Positions 1 to 64,000 of a stretch of 64,000 nucleotides of DNA are shown one piece after another; within the stretch, counting starts at the first letter, position 1; each line of letters starts with the position of its first letter. The position numbers and the translations under genes were made by a program. The stretch comes from Patescibacteria group bacterium. Its GTDB lineage: Bacteria > Patescibacteriota > Microgenomatia > JAMCZE01. The stretch spans positions 1,358 through 65,357 of the forward strand of contig JAMCZE010000004.1 in NCBI GenBank assembly GCA_023485845.1. The letters run 5' to 3'. The notes beneath the pieces were generated by a model. That model did not search any database. It had not been told where the DNA came from and saw nothing but the letters and a program-made list of their open reading frames with translations.

Positions 1-753
1 TCTTGAAATTGTGGTTAATATGTCTTTCATCAATATCCCCTTACCGGTTCCGATGTTGAATTGGTTGCAACCGGCTAGATCGACGACTGCAAGGTGGGCC
101 AGGGCAATGTCTTCAACAAAGACATAGTCTCTTAGTTGATTACCGCCCCAGTATAAACGGATGGGGTCGTTGTTAATGATTGATTTAATCCAAAGGGGAA
201 CCGCTCTGGTTACCGGCTGTTGCTCGTCATTTGGACCATATGCATTGAAGTATCTTAGGGAAGTGCTATTAATACAGAAACTATGAAAGTAAGCGCTGAG
301 AGCAGCCTCGGCAGCTAGCTTAGAAGCTCCATATGGTTGCAGGGGGTTTTTCGGGGCTTCTTCCGAAATCGGGACCAATGCCGGCTCGCCGTAGACTGCT
401 GCCGATGATGAATTGACAATGTGCTTTACGCCGAGTTTTTTCATCGTTTCCAGAACGTTGATCAGGCCCATGACGTTTGTTTCAAAAAATCGCTTAGGTT
501 GTTGTAGTGAATATTTGATGATACTTTCGGCTGCAAAGTGAAAGACGGCGTCGGCCCCTTTCATGGCTCGACTAACATCACGTGGATTTCTGATGTCCCC
601 CAAAACAAACCTTGCTCTCGCATCGACGAAGCCCTTATGGCCATATGAAAGATTATCAAGCACCGTCACCGAAAAGTTATGATCACAAAGGAGCCTGACT
701 GTGTTCGACCCGATAAACCCGGCTCCGCCGGTAACTAAAATTTTTTGTTTCAT
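1..753 (-). CDS. NAD-dependent epimerase/dehydratase (UDP-glucose 4-epimerase-like), C-terminus beyond window edge
   Basis: Reverse-strand ORF starting at ATG (cat at 751-753). Translation begins MKQKILVTGGAGFIGS (Rossmann GxGxxG) and continues with a GalE-like short-chain epimerase core (YGASK catalytic motif). Not in the six-frame track because it runs off the window. Confidence 0.8.
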   Translation of the reverse strand, partial: MKQKILVTGGAGFIGSNTVRLLCDHNFSVTVLDNLSYGHKGFVDARARFVLGDIRNPRDVSRAMKGADAVFHFAAESIIKYSLQQPKRFFETNVMGLINVLETMKKLGVKHIVNSSSAAVYGEPALVPISEEAPKNPLQPYGASKLAAEAALSAYFHSFCINSTSLRYFNAYGPNDEQQPVTRAVPLWIKSIINNDPIRLYWGGNQLRDYVFVEDIALAHLAVVDLAGCNQFNIGTGKGILMKDILTTISR

Positions 754-785
754 TGGCCATTATTCTATTATAATTAGTCCGACGA
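754..785. promoter_or_regulatory. Short divergent intergenic region with TATAAT-like element (tattataat) between the epimerase (-) and the first GT4 gene (+)
   Basis: 32-nt AT-rich spacer between divergent starts; contains TATAAT 16 nt upstream of the + strand ATG. Confidence 0.25.
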
Positions 786-1292
786 ATGAATATCCTAATT
801 GTCACTCCGATTTTTTTGCCGGAAGCCAGAGGGCCTGCGCTTTATTGTTATAAGTTGTGCCAAAGGATAGATTCTAAAGTAATTACTTTTACGCAAGCCC
901 CCACCAACATAAAAAATGTTCCTATTTATTCAGTGCCGACCAATGGGGGACCGGTGGCCAGGCAGTGGCGGCTGGCAAGAGCGGTTTGGCATGAAGCTAG
1001 GGATTGCGATGTGATTTATGCCCAAGGGGCGGATGTGGTGGGGCTGGTGTCGGTGCTAGTTGGCAAAATTCTTAAGAAACCGACTGTGGTTAAATTCGTC
1101 GGCGATTTGCCGGCTGAAATAAGACGAGACTTTGGGCGAATGGCCCCATTGGAAACAGTGGCAACCTGGCTTTGTTTGCACTTAACCGACAAAATTATTT
1201 TCCCGGCCAAACATTTGCAGGAGGCGATTGTTAGAAAGTATCTGATTCCAAAATCTAAAACTGTTGTTATTTATAATGCTGTTGATGATTAA
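786..1292 (+). CDS. GT4 glycosyltransferase, N-terminal domain fragment (frameshifted gene)
   Basis: MNILIVTPIF...VVIYNAVDD then stop; typical GT4 N-domain ending at the NGVD-like motif. Confidence 0.6.
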   Translation: MNILIVTPIFLPEARGPALYCYKLCQRIDSKVITFTQAPTNIKNVPIYSVPTNGGPVARQWRLARAVWHEARDCDVIYAQGADVVGLVSVLVGKILKKPTVVKFVGDLPAEIRRDFGRMAPLETVATWLCLHLTDKIIFPAKHLQEAIVRKYLIPKSKTVVIYNAVDD

Positions 1293-1824
1293 AGTTTGCG
1301 CCGGATTTTCCGAGCTGCTGCCGGTGAAAAATGTCGCCGGGGTTATTAATGCCTGCCGGAAGCTAGATGTGAAGTTGTGGATTGTTGGCGCCGGTGGAGA
1401 AGAGAGTCGGCTAAAGAGAATTGCCGGGAAAAATGTCAAGTTTTATGGCCGGGTTCCCAATGCCGCAGTCAGAAAGATAATGGGGAATTCTGATATTTTT
1501 GTTTTGAATTCCCTGCACGAAGGCATGCCGCACGCTCTTTTGGAGGCTTTGGCGGAGAAGGTGCCGGTTGTTGCCACTAAAATTCCGGCGGTGACGGAAA
1601 TTTTGACGGATGGAGAGACAGGGCTGCTGGTGGGACTGGGCAGCGACCAACAATTAACGGCGGCGATCAAACGCCTGGCCGGCGACCAGGCCCTGCGAAA
1701 GAAGTTAGCGGAAAATGGCCGAAAACTTTTTGAACAGAAGTTCACCTGGGCAAGCCATCTTCAGCAGCTATATAATGTTTTCGATGAAGCGGTTAATCGT
1801 TCTGTTGGCGGCAGTTCTTCTTAA
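1276..1824 (+). CDS. GT4/GT1 glycosyltransferase, C-terminal domain fragment (continues 786..1292 in +1 frame)
   Basis: Frame +1 ORF carries the GT1 C-domain motifs (LWIVGAGGE...VKFYGRV...DIFVLNSLHEGMPHALLEALA...PVVAT). It overlaps the end of the N-terminal fragment. Confidence 0.6.
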   Translation: MLLMIKVCAGFSELLPVKNVAGVINACRKLDVKLWIVGAGGEESRLKRIAGKNVKFYGRVPNAAVRKIMGNSDIFVLNSLHEGMPHALLEALAEKVPVVATKIPAVTEILTDGETGLLVGLGSDQQLTAAIKRLAGDQALRKKLAENGRKLFEQKFTWASHLQQLYNVFDEAVNRSVGGSSS

Positions 1825-3073
1825 AAGCCTGGTTTGGATGGCAGTAGTGCCTATCTGGCAGGCTCCGGACGAACAAGCACACTTTGCTCAATTGGAATAC
1901 ATGACAGAGAACAAAACTTTAAGTGTTCCCTCGCTTGACAATCTCTCCAAGGAAATTGCTGTTTCTGAACAGATTTTGGGGACTTTCCGGGATCAATTTG
2001 GCAATAATCAATACACTTATCATCCGGACTACAAAAATCATTCTTTAATTCCAGTGATGCCCATCTCCTGGCGGACAACCTATGTTGGTCGGGAAGCCGC
2101 CGGTTACCCGCCGTTGTATTACCAATTAGCCGAACCCTTTTATAACGCAGTCTACAGCCACAATCTGGTGGATCGGGTGATGGCGGCCAGGATCGTGTCA
2201 GTGATTTGCGTCGTGATTCTAGCAGCGGTGGCCTATCAGATTGGGGGTCTGGTTTTGGCAGTTTTGGTCAGTTTCCAGCCGATGATTTCCTTTGTGGCGG
2301 CCGGTGTTCATCCTGATAATCTGCTTAATTTGCTTTGCTCGTTGGCGATCTGGATGTGCCTTCTAATTTTAAAAAATGGCTTAAGGTGGAAGTATTTGGC
2401 TTTTCTGGCTCTCTCGGTTTTTCTGGCTTGGGAGACAAAGATCTTAATTGTGTTTATGCTACCTGTAATGGGAGCGGTGATTGCCTATAAACTTTTTCGG
2501 GAAACAAAACTGGCCATTTTCTTGGCGACTTTATGTTTGATTGTCCCGGTGGGTGCTTTTGTTTGGCAGTGGACGATTCCCTATATGCCGGTGGTCACCG
2601 TTGCCAGCCCTTTGGCAGGCATGAATTTTGTGGACTACATGAAATTTCGCGGTCCGAAATTGCTGTTTGAAATGTGGCCCTGGTATTGGGGCGTTTTCAA
2701 ATGGCTAGGAGTGACTTTGCCACCATTAGTAATGAAAGTGATCACACGGATTGCTATTCTAGGAGTAATCGGCTTGGGAGTTAGGTTAGTGATAGATAAA
2801 AATAAAAAAATTCTTATCTTCTTTATTCTTGCTTCTAGTTCCTATCTCCTTTATCTCGTTTTGTGGGATTGGCGCCTCATGCAGGCGATCGGCTTTTCCC
2901 AAGGACTCCAGGGCCGTTATCTTTTCCCCAATATCATCCCGCAGATGGCCTTGCTTCTGGCCGGATTAACCGTGTTTAAGCGCTTTGAGAAGCAAATTAG
3001 CACTCTGTTAGTTGTGGGGATGGTCGCCTTGAACATGGTTGCTCTTTACACAGTGTTCCAGAGTTATCATTAA
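1775..3073 (+). CDS. Polytopic membrane protein, DUF2142-like putative GT-C glycosyltransferase
   Basis: Many predicted TM helices. N-terminal signal-anchor MFSMKRLIVLLAAVLL followed by a WQAPDEQAHF motif. Start chosen at the first in-frame ATG before the TM helix; it overlaps the upstream GT4 stop. Confidence 0.55.
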   Translation: MFSMKRLIVLLAAVLLKSLVWMAVVPIWQAPDEQAHFAQLEYMTENKTLSVPSLDNLSKEIAVSEQILGTFRDQFGNNQYTYHPDYKNHSLIPVMPISWRTTYVGREAAGYPPLYYQLAEPFYNAVYSHNLVDRVMAARIVSVICVVILAAVAYQIGGLVLAVLVSFQPMISFVAAGVHPDNLLNLLCSLAIWMCLLILKNGLRWKYLAFLALSVFLAWETKILIVFMLPVMGAVIAYKLFRETKLAIFLATLCLIVPVGAFVWQWTIPYMPVVTVASPLAGMNFVDYMKFRGPKLLFEMWPWYWGVFKWLGVTLPPLVMKVITRIAILGVIGLGVRLVIDKNKKILIFFILASSSYLLYLVLWDWRLMQAIGFSQGLQGRYLFPNIIPQMALLLAGLTVFKRFEKQISTLLVVGMVALNMVALYTVFQSYH

Positions 3074-3074
3074 T

Positions 3075-4607
3075 ATGAAATCGCACCTTTTTCAACTTCT
3101 GCTGGTTCTTCTGGCACTTACCCTGCCGACAATCGGAACCTATTATTTTGGATCCAATGGCATGTATGAATGCCACGATTCTATTATGAGTCCGGTGCGG
3201 CTCTATCATCTTGGAGAGGCTTTGAAACTGGGAATAGTGATGCCTAATTGGCTGCCGACCCTGGCCTCGGGGTTTGGCTCGCCGATTTTTCTTTTCTCCT
3301 GGTTTCTGCCCTATTATTTGGGTGTCCCTCTCCACATGTTGGGCCTAAGTTTGCTGGATGCCACGAAGGTTCTTTTTCTTTTGTCCTGGCTAGCTTCCGG
3401 CGTGGCCATCTATCTGCTGGCAAGAAGATTAACCAGTCATTGGTCGGCGCTGGCGGCCGTTGGCTTTTATCTGCTGGCTCCGTTTCACCTTAATGCCACC
3501 TTTACCCGCTGCAGTTTGGGCGAATCTTGGGCGCTGGTCCTGGTGCCATTGATATTTTTCTTCTTACTTTCCAAAACCCGACGGGCCTTCTTTCTGGCAG
3601 TTTTATCATTGTCTGCCCTGGCCTTGACTCATAACCTTGATTTTATTTTTACTTTGGGCCTGTTGGGTTTGTGGGCAATCTTCTCCCCGGACAGGAAAAG
3701 AGTTATTGTGGTGGCTTTGTTTTCTCTAGGCCTGTCCTGTTTTTTCTGGTTGCCAGCTCTGGCAGAACAGTCCTATCTGCACTATCCCTATTTAGTTAAA
3801 GGAACCTTCCTGCACCAATTTCCGACTTTGTCGGCGCTTTTTAATTCTCCCTGGCAATATGGACCGCCCCTTCCCGAAGACCAAATTCACTCATTATCCT
3901 TTCAATTGGGAAAAATTCACTGGCTAATTATTGCGACGATTCCCCTGATACTTTGGCGCGTCAGAAAGAAAGTGGTCGTTTTTTTGGCTGGTGCTCTTGG
4001 TCTGTCAATTTTTCTCCAATTAAAAATCAGTCTGCCGGTTTGGGATGCCATCCAGGCAATGCAAATTATTGTTTTTCCCTGGCGGCTGCAGTTGGTGACG
4101 ATCTTTGCCGTGGCTCTGTTGGCAGCGTTCCTAGTGAATATTTTGCCCCGACAAAAAATTTTCCTGTTAATTTTTTTGGCTCTTTTGTTGATTGCCAACC
4201 GAAATCATTTTTATCTGCCATTAGGGGATTATGGAGCGGATTCGTATATTGCCCATCTGGATCATGATGGCAGTTCTTGGGGAGAGTATCTGCCGCTTTG
4301 GGTGCCATTGGGCCAGCCTCGAGAGAAAGCTGCTTTGGTGCCGGAATTTTTTCAAGCCGATAAGGCGATGGCGGTGACCGTTGACCGTTATTATTTCCCC
4401 GGCTGGAGAGGTTATCTTGATGGCAAGGAAATTGTCCTTTGGCCAAGCGAGGGAAAAATAACTTTCTGGCTGCCCCCAGGTCAACACCGGCTGACACTGG
4501 TGTTTGGGCAGACGCCGATCCGACAATTGACCACTTTAATTTCCGCTGTTTTCGCTTTATGTTTAATAGGGCTATGGGCAAAAAAATCTCGGCCGTTGGC
4601 ACGGTAA
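3075..4607 (+). CDS. Polytopic membrane protein, putative GT-C family glycosyltransferase
   Basis: ATG 2 nt after the upstream stop; about 12 hydrophobic helices; C-terminal soluble domain. Confidence 0.6.
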   Translation: MKSHLFQLLLVLLALTLPTIGTYYFGSNGMYECHDSIMSPVRLYHLGEALKLGIVMPNWLPTLASGFGSPIFLFSWFLPYYLGVPLHMLGLSLLDATKVLFLLSWLASGVAIYLLARRLTSHWSALAAVGFYLLAPFHLNATFTRCSLGESWALVLVPLIFFFLLSKTRRAFFLAVLSLSALALTHNLDFIFTLGLLGLWAIFSPDRKRVIVVALFSLGLSCFFWLPALAEQSYLHYPYLVKGTFLHQFPTLSALFNSPWQYGPPLPEDQIHSLSFQLGKIHWLIIATIPLILWRVRKKVVVFLAGALGLSIFLQLKISLPVWDAIQAMQIIVFPWRLQLVTIFAVALLAAFLVNILPRQKIFLLIFLALLLIANRNHFYLPLGDYGADSYIAHLDHDGSSWGEYLPLWVPLGQPREKAALVPEFFQADKAMAVTVDRYYFPGWRGYLDGKEIVLWPSEGKITFWLPPGQHRLTLVFGQTPIRQLTTLISAVFALCLIGLWAKKSRPLAR

Positions 4608-5989
4608 TTATCATTTCCATTTTCTTCCGGTTTTTCCGTTTTCCACAGCTGTTTCATTGGACGATGGATGAGGATTTTTGGAGTTATCTGCCGCAAAACA
4701 TCGCCACCGGCTATCATTTCCCGGCGATCGGTGGCCACATCGGCGGCACCGGCCTCTATTCCGGCCCGACGTTTATCTATTTGATGGCCATCCCCGCTAA
4801 AATTTTTTCTGGTAACCCCTTGGGGTTTGGAATTTTGGTGGCGGCGATCGGAGTGTTGACGGCCTATCTAATGTATCTGGTGGGGCGCAGAATGTTTGGT
4901 CTGGCGGTGGGCCTGCTGGCCTCGTTTTTATACTCTTCCTCTTTTCTGATGGCCATTTTTGACCGGCACTATTGGAATGCCTCCCTGACTCCTATCCTGT
5001 CTCTGTTAACTATCTGGTTCGTTTGGGAAGTCCACCAGAAACGTCTCAAATTCGTTATCCCTTTGGCCCTGGAATTGGTGCTGGCCTTTCATGCCCACGG
5101 AACGGGGATGGCACTGCTTATTTTCACTGCCTTGGCCTGGATTTTTTTCCGATTGCCGGTTCGGAGTCGTTGGGTGGCGGCGGGAGTGGGAATCTTTCTC
5201 TTGTTTCAATTGCCGCTGGTTTTCTTTGACGTCCGGCATGACTGGCAAAACACTCGGGCCCTGGCTTCCTATCTGACCACCAGCAAAGGAGGAACGGTGC
5301 CGCTGACTGCCCGAGTGGGGAATGTGGCCCAGGGTTTTGTCTCTGCCGGTTCCCGGCTGGTCTATTTTCCCGCCAAAGACCTGGCCATTGAACAAACGCT
5401 GGGATTGGCTCCCCAATATGCCGCCCTTAAGGGCCAGGCGCCCCTTTGGGCCAGCGCCTTTTTTGCTGTGGCTTTGCTGGCCGCTTTCTTTCTCCCACAA
5501 GCCAGAATGATGCTTCTTTTGGTTGGCTCAACTTTGGTCGGGCTGTTGATTTATAAAGAAAAGATTCCGGAGTATTTTTTTAGTCCCACGTTTGTCCCGT
5601 TATTTTTTATCTTTGCCCTCTTTTTAAAACGGATCGCCCGGCCGTTAACTGTTTTATTTCTTATAATATTTTTCTGCCTTAATCTAAATAATTTGCTGAC
5701 AGTCAAACACACTTTTGGCTATCCCACCCGGCTGGCGGCGGTGCAGGAAGCAATCGCGCAAGTGGGGAATAAACCCTTTGTCCTGGAGGCTAAGTGCGCC
5801 GGCTTTTGCCAGCTGTATGGCTTTCGCTATCTGTTCACCTATTTGCACCACGAACCGGTGGCTTCTTATGTTGACTCCACTTTTCTTTGGCTCTATCAGG
5901 ACCGGTTGCCAAAAGTTGCCCCGCAAAAAAAAGTTCTGTTGAATATGGCTGATGGCAAGGTCAATGTTTATGTTTCTGATTATCGCTAG
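4574..5989 (+). CDS. ArnT/PMT-like (GT39/GT83-type) membrane glycosyltransferase
   Basis: Hydrophobic N-terminus, loop with HFPAIGGHIGG...FIYLMAIP, many TM helices; start at internal ATG (MGKKISAVG) overlapping the upstream gene end. Confidence 0.6.
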   Translation: MGKKISAVGTVIIISIFFRFFRFPQLFHWTMDEDFWSYLPQNIATGYHFPAIGGHIGGTGLYSGPTFIYLMAIPAKIFSGNPLGFGILVAAIGVLTAYLMYLVGRRMFGLAVGLLASFLYSSSFLMAIFDRHYWNASLTPILSLLTIWFVWEVHQKRLKFVIPLALELVLAFHAHGTGMALLIFTALAWIFFRLPVRSRWVAAGVGIFLLFQLPLVFFDVRHDWQNTRALASYLTTSKGGTVPLTARVGNVAQGFVSAGSRLVYFPAKDLAIEQTLGLAPQYAALKGQAPLWASAFFAVALLAAFFLPQARMMLLLVGSTLVGLLIYKEKIPEYFFSPTFVPLFFIFALFLKRIARPLTVLFLIIFFCLNLNNLLTVKHTFGYPTRLAAVQEAIAQVGNKPFVLEAKCAGFCQLYGFRYLFTYLHHEPVASYVDSTFLWLYQDRLPKVAPQKKVLLNMADGKVNVYVSDYR

Positions 5990-7259
5990 CGTTATCTATT
6001 TCATTTCCCGCGGCTGGAATCTGCTGTCCCTGCCGGTGTTTATCGATGAGGCCATATATCTGCGCTGGGCCCAGGACATTATTCATCATGGTTTAATTTG
6101 GGTGTCTTTTTCCGATGGCAAAGAGCCGCTGTTTATCTGGGTGTTGGCGCTTTTTTCCAAATTTATTGCCGACCCGCTTTTGGCCGGGCGGCTGGTGAAT
6201 GTGGTCTCCGGCTGGGGGTTGATGATGGGTGTTTATCTGCTGGCAAAACGATTGCTTAACCAAAAGGCGGCCATTCTGGCGGTGATTCTATATCTCACCA
6301 GCCCGTTTATTCTGTTCTATAACCGGATTGCCTTGCTGGATAATTTTCTGGTTTTTCTGGGGTGCTTTTATTTGCTTTTCCTGGTCAAAAAAAAGCATTT
6401 TTTGGCCGGGGTGTTTCTCGGTCTGGCTCTGATCACCAAGACTAATGCCTTCATTTTTCTGATCGCCCTGCCGTTTTTTTGGCCGGCGCCATCGTTCTTT
6501 CTCGGGCTGGGGCTGGTCTATCTGCCGGTGTTTTTTGCCCCGGGCTACCACAATGTTTTTTCTAAGGACCAAAGTGTTTTCCTGGCATTTTCTCCGGGAC
6601 TCTTCTGGCCGAATTTTAAGATGAGTTTGCGCGACTGGTGGCTTATCTATTTCGGAGCGATTCCTCTTTTGGCGGCCCTTTTGGGCAGTGTCCAGTCGGT
6701 TTTTTTGGCGGCCCTGCTTTTTGGGCCCTGGCTGGTGGAGGCGGCCGTCGGCAAGATTTTCTTTCCTCGCTACCTATTGTTTATGGCCATCCCCGTTTTT
6801 CTTCTGGCGGCCAATTTCCTCCAGCGGCTGCCGCGAAAATTATTAATTGTGTTTTTTCTAATCGCCGTTGCCCAACCGCTGGTTTTATCCAGCTGGATTT
6901 TAAAAGATGTTGCCAGTGCGCCGATTCCGGTGGTGGAGCGGTGGCAATATCTGGAAGGCTGGCCGGCCGGCTATGGCAGTGACCAGCTGGTTAGCTTCCT
7001 GCAGATAAAAGCGAAACAAAAGTCCATCATTGTTGTCACGGAAGAGTTTGGCTTGAATGAAATTCTAAAACTTAAATTTTATGATGATAAAAACGTCACC
7101 GTTAAAACTTTTTCCGGCCTTAACGACCCGATTGCCGGGGACTATCTGGCGCTGACCTACTATTCTCAACCGTCGCCGATCTGGCCGGTGCGGGAAATCG
7201 GCAGCGTCTGTAAGGTACAATGTAAGAATACCATTCGCCTTTATGAAATTACGCGCTAG
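5952..7259 (+). CDS. ArnT/PMT_2-like membrane glycosyltransferase
   Basis: FIDEAIYLRWAQD (DE motif in first periplasmic loop, as in the GT39/83 ArnT family), multiple TM helices. Confidence 0.65.
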   Translation: MARSMFMFLIIASVIYFISRGWNLLSLPVFIDEAIYLRWAQDIIHHGLIWVSFSDGKEPLFIWVLALFSKFIADPLLAGRLVNVVSGWGLMMGVYLLAKRLLNQKAAILAVILYLTSPFILFYNRIALLDNFLVFLGCFYLLFLVKKKHFLAGVFLGLALITKTNAFIFLIALPFFWPAPSFFLGLGLVYLPVFFAPGYHNVFSKDQSVFLAFSPGLFWPNFKMSLRDWWLIYFGAIPLLAALLGSVQSVFLAALLFGPWLVEAAVGKIFFPRYLLFMAIPVFLLAANFLQRLPRKLLIVFFLIAVAQPLVLSSWILKDVASAPIPVVERWQYLEGWPAGYGSDQLVSFLQIKAKQKSIIVVTEEFGLNEILKLKFYDDKNVTVKTFSGLNDPIAGDYLALTYYSQPSPIWPVREIGSVCKVQCKNTIRLYEITR

Positions 7260-8451
7260 TTGGTGGCAAAGCGGCCTTATGGGAACGGGGACTGTGGTCA
7301 ATTCCCTGCTGGGGTTGGGGTTTTATGTCCTGGTGGCCCGGGGACTGGGAGTGGCCGCCTTTGGTTATTTCTCTTTCCTGCTTGGCCTGGGGATGTTGGC
7401 CTCGGAACTGGGGGACTTAGGCGTTTCCAGTGCCCTGGTGCGTTTTGGCGCCAGGGCAAAGTTTCCGGCGGCATTTTCCCTGGCCACGGCCCAGCGGCTG
7501 ACGGTGAGTTTAGCTATTATTTTGATTTTTCTTGTCGCCTCGATGGTTTTTGACCATCGGTTAATTTACAGCGCCGCGGTGGCGGTCACCCTGTTGTTAG
7601 TCAACCTGATCACCCAGTCCTTTATCGCCCAGGAAAAATATCCCTGGTTTGTGGCGGTGAACATCGGCGGCAACACTGCCCGGTTAGCCTTAACGGCCTG
7701 GTTGATGTTTGCCGCACTGTTGACTCCCACCTCGGCCTTGGTGGTTTTCTGCCTGGGAGGAGCCTTTTCATTTTTGCCGGGTTTAGCTTGGCTGGTGGTT
7801 TGCTACCGCCGGAAACTTTTCGATCTATCCGGGGCCAAAGCCCAACTGTTGGACTTTTTCCACTTTTCCAAGTGGCTGGCGGCTTCTTTCGGGGTGGTGT
7901 CCCTGTCTTCCCGGCTGGACATCCCCATTGTTTTTGCCTTGGCCGGGCCGGCGGCGGCGGGAATCTATTCTTCCGCCCAAAAATTAACGTCCTTTTTGCC
8001 GCAAATCAGCGCTAACCTGGAGGGCGTTTTTGCTCCCAAGTTCGCCAATGCCACCGCCTTCAAGCGCGATTTTCGCGATTTTTTGGTGGTCTCCGTTCTA
8101 ATTTCCCTGGGCCTTTTGGCAGCGATTTTTCTGGCCCCGTTACTGATCACCCTGGTTTTTGGGGCATCCTATCAAGCGTCAATTCCCATTTTCCAACTGC
8201 TGCTGGTGGGATTGGCCGTTTTTTTCCTGTTTGGCCCGGCCAACAGCGCCGTAGTCTACCGGTTTTCCCGGCCGAATTTTCATCTTATTGGTTCCGTTAT
8301 CCAGCTGATCGTCTCCCTAGCACTCTATTTTGCCTTGGTGCCGTCGTTAGGAGCCGCCGGAGCGGCTCTGGCAGCAATCGCTTCTAACATCGCCGCGTTG
8401 ATTTTCTTCTGGACGCTGTTTTTGCGCCTTTCCCAGTCCTATGAACCATAA
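7243..8451 (+). CDS. Polysaccharide biosynthesis protein / Wzx-type oligosaccharide flippase (MOP superfamily)
   Basis: 402 aa, about 12 TM helices, with the N-terminal pattern typical of Wzx flippases (VNSLLGLGFYVLVARGLG...FGYFSF). Confidence 0.7.
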   Translation: MKLRASWWQSGLMGTGTVVNSLLGLGFYVLVARGLGVAAFGYFSFLLGLGMLASELGDLGVSSALVRFGARAKFPAAFSLATAQRLTVSLAIILIFLVASMVFDHRLIYSAAVAVTLLLVNLITQSFIAQEKYPWFVAVNIGGNTARLALTAWLMFAALLTPTSALVVFCLGGAFSFLPGLAWLVVCYRRKLFDLSGAKAQLLDFFHFSKWLAASFGVVSLSSRLDIPIVFALAGPAAAGIYSSAQKLTSFLPQISANLEGVFAPKFANATAFKRDFRDFLVVSVLISLGLLAAIFLAPLLITLVFGASYQASIPIFQLLLVGLAVFFLFGPANSAVVYRFSRPNFHLIGSVIQLIVSLALYFALVPSLGAAGAALAAIASNIAALIFFWTLFLRLSQSYEP

Positions 8452-9196
8452 ACCCACCGTTACCGGCCACTGTCTGGTTAAAAATGAGGACCGGTTTGTC
8501 TGGTTTGCGATTAACTCCGTTTTGCCCTATTTGGACAAGCTTTTAATTTATGACACCGGCTCGGTGGACCGGACGGTGGAAATTATTAAATCCATAAACA
8601 GCCCTAAGATTATTTTTGAAGAGAAGGGGGCGGTGACAGCCGAAGGAATCGTCAAATTGCGCAATGAAATGATTGCCAGAACCAAAACGGACTGGTTCTT
8701 TCTGCTTGACGGTGACGAGGTTTGGAACTTCGGGCAGATAAAAGACTACCTGGATTTCACCCTGGGGCAGCCAAAAAACATATTGGCCACTTTTTTGCAC
8801 ACGCGAAATTGTGCTGGGGATGTTTATCATTATCGTGACGAGTCGTCCGGCCGGTATGAAATTGCCGGCCGACGGGGACACTTAAACATCCGCGCCTATC
8901 GCCAAAGCGTCCGCTGGCAGGGTGTTTATCCGCTGGAGTGGGCGGTGGATTCTGCTGACCAAAAAGCCCTGGCGTTTTTTGCCGGCTATTATTGGCACCT
9001 GACCCATCTGCGCCGTTCCTCGGTTCCGGCCCCGACGATGGGTTTTCGCAAGCATATCTATGACTTCGGGATTGCCGCCGATCCGAAGAATTTGCCGGAA
9101 GTTTTTGCCAATCATCCTCAACCCCGGCGAGGTTTTTCTTATCTGGCAATTGCCCTTTTGGAAACGCCGCTGAAAAAAATCAAGAGAAAGTTATGA
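8441..9196 (+). CDS. GT2 family glycosyltransferase (small, soluble)
   Basis: YDTGSVDRT (DxD-type motif) and LLDGDE; 251 aa. Confidence 0.7.
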   Translation: MNHKPTVTGHCLVKNEDRFVWFAINSVLPYLDKLLIYDTGSVDRTVEIIKSINSPKIIFEEKGAVTAEGIVKLRNEMIARTKTDWFFLLDGDEVWNFGQIKDYLDFTLGQPKNILATFLHTRNCAGDVYHYRDESSGRYEIAGRRGHLNIRAYRQSVRWQGVYPLEWAVDSADQKALAFFAGYYWHLTHLRRSSVPAPTMGFRKHIYDFGIAADPKNLPEVFANHPQPRRGFSYLAIALLETPLKKIKRKL

Positions 9197-10545
9197 AATT
9201 AGTCGTCCTCATTTTTCTGTTTTGGACACTGGCGGTTTTTGCCATTTTCCAGGGAAAGCATTTTCGGGAATACCAAACCTTCGGGTTAGACACCGGTTTT
9301 TTTGACCAGTTAATTTATGAAGCTTCCAAGGGAAACTTCACCGTTAGCACGATTAGCCAATGGTCGCTGTGGACCGACCATTTTGAACCGATTCTGCTGG
9401 CTTTTGTGCCGTTATATTGGCTTACCCCAAATATTAATTGGTTATTCTTGGGAGAAGCAGCGGTGTTTGCGGCCTCAATCTTTCCGCTTTATCTTCTGGC
9501 CAAAAAAGTTACCAGCTCGCAGCTTTTTTCTTACAGCCTCATTATTGCTTATTTATTTTTGGTGCCCACCCAACATGGCTTGTTTGACGGGTTTGCCTCC
9601 CAAGTGTTCGTGGCCCCATTTCTGGCCCTGGCCTATTGGGCCCTGGAGTCAAAGAAGAATAAACTGTTGATTTTTAGCCTCGTCGGGCTATTTCTTGTTA
9701 AGGAGGAATTTAGCTTATTGATTGCCGGGTTGGGGATGATTGCCTTTCTTTTCTATAAGCGAAGGCGGCTTGGGGTGTTAATGATGCTAGCGGGGATGGC
9801 TGGCTTTGTGTTCCTCACCCGGGTTTTTGATCCTTGGATTTCGCCCGGCAACCTCAATTATGCCCATCAGAATGTCGGTTATGGCCAGGCGCTAAATATT
9901 CTGGCCCGTCCCTATCTTATTCCTTTGGCCTACGTTGACTCACCAATTAAACTGCAAACAATGCTGACCCATTTTGCCGGTTTTGCTTTCCTGCCGCTGC
10001 TGTCGCCAATTAATCTGCTGCTGCTTTTTGAGCAATATGGCCAGCGGTTTATTAACACCAGCGAGCCGCTTAAATGGCTGGCCCACGACTTTGCGTTTGG
10101 GCCAATTCTTCTGATCAGCGCCGCCTATGGGGTGGGCAAGGTGGCCGGACGAAAAGCGGTGGCGCTGTCACTTTTAGTCGTAGTCGTTGCCCTGGCAGGG
10201 GACCTGCTTCTCCACGGGCCGGTTAATTCGCTGTTAAAGCCCGATTTCTATCAGACACCGTCTTGGGCCAAAGATAACAACCAAATTCTCGCGCTGGTGC
10301 CGGCGGGCACCTCGGTGGCTGCCAACAATTCCTTAGTGGCGCACCTGTCCGAGCGGCCACAAATTTATCTTTTGCCCAACGTTAACCGCGCCGATTATGT
10401 GGTGGCGGACTTGCACGGCGGCCCCAACGCCTATGCCCCGATCGATCAGGAAACGACGAGAAGTTTAGTTAGTTGGTTGGTTAGTAGCCGGCAATATCAA
10501 CAAGTTGCTAAAATAGGGCAAGCGGTGCTTTTGAAACGAACATGA
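9193..10545 (+). CDS. Polytopic membrane protein, DUF2079-like (putative GT-C glycosyltransferase)
   Basis: 450 aa, TM-rich, ATGA start/stop overlap with upstream gene. Confidence 0.55.
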   Translation: MKLVVLIFLFWTLAVFAIFQGKHFREYQTFGLDTGFFDQLIYEASKGNFTVSTISQWSLWTDHFEPILLAFVPLYWLTPNINWLFLGEAAVFAASIFPLYLLAKKVTSSQLFSYSLIIAYLFLVPTQHGLFDGFASQVFVAPFLALAYWALESKKNKLLIFSLVGLFLVKEEFSLLIAGLGMIAFLFYKRRRLGVLMMLAGMAGFVFLTRVFDPWISPGNLNYAHQNVGYGQALNILARPYLIPLAYVDSPIKLQTMLTHFAGFAFLPLLSPINLLLLFEQYGQRFINTSEPLKWLAHDFAFGPILLISAAYGVGKVAGRKAVALSLLVVVVALAGDLLLHGPVNSLLKPDFYQTPSWAKDNNQILALVPAGTSVAANNSLVAHLSERPQIYLLPNVNRADYVVADLHGGPNAYAPIDQETTRSLVSWLVSSRQYQQVAKIGQAVLLKRT

Positions 10546-11645
10546 AGATTGCTTTTCTAAGTTTCTACAGCGGCCACGTTGCCCGGGGGGTGGAGACCTA
10601 CGTCCATGAACTGGCTAACCGCCTGGCGGCTAACCACCAGGTGACAGTTTGTCAAGGTGGTCCCCGACTTTCAGATGCTAGATATAACGTTAAAACAATT
10701 CCAGTTCATGTTAATTGGGAAAAAATAAACGGACTTCGCCATCTATCAACTTTAATTATTTTTGACCTTAGTTTTTCTAATATGGCTCGGCGATTCTATT
10801 TGGATTTTTGGAGCCGGGCTCAGGCCGAGTTTGCTAAAAATAGCTTGGCTGTCATAGATGCAGACACCGATATTATTGTGAGTGCTGGATCGGGCTGGGT
10901 TAGTCTGTTTGCCCGACTTTGGTGTTGGCGTCATAAAGCCAAATTAGTGATTGCCGGGCAATCAGGTCCTGGTTGGGACGATCGGATTAACCTTTTTTGT
11001 CGACCGGATGTTTTCATCGGTCTAACTGACTACCAAGTAACCTGGGCTCGACAAAATGGTTTTGGGGCCAAGGTTGTTAAAATTGCTAACGGGGTTGATT
11101 TGAAAAAATTTAATGCGAAAACCAAAAGAGCAGCACTTAACCTTCCACGGCCAATTATTCTTTGTGTTGCAGCCCTGGATCCTGGTAAAAGAGTGGGCTT
11201 AACGATTAGGGCGGTTGCAAATTTGGCCAAGGGGAGTTTGGTCGTGTTAGGGAAGGGAAACCTTAAAGAGGAACTCGATCGCTTGGCTGCTAGACTTCTT
11301 CCCGGGCGTTACCTTAATCTATTCGTCAGTCATGACCAAACCCCTTCATATTACGCTGCCTGTGACTTAGTCACTATGGTGCCTCCAAAGACTGAGTCTT
11401 TTGGTATCGTTTTTTTAGAAGCAATGGCTTCCGGTAAAGCTGTCGTTACCTCGGATGATCCTCCGCGGCGAGAAATAGTCGGGCTGGCTGGCCTCTTTGT
11501 TAATCCGGAAAGCTTGTCAAATTACACAGAGGCTTTGGAGAAAGCCTTGACCATTGATTGGGATAACATGCCTCGACACCAGGCAGAAAAATTTTCTTGG
11601 GACGAGATTGCCAAGCAGTATGAGAGTCTAATTAGAAATTTGTGA
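10542..11645 (+). CDS. GT4 glycosyltransferase
   Basis: MKIAFLSFYSG..., C-terminal GT1 motifs FLEAMASGKAVVTSD; ATGA overlap. Confidence 0.8.
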   Translation: MKIAFLSFYSGHVARGVETYVHELANRLAANHQVTVCQGGPRLSDARYNVKTIPVHVNWEKINGLRHLSTLIIFDLSFSNMARRFYLDFWSRAQAEFAKNSLAVIDADTDIIVSAGSGWVSLFARLWCWRHKAKLVIAGQSGPGWDDRINLFCRPDVFIGLTDYQVTWARQNGFGAKVVKIANGVDLKKFNAKTKRAALNLPRPIILCVAALDPGKRVGLTIRAVANLAKGSLVVLGKGNLKEELDRLAARLLPGRYLNLFVSHDQTPSYYAACDLVTMVPPKTESFGIVFLEAMASGKAVVTSDDPPRREIVGLAGLFVNPESLSNYTEALEKALTIDWDNMPRHQAEKFSWDEIAKQYESLIRNL

Positions 11646-11649
11646 TTAT

Positions 11650-12663
11650 ATGAAAATCGCTTTCTTGAATTTGTATAGTGGGGTGAACAATCGGGGAGCG
11701 GAAACTTTTGCTCACGAACTTGCCAGGAGACTTGGAAAAAACCATGAAGTCAAATTCTACCGTGGCGCTGATTATAACCTAAAAGTTGTCCAATCTGAGC
11801 ATAATTCCCGAAACTTACTAAAACGCTTCTTTCTTGACGGAGCCAACTTGTCAGTTCTACAGTTTTCTTGGAAAATCTTTCCAATATTACGGCGAGAGAA
11901 ATATGACTGGGTAATTCCTATAAACGGTTTTTGGCAGGTGTTGCTGTGTAAGTTGTTGCCAAGCAAGATCCTAATTACCGGGCACTCCGGTCCCGGTTGG
12001 GATGAGCGCTGGAATCTTTATTTAAAACCGGATGTTTTTGTTGCCACCACAGAGCCGACGGAGAAATGGGCGAAAAGAACTTGTCCTTGGACAAAGATTG
12101 TGACCATTCCGTATGGCATTGATATGGGCTTGTTTGCAAAAGCAAAGCCGGTGAAAATTAATTTGCCCCGTCCGGTTATCTTGTGTGATGCCGCTGCGGT
12201 TGAATATAAGCGAATTGATCTGGCGATTAAGGCGGTGGCCAAGTTGAAAAAAGCCAGCCTGCTGCATCTTGGCGCTGGTCCATTATTACCAAGCATTCAA
12301 GCTTTAGGGCGAGGACTTCTCGGCAATCGCTTCTTTAGCACGGCCGTCGCCTATAAAGAGATTCCAAACTATTTTGCCGCTTGTGATGTGGTGACACTTC
12401 CCTCCATGTCCCAAGAGAATTCACCAATAGTCTTTCTTGAGGCAATGGCAGCGGGAAAACCGGTGGTGACGACGGATGCTCCCCGGTCACGTTGGACCTT
12501 GGGACCAGCCGCTCTCTACGTTGACCCGCGAAATCTTGACGAATATGCCCAGGCATTGGTGAAGAGCGAGAAACTTGATAGGGAACTTATTGCTAGTCAG
12601 GCACAGAAGTTTTCCTGGGACAAAATCGCAGCCCAATATGAAAATCTCATTGAGTCAAATTAA
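11650..12663 (+). CDS. GT4 glycosyltransferase (tandem paralog of the previous gene)
   Basis: MKIAFLNLYSG...FLEAMAAGKPVVTTD; same architecture as 10542..11645. Confidence 0.8.
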   Translation: MKIAFLNLYSGVNNRGAETFAHELARRLGKNHEVKFYRGADYNLKVVQSEHNSRNLLKRFFLDGANLSVLQFSWKIFPILRREKYDWVIPINGFWQVLLCKLLPSKILITGHSGPGWDERWNLYLKPDVFVATTEPTEKWAKRTCPWTKIVTIPYGIDMGLFAKAKPVKINLPRPVILCDAAAVEYKRIDLAIKAVAKLKKASLLHLGAGPLLPSIQALGRGLLGNRFFSTAVAYKEIPNYFAACDVVTLPSMSQENSPIVFLEAMAAGKPVVTTDAPRSRWTLGPAALYVDPRNLDEYAQALVKSEKLDRELIASQAQKFSWDKIAAQYENLIESN

Positions 12664-13579
12664 AATATCAGTTGTGATCCCGACTTATAACGAAGAGAAG
12701 GTCATCGGTAATTGTTTGGCCAGTTTGGCAAAACAAACGGTGGTTAAGGACATGGAGATTATCGTCGTTGATGACGGATCATCGGACACCTCGGTGTCCG
12801 TAATTTCGAATTTCGAATTTCGAATTTCGAATTTGGTTTTGCTAAAGCAAAACCATATGGGTCCCGGGGCAGCAAGAAATCTGGGGGCCGGCAAAGCAAA
12901 AGGGGACATCCTGGTTTTTGTCGACGCGGACATGGAGTTTGCATCGGATTTTGTTGAAAAACTTGTTGCCCCAATTACTGCTGGGAAAACAATTGGAACT
13001 TATAGCGAAGATGAGTTTCTTCTAAACAAGAGCCAACCATTAGCGCGTTGTTGGAATTGGAATTTTGGCCGGAGCGCAAACAAAATGGAGCCACGCGGCT
13101 ATGCTGCAAAACCATCGGGGATATACAAATTTGGAAAAGATGTCCTGGAGAAAATTGAGGGAGTTAAAGCCAGAGAAGAAAAAAATCAAGTTTTCCGGGC
13201 GATACTAAAAAGTTCATTTCAAGAAGCGGGAGGGTTCGATTCTAAATTGGGTTATATTGATGATTGGAGTGTTTCACAAAAATTGGGAAAGTTTCCAGAA
13301 TTGGCGAAGGGGGCGATTTATTATCATCGAAGTCCGGATAATCTTCCGGAAATTTGGAGGCAAGCGAGATGGTTCGGGAAAAATTATTTCTTGACAAAAA
13401 ATCTGGTTCGCAAGCTTTACAATTTATTTCGTTATTGCCCTATTCTGGCTCCCATTAAGGGAATATATGGAGCAGTCAAGTTTAAGGAGATAAGTTTTAT
13501 TTATTTTAAAGTAGTTTTTGACTCGGCGGTCTTCACAAGCGTGCTCTTGTCGTTTTTGAGTGAGCAAAAATATAAGTAG
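12638..13579 (+). CDS. GT2 family glycosyltransferase
   Basis: ISVVIPTYNEEKVI...VVDDGSSD...VFVDADMEF; start ATG overlaps upstream stop by 26 nt. Confidence 0.75.
   Translation: MKISLSQIKISVVIPTYNEEKVIGNCLASLAKQTVVKDMEIIVVDDGSSDTSVSVISNFEFRISNLVLLKQNHMGPGAARNLGAGKAKGDILVFVDADMEFASDFVEKLVAPITAGKTIGTYSEDEFLLNKSQPLARCWNWNFGRSANKMEPRGYAAKPSGIYKFGKDVLEKIEGVKAREEKNQVFRAILKSSFQEAGGFDSKLGYIDDWSVSQKLGKFPELAKGAIYYHRSPDNLPEIWRQARWFGKNYFLTKNLVRKLYNLFRYCPILAPIKGIYGAVKFKEISFIYFKVVFDSAVFTSVLLSFLSEQKYK
12802..12834. repeat. Tandem heptanucleotide repeat (AATTTCG)x4 plus partial copy, inside the GT2 coding sequence
   Basis: gtAATTTCGAATTTCGAATTTCGAATTTCGAATTTgg. It creates four TTCGAA palindromes at 7-nt spacing and encodes SNFEFRISN. 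Confidence 0.9.
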
Positions 13580-13580
13580 G

Positions 13581-14153
13581 ATGCCTACAAAAAAGTATTA
13601 TTGTTTTGTTGATGAGACCGGCCAAGACACGGGAGGCAAGATATATATTGTTTCAGTTGTTGTGCCAGAAGATAGAAATGGTTTAGAAAGATTTACCATC
13701 GAAGCGGAAAAACAAAGCGGTAAGGGTGTGTTCAAATGGGGCAGATCCGATCCAGTTAAAAGATTGAGATATTTGGAGACGGTTTTTAGTCAGAAAAAGC
13801 ATCCGTTTGTCGCTTACTATTCATCGTATTTCGACACAAGGGACTATCGTAATTCCACCATTTTAACTATTGCTAAAGCTCTGACAAGTTTTGGAGTAAA
13901 TAATAAACGTGAGTTCACTGTTTTGGTTGATGCTTTAAGCAGAAAAGACCAACGATATTTTGGTCACCAGTTGCATGAGCTTGCATTCCACATCCACAAG
14001 GTTAGGGGCGTACGTAAGGATGAGAATGATTCTCTGATTCGTTTTGCCGATAACATCTGCGGATTTGTCCGGGATGCTACAGAAGACAAGGGTGGGGATA
14101 TGGCCAAATTAATGAAAAAGTTTGCTGTAGAAGGTATGTTAGTTGAGGTTTGA
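13581..14153 (+). CDS. Hypothetical protein, DUF3800-like (N-terminal FVDETGQD motif)
   Basis: 190 aa; MPTKKYYCFVDETGQD...IYIVSVVV resembles the (Y/F)xDESG N-terminus of DUF3800. Composition is visibly AT-richer than flanking GT genes. Start is 2 nt after the upstream stop. Confidence 0.45.
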   Translation: MPTKKYYCFVDETGQDTGGKIYIVSVVVPEDRNGLERFTIEAEKQSGKGVFKWGRSDPVKRLRYLETVFSQKKHPFVAYYSSYFDTRDYRNSTILTIAKALTSFGVNNKREFTVLVDALSRKDQRYFGHQLHELAFHIHKVRGVRKDENDSLIRFADNICGFVRDATEDKGGDMAKLMKKFAVEGMLVEV

Positions 14154-14163
14154 CAAAATAAAA

Positions 14164-14180
14164 CCCCCGTGGTTAGGGGG
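14164..14180. terminator. GC hairpin CCCCC-gtggtta-GGGGG downstream of the DUF3800-like gene
   Basis: 5-bp G/C stem with 7-nt loop, preceded by aaaataaaa. On the minus strand a T-run follows, but no T-run follows on the + strand. Confidence 0.25.
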
Positions 14181-14281
14181 AATAGCCTAGATGAAATTTG
14201 CATTTCACCAACTTGCCTATACGACCAGCTTTCGGCTAATGTTTGATGTGATTGTATCATGTCAATAATAATTTGTCAATC

Positions 14282-15517
14282 ATGATTGTTGTTATTTTAG
14301 TTATCGGCTTTCTTTTTCGGTTAATTAATCTCAACCAGTCGCTTTGGTTGGATGAGGCTATCAGCGTCTTGGCCGTTAAGAATAATTCTTTCTGGCAACT
14401 GGTTACCCAATTTGCTCCGGGGGATTTTCACCCGCCGCTTTATTATTTAATTCTTAAATTTTGGGATAGCTTTTTTGGCTACGGAGAAATTTCCAGCCGA
14501 TTTCTCTCGGTGGTTTTTGGCACCATGGCCGTTGCCTTCGTTTATTTGATTGGCAAGAGACTTTTTAGCAAGAAAGTTGGTCTAGTTGCCGCGCTCTTTC
14601 TGTCCGTGAACCCGCTGGCGGTTTACTATTCCCAGGAAGCCCGGATGTATGCTTTGGTCATGCTGGCAGTCACGGCGGCAGTGTATTTTTTTGTCAGCAA
14701 ACGTCGCTGGTGGTTTACTTTGGCTTTTCTGGTTGCTCTCTACGCCGATTATCTTCCCTGGCTGTTAATCCCGGTTTTTCTTCCGGACAGTCTCTTGGTT
14801 TTAGCCTTTACCCTGCCCTGGCTGCCGTTTCTTTGGGGACAGCTGCGAATCGGGACGGCCGTTAACCCCGCCTGGGCGCAAATTCTGGGACAATTCAGCC
14901 TTAAAGCGGTTCTGTTGGTGCCGGTTAAATTCATTTTTGGCCGCATCCCCACCCAGATTATTTTTTCTATTCCCGTCTTGGTATATTTTTGGCTCATGCA
15001 CCGCGTTAGGAATAAATTGCTTTGGGCTTGGCTGTTGGCGCCATTGATTCTTGGGTTAATTATCTCCCTGAAGATTCCCGTCTTTAGCTATTTTCGGTTT
15101 CTGTTTGTTTTGCCGGCTTTTATTTTGTTGTTGGCAGCCGGAACCCAGAAGCATCGTTGGGCCGTGCCGTTGGTGGTGACGGTGAGCGTGGTTTGCCTAG
15201 TGGTTTTTAATTTTGACTCGCGGTTTTGGCGGGAAGACTGGAGGGGGGCGGTGGCTTATATGAAAGGGGAGTTGGGGATTGTTTTGATGCCCAGCCTGGC
15301 CCAAGATGCCCCGATTAGATATTACAACCCGGCCCAACCGGTTTTTGACCGAAGCGATCTGGTTCTGAGCGGCCAGTCACCGGTGTATTTGTTGCGTTAT
15401 GTTCAGGAAATTTTTGACCCCCAGGACCAGGAAAGGACGGCCCTGGAATCTGCCGGCTATAAAAAAACCAGTGAAAAAGATTTCAACGGCGTGGTAATCT
15501 GGAAGTATCAACAATGA
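14282..15517 (+). CDS. GT39/ArnT-like membrane glycosyltransferase
   Basis: LWLDEA motif after the first TM helix (signature of the PMT/ArnT family), TM-rich. The track ORF starts at TTG 14252; the first ATG (MIVVILVIGF) was chosen. Confidence 0.7.
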   Translation: MIVVILVIGFLFRLINLNQSLWLDEAISVLAVKNNSFWQLVTQFAPGDFHPPLYYLILKFWDSFFGYGEISSRFLSVVFGTMAVAFVYLIGKRLFSKKVGLVAALFLSVNPLAVYYSQEARMYALVMLAVTAAVYFFVSKRRWWFTLAFLVALYADYLPWLLIPVFLPDSLLVLAFTLPWLPFLWGQLRIGTAVNPAWAQILGQFSLKAVLLVPVKFIFGRIPTQIIFSIPVLVYFWLMHRVRNKLLWAWLLAPLILGLIISLKIPVFSYFRFLFVLPAFILLLAAGTQKHRWAVPLVVTVSVVCLVVFNFDSRFWREDWRGAVAYMKGELGIVLMPSLAQDAPIRYYNPAQPVFDRSDLVLSGQSPVYLLRYVQEIFDPQDQERTALESAGYKKTSEKDFNGVVIWKYQQ

Positions 15518-16542
15518 AGATCGGTATTGACATTAGCCAAGTTGCTTATCCCGGAACCGGGGTGGCCACCTACACCAAAAATTTGGTGGAAAATCTGCTG
15601 CAAATTGATAAAAAAAATAACTATGTCCTTTTTGCCGGAACACTGCGCCAGCGAAAAATCTTCAACCTGTCAGGGTGGAACCCTGACATCTGGCCGCTAC
15701 CGCCGACCGTTCTAGATTTTTTGTGGAACCGGCTTCATGTGCTGCCGGTGGAGAATTTGATCGGCAACGTTGACGTGTTTCACTCCAGTGACTGGACCAT
15801 GCCGCCGACGAAAGCAAAGAAAGTGACGACCATCTTCGACATGGTTGTCTATAAATATCCCCAAACGTCACATCCCAAAATTATTGCTACTCAAAAACGG
15901 CGGTTGGCCTGGGTCAAGAAAGAAGCGGACGCGATCATCACCATTTCCGAAGCTTCCAAAAAAGACATTGTGGAAATTTTAGGAGTGGCTCCGGAGAAAG
16001 TTAAAGTCATTTATCTGGCGGCGGGAGAGGAATTTAAGCCGGCTGGACCGAAGTTTTCCCATCCCAAACCTTATCTCTTGGCAGTGGGGACTCAGGAGCC
16101 GCGAAAAAATCTTGTTAATCTGATTGCGGCTTACAAAAAGTTGTCAACAAAAGATTTGGATTTAATCATTGTGGGGAAACATGGTTGGGGGCAAGACGCT
16201 CCTGTTGCTGGGGTCATTAATCTTGGCTACGTTGCCCCGGGAAAGCTGCCTGATCTTTATCGCGGGGCAAAATGTTTTGTTTACCCCAGTCTTTATGAGG
16301 GTTTTGGGGTGCCGGTTCTGGAAGCCATGGCTTGCGGTTGTCCGGTGGTCACCTCCAATGTCGGCAGTTTGCCGGAAGTGGGCGGGGACGGTGCCACTTA
16401 TGTTGACCCGCTTAATGTTACCGATATAGCGGATAAACTTGCTCATGTTAAAAGAACCGGCAGAGAGATGGCTCAGGCTAAAAAGTTTTCTTGGGAAAAG
16501 ACCGCCCGGGAAACCCTGAAAGTTTATGAAGCACTGGCTTAG
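15514..16542 (+). CDS. GT4 glycosyltransferase
   Basis: MKIGIDISQVAYPGTGVATY..., [28 protein letters not shown]; ATGA overlap. Confidence 0.8.
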   Translation: MKIGIDISQVAYPGTGVATYTKNLVENLLQIDKKNNYVLFAGTLRQRKIFNLSGWNPDIWPLPPTVLDFLWNRLHVLPVENLIGNVDVFHSSDWTMPPTKAKKVTTIFDMVVYKYPQTSHPKIIATQKRRLAWVKKEADAIITISEASKKDIVEILGVAPEKVKVIYLAAGEEFKPAGPKFSHPKPYLLAVGTQEPRKNLVNLIAAYKKLSTKDLDLIIVGKHGWGQDAPVAGVINLGYVAPGKLPDLYRGAKCFVYPSLYEGFGVPVLEAMACGCPVVTSNVGSLPEVGGDGATYVDPLNVTDIADKLAHVKRTGREMAQAKKFSWEKTARETLKVYEALA

Positions 16543-17557
16543 TGTTTTGCCGATTATTCTGCTGACGGCATTTGTTTACCGCGCCTCTTTTACTGCCCCG
16601 TTTTTTCAGGATGACAAAATTCTTCTTAATTTGGCAACCGGCGGTAATCTCTTTGCCCCGATTCCTAATTTTCCCTACCGTCCGATTTCTCAGGCCCTGT
16701 TCTATAAAATTTGTTTTTTCTTTTTTGGCTTAAACCCACTTGGCTATCATTTGGCGCTATTTGCTTTCTTTGTCGGCACCGTGATTTTAGTTTTTTTGCT
16801 GGCGCAGCGATTTTTGGATTCTTGGACGCGGGCTTGGTTGGTTGCTTTTTTTTATGCCCTTAATGTTTCTCTGTTTGCTAACTTTTTCTGGATTGCCACT
16901 TCTTATTTCTCAATCGGGGGCTTCTTCTTTTTCCTGACGATTTGGCTCTATTTCCAGAAAAATGCTTGGCCGGCTTTGGTCTCTTTTATTCTGGCATTGG
17001 GAAGTAATGAAATTGCTTTTGTTCTGCCGTTAATTCTGATTATTGCCAGCTGGTTTCAGAACTACTGGCCAAAAAAGTTAGGTTTGTTTGTGGGCTTGCT
17101 CCCAATTTTTTTGGGGTTACGTCTTCTAGTTGGTTTGCCAACGGCCGGTGACTATTCTGTCGGCCTTAATTTTTTGTCCCCGCTGCGCTGGTATAGTTTG
17201 CGGGCCTTTAATCTTCCTGAAGGGGTAGATCGGGCCGGGCCGGTTTTTTATTTATTGTTTGTCGCTTTGCTAGCGATGTTATTGGTTTCTCTTAAGAATC
17301 GTCGATTGCTAATTTTTGGAGCCGGCTTCTTTTTGGTTGGGGCCCTGCCCTTTTTCTTCCTTCCGGCTCACATGTCGTCATACTATTTAACGATTGCTCT
17401 TTTTGGACCGGCATTGATCTTCGGTGGCCTGGTGCGGGCAAAGTTAGTGTCACTTTTTGTCGGTGTTTATTTGCTACTGACTATTTTTGGATTGGATTTT
17501 CTCTCTCGCACCCACTGGATTATTCTCAAAAACACTGGTCCCATCGGCCAATTCTAG
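16526..17557 (+). CDS. Polytopic membrane protein, putative GT-C glycosyltransferase
   Basis: 343 aa, TM-rich; 3' end overlaps the convergent minus-strand gene by 84 nt. Confidence 0.55.
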   Translation: MKHWLSVLPIILLTAFVYRASFTAPFFQDDKILLNLATGGNLFAPIPNFPYRPISQALFYKICFFFFGLNPLGYHLALFAFFVGTVILVFLLAQRFLDSWTRAWLVAFFYALNVSLFANFFWIATSYFSIGGFFFFLTIWLYFQKNAWPALVSFILALGSNEIAFVLPLILIIASWFQNYWPKKLGLFVGLLPIFLGLRLLVGLPTAGDYSVGLNFLSPLRWYSLRAFNLPEGVDRAGPVFYLLFVALLAMLLVSLKNRRLLIFGAGFFLVGALPFFFLPAHMSSYYLTIALFGPALIFGGLVRAKLVSLFVGVYLLLTIFGLDFLSRTHWIILKNTGPIGQF

Positions 17558-18739
17558 AATTTGGCGGTAGTTGGCCGCAATATACGCTTCTAAATATTTT
17601 GGCTGATAACAAATGCCTTTTGATTGCTGGCAGGGATTATAAACAATAAAGCGGGGCAGTCGGTCCTTCAACCCGGTAAGAATTCTCTCCTGATTGCTGG
17701 GGTAATCCATCGTCCAAGGAGTGGAGGGAACGAAAAAATCACTGGCCGGCAAAGTGTTTGTTAAGAAATAAAGGTGGTCCCAGGTGTTTATGATCAGGAT
17801 CTTTTCTCCGGCAGGAACTACTTTTTGGATTTGCGAAGCGATATCCAGGGTGGCCGGGTCCATAAAGCGAACCGGGAGATTATGGCTAGTAATCACCAGC
17901 CGCAGGAAGATGATTAGCATAGGAAGATAGAAAATAAAGGCGAGGGGTAAAGAAGTAAATAACATGGCGACCAAAGGCAAGGCCGGTTGGAGATGAAAAT
18001 ATTCAAACCGGGTGAAAATTCCCAGGGCAGCACCAATGGCCAGAAGTCCTAATTGACGTTGTTTCTTAAGCAAAAGGGCAAAAAATGCCGGAGCCATGAC
18101 CGATAGAGTAATTAGCGACTGGCTAATGGTCGGCCATTGGATTTGTAGGGGATAACGGGCGTGGAAAGTCAGAGTGTATTTAACGGCGCTGTCAAAAAGG
18201 GGTGGCCAGGCAAGAACTAGCAAGGCTGGCAGGATGCCAAGGACCATGGTGGGGCGGCGGTGAAAAAGAAGAAAAATGACAATAAAATAGATAGCCGTCT
18301 GCTTAGTTAAAAACGCCAGTCCCAAAATTACTCCGGCTATAAGGAATTTTTTGTTTTGGGTGGCAAGTATGGCGGCTAGAAATAGCGGGGCTAGCAGTTG
18401 GTCCACCCAAGCCCCGTTGCCGCCGAAAAGAATTTGTAAAGGGACATAAATTAAGACCGGCAGGAGCTTTTTTCCAGCCGTCAGCCATAATAATAAATCA
18501 GTGATAATTACGATTGCATAGGAAAAAATTCGCAGTGATAGAACAGAGATGCCGGTAAAGGAGTAGAAAGTGCTTAACAGTTTCCAATAAAGCGGGGTGT
18601 AGATTAAGAAGATGTTTTGGTAATATTCAAAACCGTGGAGATTAAGATAAGGCCAGACCAAATTCTCCGGCCAGGCTGTAAACTGAAGTTGGGAAAGGAG
18701 TACAATGTGAATGACAATGAGAAAGAAGATCTTCTTCAT
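17474..18739 (-). CDS. Polytopic membrane protein, putative GT-C glycosyltransferase
   Basis: 421 aa, TM-rich with a C-terminal soluble region; the only minus-strand gene within the + strand cluster; ATG at 18739. Confidence 0.6.
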   Translation of the reverse strand: MKKIFFLIVIHIVLLSQLQFTAWPENLVWPYLNLHGFEYYQNIFLIYTPLYWKLLSTFYSFTGISVLSLRIFSYAIVIITDLLLWLTAGKKLLPVLIYVPLQILFGGNGAWVDQLLAPLFLAAILATQNKKFLIAGVILGLAFLTKQTAIYFIVIFLLFHRRPTMVLGILPALLVLAWPPLFDSAVKYTLTFHARYPLQIQWPTISQSLITLSVMAPAFFALLLKKQRQLGLLAIGAALGIFTRFEYFHLQPALPLVAMLFTSLPLAFIFYLPMLIIFLRLVITSHNLPVRFMDPATLDIASQIQKVVPAGEKILIINTWDHLYFLTNTLPASDFFVPSTPWTMDYPSNQERILTGLKDRLPRFIVYNPCQQSKGICYQPKYLEAYIAANYRQILELADGTSVFENNPVGAREKIQSKNSQ

Positions 18740-19838
18740 TTTTTTGATTCTTCTATTATCTTTAGCACTTCGGCTCTACCGCTTCAATGATTTGTCGTCT
18801 TTTGGTTTTGACCAGGCACGGGATGCGGGAATTGAACGGCAGATGATTCTTACCGGCAAGCCGACATTGTTGGGTCCGCAGACGCTAATCGGCGATAAAA
18901 CCATCTATTTTGGGCCGTGGCACTATTATTTAATGGCCCCGGCGTTATGGCTGGCACATTTTGATCCTGTCGGTCCGGATTTATGGACTGTAGTTCTCGG
19001 GGTGGCCACCACGGCCGTTATTTTTGCCATCTCTGGCAGTGCTCTGGCAGCGCTTTTTTACGCAGTTTTTCCCCTAGCAGTGATTTATAACCGTTTTGCC
19101 TGGAATCCGAACACGGTTCCCCTTTTTTGTGCCTTAGCATTGCTTTTTTTTAGCCGGAAGCGCGATTTTTTGGCCGGTTTGTTCTTCGGACTAGCGGTCC
19201 AGCTGCATCCGACGGCCCTGCTCTTGGTTTTGTTTTTTTTGCGCCGATTCCGATGGCCGATTATTCTTGGTGCTTTGGTGGGCTTAAGTCCAATTATTGT
19301 TTTTGATTTTCGCCACCAGTTCCTTTATCTCCATGGTTATCTCAGCCTCTTCTCGGCTAATTGGGCCTATCGGGGATTCAACTGGCACTATTTCCTGTGG
19401 CTTTTGCCGGGATTATCTCTTTGGGTTGGTTCACTCAAGCCAAAACTGGCAGCCATAATAATTTTTTTGGCTTTTGCCGGGACGGTATTTTATTTAGCAT
19501 CCCAGCCGGCAGTTTTTGCCACTAGTCCGGCAACAATCAAGAAAGTAAGCAGCCTGATTGTCTCCGATCAAGATAATTCGGCGCTGCCATTTGATGTGGC
19601 CTCATTTTCTGACGCTGACACTCGGGCCACTGCCTATCGTTATTTTTTGGATCTGGCCGGCCTGACACCGTTGGGCGTTGGCGAATATTCGGTGGCTGAC
19701 CACATTTATGTCACCAGTTTTGCCGGACCAGAAAATGTTCTCTATAATAAGACTTACGAAGTGGCGTCGTTTTCACCGAAAAAAATTATCCGGATCGGGC
19801 AGGAGGGTAATTTATTTTTGTACCGGTTAGAAAAATAA
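18711..19838 (+). CDS. Polytopic membrane protein, ArnT/GT39-like N-terminus (LRLYRFNDLSSFGFDQARD)
   Basis: 375 aa, TM-rich; its N-terminus resembles the C-terminal domain of the 22060 gene. Its 5' end overlaps the divergent gene by 29 nt. Confidence 0.6.
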   Translation: MTMRKKIFFIFLILLLSLALRLYRFNDLSSFGFDQARDAGIERQMILTGKPTLLGPQTLIGDKTIYFGPWHYYLMAPALWLAHFDPVGPDLWTVVLGVATTAVIFAISGSALAALFYAVFPLAVIYNRFAWNPNTVPLFCALALLFFSRKRDFLAGLFFGLAVQLHPTALLLVLFFLRRFRWPIILGALVGLSPIIVFDFRHQFLYLHGYLSLFSANWAYRGFNWHYFLWLLPGLSLWVGSLKPKLAAIIIFLAFAGTVFYLASQPAVFATSPATIKKVSSLIVSDQDNSALPFDVASFSDADTRATAYRYFLDLAGLTPLGVGEYSVADHIYVTSFAGPENVLYNKTYEVASFSPKKIIRIGQEGNLFLYRLEK

Positions 19839-19839
19839 T

Positions 19840-20880
19840 ATGCAAATCGGCATTAATGGATTTGAAGCGAACGTAGCCCATCGGGTGGGGGCGGGTCAGT
19901 ATGCTTACGAACTCCTCCGGCATCTGCCCCGATCTCGGGTTTATTTGCCCTCTGCTCCTTTGGCCGACATGCCGGCGATGGACTACAAGATTGTTCCCGG
20001 AAACAAACTATGGACGTTAACCAGTTTGCAAAAGCAACTGCTTCTGGACCGTGATCTGGACGTTTTTTTCACTCCTGGCCACTACGCGCCCTTGTTTGTA
20101 CCAGTGCCCTCGGTGATTGCTATCATGGATTTGGCTTTTGAGAAATTCCCCCAATTTTTTAAGAAGAGCGACCTTTACCAGCTGAAATATTGGACGCGTT
20201 ATTGTGCCGGCCAGGCAAAAAAAATCCTGACGATTTCCGAGTCGACAAAAAAGGATATTTGCGAAATCTACGGTCAGCCGTCGGACAAAGTTGTGGTCGC
20301 CTATCCCGGCTATGATAAAAAGCGTTTTAATTCAAAGGTTAAGCCAAGCAAAAAATATGGTGATTATCTCTTATTTTTAGGCACTCTTCAGCCGCGCAAA
20401 AACATCGAGCGATTAATCGAGGCCTTCTATCAGCTACCAGGTTCAAGCTTAAAGCTTGTCATCGTGGGAATGCGCGACGAAGGCCGCGGCGGGTGGCTAA
20501 ACGACAAAATCCGGGCATCAGATCGGGTTATCCTGACCGGTTATCTGCCGGATGACCAACTGCCGGGTTTGTATGCCGGAGCGAAGGCTTATGTTTTGCC
20601 CAGCCTTTATGAGGGTTTTGGCATCCCGGTGCTGGAAGCGATGGCTTGTGGCACGCCGGTGCTTGTCTCCCGGGTTTCCTCTTTGCCGGAGGCTTGCGAA
20701 GAAGCGGCGATTTATATAGAGGATCCTTATCGTGTGGATTCAATTAGGGCCGGGTTGGAAGAAGTTTTGGCCGTCGGCGATAAAAAAGTTAAACTAGGTT
20801 TAGAACAAGTAAAACGGTATAATTGGGAAGATACCGCTAAAAAGACGCTGGAGGTGCTTTATGAAGTGGCTAAAAAATAA
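19840..20880 (+). CDS. GT4 glycosyltransferase
   Basis: [14 protein letters not shown]..., [28 protein letters not shown]. Confidence 0.8.
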
Positions 20881-21475
20881 ATACGGGAAAGAACTGAGCC
20901 TAAAACAGGCCTGGCCGAAAATTGTCAGGCGACTTTATAATTATTGGCTTGACTGGTGTTTGATGTGGCTATACTGGATCGGTGAAGTGCCAAGCCACAA
21001 TTTTCGGCGTTTCTTTTACACTTCGGCCGGAATGAGAATTGGCCGTGGCAGCGTTATTCACACCTACGCCAGGTTTTATCAACCAAAGGGAATTTCAGTT
21101 GGCGAGGACACGATTATCGGGGATCACGTTTTCCTCGATGGCCGGTCCCCGCTTAAAATTGGTAGCCATGTTGATATTGCCTCGTCTGTGATGATCTACA
21201 ACAGTGAACACAATTCTGAAGCAGTGGATTTTTCTGATCCGGAAAACGTTGTGGAGGAACCGGTTTCAATCGGGGATTATGTTTTTATTGGGCCGCGGGC
21301 GATTATTTTGCCCGGGGTGAAAATCGGTCGGGGAGCGATTGTCGCCGCCGGCGCGGTGGTCACCAAGGACGTTCCCGATTTTGCCATTGTCGGTGGCGTC
21401 CCGGCCAATGTGATCGGACAGCGCAAAGTTAAAGATTTGCATTATCGTTTAGGAAGAGCGCGTCTGTTTCAATGA
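20861..21475 (+). CDS. Hexapeptide-repeat (LbH) O-acetyltransferase, WcaF/WbbJ-like
   Basis: IGDHVFLDG...[11 protein letters not shown]...[31 protein letters not shown] hexapeptide repeats. Confidence 0.8.
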
Positions 21476-21978
21476 TCACATATACCTTTATTGATGCCTC
21501 AAATATTATCTATGGGACAAGGGATGAGGGTTGGAGAGTTGACCTTAAGAAGTTATTTAAATATCTCAAAGAAAGATATAAAAGCCGTATAGTTTATTAT
21601 TTTGCAGGAGTTGAGGAGGGGAATAGTAAACAGAAAAGATTTTATGAACTTCTAGAGAAAATTGGTTATAGGCTGATTTTGAAACCGGTAAAAATTTATT
21701 CTCAAACTGGAGGGAAGAAGGTTAAAAAGGCAAATTGCGATGTCGACCTCACGTTTTATGCTATGCGAGATAAGGGTTCATTTAGCAGGGGCATATTTTT
21801 AACGGGGGATGGTGATTTCAAGGTTTTATTAAAGTATCTAGCCTCACAGAAGAAAAAAGTCATAGTAATTGCAAATGGAAGGAGAACTGCAAAGGAAATA
21901 CGTGTTTTGATGGGGTCAAATTTTACTCCAATGAAGTCCCTACGGGGTATTATTGAGTATAGAAATAAAAACGGGTAG
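21472..21978 (+). CDS. NYN-domain (LabA-like, PIN-fold) protein
   Basis: [10 protein letters not shown]...[10 protein letters not shown]...LTGDGDF matches the NYN motifs. 168 aa, AT-richer; ATGA overlap with the acetyltransferase gene. Confidence 0.7.
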
Positions 21979-22010
21979 ACTCTACGAACGACTCTACCCT
22001 ACGTTTTATG
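21974..22010 (+). terminator. Probable intrinsic terminator after the NYN gene
   Basis: GGGTAGA(12-nt loop)TCTACCC followed by tacgTTTTATg; the stem overlaps the stop codon. Confidence 0.4.
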
Positions 22011-22059
22011 AGAGAATTATATAGCATAATATTAGTTGTGTCAAGACCAAGATGACAAG

Positions 22060-25000
22060 ATGAGAAGAATTTTGGGTTGGCTGGACGAGAATTTGCTCGC
22101 GGTGGCGGCGGGATTTTTGCTGATTTTCATTCCGCTCTACCCCAAATGGCCGTTGTTTGACATTCTATACGGCTACAACGTCAGGGTTCGGCTGGAAGAT
22201 TTATTTGTTGCCGCCACTTTTGGCCTTTTTCTTTTTCAGCTGCTTCGCCGCAAGGTCTTGGTCATTAGGGAAACCCCGATAACAAAAGGGCTGCTAATTT
22301 ATCTTCTGATGGGCTTTTTATCGATGCTGACGGCCTTTTTTGTGATTAAAACTGTGCCGCTCTTGCCGATGCACATGGAGAAAACTTTCCTGCACTGGTT
22401 GCGCCGGCTGGAATACTTCTCACTTTTCTTTGTTTTCTTTGCCTCCATCCGCAGTTGGAAGCGGGTGAAAGTCTATCTGTGGATCTTCTTTATGACCCTT
22501 TTAGCCGTGATTATCTACGGTTACGGCCAAAAATATCTCTACTGGCCAGCTTTCTCCACCATGAACCGGGAATTTGCCAAGGGTTGGTGGCTCTATCTGA
22601 CGGCCCATGCCCGGCTGCTTTCCACATTTGGCGGCCATTATGATCTGGCTGCCTATTTGGTGATTGCCCTTTCTCTAACCTGGAGCTTCTTTTTTGGCAC
22701 TACCAAACGGTTGGCAAAGATCGTTTTTGGTCTGCTGATTGCCGGGGGATTTTGGTCACTGGTATTGACCGCCTCCCGTTCCTCTTTTGTCGGCTACCTT
22801 ATTGGTCTGTCCGTGGTGGTTTTTGTGTGGACTTTTAAAAAGGGTTTGGGGTGGGGGATCAGCCGCTGGGTGGTGGCGGTGTTTCTTAGTGTGTTAATAA
22901 TGTTGTCTTTTGGTGATCTTTCTGACCGTTTTTTGCATGTGCTGCGCATTGCCGACCGCATTTCGGTTTTGCAGTCGATTCTTTTGCGCCCGACCGGTGC
23001 CCCACCGCAGAATAACGCGGTTTTTCTGGAGAATAATCTGGCCGCGGTGACGTCGTCGTCTGACCAGCCGCCCACACCACTCAAGCCGGAAGATGTGGGG
23101 ACGCAAGTGCCGCTTTATGTGCCGGAAAAAACTGCCAGCGGAGCTACTGTCCTGGTGCAAACACCCCGAACCTATTCGCAAAACGCGCTGGAATTTGATC
23201 TCTCCACTGGCATCCGTCTTGATGCCACTTGGCCGGACGCAATTAAGGGCTTCTTACGGGATCCGATTTTGGGCAGTGGCTATGCCACTTTGAACAAAAC
23301 CAGTCTTTATGACTTCACCGATGCGGAATCAACGGATAATGACTATCTGCGTTCCCTTGGGGAAACGGGCTTATTGGGCTTTGTCACCTTCTTTGGCACT
23401 GTCGTGCTGATGGCAGTGATTACCTTTCGGGCCTTAGGCGGGATTAAAGACCCGGTTCTCTATTCCCTTTGTGCCGGGTTTATCGGCCTTGTCGTTGGAC
23501 TGCTGGCAAACGCAACTCTGGTGGATTTATTTGAAGCTAGCAAAGTGGCCTACGTGTTTTGGGGCGTGGCCGGACTGACAATGGGAAGCCTTTATTTGAC
23601 CCGGGATAAGATCAGGGGAAATATGGCTCCGCTAAAAATTGATTTTCCGATCCGGCAGTGGCTGGGGGAAATTAAGCGATTTTTCCTTTCGGATAAACCC
23701 TGGGTGCTGCTCATTTTAGCTCTGACTTTTGCCCTGCGGCTTTATCGTTTTGACGGCCCGGTGGCTGATTGGCATTCCTGGCGCCAGGCGGACACCTCGG
23801 CAGTGACCCGGGACTTTGTTAAAAATCAGGAAATTAACTGGCTCTATCCCACCTATGAAGATCTTTCTAAGGCTTCCAATGGCCTGGACAACCCGGCCGG
23901 GCTGCGGTTGGTGGAATTTCCAATTTACAATGCCGTATCCGCCACAGTGAAGGCCGTCGTTCCGGAACTGTCGGTGGAAGAGGCGGGGAGAGTGACGACC
24001 ATCTTTGCCATGATGATGGCGGCGTTGTTCCTTTTCTTAATTTGCCGGCAAATCTTCTCCCGGCGAGTGGCCTATCTGGCCGCGCTTGCCTTCTCTGTCA
24101 TTCCATATAGCATATACTATGGACGAACAATTCTTCCTGACCCCTCAATGGTGGCGACTTCCCTTGGGGCCATTTGGTTTAGCGTGGTTTACGCCCAAAA
24201 CAGCAAAAAACGTTATTTTATTCTTAGTCTAATTTTTGCGGCAGCGGCTCTACTGATCAAACCCTTTGCCGCTTTTTTGCTGACCCCGGTTGCTTATATT
24301 TGGCTGGTGGCTTTTTGGAACGACAAGCGCCGACTTTTGACTATGCTGCTTATCTTCTCTCTCGCGGCCATGCCTCTTTTCCTTTGGCGCTTTTGGATTG
24401 CCCACTACCCGGCCGGGGTGCCCTACAGTGATTGGCTTTATAACATCAATCACATTCGCTTCAAAGGGGCATTTTGGTATTGGCTGTTTGCCGATCGGAT
24501 TGGTCGGTTGATTTTGGGCTATTGGGGGTTAATTCCTCTTGGTTTTGGAGTGGTTCGCAAGTTGGCAGGAAAATATCGTTTCTTCGCCCTTTGGCTATGG
24601 CTTTCCTCTTTTGCCTATTTGTCGATTTTTGCCACCGGCAACGTCCAGCATGACTATTACCAAATTCTTCTTTTGCCGTCCCTGGCAATCTTTGTCGGTT
24701 TAGGTTTGGATTGGATGCTTAGTTATAATCTCACCGCTAAGCTATTAGCGATAATTTGCAGCCTGTTTATGGTGGGTTTTGGCTGGTATTTTGTCCGCGA
24801 CTATTTCAATATTAACCGGCCGGAGATTGTGGCCGCCGGGCACGCGCTGGCCGATTTGGCAGGGGAACACGGCAAAGCTCTGGTGATTGCCCCTTATGAC
24901 GAGGACTCGGCTTTCTTATATCAAACCACCCTTAAGGGCTGGCCTTATGTGGAAAAACCCATTCCCGAGATGATTAAGATGGGGGCTGACTATTATGTCA

Positions 25001-25167
25001 GCGTTAATTTTGACAGTCTGACCAACCAACTGCTTTCTCAATCGGAGACAAAAGAATTTCGTCTGGCCCATCCCAAGCTGCCGCCCAAACCCTACCTTCT
25101 TTTAGCAAACACGGATAAATACGTGATCATTCAACTTGTTCCCGATAAGGATCTCCCGGGGAATTAG
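22060..25167 (+). CDS. Large fusion membrane protein: O-antigen-ligase-like (Wzy_C) N-terminal half + ArnT/GT39-like C-terminal half
   Basis: About 1036 aa. The N-half has the O-antigen ligase motif LVLTASRSSFVGYLIGL within a TM-rich region. The C-half begins ILALTFALRLYRFDGPVADWHSWRQADT followed by a second TM bundle. The track ORF starts at TTG 22036; the first ATG is at 22060. Confidence 0.7.
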   Translation: MRRILGWLDENLLAVAAGFLLIFIPLYPKWPLFDILYGYNVRVRLEDLFVAATFGLFLFQLLRRKVLVIRETPITKGLLIYLLMGFLSMLTAFFVIKTVPLLPMHMEKTFLHWLRRLEYFSLFFVFFASIRSWKRVKVYLWIFFMTLLAVIIYGYGQKYLYWPAFSTMNREFAKGWWLYLTAHARLLSTFGGHYDLAAYLVIALSLTWSFFFGTTKRLAKIVFGLLIAGGFWSLVLTASRSSFVGYLIGLSVVVFVWTFKKGLGWGISRWVVAVFLSVLIMLSFGDLSDRFLHVLRIADRISVLQSILLRPTGAPPQNNAVFLENNLAAVTSSSDQPPTPLKPEDVGTQVPLYVPEKTASGATVLVQTPRTYSQNALEFDLSTGIRLDATWPDAIKGFLRDPILGSGYATLNKTSLYDFTDAESTDNDYLRSLGETGLLGFVTFFGTVVLMAVITFRALGGIKDPVLYSLCAGFIGLVVGLLANATLVDLFEASKVAYVFWGVAGLTMGSLYLTRDKIRGNMAPLKIDFPIRQWLGEIKRFFLSDKPWVLLILALTFALRLYRFDGPVADWHSWRQADTSAVTRDFVKNQEINWLYPTYEDLSKASNGLDNPAGLRLVEFPIYNAVSATVKAVVPELSVEEAGRVTTIFAMMMAALFLFLICRQIFSRRVAYLAALAFSVIPYSIYYGRTILPDPSMVATSLGAIWFSVVYAQNSKKRYFILSLIFAAAALLIKPFAAFLLTPVAYIWLVAFWNDKRRLLTMLLIFSLAAMPLFLWRFWIAHYPAGVPYSDWLYNINHIRFKGAFWYWLFADRIGRLILGYWGLIPLGFGVVRKLAGKYRFFALWLWLSSFAYLSIFATGNVQHDYYQILLLPSLAIFVGLGLDWMLSYNLTAKLLAIICSLFMVGFGWYFVRDYFNINRPEIVAAGHALADLAGEHGKALVIAPYDEDSAFLYQTTLKGWPYVEKPIPEMIKMGADYYVSVNFDSLTNQLLSQSETKEFRLAHPKLPPKPYLLLANTDKYVIIQLVPDKDLPGN

Positions 25168-25174
25168 TTTGCCT

Positions 25175-26374
25175 ATGAAGATCCTGATGCTCACCCCATA
25201 TGTTCCGTATCCGCCAAACTCCGGCGGCCAGACAAGAACGTTTAACCTCATCAAAAACCTTTCCAAAAAGCACGAAATCAGCTCATTTTCTTTCCTTCGC
25301 ACTGATCATCCCGAACCGGATCTGACCCAATTGCGCAAATATTGTCGCCAAGTCCGGGTTTTTCGCCGGAAAAAATCCTTCGCGTCCATAGCTAAAATAT
25401 TTAAAACCGGCTTCTCCCTTTATCCCTATTTGGTGAACATGTATCTGGAGGACAAGATCAAGCAGGCTTTGGCCCAAGAGTTAGCCGGTGGCCAATATGA
25501 TCTGATTCACGTTGAGACCTACTATATTATGGCCAATCTCCCACCGACAATTGTTCCTGTTCTCTTAGCAGAACAGACAATTGAATACCAAGTCTACCAG
25601 CATTTTGCCCAAACCACCCGATTCTGGCCGGCCAAGCCGTTTCTGGCTGTTGATGTGGCAAAACATAAATATTGGGAGAAACATTTCTGGCAGGAGGCCC
25701 GTAAAGTGGTGGCCATGTCACAGGATGACAAAGAGAAGATGCTGGAGTTGGTGCCAGACCTGGATGTGAGCGTTGTCCCTAACGGGGTGGACAGCGGTTT
25801 TTTTGCCAAAAAAATTGCTTTGCAAAAAAGAGAATTTCCTCGGCTGCTGTTTGTTGGTAATTTCAACTGGTTGCAGAACCGGGAAGCGGCGGAGGTGCTT
25901 GTGCACCAAATTTGGCCGTTGGTTAAGGTTAAACTGCCCAGGGCACGGCTGTGGATTGTCGGCCGGGAACCAACGCCGGATATCAAAGCTTTGGCGGGCG
26001 ATGATGTGACGGTGTCCGGTGATGTGGAAGATATAAGAACTGCTTATCAGGGATCGGATCTGTTAATTGCTCCAATTTATGGCGGTGGCGGGACCAGGTA
26101 TAAAATTCTGGAGGCAATGGCCTCAGGCTTGCCGGTGGTCAGCACTCAGATCGGCATCAAGGGCATTGGGGCGCAAAATCGCAAGCATGCCTTGATCACT
26201 AATAATCAGCAACAGTTGGCCGATGACGCGGTGGAGCTCCTCACTAACCGTCAGACAGCCAAAAAAATTGCCCAACAAGCTAAAGAATTAGTGGTTAAAA
26301 ACTTTGACTGGACAGGGATCTCTGCCGGTTTGGATAAAATATATGAAGAAACGGCTTTCCGTCATCATTCTTAA
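25175..26374 (+). CDS. GT4 glycosyltransferase
   Basis: MKILMLTPYVPYPPNSGGQTR..., C-terminal ILEAMASGLPVVST. The track ORF starts at TTG; ATG 25175 was chosen. Confidence 0.8.
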   Translation: MKILMLTPYVPYPPNSGGQTRTFNLIKNLSKKHEISSFSFLRTDHPEPDLTQLRKYCRQVRVFRRKKSFASIAKIFKTGFSLYPYLVNMYLEDKIKQALAQELAGGQYDLIHVETYYIMANLPPTIVPVLLAEQTIEYQVYQHFAQTTRFWPAKPFLAVDVAKHKYWEKHFWQEARKVVAMSQDDKEKMLELVPDLDVSVVPNGVDSGFFAKKIALQKREFPRLLFVGNFNWLQNREAAEVLVHQIWPLVKVKLPRARLWIVGREPTPDIKALAGDDVTVSGDVEDIRTAYQGSDLLIAPIYGGGGTRYKILEAMASGLPVVSTQIGIKGIGAQNRKHALITNNQQQLADDAVELLTNRQTAKKIAQQAKELVVKNFDWTGISAGLDKIYEETAFRHHS

Positions 26375-27191
26375 CTTTAACACTCGGGAGCTGTTGCGGG
26401 GCTGCTTGGCATCGCTGCCGACCAATTCGGACTATGAAATCGTTGTGGTGGACAACGCCAGCACTGACGGTTCAATGGCGATGGTGAAAGCGGGATTCCC
26501 AATGGTGACCTTAATCGCCAATAAAATCAATCTGGGCTTTGGCCCGGCTAACAACGCGGCGGCAAAAAAAGCTAAGGGGGACTACGTGGTTTTTCTAAAT
26601 GCCGATATGAAACTGGAGAAGGAAACGCTGTCATTCCCCTTGGATTACATTTCATCCCACCCCGATGTGGGAGCGGTGACAGCCAAAACGGTTTTGGGTG
26701 ACGGTTCGTTGGATGCCACCTGCCACCGCGGTTTTCCCACTCCCTGGAGCGCCTTCTGCTATTTTTCCGGCCTTGCTAAAATTTTCCCCCACAGTCGGCT
26801 GTTTGCCGGCTACACCATGGGCTATCTTGATCCTGACACTGCCCACGAAGTGGAAGCGATCAACGGCGCCTATTTTATGATGCCCCGGATTCTTGGCAAC
26901 AGACTTGATTGGTTTGACAAAGACTTTTTCTGGAAAGGGGAAGATTTGGATTTGTGCTATCGGATAAGGCAGGCCGGTTATAAGATTATGTATCTGCCCC
27001 AGGTGAAGATCTGGCACTTTAAAGGTTCATCCGGCGGCCACCGGCCCGGCAGCAAAACCCTCAAAGCCCGGTTTGAAGTGATGCGGATTTTTTATCGGAA
27101 GCACTACACTAATAAATATCCCCACTGGGTGAAAACACTAGTTTTTTTGGGCATTGACCTGCGGGAGTTTCTAGCCAATCTCAGCCTATGA
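26343..27191 (+). CDS. GT2 family glycosyltransferase (rhamnosyltransferase-like)
   Basis: LSVIILNFNTRELL...VVVDNASTDGS...FLNADM...GAYFMMPR. Confidence 0.75.
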   Translation: MKKRLSVIILNFNTRELLRGCLASLPTNSDYEIVVVDNASTDGSMAMVKAGFPMVTLIANKINLGFGPANNAAAKKAKGDYVVFLNADMKLEKETLSFPLDYISSHPDVGAVTAKTVLGDGSLDATCHRGFPTPWSAFCYFSGLAKIFPHSRLFAGYTMGYLDPDTAHEVEAINGAYFMMPRILGNRLDWFDKDFFWKGEDLDLCYRIRQAGYKIMYLPQVKIWHFKGSSGGHRPGSKTLKARFEVMRIFYRKHYTNKYPHWVKTLVFLGIDLREFLANLSL

Positions 27192-28237
27192 GAATCGGTA
27201 TCGACGGGCGACTATGGAACGAAACCGGTGTTGGGCGCTATATTCGGGCGCTCTTTAAATATTTGCCAAAAGACCAGGAATTCGTCTGGTTTTTTGGCAA
27301 GAAAGAATTTAAATCGGTTGAGATGCCCCCGAAATGGAAAAAAGTTCTGGTTGACATCCACTGGCACACTCTGCGGGAGCAATTAGTTTTGCCCTGGATT
27401 TTTGCCCGGGAAAACTTAGACCTGCTCCATTTCCCCTATTTTTCTTTTCCCATACTCTATCCCGGACGGTTTGTTATCACCATTCACGATCTAATATTTG
27501 ATCACTATAAAACCGGCAAATGGTCCACTCTTCCCGGCTGGTTGTATGACATCAAAAAACTGGGTTATCACCTGGTTAATTGGATTTCAGTTTTCCGGGC
27601 CGAAAAAATCTTCACCCTTTCCAATGATGCCAAAAATGAGCTGATTTCCCACTATCAGGCCAGCCCGAATAAAGTGGCGGTGATTTATGAATCGGGAAAA
27701 CTAGAGGCGGTGGGTTCAGTGGGGAAATCACCAATGCCCGGCCCCTATCTTTTATACGTGGGCAATGCCCATCCCCATAAAAACATTGGCGCTTTAATTA
27801 AAGCCGCGGAAATTTTAAAGATGAAACTGGCGATCGTCGGCTATGACCAGTTTTTCCAGTCACGGTTGCCGAAATCGCCATATGTAACGGTGGTGGGGGA
27901 GGTGCCCAACAACAAGATTGCTGACTGGTACCGCCATGCGGCGGCGTTAGTCACAGCATCGAAGATGGAGGGCTTTGGCATTCCCCCGCTGGAGGCCATG
28001 TCTGTCGGTTGTCCGGCTATCGTTTCCGACATCCCGGTGTTCCACGAAGTCTATGGTGACGCGGCCATTTATTTTAATCAAAATGATCCCCATGACATCG
28101 CCCGGGTGATTAAAGAAACGTTGGTGGACAAGAAATTAATTTCTACCCAAACTAAAAAGGGCTACGCCCAAGCGGCAAAATATAGTTGGGAGAGATGTGT
28201 CAAACAGACATTTGGGGTTTATGAAGCAGCAGCATAA
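27188..28237 (+). CDS. GT4 glycosyltransferase
   Basis: MRIGIDGRLWNETGVGRY..., EGFGIPPLEAMSVGCPAIVSDIPVFHEV. Confidence 0.8.
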   Translation: MRIGIDGRLWNETGVGRYIRALFKYLPKDQEFVWFFGKKEFKSVEMPPKWKKVLVDIHWHTLREQLVLPWIFARENLDLLHFPYFSFPILYPGRFVITIHDLIFDHYKTGKWSTLPGWLYDIKKLGYHLVNWISVFRAEKIFTLSNDAKNELISHYQASPNKVAVIYESGKLEAVGSVGKSPMPGPYLLYVGNAHPHKNIGALIKAAEILKMKLAIVGYDQFFQSRLPKSPYVTVVGEVPNNKIADWYRHAAALVTASKMEGFGIPPLEAMSVGCPAIVSDIPVFHEVYGDAAIYFNQNDPHDIARVIKETLVDKKLISTQTKKGYAQAAKYSWERCVKQTFGVYEAAA

Positions 28238-28712
28238 GCATTACGAGGTTGACCAGTCAAATAAAGTTGAACAAACCTGGAAAGACACGGTTCTTGCTTT
28301 GTCTAACGACAGCGAATTTACGCTTCTACTTAGGGCCAGAGACAAGAGGGTTATCCAGGAGCAGTTTCGACTACGGGGTGAACCGCGGAATTTCATTCTC
28401 TTTACGTTTTCCGCGCTGTTAGTGTTCTTGTTGAAAAATACCAAACCAACCACATTAGTCACGGTCGATCTCGAGTATAAAGACAGTGAGAACATTATTC
28501 ACGATAGGTTGATTAATTACTCTCGTTTATTAAAGTTTGACCTAAACAAAGTTCCAGTAGTATTCAAATCAATTGGGAAAAAATCTCCTGCGCACAAGCT
28601 GGCCGGTAAGGTTTCGTCCGGAAAACAAAACCCGGATTTAAGAATTAGTCTAGAGGAATTCCTGCAAGTGCTGTTTCCAAAAGAAAAAGATCGGGCATCC
28701 CGAGGGACCTAG
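28221..28712 (+). CDS. Hypothetical protein (no recognisable family), one hydrophobic segment
   Basis: 163 aa ORF overlapping the GT4 stop; AT-richer; MKQQHKHYEVDQ...RNFILFTFSALLVFLL... Confidence 0.35.
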   Translation: MKQQHKHYEVDQSNKVEQTWKDTVLALSNDSEFTLLLRARDKRVIQEQFRLRGEPRNFILFTFSALLVFLLKNTKPTTLVTVDLEYKDSENIIHDRLINYSRLLKFDLNKVPVVFKSIGKKSPAHKLAGKVSSGKQNPDLRISLEEFLQVLFPKEKDRASRGT

Positions 28713-28744
28713 GAGTGTTTAACGCCGGACTGGTTACCGGACGG

Positions 28745-28774
28745 TCGACACCCATCCCGATCAATGTGTAGAAT
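28745..28774 (+). promoter_or_regulatory. Sigma70-like promoter TCGACA-18-TAGAAT upstream of the next GT4 gene
   Basis: TCGACA and TAGAAT hexamers with 18-nt spacer, about 10 nt upstream of ATG 28785. This is the first real intergenic gap after a long run of overlapping genes. Confidence 0.4.
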
Positions 28775-28784
28775 TTAGCATAAT

Positions 28785-29885
28785 ATGCCTAAATTGTCAA
28801 GTCCAAAAGTCGCTTTAGTTTATGATCGGGTTAATAAGTTTGGTGGGGCGGAGCGGGTGCTGTTGGCGCTGCATGAGATTTGGCCGGAAGCACCGCTTTA
28901 CACTTCTGTTTATGACAAAAAGCGGACCCCATGGGCCGATGCCTTCGAAGTGAGGACATCATTTCTTCAAAAATTACCCCTGCCAAAAAGTAAACATGAA
29001 TATTACCCATTTTTAATGGGTCCGGCTTTTGAGACGTTCAATTTTGATGAATTTGACATTGTCATCTCCGTTACCCATGAATTTTCCAAGGCAATTATCA
29101 CTAAATCGGGAACCCGGCACATTTGCTATTGTTTAAACCCGGTTAGTTATCTTTGGTCCGGACATGATGATTATTTTTCCGGCAAACCCGATTGGTTTAA
29201 GGACCTCACCCAACCAATGATTAACTACTTGCGTCTTTACGACAAAGTGATTTGTCGTCGGCCGGATAAATATATTGCCATTTCCAAAGTCGTTAAGGAA
29301 AGAATAAAGAAATATTATGGCCTCAATAGTGACGTGATTTATCCGCCAGTGGTTTTAAAAGACGTGGTCTTGAGTCGCCAAGACCACGTCTTGCGAAGTG
29401 ATTTTTTCCTTGTTGTTTCCCGGCTTGTTCCCAATAAACGGGTGGATTTAGCTGTCAAGGCATTCAATGAGTTAGGTTGGCCAATAAAAATTGTGGGTGT
29501 CGGTTCACAGGAAGAAAAACTTAAAGGAATGGCTAAGAAAAACATTGAGTTTTTAGGCCAGTTGACAGATGCCGAGCTGGCACGGTACTATGAATCTTGC
29601 CGCGCTCTGATTGAGCCGGGCGAGGTGGACTTTGGATTGGTGGCGCTGGAGGCGCAAAGTTATGGGAAACCGGTGGTGGCCTATGGCGCTGGCGGGTCGC
29701 GGGAAACGGTGATTCCCAGCAAAACCGGATTCTTTTTTTCAGCGCCGACAGCCAAAAGTTTAGTGGAGACAATTTCCGAAGTTAATCTTGATAAAATTGA
29801 TCCGAATGATTGTGCTACCAACGCGGCTAAATTTTCGAAAGAGCGGTTTAAGAAAGAGTTTTTAGACTATGTACGACATTCTTAA
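28785..29885 (+). CDS. GT4 glycosyltransferase
   Basis: 366 aa, C-terminal GT1 fold motifs (VALEAQSYGKPVVAYGAGGSRET). Confidence 0.8.
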   Translation: MPKLSSPKVALVYDRVNKFGGAERVLLALHEIWPEAPLYTSVYDKKRTPWADAFEVRTSFLQKLPLPKSKHEYYPFLMGPAFETFNFDEFDIVISVTHEFSKAIITKSGTRHICYCLNPVSYLWSGHDDYFSGKPDWFKDLTQPMINYLRLYDKVICRRPDKYIAISKVVKERIKKYYGLNSDVIYPPVVLKDVVLSRQDHVLRSDFFLVVSRLVPNKRVDLAVKAFNELGWPIKIVGVGSQEEKLKGMAKKNIEFLGQLTDAELARYYESCRALIEPGEVDFGLVALEAQSYGKPVVAYGAGGSRETVIPSKTGFFFSAPTAKSLVETISEVNLDKIDPNDCATNAAKFSKERFKKEFLDYVRHS

Positions 29886-30504
29886 AAGGATAATTGACAT
29901 TGTCGGCGCGGGGGTCCTGCTGATTATTTTTTCCCCCATCATGATTTTGACAGCAATTGCTATTAGACTGGATTCGTCAGGACCGATTTTTGCCGATACC
30001 CCGCCGCGTGTTGGCCGGGGAGGGAAACTAATTCATGTTTACAAATTTCGCTCGATGATTCCCAATGCCCAGAAGTTATTGATGACTGATCCCAGGCTAA
30101 AAAGGCTTTTCAGACAGTACAAAGAAAATAACTATAAACTCAAAGATGACCCGCGAATTACCAGGGTGGGGGCTTTCATTCGCCGGCACTCAATTGATGA
30201 ATTCCCGCAATTTATCAACGTTCTCATTGGTAATATGAGCTTAGTCGGCCCCCGGCCATACTACGAATTTGAACTTAAAGAACAGGTGGCAAAATTTCCG
30301 GAGGTTAAGCCGTTGTTAAATGATGTCCATTCGGCACTGCCGGGAATTACCGGAGAGTGGCAAGTCTCTGGGCGCAGCGAAGTGGATTTTGATAAGAGAA
30401 TTCAGTTGGATGCGCAGTATGCCCGCAAGAGGGATATTTTATATGATATATTAATAATGTTGAAAACTCCCTGGGCGATTATCCACGGCACGGGAGCTTA
30501 TTAA
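29869..30504 (+). CDS. Small monotopic phosphoglycosyl transferase (bacterial sugar transferase, PglC/WbaP C-terminal-domain type)
   Basis: [20 protein letters not shown]...KFRSM...[21 protein letters not shown] are the hallmark motifs of the PF02397 initiating transferase. Confidence 0.85.
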
Positions 30505-30507
30505 TTT

Positions 30508-32394
30508 ATGGACGAAGAAATAAAAGAGATTAAGTTGGACAGTCAGCCGACGTTAACGCCGGTTAAGCCGAAGCGGTCGTTTAAAAAAATTCTTCTCGCG
30601 GCCGCGGCGGTGCTAGTTTTTCTTGGCGTAATTGTCGGCATTCCCTTGGCCAAGGCTTATGTTGACGGCAAAGCGGCCTATCAGCAAACGCTGGCTGTCA
30701 AGGATGCCATTAAATCCTCGGATTTACCACAGGCACAGGTTGCGATCAAGGCCACCCGGACAAAATTGCAGGCAGTTCGGGGCGACCTGAAATTAATTGG
30801 TTGGACCAGTTTTATCCCTTTTCTGGGTGGCTACACTTCCGATGCTAACCACATGATTAACGCGGCGGATTATGGCTTGCAGGCGGCCGATGTGGTGGTG
30901 GCCGGAGTGGAACCATACGCCGACCTTTTGGGTCTTAAGGGCAAGGGCACGTTTACCGGTGGCACGGCCGAGGATCGAATTGCGGAGATGGTCCAGACTT
31001 TGGGCAAAGTGACACCGCAGATTGACGATGTGGCGGCAAAAGTTAAGCTAGTTCGTCAGGAAGTGGATAAAGTCGACCCTGGTCGCTACCCGGGTAATAT
31101 TAATTCGCAATTAACCGACGCGAAGAATTTAATTGATTTGGCGGACAACTTCTTGACGCAGGCCCGGCCGATGGTTAAGCAGTTGCCGGATATGCTTGGG
31201 GCTAACGGTGAGCGCAAGTATATGGTGCTTTTCCAAAACGACAAAGAACTGCGCCCCACCGGCGGATTTATCACCGCCTACGCGATTTTTCGCGTTGACC
31301 AGGGCCGGATTCACCTGGACTCCTCGGATGATATTTATAAGCTTGATGACACCATCACTAAGCATGTGGCGCCGCCGGATCCGATCTCTCGGTATCTTAA
31401 TGTTTATGGCTGGCGGCTGCGTGACTCAAACTTTTCTCCGGATTTTCCCTCGTCAATGCAGGTGTTCACCGATTTATATAACTCTTCCTCAGCCAAACAG
31501 AATTTAAACGGAATCATCGCCATGGACACCGATGTCCTCACCAAAATGATGGGCGTGTTGGGGCCGATTGATGCCTATGGCACGACGTTCACCACCAAAA
31601 CCGTTCCCACCTGCGATTGCCCGATGGTGATTTATGAATTGGAACAATATGCTGACCAGCCAACCAACTATGTGCGCGGCAGCCGTAAAGACATTATCGG
31701 CGTTCTTCTTCAAACAATGATGCAAAAAGCGATGGGATCGGCTCGGGAGGTCTACGCCCCCCTAATTCAGACAGCGATGGCCGAAGCGACACAAAAACAC
31801 ATTTTGTTTTACCTCTATAATGCCGACGCCCAGGCGGGGGTTAATGCTCTGGGTTTTGGCGGGGCGATTAAAACTAACCCTGGCGGTGACTACTTGCATG
31901 TTAACGACGCCAATCTGGCCGGAGCAAAGTCTAATCTTTATGTAACGCAAGCCGTTAAACAGGAAGTTTCGGTGACAGACACAGGGGCAGATGTGACCCT
32001 GACATTGAATTACCGCTATCCCCATCAGGCGGACAATTGCTCCCTAGAGAGAAAAACTGGCCTATGTCTGGCGGGAATCTACCGCGATTATTTACGGGTA
32101 TATCTGCCATTAGGAGCCACCATTGGTGAAGTTCGCGGTTTTGAAAACACCAGCAAAACTTTCCAGGATCTAAATCACACGGTGGTGGACGGTTTCTTCA
32201 CGGTTGTCCCCGAAGGGCTGGCCAAAATTCAGATTTCGTATAAAGTCTCGGGAAACTTCAAAAAAGACGGTGTTTATAAAAGTCTGATCCAAAAGCAGCC
32301 GGGGACAGCGGGCAATCAATACACGCTAATTGTTAATGGGAAACAGCAGGTCTTCAACCTGACCCAGGATCAGGAAATCAGTGTTAAACTCTAG
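30508..32394 (+). CDS. DUF4012 domain-containing membrane-anchored protein
   Basis: 628 aa, N-terminal TM anchor, ERKYMVLFQNDKELRPTGGFITAYAIFRVDQGRIHL (the conserved DUF4012 core). It typically sits next to the sugar transferase. Confidence 0.75.
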   Translation: MDEEIKEIKLDSQPTLTPVKPKRSFKKILLAAAAVLVFLGVIVGIPLAKAYVDGKAAYQQTLAVKDAIKSSDLPQAQVAIKATRTKLQAVRGDLKLIGWTSFIPFLGGYTSDANHMINAADYGLQAADVVVAGVEPYADLLGLKGKGTFTGGTAEDRIAEMVQTLGKVTPQIDDVAAKVKLVRQEVDKVDPGRYPGNINSQLTDAKNLIDLADNFLTQARPMVKQLPDMLGANGERKYMVLFQNDKELRPTGGFITAYAIFRVDQGRIHLDSSDDIYKLDDTITKHVAPPDPISRYLNVYGWRLRDSNFSPDFPSSMQVFTDLYNSSSAKQNLNGIIAMDTDVLTKMMGVLGPIDAYGTTFTTKTVPTCDCPMVIYELEQYADQPTNYVRGSRKDIIGVLLQTMMQKAMGSAREVYAPLIQTAMAEATQKHILFYLYNADAQAGVNALGFGGAIKTNPGGDYLHVNDANLAGAKSNLYVTQAVKQEVSVTDTGADVTLTLNYRYPHQADNCSLERKTGLCLAGIYRDYLRVYLPLGATIGEVRGFENTSKTFQDLNHTVVDGFFTVVPEGLAKIQISYKVSGNFKKDGVYKSLIQKQPGTAGNQYTLIVNGKQQVFNLTQDQEISVKL

Positions 32395-32908
32395 TAAAAT
32401 CGAGGGGGTCATCCTTAAACGGTCCAATCTGGGAGAAGCGGACAAAATTATCATTTTTTTCTCCCGACAGCTGGGAAAAACCAAAGTGCTGGCTAAGGGT
32501 GTTCGGCGGATCAGAAGCCGGCGCGCCCCCGACCTGGAACTATTTAACCATGTTAGTCTGGTTGTCCACCATAGCAAGACGTTTAATCTCGTCACCGAGG
32601 CAAAGACAATCAATAATTACTCTTTGCTTAAGTCCGATTTAAAATCATCCGGTTATCTGTTCTATCTTTGCGAGGTCTTGGATAAGATCTTACCGGAGGA
32701 CCAGCCTCATCCGGACTTGTTTGGCAATTTTTTGGCATTTCTCAATTCGCCGCTTAACCAAGATGGTGTTAAAAGATTTGTCGTGGAACTGTTATGGTCG
32801 TTGGGCTATTTGCCCCGCGGCCAATATCCTCGGGCTGGCGTCACCGACCTTGTCGAATCCATCGTCGAGCGTCCCATCCGCAGCAAGAAGTTTTTGGAAG
32901 AGATTTAA
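32381..32908 (+). CDS. recO: DNA repair protein RecO (short form, no C-terminal zinc-finger region)
   Basis: GTG start; IEGVILKRSNLGEADKIIIFFSRQLGKTKVLAKGVRRIRSRRA matches the RecO N-terminal OB-fold region. Confidence 0.7.
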   Translation: MLNSSKIEGVILKRSNLGEADKIIIFFSRQLGKTKVLAKGVRRIRSRRAPDLELFNHVSLVVHHSKTFNLVTEAKTINNYSLLKSDLKSSGYLFYLCEVLDKILPEDQPHPDLFGNFLAFLNSPLNQDGVKRFVVELLWSLGYLPRGQYPRAGVTDLVESIVERPIRSKKFLEEI

Positions 32909-32950
32909 CCTTGTTGACTTCTTGGAAGGTGAATAGTATTGTAAAGACAA

Positions 32951-33601
32951 ATGGAAACGAATGATGTTGCAGCAAAAGATCAGTGGAAATCGACTAAACC
33001 GGAGGAAGTGGTAAAACTTGGAAAAATGGGGACCACCTGGAAACACGGTCTTCTAGGCGCATTTTATTATATGAGCTCAACCGGGCTTCAGGAATCGCCA
33101 AGATATCCCCAAGAGGAGCCATTCACAGCGACGCTAAAAGAATACACTGATGGTTGGCACACCATCAAGTATCAAGAACCTGATGGGGAGGGGATTTATT
33201 GGCAACTTGACTATAAGAAAAATCCAAACAACGAAGTTGAGTGGAAATTCGATACTGTCATTCATGGCCAACACCTCCCGGTGGGTTTTAGTATCAGACC
33301 GAGTTCTATCGACTATGGGAAATATGCGCCCAGACTAATTTGTGATGAGCGTCAGTATTGGGATGCCCATAGTATTCAAGCGCAAGCTAAACAAATGGCC
33401 GAGTTCTTGTCAGATCCAGGTTTCAATGGGGTTCTTCCCAAAGACCTGTTGCCGGACGCTGCCCTAGCAGCAAGAGAATTAGCGGATCGTTGGGGTAAAG
33501 AAATAGACGCCGTTAGTGATCCAAATTCTGAGCTTAGGGCCTTGAATTATCAGAAACTCGAGGCTCAAGCTAATAAAGTAAAATCGGCAATGGGCTCCTA
33601 A
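32951..33601 (+). CDS. Hypothetical protein
   Basis: 216 aa ORF, AT-richer, no recognisable motifs; its stop is 2 nt from the convergent downstream stop. Confidence 0.45.
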   Translation: METNDVAAKDQWKSTKPEEVVKLGKMGTTWKHGLLGAFYYMSSTGLQESPRYPQEEPFTATLKEYTDGWHTIKYQEPDGEGIYWQLDYKKNPNNEVEWKFDTVIHGQHLPVGFSIRPSSIDYGKYAPRLICDERQYWDAHSIQAQAKQMAEFLSDPGFNGVLPKDLLPDAALAARELADRWGKEIDAVSDPNSELRALNYQKLEAQANKVKSAMGS

Positions 33602-33603
33602 AG

Positions 33604-34489
33604 TCACTTCTGTAAAAATTCAGCGAAAGATTTTGGAGGATTCTTCAGGAGATTTTCTAAGACTTTTCCGGGCATTATGATCTCTCTTAATAGTTTCTGA
33701 ATTCTTCTTGCAACATACGAATAGCCTAATGGGTAGCACAATTCTTGCAATTTTTGACAAGTTCTTCCGATATTGTAGTTGTTGTTCATTCGTAAAGCCC
33801 GGAAAAGCTCCCCTAGTGTAGTTTGAAAATCATTCACTATTTTCTCTAATTGATATGGACGATAATAATGCTCTTCTGCTTTAGTAAAAGCAGGCTTTGA
33901 AAATTGATCATTCTTTAAACCCGTATATATTCCAGCCCAACTTGCTACTCCCTCATCAACAATATGCATAATGTAGGCATTTTGTAGTTCTCCCTGAAGA
34001 CGAGCATAGGCATTATTGTAAGTGTCTTCCATCACGATTTTCCTAACACGTTTAAGGCTAAGGGTGTATGCGGGTTCTCGTCTATTCACCCACGCATGCA
34101 TATCTTCGTGCAAGGTTGCATGCTGCTGTCCACTTACATCCCCACGTATAAACAACAACGAAGAAAGGTATAACCGTGTCGGTACGATCATCGTAAAAAC
34201 TTTCCTCCTTTGTTACGTCGTCTTCCTGGAAATTACGAAAATTTACATGGCCCTCTTTTAAATTATTGATAAACAAGACTAAATGACGAAGCCCCATTTG
34301 GCGTTGATTATAAATTACCACCCTCGGTTTCCTCTCGCCAAACGATATACCTAACGTCTGTTCCAAGGTTTCAGCCCAAGAATTAGAAATTTCTTCCAAT
34401 CCAAGCCAGCGTCTTATTTCTGCCCTGGGTTTCTCCAATTTAGACTTAACACCAGAAGAATGTGCAAGATCAGACGACAATTCATTCAC
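33604..34489 (-). pseudogene. Hypothetical protein of about 295 aa, apparently frameshifted (track ORFs 34489..34082 and 34191..33604 overlap in different frames)
   Basis: The two minus-strand ORFs overlap by about 110 nt. The N-part ends ...DRTDTVIPFF and the C-part starts MIVPTRLYLSS in the +1 frame. GTG start at 34489. Confidence 0.4.
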
Positions 34490-34531
34490 TGGTGTAAATA
34501 ATACTACATTTGTAAATTGGGGTCTATTCTA

Positions 34532-34560
34532 TTGACAGGAAAATTTTTATGGGATACAAT
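34532..34560 (+). promoter_or_regulatory. Near-consensus sigma70 promoter TTGACA-17-TACAAT
   Basis: Exact TTGACA, 17-nt spacer, TACAAT. It lies in the divergent region between the minus-strand gene (start 34489) and the small + strand ORF. Confidence 0.5.
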
Positions 34561-34591
34561 TATCACAGTATTAGCATATATTACAAAGCTT

Positions 34592-34831
34592 ATGACCGAA
34601 AGACCACGTTTCAATAACGAAAGAAGAAAGGTTTCGTTAGCTCAACTTTACAGTGTGTTGGCGATTACGGCTGGAGTAACAATGGATGTAATGGTGGGAA
34701 TTCTTAATATAGACTTCCTCAGGGGTATGTATTTTGAAGCTACTTACCCAGATCTTTTAATAGTTGGAGCAGTAATGGTTGTTGCTGGGGCAATTGGTTA
34801 TGCCGTTGCCTCTAAGCCCGAAAATAGGTAA
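34592..34831 (+). CDS. Small membrane protein (2 predicted TM helices)
   Basis: First ATG downstream of the promoter; MTERPRFNNERRK...LAITAGVTMDVMVGILNI...LLIVGAVMVVAGAIGYAVA. The track ORF begins at an upstream TTG that overlaps the promoter. Confidence 0.4.
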   Translation: MTERPRFNNERRKVSLAQLYSVLAITAGVTMDVMVGILNIDFLRGMYFEATYPDLLIVGAVMVVAGAIGYAVASKPENR

Positions 34832-34912
34832 ACATTTTCTAACGACGCGACGCTTCATCACTTTTTAACTGCCATGATGTTGCTTATTGTTGAATAGGAT
34901 ATAATTAGTTGA

Positions 34913-35284
34913 ATGGTAGATGCAATAAAAGATAAAGGACAGGGTGAAGTTGGGAAACCAGATATTAAAGTTGCCTTTGATAAGTTGCCAAGACAGTCGC
35001 AAGGGCTTCTTATTTCCATGACGCATTTTCCCTCTGCGTCTGGGGGAACAAGGGAGGCAGTTTTGGCAATTTCGGGTCTGGATGAGGCCGAGTTGGATAA
35101 AGCATTGGCAGATCTCTCCAAATTTGGGTTGGTACAAAAAGGAAAGTTAGTGGGCGAAGGGAGAGATAAACGGCTAGTCGAAGATGGAAACGGTGATCGG
35201 TTTAGTCTCGAGGCCGAGACAAAAGCCGGTGTTTTTGAGAAAATTCTGGAAATGCCATTTAATAAAGAAGATCCCCTGTTTTGA
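34913..35284 (+). CDS. Hypothetical protein (possible helix-turn-helix region)
   Basis: 123 aa; a TATAAT -10 element lies 8 nt upstream; its stop is 4 nt from the convergent stop of the next gene. Confidence 0.45.
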   Translation: MVDAIKDKGQGEVGKPDIKVAFDKLPRQSQGLLISMTHFPSASGGTREAVLAISGLDEAELDKALADLSKFGLVQKGKLVGEGRDKRLVEDGNGDRFSLEAETKAGVFEKILEMPFNKEDPLF

Positions 35285-35288
35285 TTAA

Positions 35289-35783
35289 TTAAGACGGGTT
35301 TTGACCATTTTCCGGGATTTCAATAATCCCAATTACTATTTTTCCTTTCTTCACGAATTCTGGTAGGTTGTTTGTGACGATTGCGTGAGCGCTGTTATCC
35401 CTGGTGTGATAGAGAACAATAACATCCTTGTCTTTAGGTAGCTCTACTTGTTGAGGGCCGGTGTGTAGAACTAAACCTAGTTCAGCACAGATCTTCGGTA
35501 TATCTGCGCCGTCAACGACGTCAGGCAGGTTTTCCACATCAATACCTTGTGCCTCTCTGAGAGCTCGACGCAGACACCGTCCAGTCTCATCTTCTGATCC
35601 AGTTGGTGATTTATAGTTACCTTGCAATTTAATTTTCTTGAGAGGTAAGTTGACTTTACCTTCCCTATCAAGTTTATCAGCTTGGTGGAACTGAGCGAGG
35701 TCTTCTGCTTCAAGTTCACCCCTTGCAGCTGCTTTCTGGTAATGCTTAAAGAATCTTTCAGTTGCTGAATCTTGGCTAGGCAT
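35289..35783 (-). CDS. Hypothetical protein
   Basis: 164 aa, ATG at 35783, no recognisable family. Confidence 0.45.
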   Translation of the reverse strand: MPSQDSATERFFKHYQKAAARGELEAEDLAQFHQADKLDREGKVNLPLKKIKLQGNYKSPTGSEDETGRCLRRALREAQGIDVENLPDVVDGADIPKICAELGLVLHTGPQQVELPKDKDVIVLYHTRDNSAHAIVTNNLPEFVKKGKIVIGIIEIPENGQNPS

Positions 35784-35889
35784 ATTAGTCTATAATATAG
35801 CATAAACAGAAGATTTAAGGTTGGTAAATTTCTTTATGGCGAAATTTGATATGCTAAGAATATGGACTTGTTGAAAAAATTTGTCAGTC

Positions 35890-35918
35890 TTGACAGAGAA
35901 TTACGACCGCGGTATACT
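35890..35918 (+). promoter_or_regulatory. Sigma70-like promoter TTGACA-17-TATACT upstream of NYN/glyS
   Basis: Exact TTGACA, 17-nt spacer, TATACT. Confidence 0.4.
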
Positions 35919-35931
35919 AAAAACATAACCG

Positions 35932-35970
35932 CCTCAGCCATGTCGCAAGACCCGCTGAGGTTATTTTTTT
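35932..35970 (+). terminator. Leader hairpin plus T-run (terminator/attenuator-like) between the promoter and the NYN start codon
   Basis: CCTCAGC-(15 nt loop)-GCTGAGG followed by TTATTTTTTT. The T-run abuts the start codon, leaving no room for an SD. Confidence 0.45.
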
Positions 35971-35971
35971 G

Positions 35972-36550
35972 ATGAAAACAGTCATTTTTATTGATGGTGA
36001 AAATTTTATTCACAAAATTGAGGATGTTTTAGAGGAGAGTGGTGTTGAACAAAAGAAGATCAACCAGTCAAAGATTAAACTGAAGCAGCTTCTGGAAAAA
36101 GTTTTGGCGCCACAAAAAATCGACCAAGTCGTTTTTTATGCAGCCAAACTTCATTTTTATCCCGAGACGGCGCAGAGATCTCAACTGCTCATCAACCGCC
36201 AGCGGTCACTAAAGGCCGAGCTTGAGAAACAAAAGATTACTTTCATTATTGCCGGGAACGTTCGCGCCCAAGTTGTCACCGGTGGGAAAACAGTCTTTAA
36301 AGAGAAAGGTGTCGATGTTAAAATGGCAATAGATATGGTAACGCAGGCCTGCGACCATAAATTAAAAACGGCTGTTATCTGTTCAAGTGATTCTGACCTT
36401 CAACCGGCAGTTTATGAACTCAAGAAACGAAAGGTTGAGACAATTTATTTAGGTTTTGAAACAAGCCCAAATAAAGGGCTAACCGCAACGACTGATAAAT
36501 CAATTCTCTTTCGAAATGCAGAAATTTTGGAAGCATTTAGAGAAAGTTAA
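35972..36550 (+). CDS. NYN-domain (LabA-like, PIN-fold) protein, second paralog
   Basis: VIFIDGENF...KGVDVKMAIDMV...VICSSDSDLQPAV are the canonical NYN motifs. Confidence 0.7.
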   Translation: MKTVIFIDGENFIHKIEDVLEESGVEQKKINQSKIKLKQLLEKVLAPQKIDQVVFYAAKLHFYPETAQRSQLLINRQRSLKAELEKQKITFIIAGNVRAQVVTGGKTVFKEKGVDVKMAIDMVTQACDHKLKTAVICSSDSDLQPAVYELKKRKVETIYLGFETSPNKGLTATTDKSILFRNAEILEAFRES

Positions 36551-36553
36551 ACT

Positions 36554-37822
36554 ATGGACTTGATGGAAAAAATTGTCAGCCTTTGCAAGCGGCGGGGATT
36601 TGTTTATCCCGGCAGTGAGATCTATGGAGGATTGTCCAACACTTGGGATTTCGGGCCATTTGGATTGGCACTGCGCAAAAACATCAAGGCGCTCTGGTGG
36701 CGGGAATTTGTGGAGAAGGAAGAGAACATTTTAGGCCTTGATGGGGGAATTATTCTTTCGCCACGGGTTTGGGAGGCCTCTGGTCATGTGGAAAACTTCA
36801 CTGATCCCCTGGTGGAATGTAAAAGTTGCCACACCCGTTTTCGGGCCGATCAGTTAGGGGACACTAAGAAATGCCCGGATTGCGGTGGTCAATTGTCCGA
36901 GCCGCGGCGGTTTAATGGAATGTTTCGCACCACAGTCGGGGCGACGGAAGACTCAAACGCCGTGGTTTATCTCCGGCCGGAAACAGCCCAGGCAATTTTT
37001 ATTAACTTTAAAAATATCGTTGATTCGTTTCATCCAAAACTGCCGTTTGGCATTGCCCAAATCGGTAAAGCATTTCGTAACGAAATCACGGCGGGAAACT
37101 TTATTTTCCGCGATATTGAGTTTGAACAACATGAACTGGAGTATTTTCTGCCGGAGGCAATCTGGGAAGAAAAATATGACTATTGGCTGGCAAAGATGCA
37201 CGACTTTGCCAAGTTAATCGGCCTGGCGCCGGAGATGGTTCACGAGCGGGAACATTCTCCCCAGGAACGCTCCCACTATTCAAAAAAAACCGTTGATCTG
37301 GAATTTGACTTCCCGTTTGGCCGCAAAGAACTTTGGGGGCTGGCCTACCGGACAGATTATGACCTGCGCAACCACAGTGAGAAGTCAGGGGTGGATTTGA
37401 AATATGAAGGCAGCTTTCCCCATGTGATTGAACCATCAATGGGGGTGGATCGGACCATGCTGGCTGTTTTGTGTTCTGCCTACTTCGAAGATGAAAAGCG
37501 GGTAGTTTTGAAACTTCAGCCCAGTTTGGCGCCTTATAAAGTTGCCGTTTTTCCTTTGGTGGCCAACAAAGAAGAGCTGGTGGGCAAGGCAAGGGGGATT
37601 TATGAGAAGTTAAAAAAGAGTTTCATGACCGCCTGGGATGACCGGGGAAATATCGGAAAAAGATACCTCTCTCAGGATGAAATCGGGACGCCGTGGTGCG
37701 TGACGGTGGACTACCAAACCTTGGAGGACGACACGGTGACGATTCGAGATCGAAATACCACTAGACAAGAGCGAATAAAAGTTGCTAATCTAGAAACATG
37801 GATAAAAGAAAGATTGGTGTAA
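36554..37822 (+). CDS. glyS: Glycyl-tRNA synthetase, dimeric class II (archaeal/eukaryote-like GlyRS), short form
   Basis: [37 protein letters not shown] is the GlyRS N-terminus. Also a Cys4-type insertion CKSCH...CPDCGG and class II motifs. Confidence 0.9.
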
Positions 37823-38298
37823 TCGCCGCGGTTATTATTGTTTTGGTGGGTGCTGTTGGGCTAATGGTCTATCAAAAGTCCCAGGTTAAACCAGCGGCCA
37901 CACCGTCGGCCGTGTCCACTTCACCAACCGTGGCTAAGGTGGATCTTTCCACCCAACCGGCGTGGGTGCAAAATTTGGAGGTGACTGCAAAAAAGGGCCG
38001 TAGTGCTAATGGGCTGGACAATGTGACGGTGACGGTGACAGGCATCCCAGCCAACACCGTTTCCGGGGTAACCTATGTGATGCAGTATCAAACGACCAAT
38101 AAGGGCACCCAGGGAGCCCTATCGATGACTCCAATTGATCTCACTGGTAGAACGACATTCTCCAAGGCCATTGATCTGGGAACGTGTTCCACCAGTTCTT
38201 GTGTGCGCCACGAAGGTGTCACCTCCGTTGACTTAGAGCTGGATTTTGTTGCCCTCGACGGCTCCAAGCCGGTCTGGGAAAAAACTCTTGACCTATAA
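37798..38298 (+). CDS. Hypothetical membrane-anchored, Thr/Ser-rich secreted protein
   Basis: N-terminal [21 protein letters not shown], then a T/S/V-rich domain; overlaps the glyS stop by 25 nt. Confidence 0.45.
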
Positions 38299-38325
38299 TA
38301 AACAAGGAGTTATAATACCCTCGTT

Positions 38326-38691
38326 ATGGGACAGAAGCTGAAAAGTTGTGAACAACTCTTAAAGTCGTGTGGAGATAGCATCACGCCAATATCTCGGTAT
38401 CTCCTGTTTAAAGACGGTGACATCCATGTGATATCGAGACGTGGCGAAGACCATGGTGATGTTCTTGATACCTCTGGATATAGCCAAGATGAGGTTCATC
38501 TTGCCGGGATGATTATGGCAATGAAATTAAGAAGCCAAACATATTTTTCCGTCGATGCGAATGGCTCACACACTCTTGCCCTACGTTTTCATCGACCAAT
38601 AAATGTGGGCCAAGGTAATCCAGAAGTCGTTATTGCTAAACTTAAAGAATTGCCGGACGCTGCCAACTTCAATTTTCAAGCAAGCGAATAG
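38326..38691 (+). CDS. Hypothetical protein
   Basis: 121 aa ORF; AAGGAG about 15 nt upstream. Confidence 0.4.
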   Translation: MGQKLKSCEQLLKSCGDSITPISRYLLFKDGDIHVISRRGEDHGDVLDTSGYSQDEVHLAGMIMAMKLRSQTYFSVDANGSHTLALRFHRPINVGQGNPEVVIAKLKELPDAANFNFQASE

Positions 38692-38781
38692 CTTCATTTT
38701 TCACCCTCGAATTGACCCTAAATTTCCCTCTTGACAACCCGTGAAAAGAGAGTCAAACTAGATATGTTTAGTGATATACAG

Positions 38782-39174
38782 ATGTTTTTAGGGACATTTA
38801 CACCATCGCTAGCGACCACCGGCCAGATGGCGTTGCCAACTAAGCTTCGCTCTGCTTTGGGCAGTGATCGGGCAGTAATTACCACCGGTTTTGACAAATG
38901 TGTTTTTGGATTTTCTTTAGTGGAATGGCAGAAATTGGGGGAAATGGAGTTGGTGAAACCTCTTTCAACAAGCGAAGGCCGGGAAGTGCGCCGGAGAATG
39001 TATGCCGAAGCAGTGGAGGTTGACCTTGATGACCAGGGCCGATTCGTTATTCCTGAAGTTTTGCGCCGTTACGCTGGGATTAAAGAAAGAATTGCCGTGA
39101 TTGGGGCGGGGGACCATTTTGAAATTTGGGACAAAGATGAATGGACAAATTTATCACATTCCGGTGCTTCTTAA
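38782..39174 (+). CDS. mraZ: Transcriptional regulator MraZ
   Basis: MFLGTFTPS...DRAVITTGFDKCVFGF...GRFVIPEVLR shows the duplicated MraZ pattern. The track ORF starts at TTG 38731; alternative ATGs lie at 38764 and 38782. Confidence 0.8.
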   Translation: MFLGTFTPSLATTGQMALPTKLRSALGSDRAVITTGFDKCVFGFSLVEWQKLGEMELVKPLSTSEGREVRRRMYAEAVEVDLDDQGRFVIPEVLRRYAGIKERIAVIGAGDHFEIWDKDEWTNLSHSGAS

Positions 39175-39946
39175 CGAAGCTCTGGAACAGTTGCACATTA
39201 AACCAGGGAAAAAATACATTGATTGCACGTATGGCGGCGGGGGACACACCCGGGCGATTGAGGCAGTCGGTGGAATTGTTTTAGGGATTGACCGGGACCC
39301 GGAGTCACCGGCGCGCGTGCACGCAAACTTTGCACATTTAAAAGAAATTGCCAATCGGGCCGGGTTTAACCCTGTGGCCGGAATTTTAATGGACCTGGGG
39401 GTGTCCAGTCATCAACTAGAGACGGCTGAGCGGGGGTTCAGTTTCAATCGGGACGCCAAACTGGATATGCGGATGGATCCGGCAACCCAAACGGTCACCG
39501 CGGCCGATTTGGTTAATGCCGGTTCACAAAAGGAGCTAGCAGTGCTTTTTACAAAATTTGGGGAAGAGCGGGCCAGCCGGCCGATTGCTAAAGCAATTGT
39601 TGAGGCGCGATCCACCGGGCCGATTGTCATGACGGATCAGTTAGCACAGATCATTTTGCGGGTTCGTCGCCGGGGGCAGGCCGACCGGACCCATCCGGCC
39701 ACCCGGGTTTTCCAGGCCCTACGCATTGCCGTCAACGATGAACTGTCCGCCCTGGAGGCCGCCCTGCCGCAGGCAGTGGAACTTTTAGAGACTGGCGGGC
39801 GACTGGTGGTTATTAGTTTTCACTCATTAGAGGATCGAATTATTAAAAACTTTATGAAAAACAAAACGTTAATCACACCGACAAAAGAGGAAGTTAAAGC
39901 TAATCCGCGCGCCCGCAGCGCGAAAATGCGGTTTTTTGAAAAATGA
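39137..39946 (+). CDS. rsmH: 16S rRNA (cytosine1402-N4)-methyltransferase RsmH (MraW)
   Basis: YHIPVLLNEALEQLHIKPGKKYIDCTYGGGGH... Confidence 0.9.
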   Translation: MNGQIYHIPVLLNEALEQLHIKPGKKYIDCTYGGGGHTRAIEAVGGIVLGIDRDPESPARVHANFAHLKEIANRAGFNPVAGILMDLGVSSHQLETAERGFSFNRDAKLDMRMDPATQTVTAADLVNAGSQKELAVLFTKFGEERASRPIAKAIVEARSTGPIVMTDQLAQIILRVRRRGQADRTHPATRVFQALRIAVNDELSALEAALPQAVELLETGGRLVVISFHSLEDRIIKNFMKNKTLITPTKEEVKANPRARSAKMRFFEK

Positions 39947-40263
39947 AAAAATTAATTGCCGAGGAAAATATGGTTCACGACCGCAATTCAAACCGCTTTC
40001 TGGTGGTGTTAGTGGTGCTGGTTTTCTTGTTGTCGGCTGGTCGGGTTTTTTTGGCTAACTGGCTGGTAGAGTCCTCCGACACTTTGCGTCGGCTGGACAG
40101 TGAAATTGCCCAACAAACGACCCAAAATCAAAATTTAGCTGCCCAGATTCGCCAGAGTGAATCCTTGAGTCTTCTGGAAAACCAAGCTCAGGCCGCCGGT
40201 TTTGTTCAGACGTCTAAAATTTCCTTTATCCTTCCGGAGCCAAATGTTGCCTTCCGGTTATGA
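39943..40263 (+). CDS. ftsL: Cell division protein FtsL-like (single TM + coiled coil)
   Basis: 106 aa, one TM helix, coiled-coil region, located between rsmH and ftsI; ATGA overlaps on both sides. Confidence 0.6.
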   Translation: MKKLIAEENMVHDRNSNRFLVVLVVLVFLLSAGRVFLANWLVESSDTLRRLDSEIAQQTTQNQNLAAQIRQSESLSLLENQAQAAGFVQTSKISFILPEPNVAFRL

Positions 40264-42041
40264 GATTTGAACACAAAGTTAGGATCGTCACGTCTTTAAT
40301 TTTTCTCGGCCTGGCGCTGGTTTTTCTGCGGTTGGCTCTTATCCAAACGGTTCAGTCAGGCCCTTTGTCATCCGAAGGGGACGCGGAGCATTTTAATATC
40401 CTTTCCATCCCTGCTCGGCGGGGAGAGATTCGGGCTGCTGACGACACGGCGTTGGCCGCCGACAAAAACGCTTTTCTTCTTTATGCCCAGCTGCCGAAAC
40501 TGCCAACGAACCGGAAAAGTGTGGCCGACAAACTAACCGATCTTTTGGCCCCGCAAATTCCCATTGTCGCCACCGACAGCTCACCACTGACTCCGGAGGC
40601 TCAAACACAGATGGAGAAAACGGTCCACGATAACTTGGATCACGATTTATTGGCCCGGCTGGACACTCAAAATGCTGTTTGGGTAAATTTGGCCCATTTT
40701 GTCAGCCAGAACATCCATGATCAAATTAATTCTTTAAATATTGCCGGGTTGGGTTTTGAGGATGAGCAGGCCCGGGACTATCCGGAAGCCTCAATGGCCG
40801 CCCAAGTGCTGGGCTTTGTTGGCTCGGATCAAAATGGCAACCCTCAGGGCTATTTTGGCTTGGAAGGCTTCTACCAGCGGGAATTAGCCGGCCGTCCGGG
40901 CCAACTGCGCCAAGAGAAAGACGCTTTCGGCAATCCCATTGCCATTGGCAGCGAAACCAGGATTGAGAAACGTGATGGCAGCGATTTAATAACCACCATT
41001 GATCGCTCCGTCCAGCTCTTTGTGGAAGCGGAACTCTCTAAAGGCATCAGCGACTGGCAAGCCTCCGGGGGAACGGCGATTGTTATGGACCCAAACACCG
41101 GTGCCATTGTTGCCATGGCCAATTTCCCTGCCTATGACCCGGCGAACTTTTCCTATTACCCTGGCACTCTTTATAAAAATCCGGCGGTGGCCAATCTTTT
41201 TGAGCCGGGATCGATTTTCAAGCCGATTATTATGTCCGCCGCCCTGAATGAGAATGTCCTAACTCCAGACACCCACTGTGATCAGTGTTCTGGCCCGCGT
41301 CAAATTTATAATTACTATATCCACACGTTTGATAATCAGTATCATCCCAACGAAACGATGACGGAGGTGCTGGTTAACTCCGATAACACCGGAATGGTGT
41401 TTGTGGGGGAAAAACTGGGCTTTGACAAGCTCTATTCTTATTTACAAAAATTTGGTTTTGGCCAAAAAACCGGCGTGGATTTGCAGGAGGAAGAAGGAGG
41501 AGCACTGCGGGCCAAGGGTGATTTCTATCCGATTGATAAAGCCACTGTCACTTTCGGCCAGGGAATTAATGTCAACGCCCTGCAAATGGTTCGAGCTTTT
41601 GGAGCCTTAGCCAACGGCGGCCGGCTGCCCATCCCTTATCTGGTGTCACGAATTATCGATAACGACAAGGTCGTTAATGTTCCCCACCCACTTGGCCCGC
41701 AGATAATTTCTCCAACGGTCAGTAAAACAATCTCGGAAATGCTGATTCAGGTAGCTGATAATAGTCCGGAACATTTTCCCAAAGATCGCCTTCCCGAATT
41801 GGCAAATTTTCAGATTGCTGGCAAAAGCGGCACTGCCCAGATTGCTGTTGGTGGGTCCTACCAATCAGCTGCTGGCACGATTGCCTCTATGATCGGTTAT
41901 TTTCCGGCCCTAAGTCCAAGATTTGTGATTCTGGTAAAATTGAATGAACCGGTTGTCCGGCCCTGGGGCAGCGACACCGCCGGCCCGGTTTTCTTTGCCA
42001 TCGTCAAAGATCTAATTAACTATTATGGGATCACGCCATAA
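40260..42041 (+). CDS. ftsI: Penicillin-binding protein transpeptidase (FtsI/PBP2-like)
   Basis: SIFK (SxxK), SDN and KSGT active-site motifs; N-terminal TM anchor. Confidence 0.85.
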   Translation: MRFEHKVRIVTSLIFLGLALVFLRLALIQTVQSGPLSSEGDAEHFNILSIPARRGEIRAADDTALAADKNAFLLYAQLPKLPTNRKSVADKLTDLLAPQIPIVATDSSPLTPEAQTQMEKTVHDNLDHDLLARLDTQNAVWVNLAHFVSQNIHDQINSLNIAGLGFEDEQARDYPEASMAAQVLGFVGSDQNGNPQGYFGLEGFYQRELAGRPGQLRQEKDAFGNPIAIGSETRIEKRDGSDLITTIDRSVQLFVEAELSKGISDWQASGGTAIVMDPNTGAIVAMANFPAYDPANFSYYPGTLYKNPAVANLFEPGSIFKPIIMSAALNENVLTPDTHCDQCSGPRQIYNYYIHTFDNQYHPNETMTEVLVNSDNTGMVFVGEKLGFDKLYSYLQKFGFGQKTGVDLQEEEGGALRAKGDFYPIDKATVTFGQGINVNALQMVRAFGALANGGRLPIPYLVSRIIDNDKVVNVPHPLGPQIISPTVSKTISEMLIQVADNSPEHFPKDRLPELANFQIAGKSGTAQIAVGGSYQSAAGTIASMIGYFPALSPRFVILVKLNEPVVRPWGSDTAGPVFFAIVKDLINYYGITP

Positions 42042-42058
42042 TCTGCTAAAATTACGCT

Positions 42059-43132
42059 ATGCTGCAAAAATTAAAGAATATTTTCCATCTTTTTGAGGCA
42101 GTGGCGGCGACAGTGTATTATCGGTCGCCCGCCAAAAAACTGACAGTCGTTGGCGTCACCGGCACTGATGGCAAAACCACCACCACAACCCTAATTCATC
42201 ACATTTTAACCGCTGCCGGCTTCAAAACGGCAATCTTATCCACGTTGTCTTCAACCCACACCACCACTCCCGGCCGTTTTGCCGTTCAGCGTTTTTTGCG
42301 CCGCAGTCTTGAAAACGGCTGCACCCACGCCGTTTTGGAAGTGACCTCAATTGCCATTGACCAACATCGGGTTTGGGGTGTGGATTTTGCCGTCGGGGTG
42401 CTAACCAACATCGCCGATCACGAACACCTAGATTATCACAGGACCTTTGAAAAATATAGAAAAACAAAGCTGAAGTGGCTAGCCAGCTGCCGGCAAAAAG
42501 TTTTTGGGTCGGACTTAGAGAAGAAGAATTTCACAAAAATACTGGCAGCCAGCAAGCTGCCAGGTGAATTTAACCAGCGAAACGTTATGGCCGCGGCGGC
42601 CGCAGCTCGACTGTTGGGGCTGGAGGACAAAACCATTACTGAGGCAGTCAAATCTTTCACCTTACCTGCCGGCCGGTTGGAAGTGGCCGTGGGAAAACCG
42701 TTTAAGGTGATTGTCGATTTTGCCCACACACCACAGGCTTTTGAAAAGCTTCTCCCGGTGGTTAAGAAAATGGGCAAACATTTAATTCATGTTTTTGGAG
42801 CCACTGGCAACCGGGATAAATCAAAACGGCCGATTATGGCCCAAATCGCGACTAAATATGATGACTACATTTTTCTAACCTGTGAGGACACCTACCGCGA
42901 GAACCCGACGCAGATTTTGGCCCAGCTTCAGTCTGGTTTAGGTGAATTCATAAACTATCAAGTGGTTCCCGACCGACGGGAGGCGATTAGAAGAGCCTTG
43001 TCCATGGCTAGACAGGGAGATGTGGTTCTGCTCACCGGCGTTGGCCATCAAAACTCCATCAACCTCTCCGGCCGCGAAGTGCCGTGGAACGAAGTGAAAA
43101 TAGTTAAAGAGTTAATGGCTAATGCTTCTTGA
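42059..43132 (+). CDS. murE: Mur ligase family protein, MurE/MurF-like; only 357 aa, N-terminal domain absent
   Basis: GVTGTDGKTTTT P-loop, DFAHTPQAF motif; positioned after ftsI as murE usually is. Substrate specificity cannot be read from sequence. Confidence 0.65.
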   Translation: MLQKLKNIFHLFEAVAATVYYRSPAKKLTVVGVTGTDGKTTTTTLIHHILTAAGFKTAILSTLSSTHTTTPGRFAVQRFLRRSLENGCTHAVLEVTSIAIDQHRVWGVDFAVGVLTNIADHEHLDYHRTFEKYRKTKLKWLASCRQKVFGSDLEKKNFTKILAASKLPGEFNQRNVMAAAAAARLLGLEDKTITEAVKSFTLPAGRLEVAVGKPFKVIVDFAHTPQAFEKLLPVVKKMGKHLIHVFGATGNRDKSKRPIMAQIATKYDDYIFLTCEDTYRENPTQILAQLQSGLGEFINYQVVPDRREAIRRALSMARQGDVVLLTGVGHQNSINLSGREVPWNEVKIVKELMANAS

Positions 43133-43456
43133 TACGCGGTCTATGTATTGAGACAACGCTTGAAGACTTTCATCGGAGGTCAGTTTCCATCTTTCTCCTT
43201 CTTCGATTGCGTTTCTGACACAGTGCTCTCTATATATTTTTTCTAGCTCTTCCTCATTAAGTCCATGGCTAACCAGTTGTGAGAAAACAATAATTTGGGC
43301 AATAGGGATTATCTCTTGAATGCCATTGCCCTTAAGTATTGCAACAAAATCTGGATGCATAGTTATCCTCCGAAGCTTTGCCAAGTCCACATAGGTTTTG
43401 TCTTTAAAACCTTCTTGGGCCCACTTTCGGGCAACTTCAATCGAGAAAGTGTTCAT
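43112..43456 (-). CDS. Hypothetical protein on the opposite strand inside the dcw cluster
   Basis: 114 aa, ATG at 43456, overlaps the Mur ligase stop by 21 nt, ends ...RVSRSISH. Confidence 0.4.
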   Translation of the reverse strand: MNTFSIEVARKWAQEGFKDKTYVDLAKLRRITMHPDFVAILKGNGIQEIIPIAQIIVFSQLVSHGLNEEELEKIYREHCVRNAIEEGERWKLTSDESLQALSQYIDRVSRSISH

Positions 43457-43493
43457 GATGGCCGCATTCTAGCATAAATGATAAAATAGGGGT

Positions 43494-44705
43494 ATGAAGA
43501 CGGCCATTTTAGGCTGGGGGGTGGACACACAGGACGTGGAGCCGTATTTGCGAAAGCGGGGAGACGAGGTTACGGTCTTGGATGAGAAAAACGGTGATAA
43601 ATTTGCTAATCTTCAAAGATTTGATTTGATTATAAGAAGTCCGGGAGTCTACCGTTTCCGGCCGGAGATTCTCCAAGCACAAAAAGCCGGGGTGGAAATT
43701 TCTTCCAAAACAAAACTCTTTTTTGATCTTTGTCCTTGTCCGATTATCGGCATCACCGGGACCAAGGGCAAAGGCACCACCGCTACTTTAATTTATGAAA
43801 TTCTCAAAGCGGCTGGTAAAAAAGTTTATTTAGGCGGCAACATTGGCACGGGAGTGTTCAATCTATTAGAAAATTTAACCAAGGACAGTTGGGTAATTTT
43901 AGAGCTATCCAGTTTTCAATTAATCGACCTAACAAAATCGCCGCATATCGCTGTGGTGTTGATAGTCACCAGTGAGCACCTTAACTGGCACAAAAACACC
44001 AAAGAATATATTGATGCCAAGAGAAACATAGTTTCTCACCAAAAACCGGATGATTTTGCCGTGGTAAACCGGGATTATCCCAACTCGGTGGTCATCGGCA
44101 AAGCCGCCACCGGCCAGGTCACTTGGGTCAGTGGAAAAGACATCAATCTGTCCACCCGTCTTCGCGGGCAGCATAATAAAGAAAATATTGCTGCCGCCGT
44201 GGCAGTGGCCAAAATCGTTGGCGTTGCCTATGAAGAAGTGGTCAAAGACTTTAGGGGTTTGGAGCACCGGCTGGAAGAGGTGGCCACGATTAACGGGGTT
44301 GCATTCTTTAATGATTCTTTTTCCACTGTTCCGGAAACCACGATTGCTGCCATCAAGTCGTTTGTCGAGCCGGAAATTTTGATCGTTGGCGGCAGCAGCA
44401 AAAATTCCGATTTCACCCAGTTAGGGACAGTCATCTCCCGAACACCCAACATTAAAGCGGTGATGCCAATTGGTGTTGAGGGTGAGCGGATTAAAAAACT
44501 TCTTTCTGGAGTAAAAATTTTGCCAGCAGGGAAAACAATGGCGGAAATAGTGAAAATAGCGTATAATAACGCTGTGTCTGGTGATGTTGTTTTGCTTTCT
44601 CCTGCCTGCGCCAGTTTTGATATGTTTAAAAACTACAAGCATAGGGGAAAACAGTTCAAACACGAAATTCAAAATTTAAAGGTCAAAAGTCAAAAATCCA
44701 AGTAA
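43494..44705 (+). CDS. murD: UDP-N-acetylmuramoylalanine--D-glutamate ligase MurD
   Basis: GITGTKGKGTT, GGNIG motifs; 403 aa. Confidence 0.85.
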   Translation: MKTAILGWGVDTQDVEPYLRKRGDEVTVLDEKNGDKFANLQRFDLIIRSPGVYRFRPEILQAQKAGVEISSKTKLFFDLCPCPIIGITGTKGKGTTATLIYEILKAAGKKVYLGGNIGTGVFNLLENLTKDSWVILELSSFQLIDLTKSPHIAVVLIVTSEHLNWHKNTKEYIDAKRNIVSHQKPDDFAVVNRDYPNSVVIGKAATGQVTWVSGKDINLSTRLRGQHNKENIAAAVAVAKIVGVAYEEVVKDFRGLEHRLEEVATINGVAFFNDSFSTVPETTIAAIKSFVEPEILIVGGSSKNSDFTQLGTVISRTPNIKAVMPIGVEGERIKKLLSGVKILPAGKTMAEIVKIAYNNAVSGDVVLLSPACASFDMFKNYKHRGKQFKHEIQNLKVKSQKSK

Positions 44706-44745
44706 AAAGTCAAAATTTTGCCTTTTGATTTTTGCATTTTAATTT

Positions 44746-46011
44746 ATGACTAAAGTTCACTTCATGGGGATTGGCGGATCGGGGATTTCTGCCGCCGCGC
44801 GCATTGCCCAGGCCCACGGATTTGCCATTTCCGGCTGTGATTTGGAAGAGAGCCGAATCACCAGGGTTCTTCAAAAAGAAGGCGTCAATGTTAAAATCGG
44901 TCACGACGCGGCTCATTTAAAAGGAATTGATCTGCTAATTCACACTCCGGCGGTTTTTTATCAAAGCGTCACCCATCCGGAATACACGCTGGCGGCCGAG
45001 AAAAACATCGCGTTAACCTGGGAAGAGTTTATGGCTAAATATTTACAAAAGAATAAATTCTTAGTGGCGTTGGCGGGAACCCACGGCAAAGGAACAACCG
45101 CGGCCATGTTAAGTGTCGTTTTGGAACAGGCAGGCCTGGACCCAACCTGTGAAATTGGCGCTAATTTGTTGAACTGGAATAAGGAAAACTACCGGTTGGG
45201 AAAATCAAAATATTTTGTCTGCGAGGCGGATGAATTTCGGGATAAATTCCTTTTGTATAAACCGGAGATTGCCGTGATCACCTCATTGGAAATGGATCAC
45301 CCGGAATATTTTGCCGATTTTGCCGCTGTTCTGGCTTCATTTCGCCGGTTTGCGGGGCTGGCCAAAGTGGTAATTGCCCACGAGAGCTTGCGAAAATATA
45401 AGCTGGCGAAAAAAGTAATTTACTACAAACCGGTGCCAAAAAGTGTGAAGCTGAAACTGCCCGGGGAACACGAACGGGCCGATGCCGGGGGAGCTTGGGC
45501 GGCCGCCAGAGTGTTGGGAGTTAAAGACAAAGTGATTAAGCAGGCCCTGGAAAGCTTTTCCGGCTGCGAACGGCGCTTTGAATTTCGGGGAGAGGTGGAA
45601 GGAGTCAAAATTTATGATGACTATGCCCATCATCCCACCGCGGTGGCGGCCAACATTAAAGCGGCCAAAGAACTTTATCCCCGAAAAAAAATCTGGGTGG
45701 TTTTTCAGCCGCATATGTATGCGCGCCTGCAGGCTCTTTTTGATGATTTTGCCAAAAGCCTGCGGCTGGCTGACCGGGTGGTGGTCAGTGATGTGTTCAC
45801 CCGGCGGGAAAGCGGGGTGACCAAACCTTCCGGCAAGGATCTGGCTAACGCCGTTGGGTCTCCCAAAGCCACCTATGTTGGCGGCGACCTACTCAATGTG
45901 GCCAACTTCGTCTCCCGCAACAGCGCCAAAGGTGACATTGTCCTGGTCCTTGGCGCCGGCGATGTCTATAAAGTGAGTGATTTATTGATGCAGAAAGGGG
46001 GTGAGGTGTAA
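44746..46011 (+). CDS. murC: UDP-N-acetylmuramate--L-alanine ligase MurC
   Basis: VHFMGIGGSGISAAA N-terminus, GTHGKGTT P-loop. Confidence 0.9.
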   Translation: MTKVHFMGIGGSGISAAARIAQAHGFAISGCDLEESRITRVLQKEGVNVKIGHDAAHLKGIDLLIHTPAVFYQSVTHPEYTLAAEKNIALTWEEFMAKYLQKNKFLVALAGTHGKGTTAAMLSVVLEQAGLDPTCEIGANLLNWNKENYRLGKSKYFVCEADEFRDKFLLYKPEIAVITSLEMDHPEYFADFAAVLASFRRFAGLAKVVIAHESLRKYKLAKKVIYYKPVPKSVKLKLPGEHERADAGGAWAAARVLGVKDKVIKQALESFSGCERRFEFRGEVEGVKIYDDYAHHPTAVAANIKAAKELYPRKKIWVVFQPHMYARLQALFDDFAKSLRLADRVVVSDVFTRRESGVTKPSGKDLANAVGSPKATYVGGDLLNVANFVSRNSAKGDIVLVLGAGDVYKVSDLLMQKGGEV

Positions 46012-46249
46012 TGAGTTATGTTGATACAATTAATTGGCCAAAAATACCAGTAGAAATAAGAGAGAAATTCAGCGGCTCAATTCCCGGTGGGGCAGACGAA
46101 ACCTGCAGAATACATTGTACCCACTACTCTCCCGCTAGCTGGCGAGAGGCTTGGTGCTCAGCTGCTGGCCGACCGGGCGATGCCTTTTGTCTGATTCCAA
46201 GAAAATGTAAACAGATCCCCGAGGGAGCCTTGAAGCAATAAGTCATTAA

Positions 46250-46279
46250 TTGTTTAAGCGGGACTTGGTGTGGTAAGAT
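46250..46279 (+). promoter_or_regulatory. Promoter for hicBA: TTGTTT-18-TGgTAAGAT (extended -10)
   Basis: TG-extended -10 TAAGAT 7 nt upstream of ATG 46286; plausible -35 TTGTTT. Confidence 0.4.
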
Positions 46280-46285
46280 ATTGCT

Positions 46286-46555
46286 ATGGCAAAAAAGAGA
46301 ATCTGTCAGGAGGTTTTGAAATATACGGCGGTTTTTGAACCGGCGAAAGAGGGTGGTTTTGTGGCCTCCGTTCCGGCGCTCCCCGGTTGTGCCACCCAAG
46401 GAGAAACCTTTGAAGACGCCGTTAAGATGGTTCAGGACGCCATCATGGGATACTTGGAAGTTCTGAATGAGGACAAACAAGAAATCCCAACCGAGAGAGG
46501 CGAAGCGGTGGTGACAAAAATTGAAGTCCCCTTCCCATATAGATTTGCAGTTTAA
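46286..46555 (+). CDS. hicB: HicB-family antitoxin (UPF0150)
   Basis: YTAVFEPAKEGGFVASVPALPGCATQGETFEDAVKMVQDAIMGYLE matches the HicB fold signature. Confidence 0.75.
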   Translation: MAKKRICQEVLKYTAVFEPAKEGGFVASVPALPGCATQGETFEDAVKMVQDAIMGYLEVLNEDKQEIPTERGEAVVTKIEVPFPYRFAV

Positions 46556-46770
46556 TGGCGTCTTTTAAACCAAAAGAAGTGGTGCGAATTCTGGAGAAAC
46601 TTGGTTTTGTTGCCAAGCGCCAAACCGGCAGTCATCTTATTATGTCTCACCCCAGCAAACATAAAATTATTCCCGTTCCCGTTCATAGCAAAGACATTAA
46701 ATCCGGTTTGATGAAGGGGATTATCAAGCAGGCGGATTCCACAGAGCAAGAATTCTTGAAGCTTAAATAA
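46555..46770 (+). CDS. hicA: HicA-family toxin (YcfA-like mRNA interferase)
   Basis: KPKEVVRILEKLGFVAKRQTGSHLIMSHP...IPVPVHSKDIKSGLMKGIIKQA; start overlaps the hicB stop (TAATG). Confidence 0.75.
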   Translation: MASFKPKEVVRILEKLGFVAKRQTGSHLIMSHPSKHKIIPVPVHSKDIKSGLMKGIIKQADSTEQEFLKLK

Positions 46771-47710
46771 TCTTCACTTCCGGCTCGAGGGGGATGGCGT
46801 AGTGAGATTGGATGTCGGCGGACATTTTTTGGGTGAACTCCAAAATTTCCTGACCGGTGGCGCCGCCAAGATTAATGACAATTAGGGCATGTTTGTCATG
46901 GGTGGCAACCCGGCCGATTCTTTTGCCTTTCCACCCCAGCTCGTCTAATAGCCGCCCGGCGGGGACTTTAACCAAGCCATCTTTTGTCGGAAACGTTTGC
47001 AGTTCGGCAATTTTTTTTTGCAGTTCGGCAGCTTTTTGCGCCGTGACGGTGGGATTTTTAAAGAAACTGCCGGCGGTGGCCACCTCTTTCCAGTCCGGAA
47101 GTTTATCCTGGCGAATCTTAATAATCGCTTCAGCCACGATTTTTGGCGTTAGTCTGCCCTCCGGCAGATAGTTTTTTAATGATTCATAACGGGATTGATA
47201 GTCGGTGGAGAAATGCGCCGTCTTAAATAATTTGAAGGTGACACAGGTGATTATCTGTTTATTTTTTTTAAACACACTTTCCCGGTAGGCAAACTGGCAT
47301 TGCTGATTGGAAAATGTTTTCCCTGGGGTTTTAACTTCGGTGATGACATCGGCCACTGATTGTCCGTAGGCGCCGATGTTGCCCACGGCGGCGGCCCCGA
47401 CCGTCCCGGGGATATAGGCAAGGTCCTCAATTCCCGACCAGCCGTTTTCAACGCTCCACATCACAAACTCGTGCCAATTTTCGCCCGAGCCCAGCTCCAG
47501 TATGACCGAATCCGAATCTTGCGCAATGATATCTCGTCCTTTAATTTCGTTTTTGACTACCAAACCGTGGATGTCGCGGGTTAACAAAACGTTAGCCCCT
47601 TCGCCCAGAACCAACTGCGGAGGTTCGCTGATGTCCTTTTCAAGATGGGCCACCAGAAATCTGTCGGCGTTGACAGAGACCTTAAAGGTGTTATAAGGAG
47701 CAAGATCCAC
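46763..47710 (-). CDS. murB: UDP-N-acetylenolpyruvoylglucosamine reductase MurB
   Basis: FAD-binding and MurB C-terminal motifs (AYIPGTVGAAAVGNIGAYG); GTG start. Confidence 0.85.
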   Translation of the reverse strand: MDLAPYNTFKVSVNADRFLVAHLEKDISEPPQLVLGEGANVLLTRDIHGLVVKNEIKGRDIIAQDSDSVILELGSGENWHEFVMWSVENGWSGIEDLAYIPGTVGAAAVGNIGAYGQSVADVITEVKTPGKTFSNQQCQFAYRESVFKKNKQIITCVTFKLFKTAHFSTDYQSRYESLKNYLPEGRLTPKIVAEAIIKIRQDKLPDWKEVATAGSFFKNPTVTAQKAAELQKKIAELQTFPTKDGLVKVPAGRLLDELGWKGKRIGRVATHDKHALIVINLGGATGQEILEFTQKMSADIQSHYAIPLEPEVKII

Positions 47711-47726
47711 GAAAGTATTATATACT

Positions 47727-49052
47727 ATGCGAGTGACTAAATACGTGGTAACCGGGGGAACGCCGCTTCGGGGTGAGGTTCACCTTCATGGAGCTAAAAA
47801 TGCGGGCTTTAAGGCCATGATTGCCTCGCTTTTGGCCGATTCGCCCTCAACCATTTGCGATCTTGGTCTCATTTCGGAAATAGACTTTGCTAAGCAGGTG
47901 ATCACCCAGCTTGGCGGCAAAATAACACCCCAATCCAACCCCCATTGTCTAGAAATTGATCCAACAAATCTAAATTCTTTTTCGGTTGCTAAGGAAATAG
48001 GGGAAAAGTCAAGAGCGTCTAATTTATATGCACCTTCACTATTACATAGGTTCGGAAAGGTTTCATTGCCAGTCCCCGGTGGCGATCAAATTGGAAGGCG
48101 GCCTCTGGAGCGCCACTTTGCAGGACTAGAAGCAATGGGTGCGAAAATAACAATTGCACAGAATGAAATTAGAATAGAGACACCAAATGGCTTGACGGGC
48201 ACGAATTTCCATTTTGCTAAGAATACCCACACCGGTACAGAATTTCTTGTTATGGCAGCTGCTTGGGCTAAGGGAGAAACCATTCTTAGTAATGCTGCTG
48301 CCGAGCCAGAGGTTGATGACCTGATTAAATTTTTAAACTCTATGGGTGGCAATATTAAAAGAGTGGCGGAGAGGACAATCAGAATCTTTGGCGTTGAGCA
48401 CTTTCATGGTGCAAAGCATACAGTAATGCGAGATAGGAATGAGGCCGTTACTTTTGCTTGCGCTTCCCTGGTGACCAATGGGGACATTAAAATCATTGGT
48501 GCCGACCCGACGGTTTTGCAAATCTTGTTGCAAAAGGTTGAAGAAGCCGGTGGAAGGTATGAGATAGGTGAGAACTTTATTCAATTTAGCTTGAAAGGGG
48601 CCCTGAAGCCGACAAAAATCGTTGCCACGCCTTATCCAGGGTTCATGACCGATTGGCAGCCTCTTTGGTCAACAATAATGACACAGGCAGATGGCGAATC
48701 AATTGTTCATGAAACGATTTACGAAAAAAGATTCGATTATGTTCCGAACCTGATCAAAATGGGCGCGAAGATAGATTTTTTTGAACCGGACATTAAAAAC
48801 CCAGATGAAATCTATAATTTCAATTTATCTGATGACACCCACGGAAATAAACACGCAATCAAGATTTATGGGAAGACGTCACTCAAAGGAGTTGAAGTGG
48901 AAATAAGCGATATTCGCAGCGGGGCCACGGCGCTATTGGCGGGAGTGACCGCAGACGGCCAAACAACAGTCATTGATCCCAAGGATCAGATCAAGCGCGG
49001 GTATGAATGTCTCCCCGAGCAACTTGTTTCTCTTGGCGCAAAGATAATATAA
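47727..49052 (+). CDS. murA: UDP-N-acetylglucosamine 1-carboxyvinyltransferase MurA
   Basis: VTGGTPLRGEVHLHGAKNAGFKAM... Confidence 0.9.
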   Translation: MRVTKYVVTGGTPLRGEVHLHGAKNAGFKAMIASLLADSPSTICDLGLISEIDFAKQVITQLGGKITPQSNPHCLEIDPTNLNSFSVAKEIGEKSRASNLYAPSLLHRFGKVSLPVPGGDQIGRRPLERHFAGLEAMGAKITIAQNEIRIETPNGLTGTNFHFAKNTHTGTEFLVMAAAWAKGETILSNAAAEPEVDDLIKFLNSMGGNIKRVAERTIRIFGVEHFHGAKHTVMRDRNEAVTFACASLVTNGDIKIIGADPTVLQILLQKVEEAGGRYEIGENFIQFSLKGALKPTKIVATPYPGFMTDWQPLWSTIMTQADGESIVHETIYEKRFDYVPNLIKMGAKIDFFEPDIKNPDEIYNFNLSDDTHGNKHAIKIYGKTSLKGVEVEISDIRSGATALLAGVTADGQTTVIDPKDQIKRGYECLPEQLVSLGAKII

Positions 49053-49058
49053 TTGCAT

Positions 49059-50072
49059 ATGGCGCAAATTTTAGGGTTATTATTGTTGTCCTTTTTCATC
49101 ACCGCCGTTTTATTGGTTCCCCTCATTGATTTCCTTTATAAACTTCGCCTTAAAAGTACTGACGAAAACAAACGAGTGGACACGATGAATAAACTCACCC
49201 CGATCACGGCTAAACTGCTGGCCCACAAAAACAAGCGGCCGATTGGCGCCGGGGCGTTGGTGGTGGCGGTCACGGCCGTTTTGTCGCTTTGGTCCTATGG
49301 CCTCTTGGGCATTCAGGCCAGTGTGGCGGAGCTATTCATTCTTCTTTTCACCATGCTTTCTTTTGCCCTCTTGGGTCTTTATGATGACGTCCGCAAAAAT
49401 TTTAATAAGGAGAAAACCGGGTTTTTTGGTCTGCGCTGGCGGCACAAACTGTTGATTCAATGCCTTTTGGGCCTATTTATCGGCGCCTTTTTCTGGTTTA
49501 TCCTGCGGTATGATTTTGTGAATATCCATTGGTTTGGGATGTTGGATGTTGGTATTTTATTTATTCCTCTAACCGCCTTTGTGGTGGTGGCGTTTGCCAA
49601 TGCCTATAATATCACCGACGGTCTAGATGGCTTGTCAACGGGAACGCTGCTGATTTGTTTGATTGCCTTTGTTGTTCTCTCATCGCAGCTTCTTCATCCT
49701 TCGCTGGCGCTTTTTATCGCCATCTGGATTGGCTCAATCCTGGCTTTTCTCTACTTTAATATTTATCCCGCCCGAGTGGAGTTGGGGGACACCGGGGCGC
49801 TGGCGTTTGGGGCCACCTTGGCCGTGGTGGGGCTGCTGACGGGCAAGATTTTAGCCTTGGCCGTGATTGGCGGGGTGTTTATCCTGGAGGCCGGCAGTTC
49901 CCTGGTTCAGATGTTGTCAAAGCACTACACCGGCAAAAAATTCTTCGCGGTGGCGCCGTTGCATTTGTGGTTTCGCAATCGCGGCTGGGAAGAACCAAAA
50001 GTGGTCATGCGGGCCTGGCTTGTTGCCGCGCTTTTTGCTATCTTTGGATTGTGGCTAGGGGTAATAAAATAA
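49059..50072 (+). CDS. mraY: Phospho-N-acetylmuramoyl-pentapeptide transferase MraY
   Basis: NAYNITDGLDGLSTG motif and 10 TM helices. The track ORF starts at TTG 49053; the ATG is at 49059. Confidence 0.9.
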   Translation: MAQILGLLLLSFFITAVLLVPLIDFLYKLRLKSTDENKRVDTMNKLTPITAKLLAHKNKRPIGAGALVVAVTAVLSLWSYGLLGIQASVAELFILLFTMLSFALLGLYDDVRKNFNKEKTGFFGLRWRHKLLIQCLLGLFIGAFFWFILRYDFVNIHWFGMLDVGILFIPLTAFVVVAFANAYNITDGLDGLSTGTLLICLIAFVVLSSQLLHPSLALFIAIWIGSILAFLYFNIYPARVELGDTGALAFGATLAVVGLLTGKILALAVIGGVFILEAGSSLVQMLSKHYTGKKFFAVAPLHLWFRNRGWEEPKVVMRAWLVAALFAIFGLWLGVIK

Positions 50073-51115
50073 TTCTCTTTGTCGGGGGGTTTCTCTTGTT
50101 TGGCCTGATGATGGTTTATGAGTCCTCTTCGGCTCAGGCGCTGGCCAGCTTCAATGATAAATATTATTTTCTTAAGGAACAGGTTAAATGGGTGATTTTG
50201 GGACTGTCGGCCGGCACGGTGGCGTTTTTCTTTGACTACCGGCAGCTGCGCCAACTTGCCCTGCCGGCGCTTTTAGCCACCATTTTTTTGCTGATTGCCG
50301 TTTTCTTGCCGGGGATTGGGGTGGCGGCCTATGGGGCCCACCGCTGGATTAACTTGGGGATCACGGTCCTTCAGCCATCGGAGCTGGCTAAGTTAACGCT
50401 GGTCATTTATTTGGCGGCTTGGCTGACCACCAAAGAAAAGAGCCGGCTGGTGTCCTTTTTGCTTTTAATCGGCCTTTTGGTAGGACTAATTATGCTGGAG
50501 CCGGACATGGGAACGGCCATTGTTTTGTTTGGCAGCGCGATGTCGATCTATTTTATCTCCGACAGCGAAATTCTCGGCTTAATCTATCTTTTGCCTTTGA
50601 TGGTTTTAGGAGCCGTTGGGCTGGCGATTAAATCCCCTTATCGGCTCAAGCGGATCACCACTTTTTTTGACCCGGAATCCGATCCGCTTGGCGCCTCCTA
50701 TCACATTCGCCAGGCCTTAATTGCCCTGGGCAGCGGGGGATTGTTTGGTCTGGGGCTGGGCAACTCCCGGCAAAAATATTCCTATCTGCCGGAAGCGACC
50801 AGCGACTCCATATTTGCTATTATTGGTGAAGAACTTGGCCTCATTGGCGCGGCGGTGTTGATTTTTGCCTACGGCTATTTTCTCTACCAGTGTTTGAAAT
50901 TGACCCTGGAAGTCAAAGACGTTTTCGGGCGGTTTTTGGGGATGGGGATTATCTTTTGGTTGGGAATTCAAGTGGTGGTTAATTTGGCCTCGATGGTCGC
51001 CCTAATTCCTTTAACCGGCGTGCCGCTGCCGTTTATCTCTTACGGCGGCTCCGCGTTAGTTGTAGAATTAGTTGGCATCGGCATCCTGGGCAACATCTGG
51101 AAACAAAACTTATGA
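50051..51115 (+). CDS. ftsW: SEDS-family peptidoglycan glycosyltransferase FtsW
   Basis: SEDS fold motifs (QPSELAKL, PLPFISYGGS); GTG start placed before the first TM helix, overlapping the mraY end. Confidence 0.85.
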   Translation: MARGNKIILFVGGFLLFGLMMVYESSSAQALASFNDKYYFLKEQVKWVILGLSAGTVAFFFDYRQLRQLALPALLATIFLLIAVFLPGIGVAAYGAHRWINLGITVLQPSELAKLTLVIYLAAWLTTKEKSRLVSFLLLIGLLVGLIMLEPDMGTAIVLFGSAMSIYFISDSEILGLIYLLPLMVLGAVGLAIKSPYRLKRITTFFDPESDPLGASYHIRQALIALGSGGLFGLGLGNSRQKYSYLPEATSDSIFAIIGEELGLIGAAVLIFAYGYFLYQCLKLTLEVKDVFGRFLGMGIIFWLGIQVVVNLASMVALIPLTGVPLPFISYGGSALVVELVGIGILGNIWKQNL

Positions 51116-52200
51116 AAAAGATTTTTATCACCGGGGGACATTTTGCGCCGGCGAAAGCAGTGATTCAAGAGTTGAGCAAAAGGGCAAGTTGGGAGATCTT
51201 TTATCTTGGCCGCAAGCACAGCATGGAAGATGACAAAGCGGTGGCCTTGGAATATTCGGAAATTCAGGCCATGCAAAATGTCACCTATTTAACTATCACT
51301 ACTGGCCGGCTCCAGCGGCAATTTTTTGTCAACGTTTTTCAATCGGTGAAAGCAGTTTTAAAGGTCGTGATCGGCCTGACTCAATCCCCGTTTTGGCTGA
51401 TTAAATATCGGCCCAATGTGATTCTTTCTTTTGGCGGCTATGTGGCCGTGCCGGTGGTTTTCTGGGCTTGGGTGTTTCGCCTTAAAATTTTTACCCACGA
51501 ACAAACCACGGTTTATGGCCGGTCCAATAAATTCATTTCCCTTCTGGCCGATAAAATTCTGGTCTCCTGGCCGGAAAGCCTCCAGCATTTTCCCGCCAAT
51601 CGCGTTATCTTAACCGGCAATCCTCTCCGCGAAGAAATTCTTCGCCAACGACCAACGGCCAACGACCAACGGCCAACGATTTATGTCACCGGGGGAAGTC
51701 AAGGAGCGCATGTAATTAATATTGCCATTGAAAAAATTCTGCCGGAACTGGTGAAAAAATATCAGGTTATTTACCAAACCGGCGATGCCGGCCGCTATCA
51801 TGATTATGAACGGCTGGTAAAGTTAGAATCAAAACGTTATATCGTTCGGCGGCAGTTTAGTGGATTGGAGAGTGCTGACGCTCTTGCCAAAGCCACCTTA
51901 ATCATCAGCCGGGCGGGAGCCAACACCGTTTGTGAAATTCTGGCGCTGGGGAAGATGGCAATTTTAATTCCCCTGCCCTATTCTTTTGAACATGAACAGG
52001 AGAAGAATGGGCAGATGGTGGCCGGCGCCGGCCTGGGTGAAGTTTTGCCCCAGGAGGATTTAACCCCCAAAAAACTACTTTCGTTAATTGAGGATATGCT
52101 GACAAATAAAGACCGTTATCTTTCCCACGTCTCTTCCGCCAAAAAACTCGTCTCTCTCTCCGCCGCCCAAAAAATCGTCGAAGAGTTGGGAAAAACCTGA
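51112..52200 (+). CDS. murG: UDP-GlcNAc:undecaprenyl-PP-MurNAc-pentapeptide GlcNAc transferase MurG
   Basis: MKKIFITGGHFAPA..., GGSQGA motif. Confidence 0.85.
   Translation: MKKIFITGGHFAPAKAVIQELSKRASWEIFYLGRKHSMEDDKAVALEYSEIQAMQNVTYLTITTGRLQRQFFVNVFQSVKAVLKVVIGLTQSPFWLIKYRPNVILSFGGYVAVPVVFWAWVFRLKIFTHEQTTVYGRSNKFISLLADKILVSWPESLQHFPANRVILTGNPLREEILRQRPTANDQRPTIYVTGGSQGAHVINIAIEKILPELVKKYQVIYQTGDAGRYHDYERLVKLESKRYIVRRQFSGLESADALAKATLIISRAGANTVCEILALGKMAILIPLPYSFEHEQEKNGQMVAGAGLGEVLPQEDLTPKKLLSLIEDMLTNKDRYLSHVSSAKKLVSLSAAQKIVEELGKT
51645..51679. repeat. Tandem repeat (CCAACGR)x5 inside murG (encodes QRPTANDQRPT)
   Basis: ccaacgaccaacggccaacgaccaacggccaacga. Confidence 0.85.
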
Positions 52201-52219
52201 TCACACACCTAGTGTGTGA
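52201..52219. promoter_or_regulatory. Perfect palindrome TCACACAC-cta-GTGTGTGA immediately after the murG stop
   Basis: 8-bp inverted repeat with 3-nt spacer; no T-run follows; lies upstream of the small gene at 52225. Confidence 0.4.
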
Positions 52220-52224
52220 GAACA

Positions 52225-52584
52225 ATGATAAAAAAGAAAATAGTCATTATTGCTATTATTTTGCTTGCTGTTGCCGGAATAATTTTTTGGCAGCGGGAGA
52301 GGATTTGGCCGCAGCACACAATGAAAGCGGCGGTGAGCCAGGGAGATGTGACTGGTGCCCTGGTGGGGCAACTGGAAGCAGTCGGTTTTGTCCCCCAACA
52401 AGCGCCATTGGTTTTGGGCGACGCTGTTATTGCCACCGTTTCCGGCATTAAAGTCTACTTTTCCCGCGACAAGGACTTCGCCACCCAAGTGCGCTCTTTA
52501 CAACTGCTTCTGTCGCGCCGTACAATAGAAGCAATGCCGGCGGAGATTGACCTGAGATTTACAAAGGCGGTTTTAAGATTTTAA
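52225..52584 (+). CDS. Small membrane-anchored protein in the FtsQ/DivIB position (too short for a full FtsQ)
   Basis: MIKKKIVIIAIILLAVAGIIFW TM anchor followed by about 90 aa of soluble domain; sits between murG and ftsA. Confidence 0.45.
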   Translation: MIKKKIVIIAIILLAVAGIIFWQRERIWPQHTMKAAVSQGDVTGALVGQLEAVGFVPQQAPLVLGDAVIATVSGIKVYFSRDKDFATQVRSLQLLLSRRTIEAMPAEIDLRFTKAVLRF

Positions 52585-52585
52585 G

Positions 52586-53887
52586 ATGGCCCGAGACAAA
52601 ATTATCACGGCGATTGACGTTGGTTCCTCAAAGGTGACCACGGTTATCGCCAGCAATTTGAAAGAAGACAAGCTGTCCGTGATTGGCGTTTCCACTATTC
52701 CCTCAAAGGGCCTTCGCAAGGGCCAAATCGTGGACATCGAAGAGTCGGTGGCCGCCATTTCCCAAAGCGTCGAAGCGGCGGAGCGGATGGCCGGGCTGTC
52801 AGTGGGGTCCGCCTATGTTTCCATCGGCGGGGCCCATATTACCAGCCAAAATAGCAAAGGAGTGGTGGCGGTGGCTAACCCCGAGGGGGAAATCACTTCG
52901 GAAGATGTCCATCGGGTGGTGGAGGCGGCCCGGGCGGTTTCCCTGCCATCATCGCGGGAAATCCTTCATGTTTTGCCGCGGGATTTTGTGGTTGACGGCC
53001 AGGCGGGCATTAAAGACCCCCTGGGAATGACCGGCGTGCGCCTCGAAGTGGACACGCAAATTGTCACCGGCTCAACCACGGCGATTCGCAACTTGGCCAA
53101 ATGTGTCGGGGAAGTGGGGGTGGACATCGAGTCCTTGGTTTTCTCCGGTTTGGCGGCCTCCACGGCTGTTTTATCGGACACAGAAAAAGAACTGGGTGTC
53201 ATCTTAGTGGACATCGGGGCGGGCACCACCGATGTGGCCATTTGGGTGGACGGCGCCCTGTCCTATTCGGCGGTTTTGCCGGTGGGGGCTAGAAACGTGA
53301 CTAATGACATTGCCGTCGGCCTACGAGTGAGCCTGGAAAGCGCCGAGAAAATAAAGTTATTACTGTCAGAGAAACCCAGACCAATGGAAGCGGTGAAAGC
53401 GGCCGATGAGGTGGATTTGTCCGGTCTGGGGTTGACGGAGGATGTTAAAAAAATCTCCCGCAAAACCCTGACTGAAGGCATTATTAAGCCGCGCCTTTTG
53501 GAAATTTTCACCTTTGTGGGGATGGAAATTCAAAAAAGCGGCTTTGGAGGTATGACCCCCTCTGGCGTGGTGGTCACGGGCGGGGGAGCGGAAACGGTGG
53601 GCATTTTGGAAGCTTGCCGGACCCGGTTGGTGATGCCCTGCCGGGTGGGCAGTCCCTTTGCAGTGGGAACCAACGAAGAAATTCGCCTGACCGGGCTAAC
53701 CGATGAACTTAATTCTCCAATGTTTTCCAGCGCGGTGGGACTGATCCTTTATAACACTCTGGGGCTGGAAGAAACCAAATTGGATTCCGGACCGAAGATT
53801 TCGTTGCCGAAGGTCTCCTTGCCAAAGTTGCCGGCCTTTGGTAAGATGACCCAAATTACTAAACTTCTCAAATCGTTTCTGCCCTAG
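52586..53887 (+). CDS. ftsA: Cell division protein FtsA
   Basis: Actin-fold motifs (IITAIDVGSSKV, VDIGAGTTDVAI). Confidence 0.9.
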   Translation: MARDKIITAIDVGSSKVTTVIASNLKEDKLSVIGVSTIPSKGLRKGQIVDIEESVAAISQSVEAAERMAGLSVGSAYVSIGGAHITSQNSKGVVAVANPEGEITSEDVHRVVEAARAVSLPSSREILHVLPRDFVVDGQAGIKDPLGMTGVRLEVDTQIVTGSTTAIRNLAKCVGEVGVDIESLVFSGLAASTAVLSDTEKELGVILVDIGAGTTDVAIWVDGALSYSAVLPVGARNVTNDIAVGLRVSLESAEKIKLLLSEKPRPMEAVKAADEVDLSGLGLTEDVKKISRKTLTEGIIKPRLLEIFTFVGMEIQKSGFGGMTPSGVVVTGGGAETVGILEACRTRLVMPCRVGSPFAVGTNEEIRLTGLTDELNSPMFSSAVGLILYNTLGLEETKLDSGPKISLPKVSLPKLPAFGKMTQITKLLKSFLP

Positions 53888-53900
53888 AGAAAGTTACTAA

Positions 53901-55052
53901 ATGCTGATTAAACCAGACCTAACCAGGTTTGCCAAAATTAAGGTGGTGGGAGTGGGCGGCGGCGGCGGAAACGCGGTGGCCTCCATGGTGAACGCCGGAA
54001 CCATTAAAGGTGTGGATTTTGTGGCCGTCAACACCGACGCCCAGGTGCTTTTAACTAATCCAGCAACCACAAAGATTCAGATTGGGGAAAACCTCACCCG
54101 GGGGTTGGGGTCCGGCGGCAGTCCGGAGATCGGCCAAAAGGCGGCGGAAGAATCGGCCAAAAAAATTGAAGAAAAAATTGCCGACGCGGATATGATTTTT
54201 GTGGCCGCCGGGATGGGCGGCGGCACAGGCACTGGCGCTTCCTCGGTGATTGCCGACATTGCCAAAAAAGCCGGAGTGCTCACGGTGGGGGTGGTCACCA
54301 AACCGTTTGCTTTTGAAGGGACGGCCCGCAGTGTTATTGCCGAAGAGGGGATCGCGACGTTAAAAGACAAGGTTGATGCTTTAATTGTGATCCCTAACCA
54401 GCGGATTTTGGAAACGGTGGACAAGAAAGTGACTCTTTTGGAAGCTTTCCGGATGGCCGACTCGGTGTTAACCGCTTCCGTTCAGGGTATTTCCGATTTA
54501 ATTGTCATGCCGGGACTGATTAACCGGGATTTTGCCGACGTTAAATCAATTATGGCCAATGCCGGCTCGGCCCTAATGGGCATTGGCATCGGGACCGGGG
54601 AAAATCGGGCGGGATCGGCAGCCCGGCAGGCGATTTCTTCCCCGCTTTTGGAACTGACGATTGACGGGGCCAAAGGGGTGCTGTTTAACATCATCGGCGG
54701 ACCGGATCTGACGATGGCGGAAGTGGACGAAGCGGCCAAGATTATTGCCAATGCCGCCGACCCCGATGCCAAGGTGATTTTCGGAGCCACCATTGATGAT
54801 TCGCTGGTTGATCAACTAAAAATCACGGTGATTGCTACCGGTTTTGATGAAAACCGCCAGCGGCTGCGGGAACTGCGCTATGAACGGCCGGTGGCGGCTA
54901 CTCCTACGGCTCCTGCCGTTGGCCAACGGCAACAAACACCGCCGGAACCGCCGGAAAAACCGGAACCCGAAGAACAACCGACCCCCGGTGTCCCGTTCGA
55001 TGAATTCGGCGACGAGTTCGACATCCCCGCCTTCTTGCGAAAAGGAAAGTGA
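53901..55052 (+). CDS. ftsZ: Cell division GTPase FtsZ
   Basis: GVGGGGGNAV and GGGTGTGA tubulin signature; C-terminal DIPAFLRK. Confidence 0.95.
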   Translation: MLIKPDLTRFAKIKVVGVGGGGGNAVASMVNAGTIKGVDFVAVNTDAQVLLTNPATTKIQIGENLTRGLGSGGSPEIGQKAAEESAKKIEEKIADADMIFVAAGMGGGTGTGASSVIADIAKKAGVLTVGVVTKPFAFEGTARSVIAEEGIATLKDKVDALIVIPNQRILETVDKKVTLLEAFRMADSVLTASVQGISDLIVMPGLINRDFADVKSIMANAGSALMGIGIGTGENRAGSAARQAISSPLLELTIDGAKGVLFNIIGGPDLTMAEVDEAAKIIANAADPDAKVIFGATIDDSLVDQLKITVIATGFDENRQRLRELRYERPVAATPTAPAVGQRQQTPPEPPEKPEPEEQPTPGVPFDEFGDEFDIPAFLRKGK

Positions 55053-55064
55053 TACAATTAACTA

Positions 55065-55379
55065 ATGATCGAGAAAATAACAGGGTATAGTTTATTAGCC
55101 GTGGGCATTGCGGCGATTGTGTTTGCCGCGTTTAATGTCTACTTCGTTTTTACCAAGCAAGCTCTACCGATTCAGGTTTTTAATTTCCCGGCGGTTTCCA
55201 TGGAACTGGTGCCGGGAACAAAGCCGGTGGAGCTGGTCTCCGCCGACATGCTCAACCAATCATCCAATCTTCTTGCCCACCTGCTCTTAATGGGTTTTAT
55301 CGCCAGCATTGGCCAAAAACTCGCTTCCTTGGGTGTCCAACTTCTCCGCCCGATTGTGGTGAAGGTTAAAGAGGGGTAA
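55065..55379 (+). CDS. Small membrane protein (2 TM helices), hypothetical
   Basis: 104 aa; TACAAT-like -10 just upstream. Confidence 0.4.
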   Translation: MIEKITGYSLLAVGIAAIVFAAFNVYFVFTKQALPIQVFNFPAVSMELVPGTKPVELVSADMLNQSSNLLAHLLLMGFIASIGQKLASLGVQLLRPIVVKVKEG

Positions 55380-55388
55380 AATTGCTTC

Positions 55389-58244
55389 ATGTTTAAGCCG
55401 GTTGATCCAAAAGTGAACTTTGCCGAAATGGAGAAGGGGATTTTGGCGTGGTGGGACCAAGCGGGGGTCGTTAATAAATACCTCCATAAAAACGATCAGG
55501 CAAAAAAAAAGTTTTCTTTTCTGGACGGCCCGATCACGGCTAATAATCCGATGGGTGTCCACCATGCCTGGGGCCGGACTTATAAGGACCTTTGGCAGCG
55601 CTACCACAATATGCTCGGAGAGAAAGGCCGCTTCCAAAACGGCTTTGACTGCCAGGGCCTTTGGGTGGAAGTGGAAGTGGAAAAGGAACTTGGCTTTAAA
55701 TCAAAGAAAGACATCGAAACCTACGGAATTGCCAACTTCGTGAACAAATGCAAGGAGCGGGTGATTAAATACTCCGGCATCCAAACAGAACAGAGCAAAC
55801 GGCTGGGCTATTTTATGGACTGGGACCATTCCTATTTCACCATGTCCGAAGAAAATAACTACGCGATTTGGAATTTTCTGAAAGTTTGCGCCGACCGCGG
55901 TTGGATCTACAAAGGACATGAATCCATTCCCTGGTGCCCCCGCTGCGAAACGGCCATTTCTCAGCATGAAATCCTCACCGAGGACTATAAAGAAATTACC
56001 CACGAGTCAATCATTTTGGAATTTCCGATTGTTGGCCATGACCGGGAGTTTCTTTTGGTCTGGACAACCACTCCTTGGACCATTCCCGCGAATATCGCCG
56101 TTGCCGTTGATGAAAAGCAAGATTATAGCCTGGTTAAAGGCGGGGACGGCAATAAATTCTGGTTGGCAAAAAACCTGGTTGATAGCGTTTTCAAAAACAG
56201 TCAGAAAGAGGTTTTAAAGACAGTTAAAGGCAGGGAGCTGGCGGGATTGAAATACACCGGGCCGTTCGACGATTTGGAAGCAGTGGCTAAGGCGGCCAAG
56301 GAAAATGAGACAAAATTCCACATTGTCGTGCCCACTGACGATCAAATAATGCCTATTTCCATGGAGGAAGGAACCGGTTTGGTGCACACAGCAGTCAGTG
56401 CCGGTGAAGAGGATTTTAAATTGGGGAAAAAGCTAGGTTTGCCGATGATTCCGGTGATTGCCGATAATGCCGATTATCTTCCCGGTTTAGGACGGTTTTC
56501 CGGACAAAATGCCAAAAAGAACCCGCGATTGATCCTCGATTATCTTGAAGAACGAGAAAAATCAGGTAAAGATACAGTTTTTTCAATTTTCTCTTACACC
56601 CATCGTTATCCCGCTTGTTGGCGGTGCAAAACGGAGTTGGTTTGGAAGGTGGCCGATGAATGGTATATTGCCATGGACCGGCCTGACAAAAGCGGGAAAA
56701 CACTGCGGGAGCAGCTTAAAACGGTGACAAAAAAAATAAACTGGCGGCCTGCCTTTGGTCTTGATCGGGAATTGGACTGGTTGGAGAATATGCATGATTG
56801 GCTGATTTCCAAGAAGAATCGTTATTGGGGCCTAGCGCTGCCAATTTATGAATGCCTCAAGTGCGGCCATTTTGAAGTGATCAGAAGTAAAGAAGAGCTA
56901 AAAAAGCGGGCCGTCAGCGGTTGGGAAAAATTTGAGGGCAACACTCCCCACCGTCCCTGGATTGATGAAGTGAAAATTAAATGCACCGGATGTGGAGAAG
57001 TTGTTTCCCGGATTTTGGATGTGGGCAATCCCTGGCTGGATGCTGGCATTGTGTCCGTTTCCACCATGCCGCAGGACTGGTTTCCGGCCGATTTTATCAC
57101 CGAGTCTTTCCCGGGCCAGTTTAAAAACTGGTTCTATTCTTTGATTGTGATGGGAATGGTGCTGCGAAAAACTAACCCGTTTAAAACAGTTCTTGGTTTT
57201 GGCACGCTTTTGGGGGAAGATGGCCGGCCGATGCATAAGTCCTGGGGCAACTCCATTGAATTTAACGAAGGGGCGGATAAAATTGGTGTTGATGTGATGC
57301 GCTGGATGTATGCCACCCACCAGCCGGAAGAGAACCTTTTGTTTGGCTACCGGGTGGCCGATGAAACCCGGCGCAAGTTTCATCTGATGCTTTGGAATGT
57401 TTACAACTTTTTCGTTACATATGCTAATTTATCGGGTTGGGATAATAGCTTCAAGAGACCACCTCTCTTGAAGCTGGATGAATGGATTCTGGTCCGATTG
57501 GAGGAAACGATCAATAAAGTGACTAAGTCCCTGGATCAATATGATGCCTATCGCGCCAGCACGGCCATTGCCGCTTTTGTTGAAGATCTATCATTGTGGT
57601 ATGTTCGCCGGAGCCGGGACCGGCTGGGACCGGAATTTTTCAATACCTGCTATCGGGTTTTGGTGACCTTATGCCAACTTCTGGCTCCGTTCACGCCGTT
57701 TATTGCCGAAGAAATGTATAAAAACTTGACCGGGGAGGAGAGTGTGCATCTCACAAAATGGCCACGAGCAGGAAAGCAGGAAAGCAGGAAAGCAGGAAAG
57801 CTAATTGAAGAAATGACACTAGTCAGGAAAGTTTGCGAGATTGGGCACGCCAAGCGCAAAGAAGCGGGGATTAAAGTGAGACAGCCGCTGGCGAAATTTA
57901 CAATTTTCAGCCCGCCTGCCGGACGGGCAGGTTCTCAATTTTCAATGAATGACCAATTGATCCAATTAATCAAGGACGAACTAAATGTTAAAGAAGTTGT
58001 TTGGAAAAAGGGGGAAGAATTAGCGGTGGAGTTGGATACAAAGTTGACGCCGGAGTTGGAGGCGGAAGGAAGAGCCCGGGAAATTGTCCGGCAGATTCAG
58101 GACGCGCGCAAAGAAGCGGGAACGGCGTTGGATCAAAAAATTAGCGTCACTTTGCCTGACTGGCCGGCGGCGTTTACAGACTACATTAAAAAAGAGACAT
58201 TAGCTATCAAACTCACAAAGGGGGACAAGTTTGAAATCGCTTGA
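55389..58244 (+). CDS. ileS: Isoleucyl-tRNA synthetase (type 2-like)
   Basis: FLDGPITANNPMGVHHAWG (HIGH region), GFDCQGLWVEVEVEKELG, WCPRCETAISQHE, MHKSWGNSI (KMSKS-like); 951 aa. Confidence 0.9.
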   Translation: MFKPVDPKVNFAEMEKGILAWWDQAGVVNKYLHKNDQAKKKFSFLDGPITANNPMGVHHAWGRTYKDLWQRYHNMLGEKGRFQNGFDCQGLWVEVEVEKELGFKSKKDIETYGIANFVNKCKERVIKYSGIQTEQSKRLGYFMDWDHSYFTMSEENNYAIWNFLKVCADRGWIYKGHESIPWCPRCETAISQHEILTEDYKEITHESIILEFPIVGHDREFLLVWTTTPWTIPANIAVAVDEKQDYSLVKGGDGNKFWLAKNLVDSVFKNSQKEVLKTVKGRELAGLKYTGPFDDLEAVAKAAKENETKFHIVVPTDDQIMPISMEEGTGLVHTAVSAGEEDFKLGKKLGLPMIPVIADNADYLPGLGRFSGQNAKKNPRLILDYLEEREKSGKDTVFSIFSYTHRYPACWRCKTELVWKVADEWYIAMDRPDKSGKTLREQLKTVTKKINWRPAFGLDRELDWLENMHDWLISKKNRYWGLALPIYECLKCGHFEVIRSKEELKKRAVSGWEKFEGNTPHRPWIDEVKIKCTGCGEVVSRILDVGNPWLDAGIVSVSTMPQDWFPADFITESFPGQFKNWFYSLIVMGMVLRKTNPFKTVLGFGTLLGEDGRPMHKSWGNSIEFNEGADKIGVDVMRWMYATHQPEENLLFGYRVADETRRKFHLMLWNVYNFFVTYANLSGWDNSFKRPPLLKLDEWILVRLEETINKVTKSLDQYDAYRASTAIAAFVEDLSLWYVRRSRDRLGPEFFNTCYRVLVTLCQLLAPFTPFIAEEMYKNLTGEESVHLTKWPRAGKQESRKAGKLIEEMTLVRKVCEIGHAKRKEAGIKVRQPLAKFTIFSPPAGRAGSQFSMNDQLIQLIKDELNVKEVVWKKGEELAVELDTKLTPELEAEGRAREIVRQIQDARKEAGTALDQKISVTLPDWPAAFTDYIKKETLAIKLTKGDKFEIA
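57768..57799. repeat. Tandem octanucleotide repeat (GCAGGAAA)x4 inside ileS (encodes AGKQESRKAGK)
   Basis: gcaggaaagcaggaaagcaggaaagcaggaaa. Confidence 0.85.
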
Positions 58245-59274
58245 CTGGCCGATTTTAGTTCTTACTCTCATCCTTTGCGGTTTTGGCGCGGCGATTATCG
58301 GCAGTGTTGCCCCGGAAGTCCTCTTGCCCCAGATCTTGTTTTATTTGGTCGGCCTGGGCTTGTTTTTTGTCATTTCTAACCTTGATTTTCGCATCTACGC
58401 CAGTTTTGGAAAATTAATCTATATCGCCGCGATCGTTTTGCTTTCAATAACACTCTTTATCGGCCTGGAAACTCGGGGAGCGGTTCGTTGGATCCCTCTG
58501 GGACCGTTTCGGTTGCAGTTTTCCGAGATTCTTAAGCCGTTTCTTATTGTTTCCTTTGCCTCATTTTTGTCATCGGGCAAATCATATTTTAAATCATTAA
58601 TCTGGATTGCGATTCCGCTGGGCCTAATATTTAAGCAACCGGATTTGGGCAGCGCTTTGGTTTACGCCATCGCCTTTGGGGCGATGATTTTGTCCTCGGG
58701 AATAAATCTTATTTATCCCTTGCTTTGCGCCGTGGGCGCGGCCCTGGCGGCCCCGTTGGGCTGGAATTTTCTGGCACAATATCAACGCCAGCGAATCTTA
58801 ACCTTTCTTAACCCCGGGGCTGATCCCTTGGGAGCCAGCTATAACTCCATTCAATCCTTAATTACCGTTGGTTCAGGAATGTTTTTTGGCAAAGGGCTGG
58901 GGCAGGGGACCCAGTCACATTTAAGTTTTTTACCCGAGCGGCACACCGATTTTGTTTTTGCCAGCTTGGCTGAGGAAATGGGTTTTGTCGGAGCCACAAT
59001 TTTGCTTGGGGCCTTTTTTCTTCTCCTTTGGCGAATTTTTAAAATTGCCGGCAGTTGCAAAGACAAAACTGCCCGGTTGGCGGTCCTGGGCATTGGGGCG
59101 ATGCTTCTGGCACAAATTTTTGTCAATGTGGGCATGAATTTGGCCATTTTGCCGGTCACCGGCATCACTTTGCCGCTGGTTTCCTATGGCGGCAGCTCGG
59201 TTCTGGCCACGATGATTTCCTTGGGAATGGTTGCTGGCCTTGCTAAAGACCGTGGTTATGCGGTAGAATCATGA
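58231..59274 (+). CDS. SEDS-family protein, second FtsW/RodA paralog
   Basis: NPGADPLGASYN...SGMFFGKGLGQG...PLVSYGGSS; TTG start overlapping the ileS stop; no in-frame ATG nearby. Confidence 0.8.
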   Translation: MKSLDWPILVLTLILCGFGAAIIGSVAPEVLLPQILFYLVGLGLFFVISNLDFRIYASFGKLIYIAAIVLLSITLFIGLETRGAVRWIPLGPFRLQFSEILKPFLIVSFASFLSSGKSYFKSLIWIAIPLGLIFKQPDLGSALVYAIAFGAMILSSGINLIYPLLCAVGAALAAPLGWNFLAQYQRQRILTFLNPGADPLGASYNSIQSLITVGSGMFFGKGLGQGTQSHLSFLPERHTDFVFASLAEEMGFVGATILLGAFFLLLWRIFKIAGSCKDKTARLAVLGIGAMLLAQIFVNVGMNLAILPVTGITLPLVSYGGSSVLATMISLGMVAGLAKDRGYAVES

Positions 59275-59277
59275 CAT

Positions 59278-59589
59278 ATGGATTTTGCCGTTATTAAAAT
59301 TGCCGGAAAACAGCAGTTGGTCAAAGTCGGGGACGTCATTGCCGTTAATGCCAATCCTGGCGAGGTGGGCAAGTCGGTTGCCATTAAAGACGTGCTTCTA
59401 ATGGCCGGCGATAAGGATATCAAAGTGGGCACTCCCCTGGTGGACGGGGCAAAAGTGACCGGGGAAGTGACATTTGTGGGCAAAGGTGACAAACTCTATA
59501 TTCGCAAGTTCAAAGCTAAGTCCCGCTACCGGCGAACCACCGGATTTCGTCCGCAACTGTCCAAACTAAAAATCGTTTCAATTAGGTGA
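59278..59589 (+). CDS. rplU: 50S ribosomal protein L21
   Basis: MDFAVIKIAGKQQLVKVGD...KFKAKSRYRRTTGFRPQ. Confidence 0.9.
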   Translation: MDFAVIKIAGKQQLVKVGDVIAVNANPGEVGKSVAIKDVLLMAGDKDIKVGTPLVDGAKVTGEVTFVGKGDKLYIRKFKAKSRYRRTTGFRPQLSKLKIVSIR

Positions 59590-60560
59590 AATATAAATTT
59601 ATCTTCGGGAATGCGCCGGAGCTGGCCCAAGCGGAACTGGAAGCTGTCAATCCAAAAGACAGTGACGATCCTCAAAAATCAATTAATCTGCTTGGCGGAA
59701 CGGTTAAGATTGTCCAGATTCTCCCACCGGATATTAAACTCTCGGAAGTGATTACGGGCGACTTTGGGGTTTCTGATTTAACCGGCAAGATCAACATCAC
59801 CAAACTTTGTAAGGATCTTAAAAACGAGACTAAACAGCGCTTTGTCCTGCCAAAACGGGGTGAAAGGCAGCTTTCCAGCGTGGTGGTGGCCAAACAGAAG
59901 CTGACAGAGCTAATAATCGGTGACGGCTGGACCGGCAAAACGGTGGCGGTTCAGGATTTTGAACAATGGAACCGGCGGGATTATGGCCGGCCGGCGGTGG
60001 AAGCTCACATTGGCATGCTGCCGCCAAAAGTGGCCCGGATGATGGTCAACCTCACAAATTCAAAAATCAAAAATCAAAGTGCAAAAGTCACAATTTTGGA
60101 TCCGTTTTGCGGAGTGGGGACAATTTTGTCAGAGGCGATGATGGTTGGTGCTGGAGTGATTGGTTCAGATAAAGACATCAAACAGGTTGAACGGTCAAAA
60201 AATAATCTTGAGTGGTTATCTATAACCTATCAACTAGAACCCAGCCGCTTTCAATTGCATGTGGCTGATGCCCGGAAAGTCAGCAAAGTTCTGCTGGCCG
60301 ACAGCGTTGACGCGATTGTGACGGAGCCGTTTTTGGGACCCGCGAATAACCAGATTTTAGAAAGCCTCTATTATGACAGTTTGCAAGATTGGCTAAAAGT
60401 CCTTCAGCCCGGCGGCCAGGTGGTGATTGCCCTGCCATTTTTCATGGTTGACAAAGAAAAACTTATGGGCTATAGTTTCCTTGGTGGACCATATCCATAT
60501 TTTCGTCCACAAGCAAAGATAAGAAGGTATATATGGCACATACAAAAGCTTCCGGCGTAA
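59586..60560 (+). CDS. Class I SAM-dependent RNA methyltransferase (UPF0020/RlmL-Trm11-like)
   Basis: PPKVARMMVNLT...ILDPFCGVGTILSEA...VTEPFLG; GTG start overlapping the rplU stop. Confidence 0.65.
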   Translation: MKYKFIFGNAPELAQAELEAVNPKDSDDPQKSINLLGGTVKIVQILPPDIKLSEVITGDFGVSDLTGKINITKLCKDLKNETKQRFVLPKRGERQLSSVVVAKQKLTELIIGDGWTGKTVAVQDFEQWNRRDYGRPAVEAHIGMLPPKVARMMVNLTNSKIKNQSAKVTILDPFCGVGTILSEAMMVGAGVIGSDKDIKQVERSKNNLEWLSITYQLEPSRFQLHVADARKVSKVLLADSVDAIVTEPFLGPANNQILESLYYDSLQDWLKVLQPGGQVVIALPFFMVDKEKLMGYSFLGGPYPYFRPQAKIRRYIWHIQKLPA

Positions 60561-60778
60561 CCAAGGGTAACCGAGATTCCATTGCCAAACGGCTTGGGGT
60601 TAAGGTATACGCGGGGCAAAGGGTTTCCCCAGGGGGCATTATTGTGCGCCAGCGGGGAACAAAGTTTAATGCCGGGGTCGGCACCAAGCTGGGAGCGGAC
60701 GACACGCTTTATGCAATGACTGATGGGGTGGTTAATTTTTCCCAAAAGTTGGGCAAGAAATTCATTCATGTCCGATAG
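60533..60778 (+). CDS. rpmA: 50S ribosomal protein L27
   Basis: MAHTKASGVTKGNRDSIAKRLGVKVYAGQRV...IIVRQRGTKFNAG. Confidence 0.9.
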   Translation: MAHTKASGVTKGNRDSIAKRLGVKVYAGQRVSPGGIIVRQRGTKFNAGVGTKLGADDTLYAMTDGVVNFSQKLGKKFIHVR

Positions 60779-61607
60779 CGACCAGATCACCTATCTTGAT
60801 ATTAATAATCTTCAGTCTAATCCGCTGCAGCCGCGGGGACTGATCACGCCCGAATCATTGGTTGATTTGGTTGACTCCATTCGGGAACATGGCATTTTGG
60901 AGCCGCTGGTGGTGGCGGAAACGCCGGCCGGCTATCAACTGATTGCCGGAGAACGGCGCTGGCGGGCCTCAAAAATTGTCGGGCTGACCCAAGTGCCATG
61001 CATTATTAAGAAAACCTCACATCGGGGCATGCTGGAGATGGCCCTGGTGGAAAACGTGCAACGAGTGGACCTTAATCCGCTAGAGCGGGCGCAAGGCTTC
61101 AAGCGGATGATGGACGAGTTCGGACTGGGGACGGCGGAAATTGCCCAGCGAATTGGCAAATCCCAGGCTTATGTGAGTAATTCATTGCGGCTCTTAACTT
61201 TACCCGATGCCCTTAAAGACGCGCTGTTGTCGGGGATCGTCACCGAGGGTCACATCCGAGCGCTGGCGGGGATTGAGGATCCCAACGAAATGGTGGAAGC
61301 CCTGCGCCAGATTCTGCGCGAGGGGGGCAGTGTTCGCCGGGCGGAAGAGTTGTCTCGGGAGTATAAAGCCAAAGCGCCGGATAACGGCAAAGACAAACCA
61401 ATGGTGGCCCGGGTGCACAGCGAGGAAATGGTGGAAATTGAAAAAGAACTTTCCGGCCGGTTGGCGGCCAAAGTGAAGATTACTCAGTCAATGCGGGAAG
61501 CCAGCATTAGACTGGTGGTCAAGGGCGGGCTGGAGAAAACCACCGATTTCATCCGCCGTGTCGACGACATCTTCAAAACCTCCTTCCCCGAATCAGCGAC
61601 TGTTTAA
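60768..61607 (+). CDS. parB: Chromosome partitioning protein ParB (Spo0J)
   Basis: LEPLVVAE...YQLIAGERRWRAS...HTH region; start at MSDSDQITYLDI overlapping the rpmA stop. Confidence 0.85.
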   Translation: MSDSDQITYLDINNLQSNPLQPRGLITPESLVDLVDSIREHGILEPLVVAETPAGYQLIAGERRWRASKIVGLTQVPCIIKKTSHRGMLEMALVENVQRVDLNPLERAQGFKRMMDEFGLGTAEIAQRIGKSQAYVSNSLRLLTLPDALKDALLSGIVTEGHIRALAGIEDPNEMVEALRQILREGGSVRRAEELSREYKAKAPDNGKDKPMVARVHSEEMVEIEKELSGRLAAKVKITQSMREASIRLVVKGGLEKTTDFIRRVDDIFKTSFPESATV

Positions 61608-62152
61608 ATCTTCCCGAACCTATCCAGGGGCCAGTAGCGAAAGAAGACTTTGCCGATGAAGGCATCGGGCGTGACGGGTCCAAAATCCCGGGAATCACTG
61701 GAATGGGGGCGGTTGTCGCCCATCACGAACACGTGTCCCGGTGGGACGGTGATTTCCTGATTTTCTTGCAAATAGGATTCTGGTCCGGTGTAGACAGACG
61801 GATCCAGATAGGCACTCTCGTCTAAGAGTTTGCCGTTAAGATAGACTTTTCCGCCGGAAATTTTGATGGTGTCGCCGGCCAAACCAATAATTCTCTTAAT
61901 AAAATCCACATCCTGGTTCTGGGGAGATTTGAAAACAACGATATCGTCGCGCGCCGGCACGCCAAAGCGGTAGGAAATTTTGTCGGTTAGAATATATTCC
62001 CCATCATGAAAAGTGGGCTCCATCGAATGGCCTTTAACCTGGTTTGGCTGGAAAAGGAAGAGGTAGACAACAACAAAAATCGCCAGCGCGAAAACGATGG
62101 CTTCAATAAATTCCCAGAAAACCCCAAAAACGTTCTTAAGTGTCTCCAACAC
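61604..62152 (-). CDS. lepB: Signal peptidase I (LepB)
   Basis: GHSMEPT (Ser box), GDNRPHSSDSRDFG; N-terminal TM; GTG start. Confidence 0.85.
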   Translation of the reverse strand: MLETLKNVFGVFWEFIEAIVFALAIFVVVYLFLFQPNQVKGHSMEPTFHDGEYILTDKISYRFGVPARDDIVVFKSPQNQDVDFIKRIIGLAGDTIKISGGKVYLNGKLLDESAYLDPSVYTGPESYLQENQEITVPPGHVFVMGDNRPHSSDSRDFGPVTPDAFIGKVFFRYWPLDRFGKI

Positions 62153-62195
62153 AACAATTAGTTTAAGAGTAAATTAGATTGTCCGCAATAGGGAG

Positions 62196-62390
62196 TTATG
62201 CTGTTTTCTCCTTTTCCCACACAAAGATAGTGGCCCCAGTATTGCTAAGAGATTTTGAGACTTGTAATAAAAATTCTTCTAAGCCTTCGGCACTTAATGG
62301 ATCCATTTTCTCATAAGCCTCCTTAAGGCCTGCAGTTTTATTAATGTCCACGGTATGTATTTCTGGATGTTCGATATATCCTTGGGTCAT
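62196..62390 (-). CDS. Small hypothetical ORF (64 aa)
   Basis: Only ORF filling the gap between lepB and the tRNA-like element; no motifs. Confidence 0.2.
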   Translation of the reverse strand: MTQGYIEHPEIHTVDINKTAGLKEAYEKMDPLSAEGLEEFLLQVSKSLSNTGATIFVWEKEKTA

Positions 62391-62412
62391 ATTTTTATCT
62401 TCTATAGTTTCT

Positions 62413-62487
62413 TGGTGGACTCGGAAGGTGCCGCCCCTTCTGCCTCTCGAATGTGAATCGAGCGTTCTGCTGGTGAACTACGAGTCC
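62413..62487 (-). tRNA. tRNA-like cloverleaf, anticodon CAC (Val) if functional; non-canonical D- and T-loops
   Basis: Minus-strand read: GGACUCG-UA-GUUC-ACCAGCA-GAAC-G-CUCGA-UUCACAU-UCGAG-AGGCA-GAAGG-GGCGGCA-CCUUC-CGAGUCC-A-CCA. All four stems pair perfectly (7/4/5/5 bp); U8, U33, A37, discriminator and encoded CCA are present. The D-loop lacks GG and the T-loop lacks TUC. Confidence 0.45.
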
Positions 62488-62502
62488 GACTGCCATATTA
62501 TA

Positions 62503-63507
62503 TCAAGTTACTGACTCAATGACTCCTAGAACCTCTTTAGCGAATTTTTCCCAGGAGAAAAGTTTGGCGCGGGAGAGAGAGCGAGAACGCAGGCGAATGG
62601 TAAGTTTGGGATCAAGCATCTTTTCCATGGCGACAGCGATTTCGTTAACGTTCAAGGGATTAACGAGAAGACCGGCGTCACCGACCACTTCCGGTTCTGC
62701 CCCGTTTTTCCCCGCCACTGCGGGGCAACCGCAGGTCATCGCCTCAACTAAGGTTAATCCGAAGCCTTCAAATAATGAGGGCGAAACAAAGGCAGCGGCG
62801 TGGCTATAAAGGGCCGGCAGGTCTGTGTCGGAAACAAACCCCAGATTGATAACATCGGGGGTTTTTTTGATAGCCCGATCCGGCCAAAAGTCACTGCCGG
62901 CCAGGACTAATTTATAGCTAGGATGGCGTCGGTGAAACTTTTTGAAGGCGGCGATTATCCGGGGGACATTTTTGGTTTTTTTGAGGGAACCAATAAAAAG
63001 AAAATACTGGCCGGCAGTAATGCGTCGGCGGACTGGCTTAAAGATTGGATCCACTCCCTCATAGGCCACGGTGATTTTCTCCGGCGGTACCTGATAGATT
63101 TTAGTTAGCTGATTCTTAGTAAAAGTCGAAACCGCGATAATTTTTGTAGCCTTTGCGGCCGCTTGGCGGCTGATGCTTTGAATTCGTTGGGGATTAACAT
63201 AGTGCTGCGGGTATGTTTCAAACCCAAGATCATGAAAGATAACCACCGATGGACAAGGACAAAACACCGGCAAAGCTTGGCTAATACCTAAAAAAACATC
63301 CGGTCGGCGCCAAAGAAGGCTTAGGGGTAGTTCAAGATAGCGCCAAGCAAAAGACGGCCGGTCGTAAAGTCGGTACGTGTTTTTGCGGTCTAGCTGCTGC
63401 AACTGTCCCAGCAAATTTTTAGCCACACGATAGACGCCGACTTTTAATCGGTCGTCGGAAACGTTCAGGGGAGCAGCGTCAACGGCGATAGTCTTTGATT
63501 GCGTCAT
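62503..63507 (-). CDS. GT4 glycosyltransferase
   Basis: FEGFGLTLVEAMTCGCPAVAGKNGAEPEV. The track ORF starts at TTG 63516; the first ATG is at 63507. Confidence 0.8.
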   Translation of the reverse strand: MTQSKTIAVDAAPLNVSDDRLKVGVYRVAKNLLGQLQQLDRKNTYRLYDRPSFAWRYLELPLSLLWRRPDVFLGISQALPVFCPCPSVVIFHDLGFETYPQHYVNPQRIQSISRQAAAKATKIIAVSTFTKNQLTKIYQVPPEKITVAYEGVDPIFKPVRRRITAGQYFLFIGSLKKTKNVPRIIAAFKKFHRRHPSYKLVLAGSDFWPDRAIKKTPDVINLGFVSDTDLPALYSHAAAFVSPSLFEGFGLTLVEAMTCGCPAVAGKNGAEPEVVGDAGLLVNPLNVNEIAVAMEKMLDPKLTIRLRSRSLSRAKLFSWEKFAKEVLGVIESVT

Positions 63508-64000
63508 AAATACCAATAAATGGCATGGTCATCGATCGGCGGCTGACTTCCCGGCCGAAGCCAAACATGCACCGGGCAAACCACTGCCAGTGGACCAGCC
63601 AAAACACCGGCAGCCAAAACCAATTTAAATGCTTAAGGGCGAAATACATTTCATTATGGAAAAAATCATGCTGCCACTGCATCCGGTTGTCTTTTCTGGC
63701 TCCGCCGGTGGCGGCCCGGACATGGATGATTTTTGCTTTAGGGTCAAAGATAATCTTGCCGCCGGCGGTAACCAACCGGCGCGCCATATCCGTTTCTTCC
63801 CGAAGGCCATTGCCGATGTAGTGCTCATCAAAACCACCGATTGCCAACAAAGCCTGCTTTCGCACCGACATGTTGCAGCCGATCAGGTTTTTAATTTCCT
63901 GACGAATTTTTGAATCATAGCCTCCGGCCACGGTTCCCCAAGGAGTGATTTTGCCCACCGTTCGGCAATTTAACGCCGGCTTTTGCCCGGGAGTGATCAC
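63479..64000 (-). CDS. GT2 family glycosyltransferase, C-terminal part (N-terminus beyond window)
   Basis: GGFDEHYIGNGLREETDMARRL...IIHV are GT2 C-terminal motifs; runs off the window edge. Confidence 0.65.
   Translation of the reverse strand: MITPGQKPALNCRTVGKITPWGTVAGGYDSKIRQEIKNLIGCNMSVRKQALLAIGGFDEHYIGNGLREETDMARRLVTAGGKIIFDPKAKIIHVRAATGGARKDNRMQWQHDFFHNEMYFALKHLNWFWLPVFWLVHWQWFARCMFGFGREVSRRSMTMPFIGIYDAIKDYRR

Follow-up and report, generated by a model that had tools for sequence, protein, structure and literature searches.

A probable accessory islet of small acquired genes in a variable slot beside recO of a Patescibacteria genome

In this work, we have analysed a 64-kb stretch of DNA from an uncultured member of the Patescibacteria (the window, meaning the whole stretch), with attention to the 2.95 kb of low GC3 that follow recO. 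We conclude that positions 32909–35860 are probably a lineage-specific accessory islet, a patchwork of acquired small genes and not one five-gene machine. This reading follows from the closest relative that we found, L049, in which the islet has no counterpart and the same slot is filled differently. The neighbouring NYN-domain gene belongs to a separate cassette, with its own promoter and leader hairpin.

Results

Five compact ORFs, distributed over both strands, make up the islet, in a window in which nearly all the remaining genes lie on the + strand. ORF1 and ORF2b converge with stop codons 2 nt apart, and ORF4 and ORF5 with stop codons 4 nt apart. GC content drops to 0.37–0.44 over 33500–36500, compared with 0.478 for the whole window, and GC3 is 0.31–0.42 in the five ORFs against 0.537 ± 0.059 in 36 reference genes, all five being compositional outliers by 2 to 3.8 SD. 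The AT-rich patch of mixed orientation and the two convergent pairs had been described in a sequence-only reading of this DNA, and both descriptions hold. The adjacent NYN gene is also low in GC3 (0.37). Elsewhere in the window there are further low-GC3 genes, for example at 10542–11645 and 47727–49052.

For each of the five ORFs the codon score of the true frame is higher than that of the five alternative frames, and the scores of ORF2, ORF3 and ORF5 fall under the reference range. As the earlier reading had supposed, none of the five products matches a family in Pfam, PHROG, PADLOC or NCBIfam. Among 1.84 billion representatives, homolog clusters numbered 3 for ORF1, 2 for ORF2, 17 for ORF4 and 19 for ORF5; a full HMMER scan retrieved homologs of ORF1, ORF4 and ORF5 at E = 1e-22 to 1e-58, and those of ORF2 are full-length. 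Judged by their sequences, ORF1, ORF2, ORF4 and ORF5 are real genes of small families. Syntenic core genes or frames without coding signal would have undone the sequence-only reading; the five ORFs do not form part of a syntenic core, and homologs together with coding signal are present for four of them.

Six promoter-like sites with at least 11 of 12 consensus bases were found in the whole window, against 0.88 ± 0.92 in shuffled sequences. The two promoters proposed earlier, TTGACA-17-TACAAT (34532–34560, + strand) and TTGACA-17-TATACT (35890–35918, + strand), each have 11 of the 12 bases; the second belongs to the NYN cassette and not to the islet.

The left flank of the slot is the conserved recO gene (32381–32908, + strand; Pfam RecO_N and RecO_C), and glyS, coding for a class II glycyl-tRNA synthetase (36554–37822, + strand), stands to the right. 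The islet had been placed between these two genes: it does follow recO, but the NYN gene separates it from glyS. In L049, whose RecO is 71% identical and whose NYN protein is 81–82% identical (81% by tblastn, 82% by global alignment), the order is recO, about 190 nt, a relic of glyS and then promoter, hairpin and NYN gene, with none of the five islet genes. Similarity between the window and L049 ends at the recO stop codon and restarts at the glyS relic. The empty junction that the earlier reading had proposed to look for is represented by the roughly 190 nt between recO and the NYN cassette of L049, which hold a small zinc-ribbon ORF, a different gene, and no scar. Distant Paceibacteria have yet another filler between recO and glyS, a membrane protein of about 640 aa. 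The islet-free comparison consists of this one close relative and 1.5 kb of its sequence, taken from contig 5150 of ERZ1292623 (Hainich H51), so a deletion in L049 is conceivable. In L014, a 3΄ fragment of recO lies directly before an ORF5 homolog (63% identical), a hint that ORF5 and recO may already have been adjacent before any recent insertion.

ORF1 (32951–33601, + strand) codes for 216 aa and has one full-length homolog, P0014 (49% identity over the full length), and two partial ones. Its AF2 model (pLDDT 70) consists of a beta meander at the N-terminus followed by three helices, and a fold search with it gave no match. In L013, the ORF1 homolog is bracketed by 57-nt and 31-nt duplicates of the 3΄ end of an ABC ATPase gene.

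ORF2 (33604–34489, − strand; about 295 aa) is a pseudogene of a metallopeptidase-like family with the signature HExxH...EGxAxW. It is split into ORF2b (33604–34191) and ORF2a (34082–34489), both on the − strand, by one extra base near 34144–34150. Since P0048 (326 aa) and P0052 (274 aa), homologs that are intact, cover both halves as single ORFs, the gene is frameshifted here, as had been claimed. Two NCBI MAGs carry this same frameshifted sequence, as do the Logan assemblies made from two sequencing runs. A programmed frameshift was rejected, given that no slippery or homopolymer motif occurs at the shift (...GTT TAT A CGT GGG...). In an alignment of three sequences, the motifs HExxH, EGxAxW, YxxGY and NPP are invariant, including residues H128, E129 and H132 and E180-G181-x-A183-x-W185. 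ORF2 thus has the family-conserved HExxH and downstream Glu that define the motif of gluzincin (MA-clan) metallopeptidases, and like them it carries, some 50 residues after HExxH, an EGxAxW that could supply a third zinc ligand. Unlike them, it shows significant similarity, by sequence or by profile, to neither a curated peptidase family nor a solved structure: the best Pfam match in the family was BSP, at E = 0.071 and in one member only, and a PDB profile search returned nothing relevant. Two other HExxH proteins were considered as ORF2 homologs and rejected, both at an hhalign probability below 1%: the HExxH domain of P0028, a protein in which it is joined to an ORF5-like domain, and the HELLH protein adjoining an ORF4 homolog in L017.

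ORF3 (34517–34831, + strand) is a membrane mini-protein, listed as 104 aa. The 34532 promoter-like site lies within its annotated start, and if translation started at the ATG at 34592, downstream of that site, the product would have 79 aa. Two hydrophobic segments, residues 44–65 and 78–99, agree with the two transmembrane segments that the earlier reading had given it. No homolog of ORF3 was found in any of the fetched loci.

ORF4 (34913–35284, + strand; 123 aa) belongs to a winged-helix-like family of 100–150 aa with 17 homologs. Its matches to winged-helix domains are sub-threshold yet recurrent, with HTH_67 in 5 of 18 members and also Rrf2, MarR_2, DprA_WH and HTH_36, and its PDB profile matches, at E = 0.04–1.5, are mainly to Lrs14-like and MarR/SlyA regulators.

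ORF5 (35289–35783, − strand; 164 aa; 19 homologs) combines a helical hairpin with a following alpha/beta domain that carries conserved Cys and His, and its AF2 model is confident (pLDDT 89.7, pTM 0.85). The candidate catalytic residues are C70, nearly invariant and at the start of helix 70–79, H133, invariant and within strand 132–137, and E155. Papain-like and CHAP enzymes have a conserved nucleophile Cys where a helix begins and a conserved His on a beta strand, and ORF5 shows this arrangement. Like CHAP and NlpC/P60 hydrolases, ORF5 has its His about 63 residues after the Cys, followed by a conserved acidic residue, and in the PDB its model comes closest to the CHAP domains of LysGH15 and LysK, at a level that is not significant (Foldseek E = 0.05, TM 0.31). 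Unlike those hydrolases, ORF5 has an N-terminal helical hairpin and lacks a signal peptide and a cell-wall-binding domain, and the similarity is not significant: hhalign with the LysK CHAP domain gave a probability of 0.4%, and the 20 ORF5-family members are all without a Pfam match. A weak promoter-like site for ORF5 (35859–35887, − strand; 9/12) stands back to back with the −35 box of the NYN promoter, and the palindrome TGTCA-N4-TGACA lies at 35882–35895.

In a type II toxin-antitoxin pair, small genes for a DNA-binding antitoxin and a toxin are co-transcribed and recur together; ORF4-like and ORF5-like genes are neighbours in two loci, convergent in this window and co-directional in L020. 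There, an ORF4-like gene (hhalign E = 5.5e-5) lies 20 nt upstream of the ORF5 homolog, and a second gene of the ORF4 family is at most 1 kb away. ORF5 homologs also adjoin NYN genes (L026–L029) and a helical protein of about 96 aa, which makes the true partner of ORF5 uncertain.

The NYN-domain gene (35972–36550, + strand; 192 aa) matches Pfam PF01936 (E = 2.3e-17; 64.3 bits, with a gathering cut-off of 24.2) over profile positions 1–141 of 145, and the protein is about 48% identical to that of the L026 group. Between its promoter (35890–35918) and the gene lies a conserved hairpin of the leader, CCUCAGC-CAU-GUC GCAA GAC-CC-GCUGAGG, and after it a U-tract (35932–35971, + strand). The distance from promoter to hairpin is constant across 27 distinct copies of the cassette. 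The hairpin is near-invariant in the copies, which were collected with a search pattern that fixed the stems, and the GAGG of its 3΄ arm resembles a Shine-Dalgarno sequence. At gathering thresholds no Rfam model matched this leader in the window, Rfam 15 at E ≤ 10 over 35780–36000 gave one match, a chance snoRNA, and a covariance model of the leader brought up no further, diverged copies in the 443 kb of DNA that were fetched. On this sequence evidence, the leader hairpin is an undescribed and highly conserved RNA. Promoter, hairpin and NYN gene form a discrete cassette of about 685 bp, present in about 25 contexts, many of them unrelated, with islet-type partners only in one, the L026 group. 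A relic copy of the first 10 glyS codons (35861–35891, + strand; 27/31 identical to 36553–36583) precedes the cassette; it is 31 nt here and longer in L049, and this repeat bracketing the NYN gene is the only significant repeat found.

The order of promoter, short structured RNA, hairpin resembling an intrinsic terminator and gene of an endoribonuclease family, all within one compact unit that recurs in many contexts, is like that of type III toxin-antitoxin (ToxIN-like) systems. Unlike these, the leader is one hairpin without tandem RNA repeats and the nuclease is NYN/PIN-like, not ToxN/AbiEi-like; membership of the type III class was rejected, no tandem repeat being present in 35780–36000. 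The NYN domain also matched the PADLOC HEC-09 model (E = 4.6e-13), as it did a generic NYN model. This match was set aside as evidence of defence, for HEC-09 protected against none of the phages tested (bioRxiv 10.1101/2024.01.29.577857). HEC-09 is an NYN-domain protein embedded in Hma systems, whereas the NYN gene of the window is not inside a defence system, and the match reflects a shared domain only.

No PADLOC-DB 2.0 family was matched by any of ORF1–ORF5 at E ≤ 0.1. An integrase, transposase or relaxase domain was sought in Pfam, NCBIfam and PHROGs and not found, and no direct or inverted repeat pair brackets 32909–35860. There was no match by tblastn in 50,697 phage and 72,556 plasmid records or in a viral-contig scan with ORF5, and the family alignment A6 found no relative in metagenome contigs. 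Homologs of islet genes adjoin AbiEii, HicA, MNT/HepT, CopG and Fic genes in variable neighbourhoods. Apart from the ORF4-like and ORF5-like pair, the homologs of ORF1, ORF2, ORF4 and ORF5 lie apart from one another, in unrelated contexts, and the only locus with more than two of the families is the window itself.

Discussion

Islets and variable hotspots between conserved genes are where defence and toxin-antitoxin genes accumulate. The slot beside recO resembles them in its atypical composition, mixed gene orientation and pseudogene, and in that the content of this conserved junction varies among relatives; it differs from typical islets in the absence of an integrase, a transposase, a tRNA target and terminal repeats, the only scars being duplicated ends of flanking genes. 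The sequence-only reading had seen here a defence or addiction island or a degraded mobile element. The foreign composition, the absence from L049 and the one decayed gene are in keeping with that idea. As for defence, the neighbourhoods of the homologs are like those of defence hotspots, but no islet gene matches a known defence family or toxin-antitoxin model; a mobile element is likewise not supported, given the missing mobility genes and terminal repeats and the empty phage, plasmid and viral-contig searches.

We propose that the five small genes were acquired horizontally from Patescibacteria-restricted families and piled up between recO and the former start of glyS, a slot that would be permissive, probably by recombination that left duplicated gene ends. 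ORF2, metallopeptidase-like, is already dead, and ORF1 and ORF3 would be stand-alone cargo. ORF4 and ORF5 would be the sole part resembling a functional module, in which ORF5 may be a cytoplasmic Cys/His hydrolase, probably papain/CHAP-like, and the winged-helix-like ORF4 a DNA-binding regulator or a partner of that enzyme. The NYN gene would be a separate and older acquisition, whose cassette came to lie within the initial codons of glyS.

Could the islet instead be ancestral and have been lost in L049, its odd composition reflecting low expression and not foreign origin? The recO fragment joined to an ORF5 homolog in L014 and the other low-GC3 genes of the window named above speak for it, and L040 shows that clean deletions occur in these genomes. 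We consider it unlikely, since the slot of L049 holds the zinc-ribbon ORF and not a scar, the filler is different again in distant relatives, each of the five ORFs is an outlier in composition, and homologs of the individual genes are found in unrelated contexts.

A still less likely explanation is that the five ORFs, with or without the NYN gene, are one undescribed cooperating defence or addiction system, with ORF4 as sensor or regulator, ORF5, ORF2 and NYN as effectors, and ORF3 as the membrane component. The compact arrangement, the genes with their own promoters, the adjacency of ORF5 homologs to ORF4-like genes and to NYN, the fusion to an HExxH domain in P0028 and the abundance of toxin-antitoxin and Abi genes around the homologs are compatible with it. 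Against it, the genes do not travel together: outside the window no locus has more than two of the families, and the search for a conserved module returned only the ORF4-like and ORF5-like neighbours, in one other contig. Moreover, the window carries ORF2 as a pseudogene, P0028 shows no homology to it in its HExxH domain, PADLOC is empty for ORF1–ORF5, and the NYN cassettes have no such partners in any of their contexts except the L026 group. ImmA/IrrE-type proteases are HExxH metallopeptidases that pair with HTH repressors, and the small winged-helix-like gene near ORF2 recalls such pairs; unlike them, ORF2 and ORF4 are not adjacent, and ORF2 is inactivated. Finally, the low codon scores of ORF2, ORF3 and ORF5 and the lack of a known homolog of ORF3 would fit spurious frames in a non-coding AT-rich spacer, a highly improbable reading that is already refuted for ORF1, ORF2, ORF4 and ORF5 by the HMMER homologs, the conserved motifs, the high-confidence ORF5 model and the advantage of each ORF's own frame over the five alternatives.

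The accessory islet that we favour illustrates cleanly how the slot at a conserved junction can vary, with an "empty" relative to compare. Within it, the ORF5 family, with its clear candidate Cys/His active site and confident model, can now be named and tested, and the ORF4-like winged-helix family is a second uncharacterised family of which the same can be said. The ORF5 family and its interchangeable partners (ORF4-like winged-helix protein, helical protein of about 96 aa, NYN and fused HExxH domain) may be a Patescibacteria-specific conflict or addiction system. The leader hairpin marks a single-gene NYN RNase cassette that has spread through groundwater Patescibacteria, and promoter, hairpin and NYN gene may together represent a novel type of RNase module, self-contained and moving horizontally. 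The leader RNA of about 45 nt could control NYN by being the target of autoregulation, by holding the Shine-Dalgarno sequence in a stem or by acting like the RNA antitoxin of a type III system. That the islet is a small centre of immunity-type modules not described before, the RNase module together with an ORF5-family system, is doubtful at present, and the locus is not yet a demonstrated new system. Patescibacteria are episymbionts with tiny genomes, and for this reason each accessory gene that they have kept is informative on how they cope with phages, hosts and competitors.

RESULTS

The window, 64 kb of an uncultured Patescibacteria (CPR) genome, has almost all of its genes on the + strand, and neither tRNA genes nor Rfam families were found in it. 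Between recO and the pair formed by an RNase-like NYN-domain gene (35972-36550, +) and glyS (36554-37822, +) there is an islet (32909-35860) of five small ORFs: ORF1 (32951-33601, +), ORF2, which is split (34082-34489 and 33604-34191, -), ORF3 (34517-34831, +), ORF4 (34913-35284, +) and ORF5 (35289-35783, -). A sequence-only reading had described an AT-rich island here, and our analyses bear out that description: the ORF map agrees with its layout, the stop codons of the convergent pairs are separated by 2 nt and 4 nt, the GC content falls to 0.37-0.44 over 33500-36500, ORF3 has the two hydrophobic segments of the proposed two-transmembrane mini-protein, and Pfam, PHROG, PADLOC (anti-phage defence) and NCBIfam models give no match to ORF1-ORF5. 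The GC3 of these ORFs is 0.31-0.42, which is 2 to 3.8 SD lower than the mean of 36 long reference genes (0.537 +/- 0.059). For each of the five, the codon score of its own frame beats all five other frames, so coding is favoured. The two promoters called in this region each agree with the consensus at 11 of 12 positions, and promoter-like sites of that quality (11/12 or better) exceed chance in the window, since six were seen versus 0.88 +/- 0.92 in block shuffles. Sigma-70 near-consensus sites elsewhere, all with 17-nt spacers, are at 22044 (-, 12/12), 14279 (-, 11/12) and 60448 (+, 11/12). A further 11/12 promoter (TTGACC-17-TATAAT, 38288-38316) lies upstream of a 121-aa ORF (38326-38691) between glyS and mraZ, with a GC3 of 0.377 and no Pfam match, which may be another small inserted gene.

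Homologs were sought by scanning all 1.84 billion representatives with HMMER, using a single query in which ORF1, ORF2b (one part of the split gene), ORF4 and ORF5 were concatenated. Small families were recovered for ORF1, ORF2, ORF4 and ORF5. For ORF1 there is a single full-length homolog (P0014, 49% identical), plus two that are partial; the AlphaFold model of ORF1 is mediocre (pLDDT 70), and the structural search with it gave no match. The two ORF2 homologs (326 and 274 aa) each extend across the split, with the two halves in a single frame, and thus the suspected frameshift is genuine, with one surplus base near 34144-34150. No slippery motif is present at this point, and the frameshifted sequence is found in agreeing independent assemblies from two sequencing runs, and also in two MAGs. 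The family has invariant HExxH, EGxAxW, YxxGY and NPP motifs. ORF2 has the appearance of a defunct metallopeptidase of the gluzincin type, but it has no significant match to curated families. The ORF4 family consists of proteins of 100-150 aa, and its weak matches point consistently to winged-helix regulators. In the ORF5 family His133 is invariant, Gly68-x-Cys70 nearly so, and Glu155 is mostly kept. In its confident AlphaFold model (pLDDT 89.7, pTM 0.85) a helix starts at Cys70 and a strand contains His133, and this predicted arrangement is a papain-like layout. CHAP domains are the top PDB structure matches, yet with E = 0.05-0.28 and a TM of about 0.31, and the ORF5 profile did not match the LysK CHAP domain significantly.

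What occupies this junction in other genomes? In distant Paceibacteria (L002, L004 and L007, with GlyRS 55-58% identical) IleRS, RecO, a ~640-aa protein membrane-anchored at its N-terminus, GlyRS and an M16 peptidase follow one another on a single strand; the recO-glyS neighbourhood is therefore ancient, with a filler that varies by lineage. The window's lineage is thinly sampled, since clustering at 90% identity leaves even its RecO and its GlyRS as singletons. The closest relative found, a Hainich groundwater contig (L049) that surfaced in a DNA-pattern scan, has a RecO 71% identical to that of the window, an NYN 81% identical by tblastn and 82% by global alignment, and a distance of only about 315 nt between recO and NYN. 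Similarity between the two sequences ends at the recO stop codon and restarts just before the NYN promoter, at a short duplicate of the beginning of glyS, and therefore this closest available relative is without the 2.95 kb at 32909-35860. The L049 slot is about 190 nt long and holds a small zinc-ribbon ORF (523-700 of the reverse complement), in which an apparent frameshift at an A7 run may be an assembly error or a sign of a pseudogene. The absence from L049, the composition and the ORF2 pseudogene combine to make gain in the window's lineage most likely, and support the interpretation as an island. The islet may instead have been lost in L049, since the comparison is with one 1.5-kb fragment. 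At another locus, L014, the last ~45 recO codons are directly upstream of an ORF5 homolog (63% identical), which hints that the recO-ORF5 association is older. The recO fragment there (539-814) is preceded by a repeat-like sequence (CATTGCGAGCGAA...), which we take to resemble interspersed palindromic elements.

At the right edge of the islet, a 31-nt direct repeat (35861-35891) matches the true glyS start (36553-36583) at 27 of 31 positions, so that the first ten glyS codons are present twice, once on either side of the NYN gene. This relic starts a 36-codon ORF (35862-35972) whose TGA overlaps the NYN ATG. It is also present, and longer, in L049, where an EamA-like gene, not glyS, is downstream of NYN; the NYN insertion is thus older than the islet. 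An analogous scar was seen in L013, where an ORF1 homolog is flanked by diverged direct copies of an ABC ATPase 3' end (855-942 and 1649-1787; 57 nt at 84% and 31 nt at 94% identity), the second broken by a 51-nt GC-rich insert. We infer that such diverged gene-end duplicates would fit homology-facilitated illegitimate recombination, in which the donor would have carried the cassette beside the same conserved gene. A palindrome (TGTCA-N4-TGACA, 35882-35895), a possible operator, lies across the back-to-back -35 boxes of a divergent ORF5 promoter (9/12) and the NYN promoter (11/12).

The NYN gene itself belongs to a promoter-hairpin-NYN cassette (35890-36550; also in L026-L029 and L034-L069), in which the second of the promoters called by the sequence-only reading is followed by about 12 nt, a hairpin (CCUCAGC-CAU-GUC GCAA GAC-CC-GCUGAGG; -17.8 kcal/mol, z = -3.6), a U-tract and the NYN start codon. 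The L026 loci, reached independently through ORF5 homologs, have an NYN protein 48% identical and an almost unchanged leader. An exact-pattern scan found the leader on 36 metagenome contigs, 34 of them with a sigma-70 promoter at a fixed distance upstream and most with an NYN-subfamily gene beginning 7-70 nt downstream. The 15 distinct full-length NYN proteins have a mean pairwise identity of 64% (minimum 48%). CAU.AACG, the CC bulge, the U6 tract and the promoter hexamers are near-invariant, though not forced by the search pattern. In loci with unrelated flanks DNA similarity starts at the -35 box and stops at the NYN stop codon, which delimits a discrete unit of ~685 bp; this single-gene unit occurs across many unrelated Patescibacteria contexts. 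L040 and L035 share their flanks, but in L040 the NYN coding sequence, about 582 bp, is precisely what is missing; promoter and hairpin are retained and now lie upstream of a DUF5674 gene. Each locus has one leader copy, and we found no tandem repeats at the leader, no Rfam match to the hairpin and no viral copies of it. From its U-tract the hairpin is predicted to be terminator-like. The stem could also mask the ribosome-binding site, because the GAGG of its 3' arm sits shortly before the start codon: in most copies an (A/G)UG follows at 7 nt, and in the window the NYN start follows at 11 nt. The NYN protein matches HEC-09, a PADLOC candidate that gave no protection against any phage tested (bioRxiv 10.1101/2024.01.29.577857), and for this reason the match was given no functional weight. 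Our literature search found no paper that connects NYN genes with either Patescibacteria or RNA antitoxins.

DISCUSSION

Do the genes of the islet form a system? Homolog contexts were inspected wherever contigs permitted, and in the tblastn screen of the loci at most two of the ORF families were found at any site outside the window. The combination that recurs is an ORF4-like gene with an ORF5-like one: L020 has an ORF5 homolog preceded, at 20 nt, by a gene distantly related to ORF4 (hhalign E = 5.5e-5), and a clear ORF4-family gene is less than 1 kb away. ORF5 homologs have other partners as well. A ~96-aa helical protein, with no Pfam match and missing from the window, follows them in L014 (1343-1639) and L021 (3332-3622) and is fused to one in P0017 (residues 161-256); in L026-L029 they are beside the same NYN subfamily, between ftsK and an RNase J gene, and in P0028 the ORF5-family domain is fused to an HExxH domain unrelated to ORF2. 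The islet may be an undescribed defence or addiction system, as the sequence-only reading proposed. The homolog neighbourhoods often hold AbiEii, CopG, Fic, HicA and MNT/HepT, and no matches to islet genes were found in the phage records, plasmid records and viral contigs searched. We read the islet as a hotspot patchwork of accessory genes, in which ORF4 and ORF5 are the only candidate functional module. It is best classed as a new instance of a locus type already known, the accessory islet in a variable slot, carrying uncharacterised protein families worth testing, and the most unusual feature of the neighbourhood is the conserved leader hairpin of the NYN gene.

Follow-up and report, generated by a model that had tools for sequence, protein, structure and literature searches.

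How much of its elbow does a working tRNA need? The question is raised by an element close to the end of the window (the whole stretch of 64,000 nucleotides analysed here), and the RNA that it encodes offers a natural test of it. The nucleotides G18, U54, Psi55 and A58, which define the T-loop motif, are among the most conserved in biology, and the element carries other letters at all four positions within a cloverleaf of standard dimensions. As argued below, it is probably a functional tRNA-Val(CAC) of a Microgenomates (CPR) bacterium, equipped with a non-canonical, rebuilt elbow.

The gene was placed on the minus strand at 62413..62487, encoded 3' CCA included, from the sequence itself, the Rfam model RF00005, ARAGORN -ps95 and a clade covariance model termed R1, with tRNA positions 1-73 at 62487..62416 and the CCA at 62415..62413. 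Read 5' to 3', the acceptor strand GGACTCG is followed by T and A, by the D stem (GTTC/GAAC) around the 7-nt D-loop ACCAGCA (62468..62474, minus strand; A14, C15, C16, A18, G19, C20, A21), by a single G, and by the anticodon stem (CTCGA/TCGAG) around the loop TTCACAT, UUCACAU in the RNA (62451..62457, minus strand), in which the anticodon CAC occupies 62455..62453 between U33 and A37. The 5-nt variable loop AGGCA (62441..62445, minus strand; A44, G45, G46, C47, A48) leads to the T stem (GAAGG/CCTTC) around the T-loop GGCGGCA (62429..62435, minus strand; G54, G55, C56, G57, G58, C59, A60), and the second acceptor strand CGAGTCC is followed by the discriminator A73 and the CCA. The result is a 7/4/5/5 cloverleaf with the standard spacing of 7/2/4/7/4/1/5/7/5/5/5/7/5/7/1 plus CCA, in which U8 is also present and all pairs (21/21) are Watson-Crick; free-energy minimisation yields precisely this structure (-26.2 kcal/mol, z = -3.0). 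The first-pass annotation of this DNA had described the same geometry (CAC, U33/A37, a 5-nt variable loop, A73 and CCA) with Watson-Crick pairing in every stem, and a re-reading of the letters agrees with it exactly; the doubt that the loops might have been mis-transcribed is settled by the same inspection, which returns ACCAGCA and GGCGGCA as described. Three independent Logan assemblies (L001-L003) contain the identical tRNA and flanks which, together with near-identical alleles in other species, rules out a sequencing or assembly error. The L003 assembly ends inside the gene.

Detection of this gene depends strongly on how it is sought. In a 301-nt region searched alone, RF00005 matches over the full model (positions 1-71) with 45.8 bits (E = 6.6e-9), above its gathering score of 29 bits; this score and the conservation described below rule out a chance fold, in keeping with the earlier judgement that four such stems are unlikely to arise by accident. 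Rfam in gathering mode across the whole 64 kb returns no match and misses the gene, presumably through loss to the speed filters, to which the allele of a related locus with the same loops (L095) is likewise lost. ARAGORN in default mode reports no tRNA gene in the whole window, and with -ps95 it calls tRNA-Val(cac) at c[62413,62487], which is also called in the -mt (mitochondrial) modes and is still the sole call in the window at a 90% threshold. With R1 and filters off, the window yields one match, this gene, at 90.2 bits, and the next-best candidate reaches 10.4 bits (E about 0.9). Both the relaxed and organellar gene-finder modes and the Infernal tRNA model, which the first-pass annotation had proposed as checks, thus recognise a tRNA that stands clear of noise. 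On the scale of RF00005, canonical alleles of the clade score 63-72 bits, the allele with T-loop AUCAACA 60.6 and the forms with A18 and G55 43-47, so that the window allele lies 15-26 bits under the canonical ones. Because default ARAGORN and filtered Infernal both miss the gene, CPR genomes could be reported as devoid of tRNA-Val(CAC), which would skew their inferred decoding capacity and completeness.

The genomic setting identifies the element further. The window belongs to the Microgenomates (CPR), as its LepB is 75% identical to that of L004 (a 950-kb MAG contig) and about 49% identical to those of Candidatus Collierbacteria MAGs, and its own cluster of proteins bears the label 'Patescibacteria group bacterium'. 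The lepB gene (signal peptidase I, Pfam PF10502; 61604..62152, minus strand) lies outside the RNA and is its conserved neighbour across the clade: in every relative examined except L093, where no tRNA-Val occurs near lepB, a single tRNA-Val of variable orientation lies upstream of lepB at a distance of no more than about 2 kb. Most of these orthologues are canonical and are called by default ARAGORN, and a canonical tRNA-Val(CAC) adjoins lepB in L004-L008, L084, L086 and L088 (that of L086 having C55). By position, the window element therefore corresponds to the ordinary tRNA-Val(CAC) that stands beside lepB in its relatives, and the search for the same element in related genomes, also suggested at the outset, finds it at the lepB loci with compensatory changes in its stems. 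When R1 was applied to 28 related loci, each held exactly one tRNA-Val, odd (that is, with the altered loops) or canonical and never both, and no second tRNA-Val was found by this search in the window or within +/-8 kb of any locus. The tRNA lies on the strand opposite to lepB in L004, L005, L084, L086, L091, L092 and L094, and in L090 it ends 46 nt ahead of lepB. On the glycosyltransferase side of the tRNA the neighbours differ in every relative, for which reason a functional tie to the adjoining glycosyltransferases was rejected; of the placement given initially, the lepB neighbourhood holds across the clade and the link to glycosyltransferase genes does not.

Comparison with individual orthologues shows where the window gene departs from the common form. 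The L004 allele is built of the acceptor strands GGACUUG/CAGGUCC, the linker U and G, the D stem GCUC/GAGC with loop AGUGGUA, a G, the anticodon stem UCCCG/CGGGA with loop UUCACAU, the variable loop AGGUC, the T stem GAAGG/CCUUC with loop UUCGAUU, and A73; its T stem is that of the window. In L084 the acceptor, D and T stems are all the same as in the window, with D-loop ACUGGUA and T-loop UUCGAUU, and the two tRNAs are 82% identical over 72 nt. It is mainly in the D-loop, in the T-loop and at the end of the variable loop that the window gene differs from the canonical orthologues. The earlier description as a highly divergent tRNA-Val therefore stands as regards tRNA-Val, by virtue of orthologues, score, conservation and compensatory changes, and overstates the divergence, given the stems shared with L084 and the 82% identity.

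Elbow positions were assigned from a gap-free alignment to the orthologues that share a 7-nt D-loop (ACCGGTA, ACTGGTA, AGTGGTA). With canonical tRNA-Val(CAC) (RF00005; L004, L084) the window tRNA has in common the size of the cloverleaf, the anticodon loop with U33 and A37, A73, U8, A14, A21, G26, G53-C61, G19-C56 and purine 57, and it also keeps A44, G45 and G46. It differs in the replacement of G18 by A, of U54 by G, of U55 by G and of A58 by G, and in CA at positions 59-60, so that from the canonical elbow set (G18, G19, U54, U55, C56, R57, A58) just G19, C56 and G57 are present. The first-pass annotation had considered both G18G19 and T54-Psi55-C56 absent; the alignment bears this out for G18, U54 and U55, but G19 and C56 are kept, as is R57. 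The window also has C15/A48 in place of the usual R15-Y48 pair. This was rejected as a piece of the elbow remodelling, since the fully canonical L084, and L086 with its C55, have C15/A48 together with G18.

Among the relatives, the elbow takes a series of forms. T-loops UUCGAUU or UUCGACU occur with GG in the D-loop (L004, L084, L096, L102), and the D-loop ACCGGUA accompanies UCCGACU in L086, AUCAUCA in L091 and AUCAACA in L100 and L101. The D-loop ACCAGCA is combined with AGCGUCA in L092, and GGCGGCA is found with ACCAGCA or ACCAGUA in the window, L090, L094, L095 and L098. Sister lineages thus carry the intermediate T-loops UCCGACU, AUCAUCA, AUCAACA and AGCGUCA. Across these alleles A18 occurs solely with G55 (five distinct sequences, two T-loop types) and G18 solely with U55 or C55, the combinations at positions 54/58 are U/A, A/U, A/A and G/G, and G19-C56 is invariant in all 13 distinct sequences of the alignment, termed A1. 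The patterns at 18/55 and 54/58 would look like a coordinated change of tertiary partners, and the switch to A18-G55 may have been a single evolutionary event. From these sequence patterns we infer that the elbow has been remodelled rather than lost, its outer platform remaining intact while the inner contacts were exchanged, A18/G55 standing in for G18/Psi55 and G54/G58 for U54/A58.

The architecture of known tRNAs suggests what the exchange would leave in place. In tRNA, the elbow stack A58-G18-G57-G19-C56 is continuous, and the exposed G19-C56 face is read by the A, P and E sites of the ribosome, RNase P, T-boxes, ValRS (PDB 1GAX), RNase Z and the CCA-adding enzyme (PMC4810234). The predicted stack of the window tRNA, G58-A18-G57-G19-C56, would still be composed of purines and C56, and the retained G19-C56 and purine 57 would present their face to ValRS, RNase P and the CCA-adding enzyme as well as to the ribosome. 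C20 might also pair with G55, and U20 of L098 could still wobble in such a pair. No T-box was found upstream of ileS in the window. As TruB requires 53-GUUYRANYC-61 (PMC7912444), the T-loop of the window is ruled out as a TruB substrate, and its letters allow no m5U54, Psi55 or m1A58. Destabilisation of the elbow slows translocation (PMC4810234), which, with the near-universality of U54, Psi55 and A58, makes a reduced or altered ribosomal performance of the odd tRNA plausible.

The odd loops are themselves conserved. D-loop ACCAGCA and T-loop GGCGGCA are both present in L090 (GCA_023380635.1), L094 and L095, and L098 has T-loop GGCGGCA with D-loop ACCAGUA, which places the odd loops in at least four lineages besides the window. 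Neighbouring proteins of these genomes are merely 52-82% identical to those of the window, and the 80-nt flanks share 45-60% identity between odd-allele loci (54 +/- 4% in shuffled sequence), whereas the tRNAs of these loci are 93-100% identical. Conservation that is bounded by the tRNA ends in this way, with flanks at random level, argues for purifying selection on the RNA, odd loops included, rather than for a stretch of DNA having been passed on recently. A compensatory double change separates members of the odd group at pair 50-64, which is A-U in the window and G-C in both L090 and L094; their pair 5-68 is found as U-A or as U-G. A phage origin was rejected, as the family pattern has no match in IMG/VR, where five matches to the T-loop pattern lack a cloverleaf.

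Covariation across the clade tells the same of the stems. They are intact in 21/21 homologues, with 21/21 pairs in 20 of these and 20/21 in L010. In the alignment A1 (13 distinct sequences, with the covariation test applied to the 21 stem pairs), about 100% of the stem cells are paired, 13/21 pairs have changed on both sides, and the covariation of 0.452 compares with 0.174 in shuffles, none of which (0/500) reaches the observed value; when partners are slid by 1-3 columns as a control, covariation is at most 0.098. RNAalifold recovers the cloverleaf unaided. The anticodon is CAC in 12 of the 13 distinct sequences, L010 having UAC, and the loop UUCACAU is exact in 11/13, L088 having G37. Along with the anticodon loop, U8, A14, A21 and G53-C61 are invariant or nearly so among the homologues.

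The distribution of the alleles does not follow that of the proteins. In a neighbour-joining tree of seven concatenated proteins (2260 columns, 300 bootstraps), the window groups as sister of the canonical-allele genome L084 (95% bootstrap), and the odd-allele genomes are monophyletic in 1/300 replicates; the distribution is therefore not explained by one essential gene having simply been inherited vertically. The L084 allele hardly differs from its counterpart in the distant L102, and the L088 allele resembles those of Collierbacteria. Either tRNA-Val(CAC) alleles have been exchanged laterally at the lepB locus, odd and canonical forms interchanging, which would argue for their functional equivalence, or the odd and canonical forms are old paralogues and each genome has a second copy elsewhere. 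A selective version of lateral spread, in which a non-neutral alternative elbow travels through the Microgenomates, swapping with canonical alleles, and is favoured by an escape from T-loop readers or by a diversion of Val-tRNA, seems quite improbable. The readers escaped would in such a case be a T-loop-cleaving toxin or a phage nuclease, possibly with an accompanying loss of T-loop modification enzymes.

If the gene is indeed a functional tRNA-Val(CAC), an extended -10 promoter of its own would drive its transcription. The promoter-like box TGATATAAT lies at 62497..62505 on the minus strand, with its TATAAT at 62502..62497, 9 nt ahead of position 1, and its TGA also serves the glycosyltransferase gene upstream as its stop codon. 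A perfect TATAAT occurs 9-29 nt upstream of position 1 in 19/21 homologues, including all odd alleles, and the canonical relatives have the same box. A two-hexamer promoter scan found no -35/-10 pair at the gene; a full sigma-70 promoter was accordingly rejected, just the extended -10 box being seen, and the assignment of the box rests on its conservation. As a scan found no terminator 3' of the tRNA, read-through into orf64-lepB is possible.

With its encoded CCA, the window tRNA would need no CCA addition. Three A18/G55 alleles (L092, L095, L098) have no encoded CCA, so that completion would fall to the CCA-adding enzyme. That this enzyme takes its measure from the elbow (PMC4810234) argues for their elbow being still recognisable. 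On account of the same three alleles, the idea that an encoded CCA makes up for an elbow that cannot be read was rejected as a rule.

The valine identity set, established from E. coli and T. thermophilus, comprises A35, C36 and A73. All three are present in the window tRNA, plus G45, and through them it would be charged by ValRS. The charged tRNA would read GUG, probably the commonest valine codon of the organism: in the window GUG is used 546 times against 67 for GUA, none of the other four-codon families (eight in all) prefers G over A as strongly (0.89), and GUG is used no less in odd-allele genomes than in canonical-allele genomes. This is indirect evidence that the codon matching tRNA-Val(CAC) is not avoided, confounded by GC content (0.48 in the window, 0.40-0.45 in the relatives), and a tRNA-Val(UAC) might decode GUG as well.

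Several rival explanations have to be set against a functional tRNA-Val(CAC). The loss of G18, U54, U55 and A58 recalls non-translational or orthogonal tRNAs, and the element might be a specialised or spare tRNA, charged with valine and employed outside translation while a canonical tRNA-Val(CAC) is encoded elsewhere, much as the non-proteinogenic (NP) tRNA-Gly of Staphylococcus supply the Fem peptidyl transferases. The latter (NP1, NP2 and NEW), whose defining features have been described (PMC4052509, PMC12256121), likewise combine a standard cloverleaf with a replaced D-loop GG, positions 18-19 being UU or CU (PMC4052509), and tRNA-Pyl also lacks G18G19 and T-Psi-C (PMC1851642). The window is moreover rich in envelope genes (a glycosylation cluster and a dcw/Mur cluster), and two old paralogues, differentially retained, would account for the incongruent alleles. 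The resemblance to Staphylococcus is nevertheless incomplete, because the NP tRNA-Gly have lost both G18 and G19, whereas the window tRNA retains G19 and its pair with C56, and because they carry the weak EF-Tu T-stem pairs A49-U65 and A51-U63, unlike proteinogenic isoacceptors, whereas the T stem of the window, the element that sets EF-Tu affinity, is that of the canonical L004 and L084. The NP tRNA-Gly also coexist with isoacceptors, while each related locus holds a single tRNA-Val, although a canonical tRNA-Val(CAC) may lie beyond the about 74 kb of this genome that the analysis covered; and neither Fem, MprF nor any other aminoacyl-tRNA transferase domain was seen in the ORFs of at least 230 aa between 1.7 and 49 kb. 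Since, in addition, L090, L092 and L094 show that glycosyltransferases are no constant neighbours of the tRNA, and GUG is heavily used, a specialised tRNA is considered unlikely.

Two further readings are less likely still. As a decaying pseudogene, it would be a redundant GUG decoder that drifts after tRNA-Val(UAC) has taken over; the positions changed are indeed the most conserved ones of tRNAs, default ARAGORN rejects the gene, its Rfam score falls short of that of canonical alleles by the margin given above, and the several T-loop variants of the clade could mean relaxed constraint. Against such decay, which the first-pass annotation had offered as one option, speak the stems, intact with compensatory changes in every one of the 21 homologues, the near-invariance of the anticodon loop, U8, A14, A21, G53-C61 and G19-C56, the identity of the odd loops across genomes whose flanks are at random level, conservation that stops at the tRNA ends, the retained promoter box and the use of GUG, and they make it very improbable. 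Scarcely more credible is a tRNA-like cis element, whether a mobile island attaches at it or the orf64-lepB mRNA uses it for processing or as a leader. For such an element one could cite that what lies beyond the tRNA, as seen from lepB, varies between genomes, that one assembly (L003) breaks inside the tRNA, that no terminator follows and read-through into orf64-lepB is possible, and that the L090 tRNA ends so close to lepB. An attachment site, which had likewise been suggested along with a regulatory structure, was rejected, since neither tRNA half is matched a second time in the window with up to 3 mismatches and no integrase occurs among the ORFs scanned; the neighbours vary as well. The seven loci in which the tRNA is opposite to lepB show that there is no conserved lepB leader, and the conserved anticodon loop, A73 and CCA would be unneeded by a mere hairpin signal. 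A functional tRNA-Val(CAC) is hence the reading preferred.

Other tRNAs with exceptional elbows provide only partial precedents. The tRNA-Pyl of Desulfitobacterium hafniense and Methanosarcina is a ribosomal elongator without the G18G19/T-Psi-C signature, and that of D. hafniense has G55 and keeps purine 57 (PMC1851642). It differs in keeping U54-A58 and losing 19-56, whereas the window tRNA keeps 19-56 and replaces 54-58, and in its 6-bp anticodon stem, 3-nt variable loop and 5-nt D-loop, whereas the cloverleaf of the window is standard. Eukaryotic initiator tRNA-Met has A54-A58 and A60 (PMC7912444); the sister alleles L100/L101 and L091 have A54 and A60, and the A54/A58 of L100 corresponds to the same purine-purine 54-58 pair. 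The initiator belongs, however, to another domain of life and to initiation, and the window tRNA itself carries G54/G58 along with G55. Metazoan mitochondrial tRNAs have lost conserved D- and T-loop nucleotides and are still translated (PMC4810234), and the mitochondrial mode of ARAGORN accepts the window gene; they often lose whole arms or the 19-56 contact, alongside co-evolved ribosomes and RNase P, whereas the arms of the window tRNA are of standard size and its G19-C56 is retained. The known exceptions thus differ in the contacts lost and in cloverleaf or context (PMC1851642, PMC7912444, PMC4052509, PMC4810234), and the tRNA-Val(CAC) described here is therefore a genuine tRNA gene with a non-canonical but conserved elbow, set apart from them by their published descriptions. 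In the literature searched, no account of T-loop or D-loop variants in CPR tRNAs was found. According to a 2026 survey that covered 95 complete Patescibacteria genomes, introns hide tRNA genes from standard tools (PMC13011429); neither 'T-loop' nor 'tRNAVal' turned up when its text was searched for these terms.

The clade offers a natural T-loop series that appears to be under purifying selection (UUCGAUU, UCCGACU, AUCAUCA, AUCAACA, AGCGUCA and GGCGGCA), with G19-C56 fixed throughout. It makes testable the proposition that the machinery of translation and processing depends on the outer 19-56 platform rather than on the inner T-loop contacts, and its sequences are ready material for biochemistry, for structural work and for the design of orthogonal tRNAs. 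As a minor observation, the tRNA-Thr(CGT) of the same organism (L002) has C55, which hints that Psi55 is dispensable in that organism.

The distribution of the tRNA-Val(CAC) alleles is incongruent with the tree built from seven proteins. The alleles compared are located in the related loci L084 (6099-6170), L102 (8159-8230) and L088 (7893-7964). In the seven-protein tree, L084 is the sister of the window with 95% bootstrap support, while its tRNA-Val allele is canonical and nearly matches the one carried by the distant L102. This incongruence implies that either lateral allele replacement or hidden paralogy would lie behind the allele pattern.

Standard searches tend to lose the odd allele, in which part of the usual D- and T-loop signatures is replaced. 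In gathering mode, Rfam dropped the odd tRNA-Val of the window without warning when the whole window (1-64000) was searched, and its counterpart in L095 (343-414) was likewise lost in E-value mode over 56 kb of loci. Despite these misses, the odd tRNA-Val scores 43-47 bits if it is searched alone or by a custom model. Default ARAGORN did not detect it in the window, in the Logan assemblies L001 and L002 of the same organism, or in the related loci L090 and L094. The tRNA-Val(CAC) may be annotated as absent from genomes with the odd allele.

A second tRNA of the window organism, tRNA-Thr(CGT), lies outside the window, approximately 8.5 kb beyond tRNA-Val (L002, 1452-1524). Its D-loop GG is normal and its T-loop reads TCCGATT, with C55 instead of the universal U55; the T-loop of its orthologue in the related locus L093 is TTCGATT. 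This is a hint that the organism can dispense with Psi55.

On the upstream side of tRNA-Val, gene packing is very tight, as the TGA stop codon at 62503-62505 (minus strand), which ends the GT4 glycosyltransferase gene, also serves as the TGn of the extended -10 box of the tRNA. The contig of the Logan assembly L003 starts (position 1, window ~62469) within the D-loop of tRNA-Val, which would fit strain-level variation that sets in at the tRNA, on its glycosyltransferase side. In L100, a 1.5-kb contig, a fragment similar to the 5' portion of a different canonical tRNA (..GCTTAGCTCAGTGGTAGA..) is found directly 5' of tRNA-Val (~1355-1395), in the place of the promoter present in L101, and may represent a recombination or integration scar.

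Between tRNA-Val and lepB, the window contains a 64-aa ORF without Pfam match (62196-62390, minus strand), which the gene calls of the organism's Logan assemblies include. Since no terminator follows tRNA-Val, the two could be co-transcribed. L090 has no counterpart of this ORF, and its tRNA-Val ends 46 nt ahead of lepB. Several relatives carry two signal peptidase I (S26) genes near tRNA-Val (regions L086 7411-8579, L091 5562-6113 and 7651-8244, and L094 2249-3467), and the window carries one.

The IleRS of L094 (7410-10418) shares 37.6% identity with that of the window, the adjacent proteins sharing 50-78%, and L010 is comparable (32.9%). In the L094 genome, IleRS looks as if a different type had replaced it. 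Upstream of ileS, a T-box leader match was found in the related locus L092 (10628-10766, minus strand; 44.2 bits, below the gathering score of 93), and the corresponding region of the window (54800-55450) gave no T-box signal.

The window also harbours a very large envelope-glycosylation cluster (1715-29885). Its GT2 or GT4 glycosyltransferases number at least 12, and it further includes three proteins of PMT_2 type, a 1043-aa fusion of Wzy_C and PMT_2, and a flippase, as well as DUF2142 and DUF2079. Three successive long ORFs at 16526-19838 have no Pfam match. The glycosylation cluster is followed by the dcw/Mur cluster.
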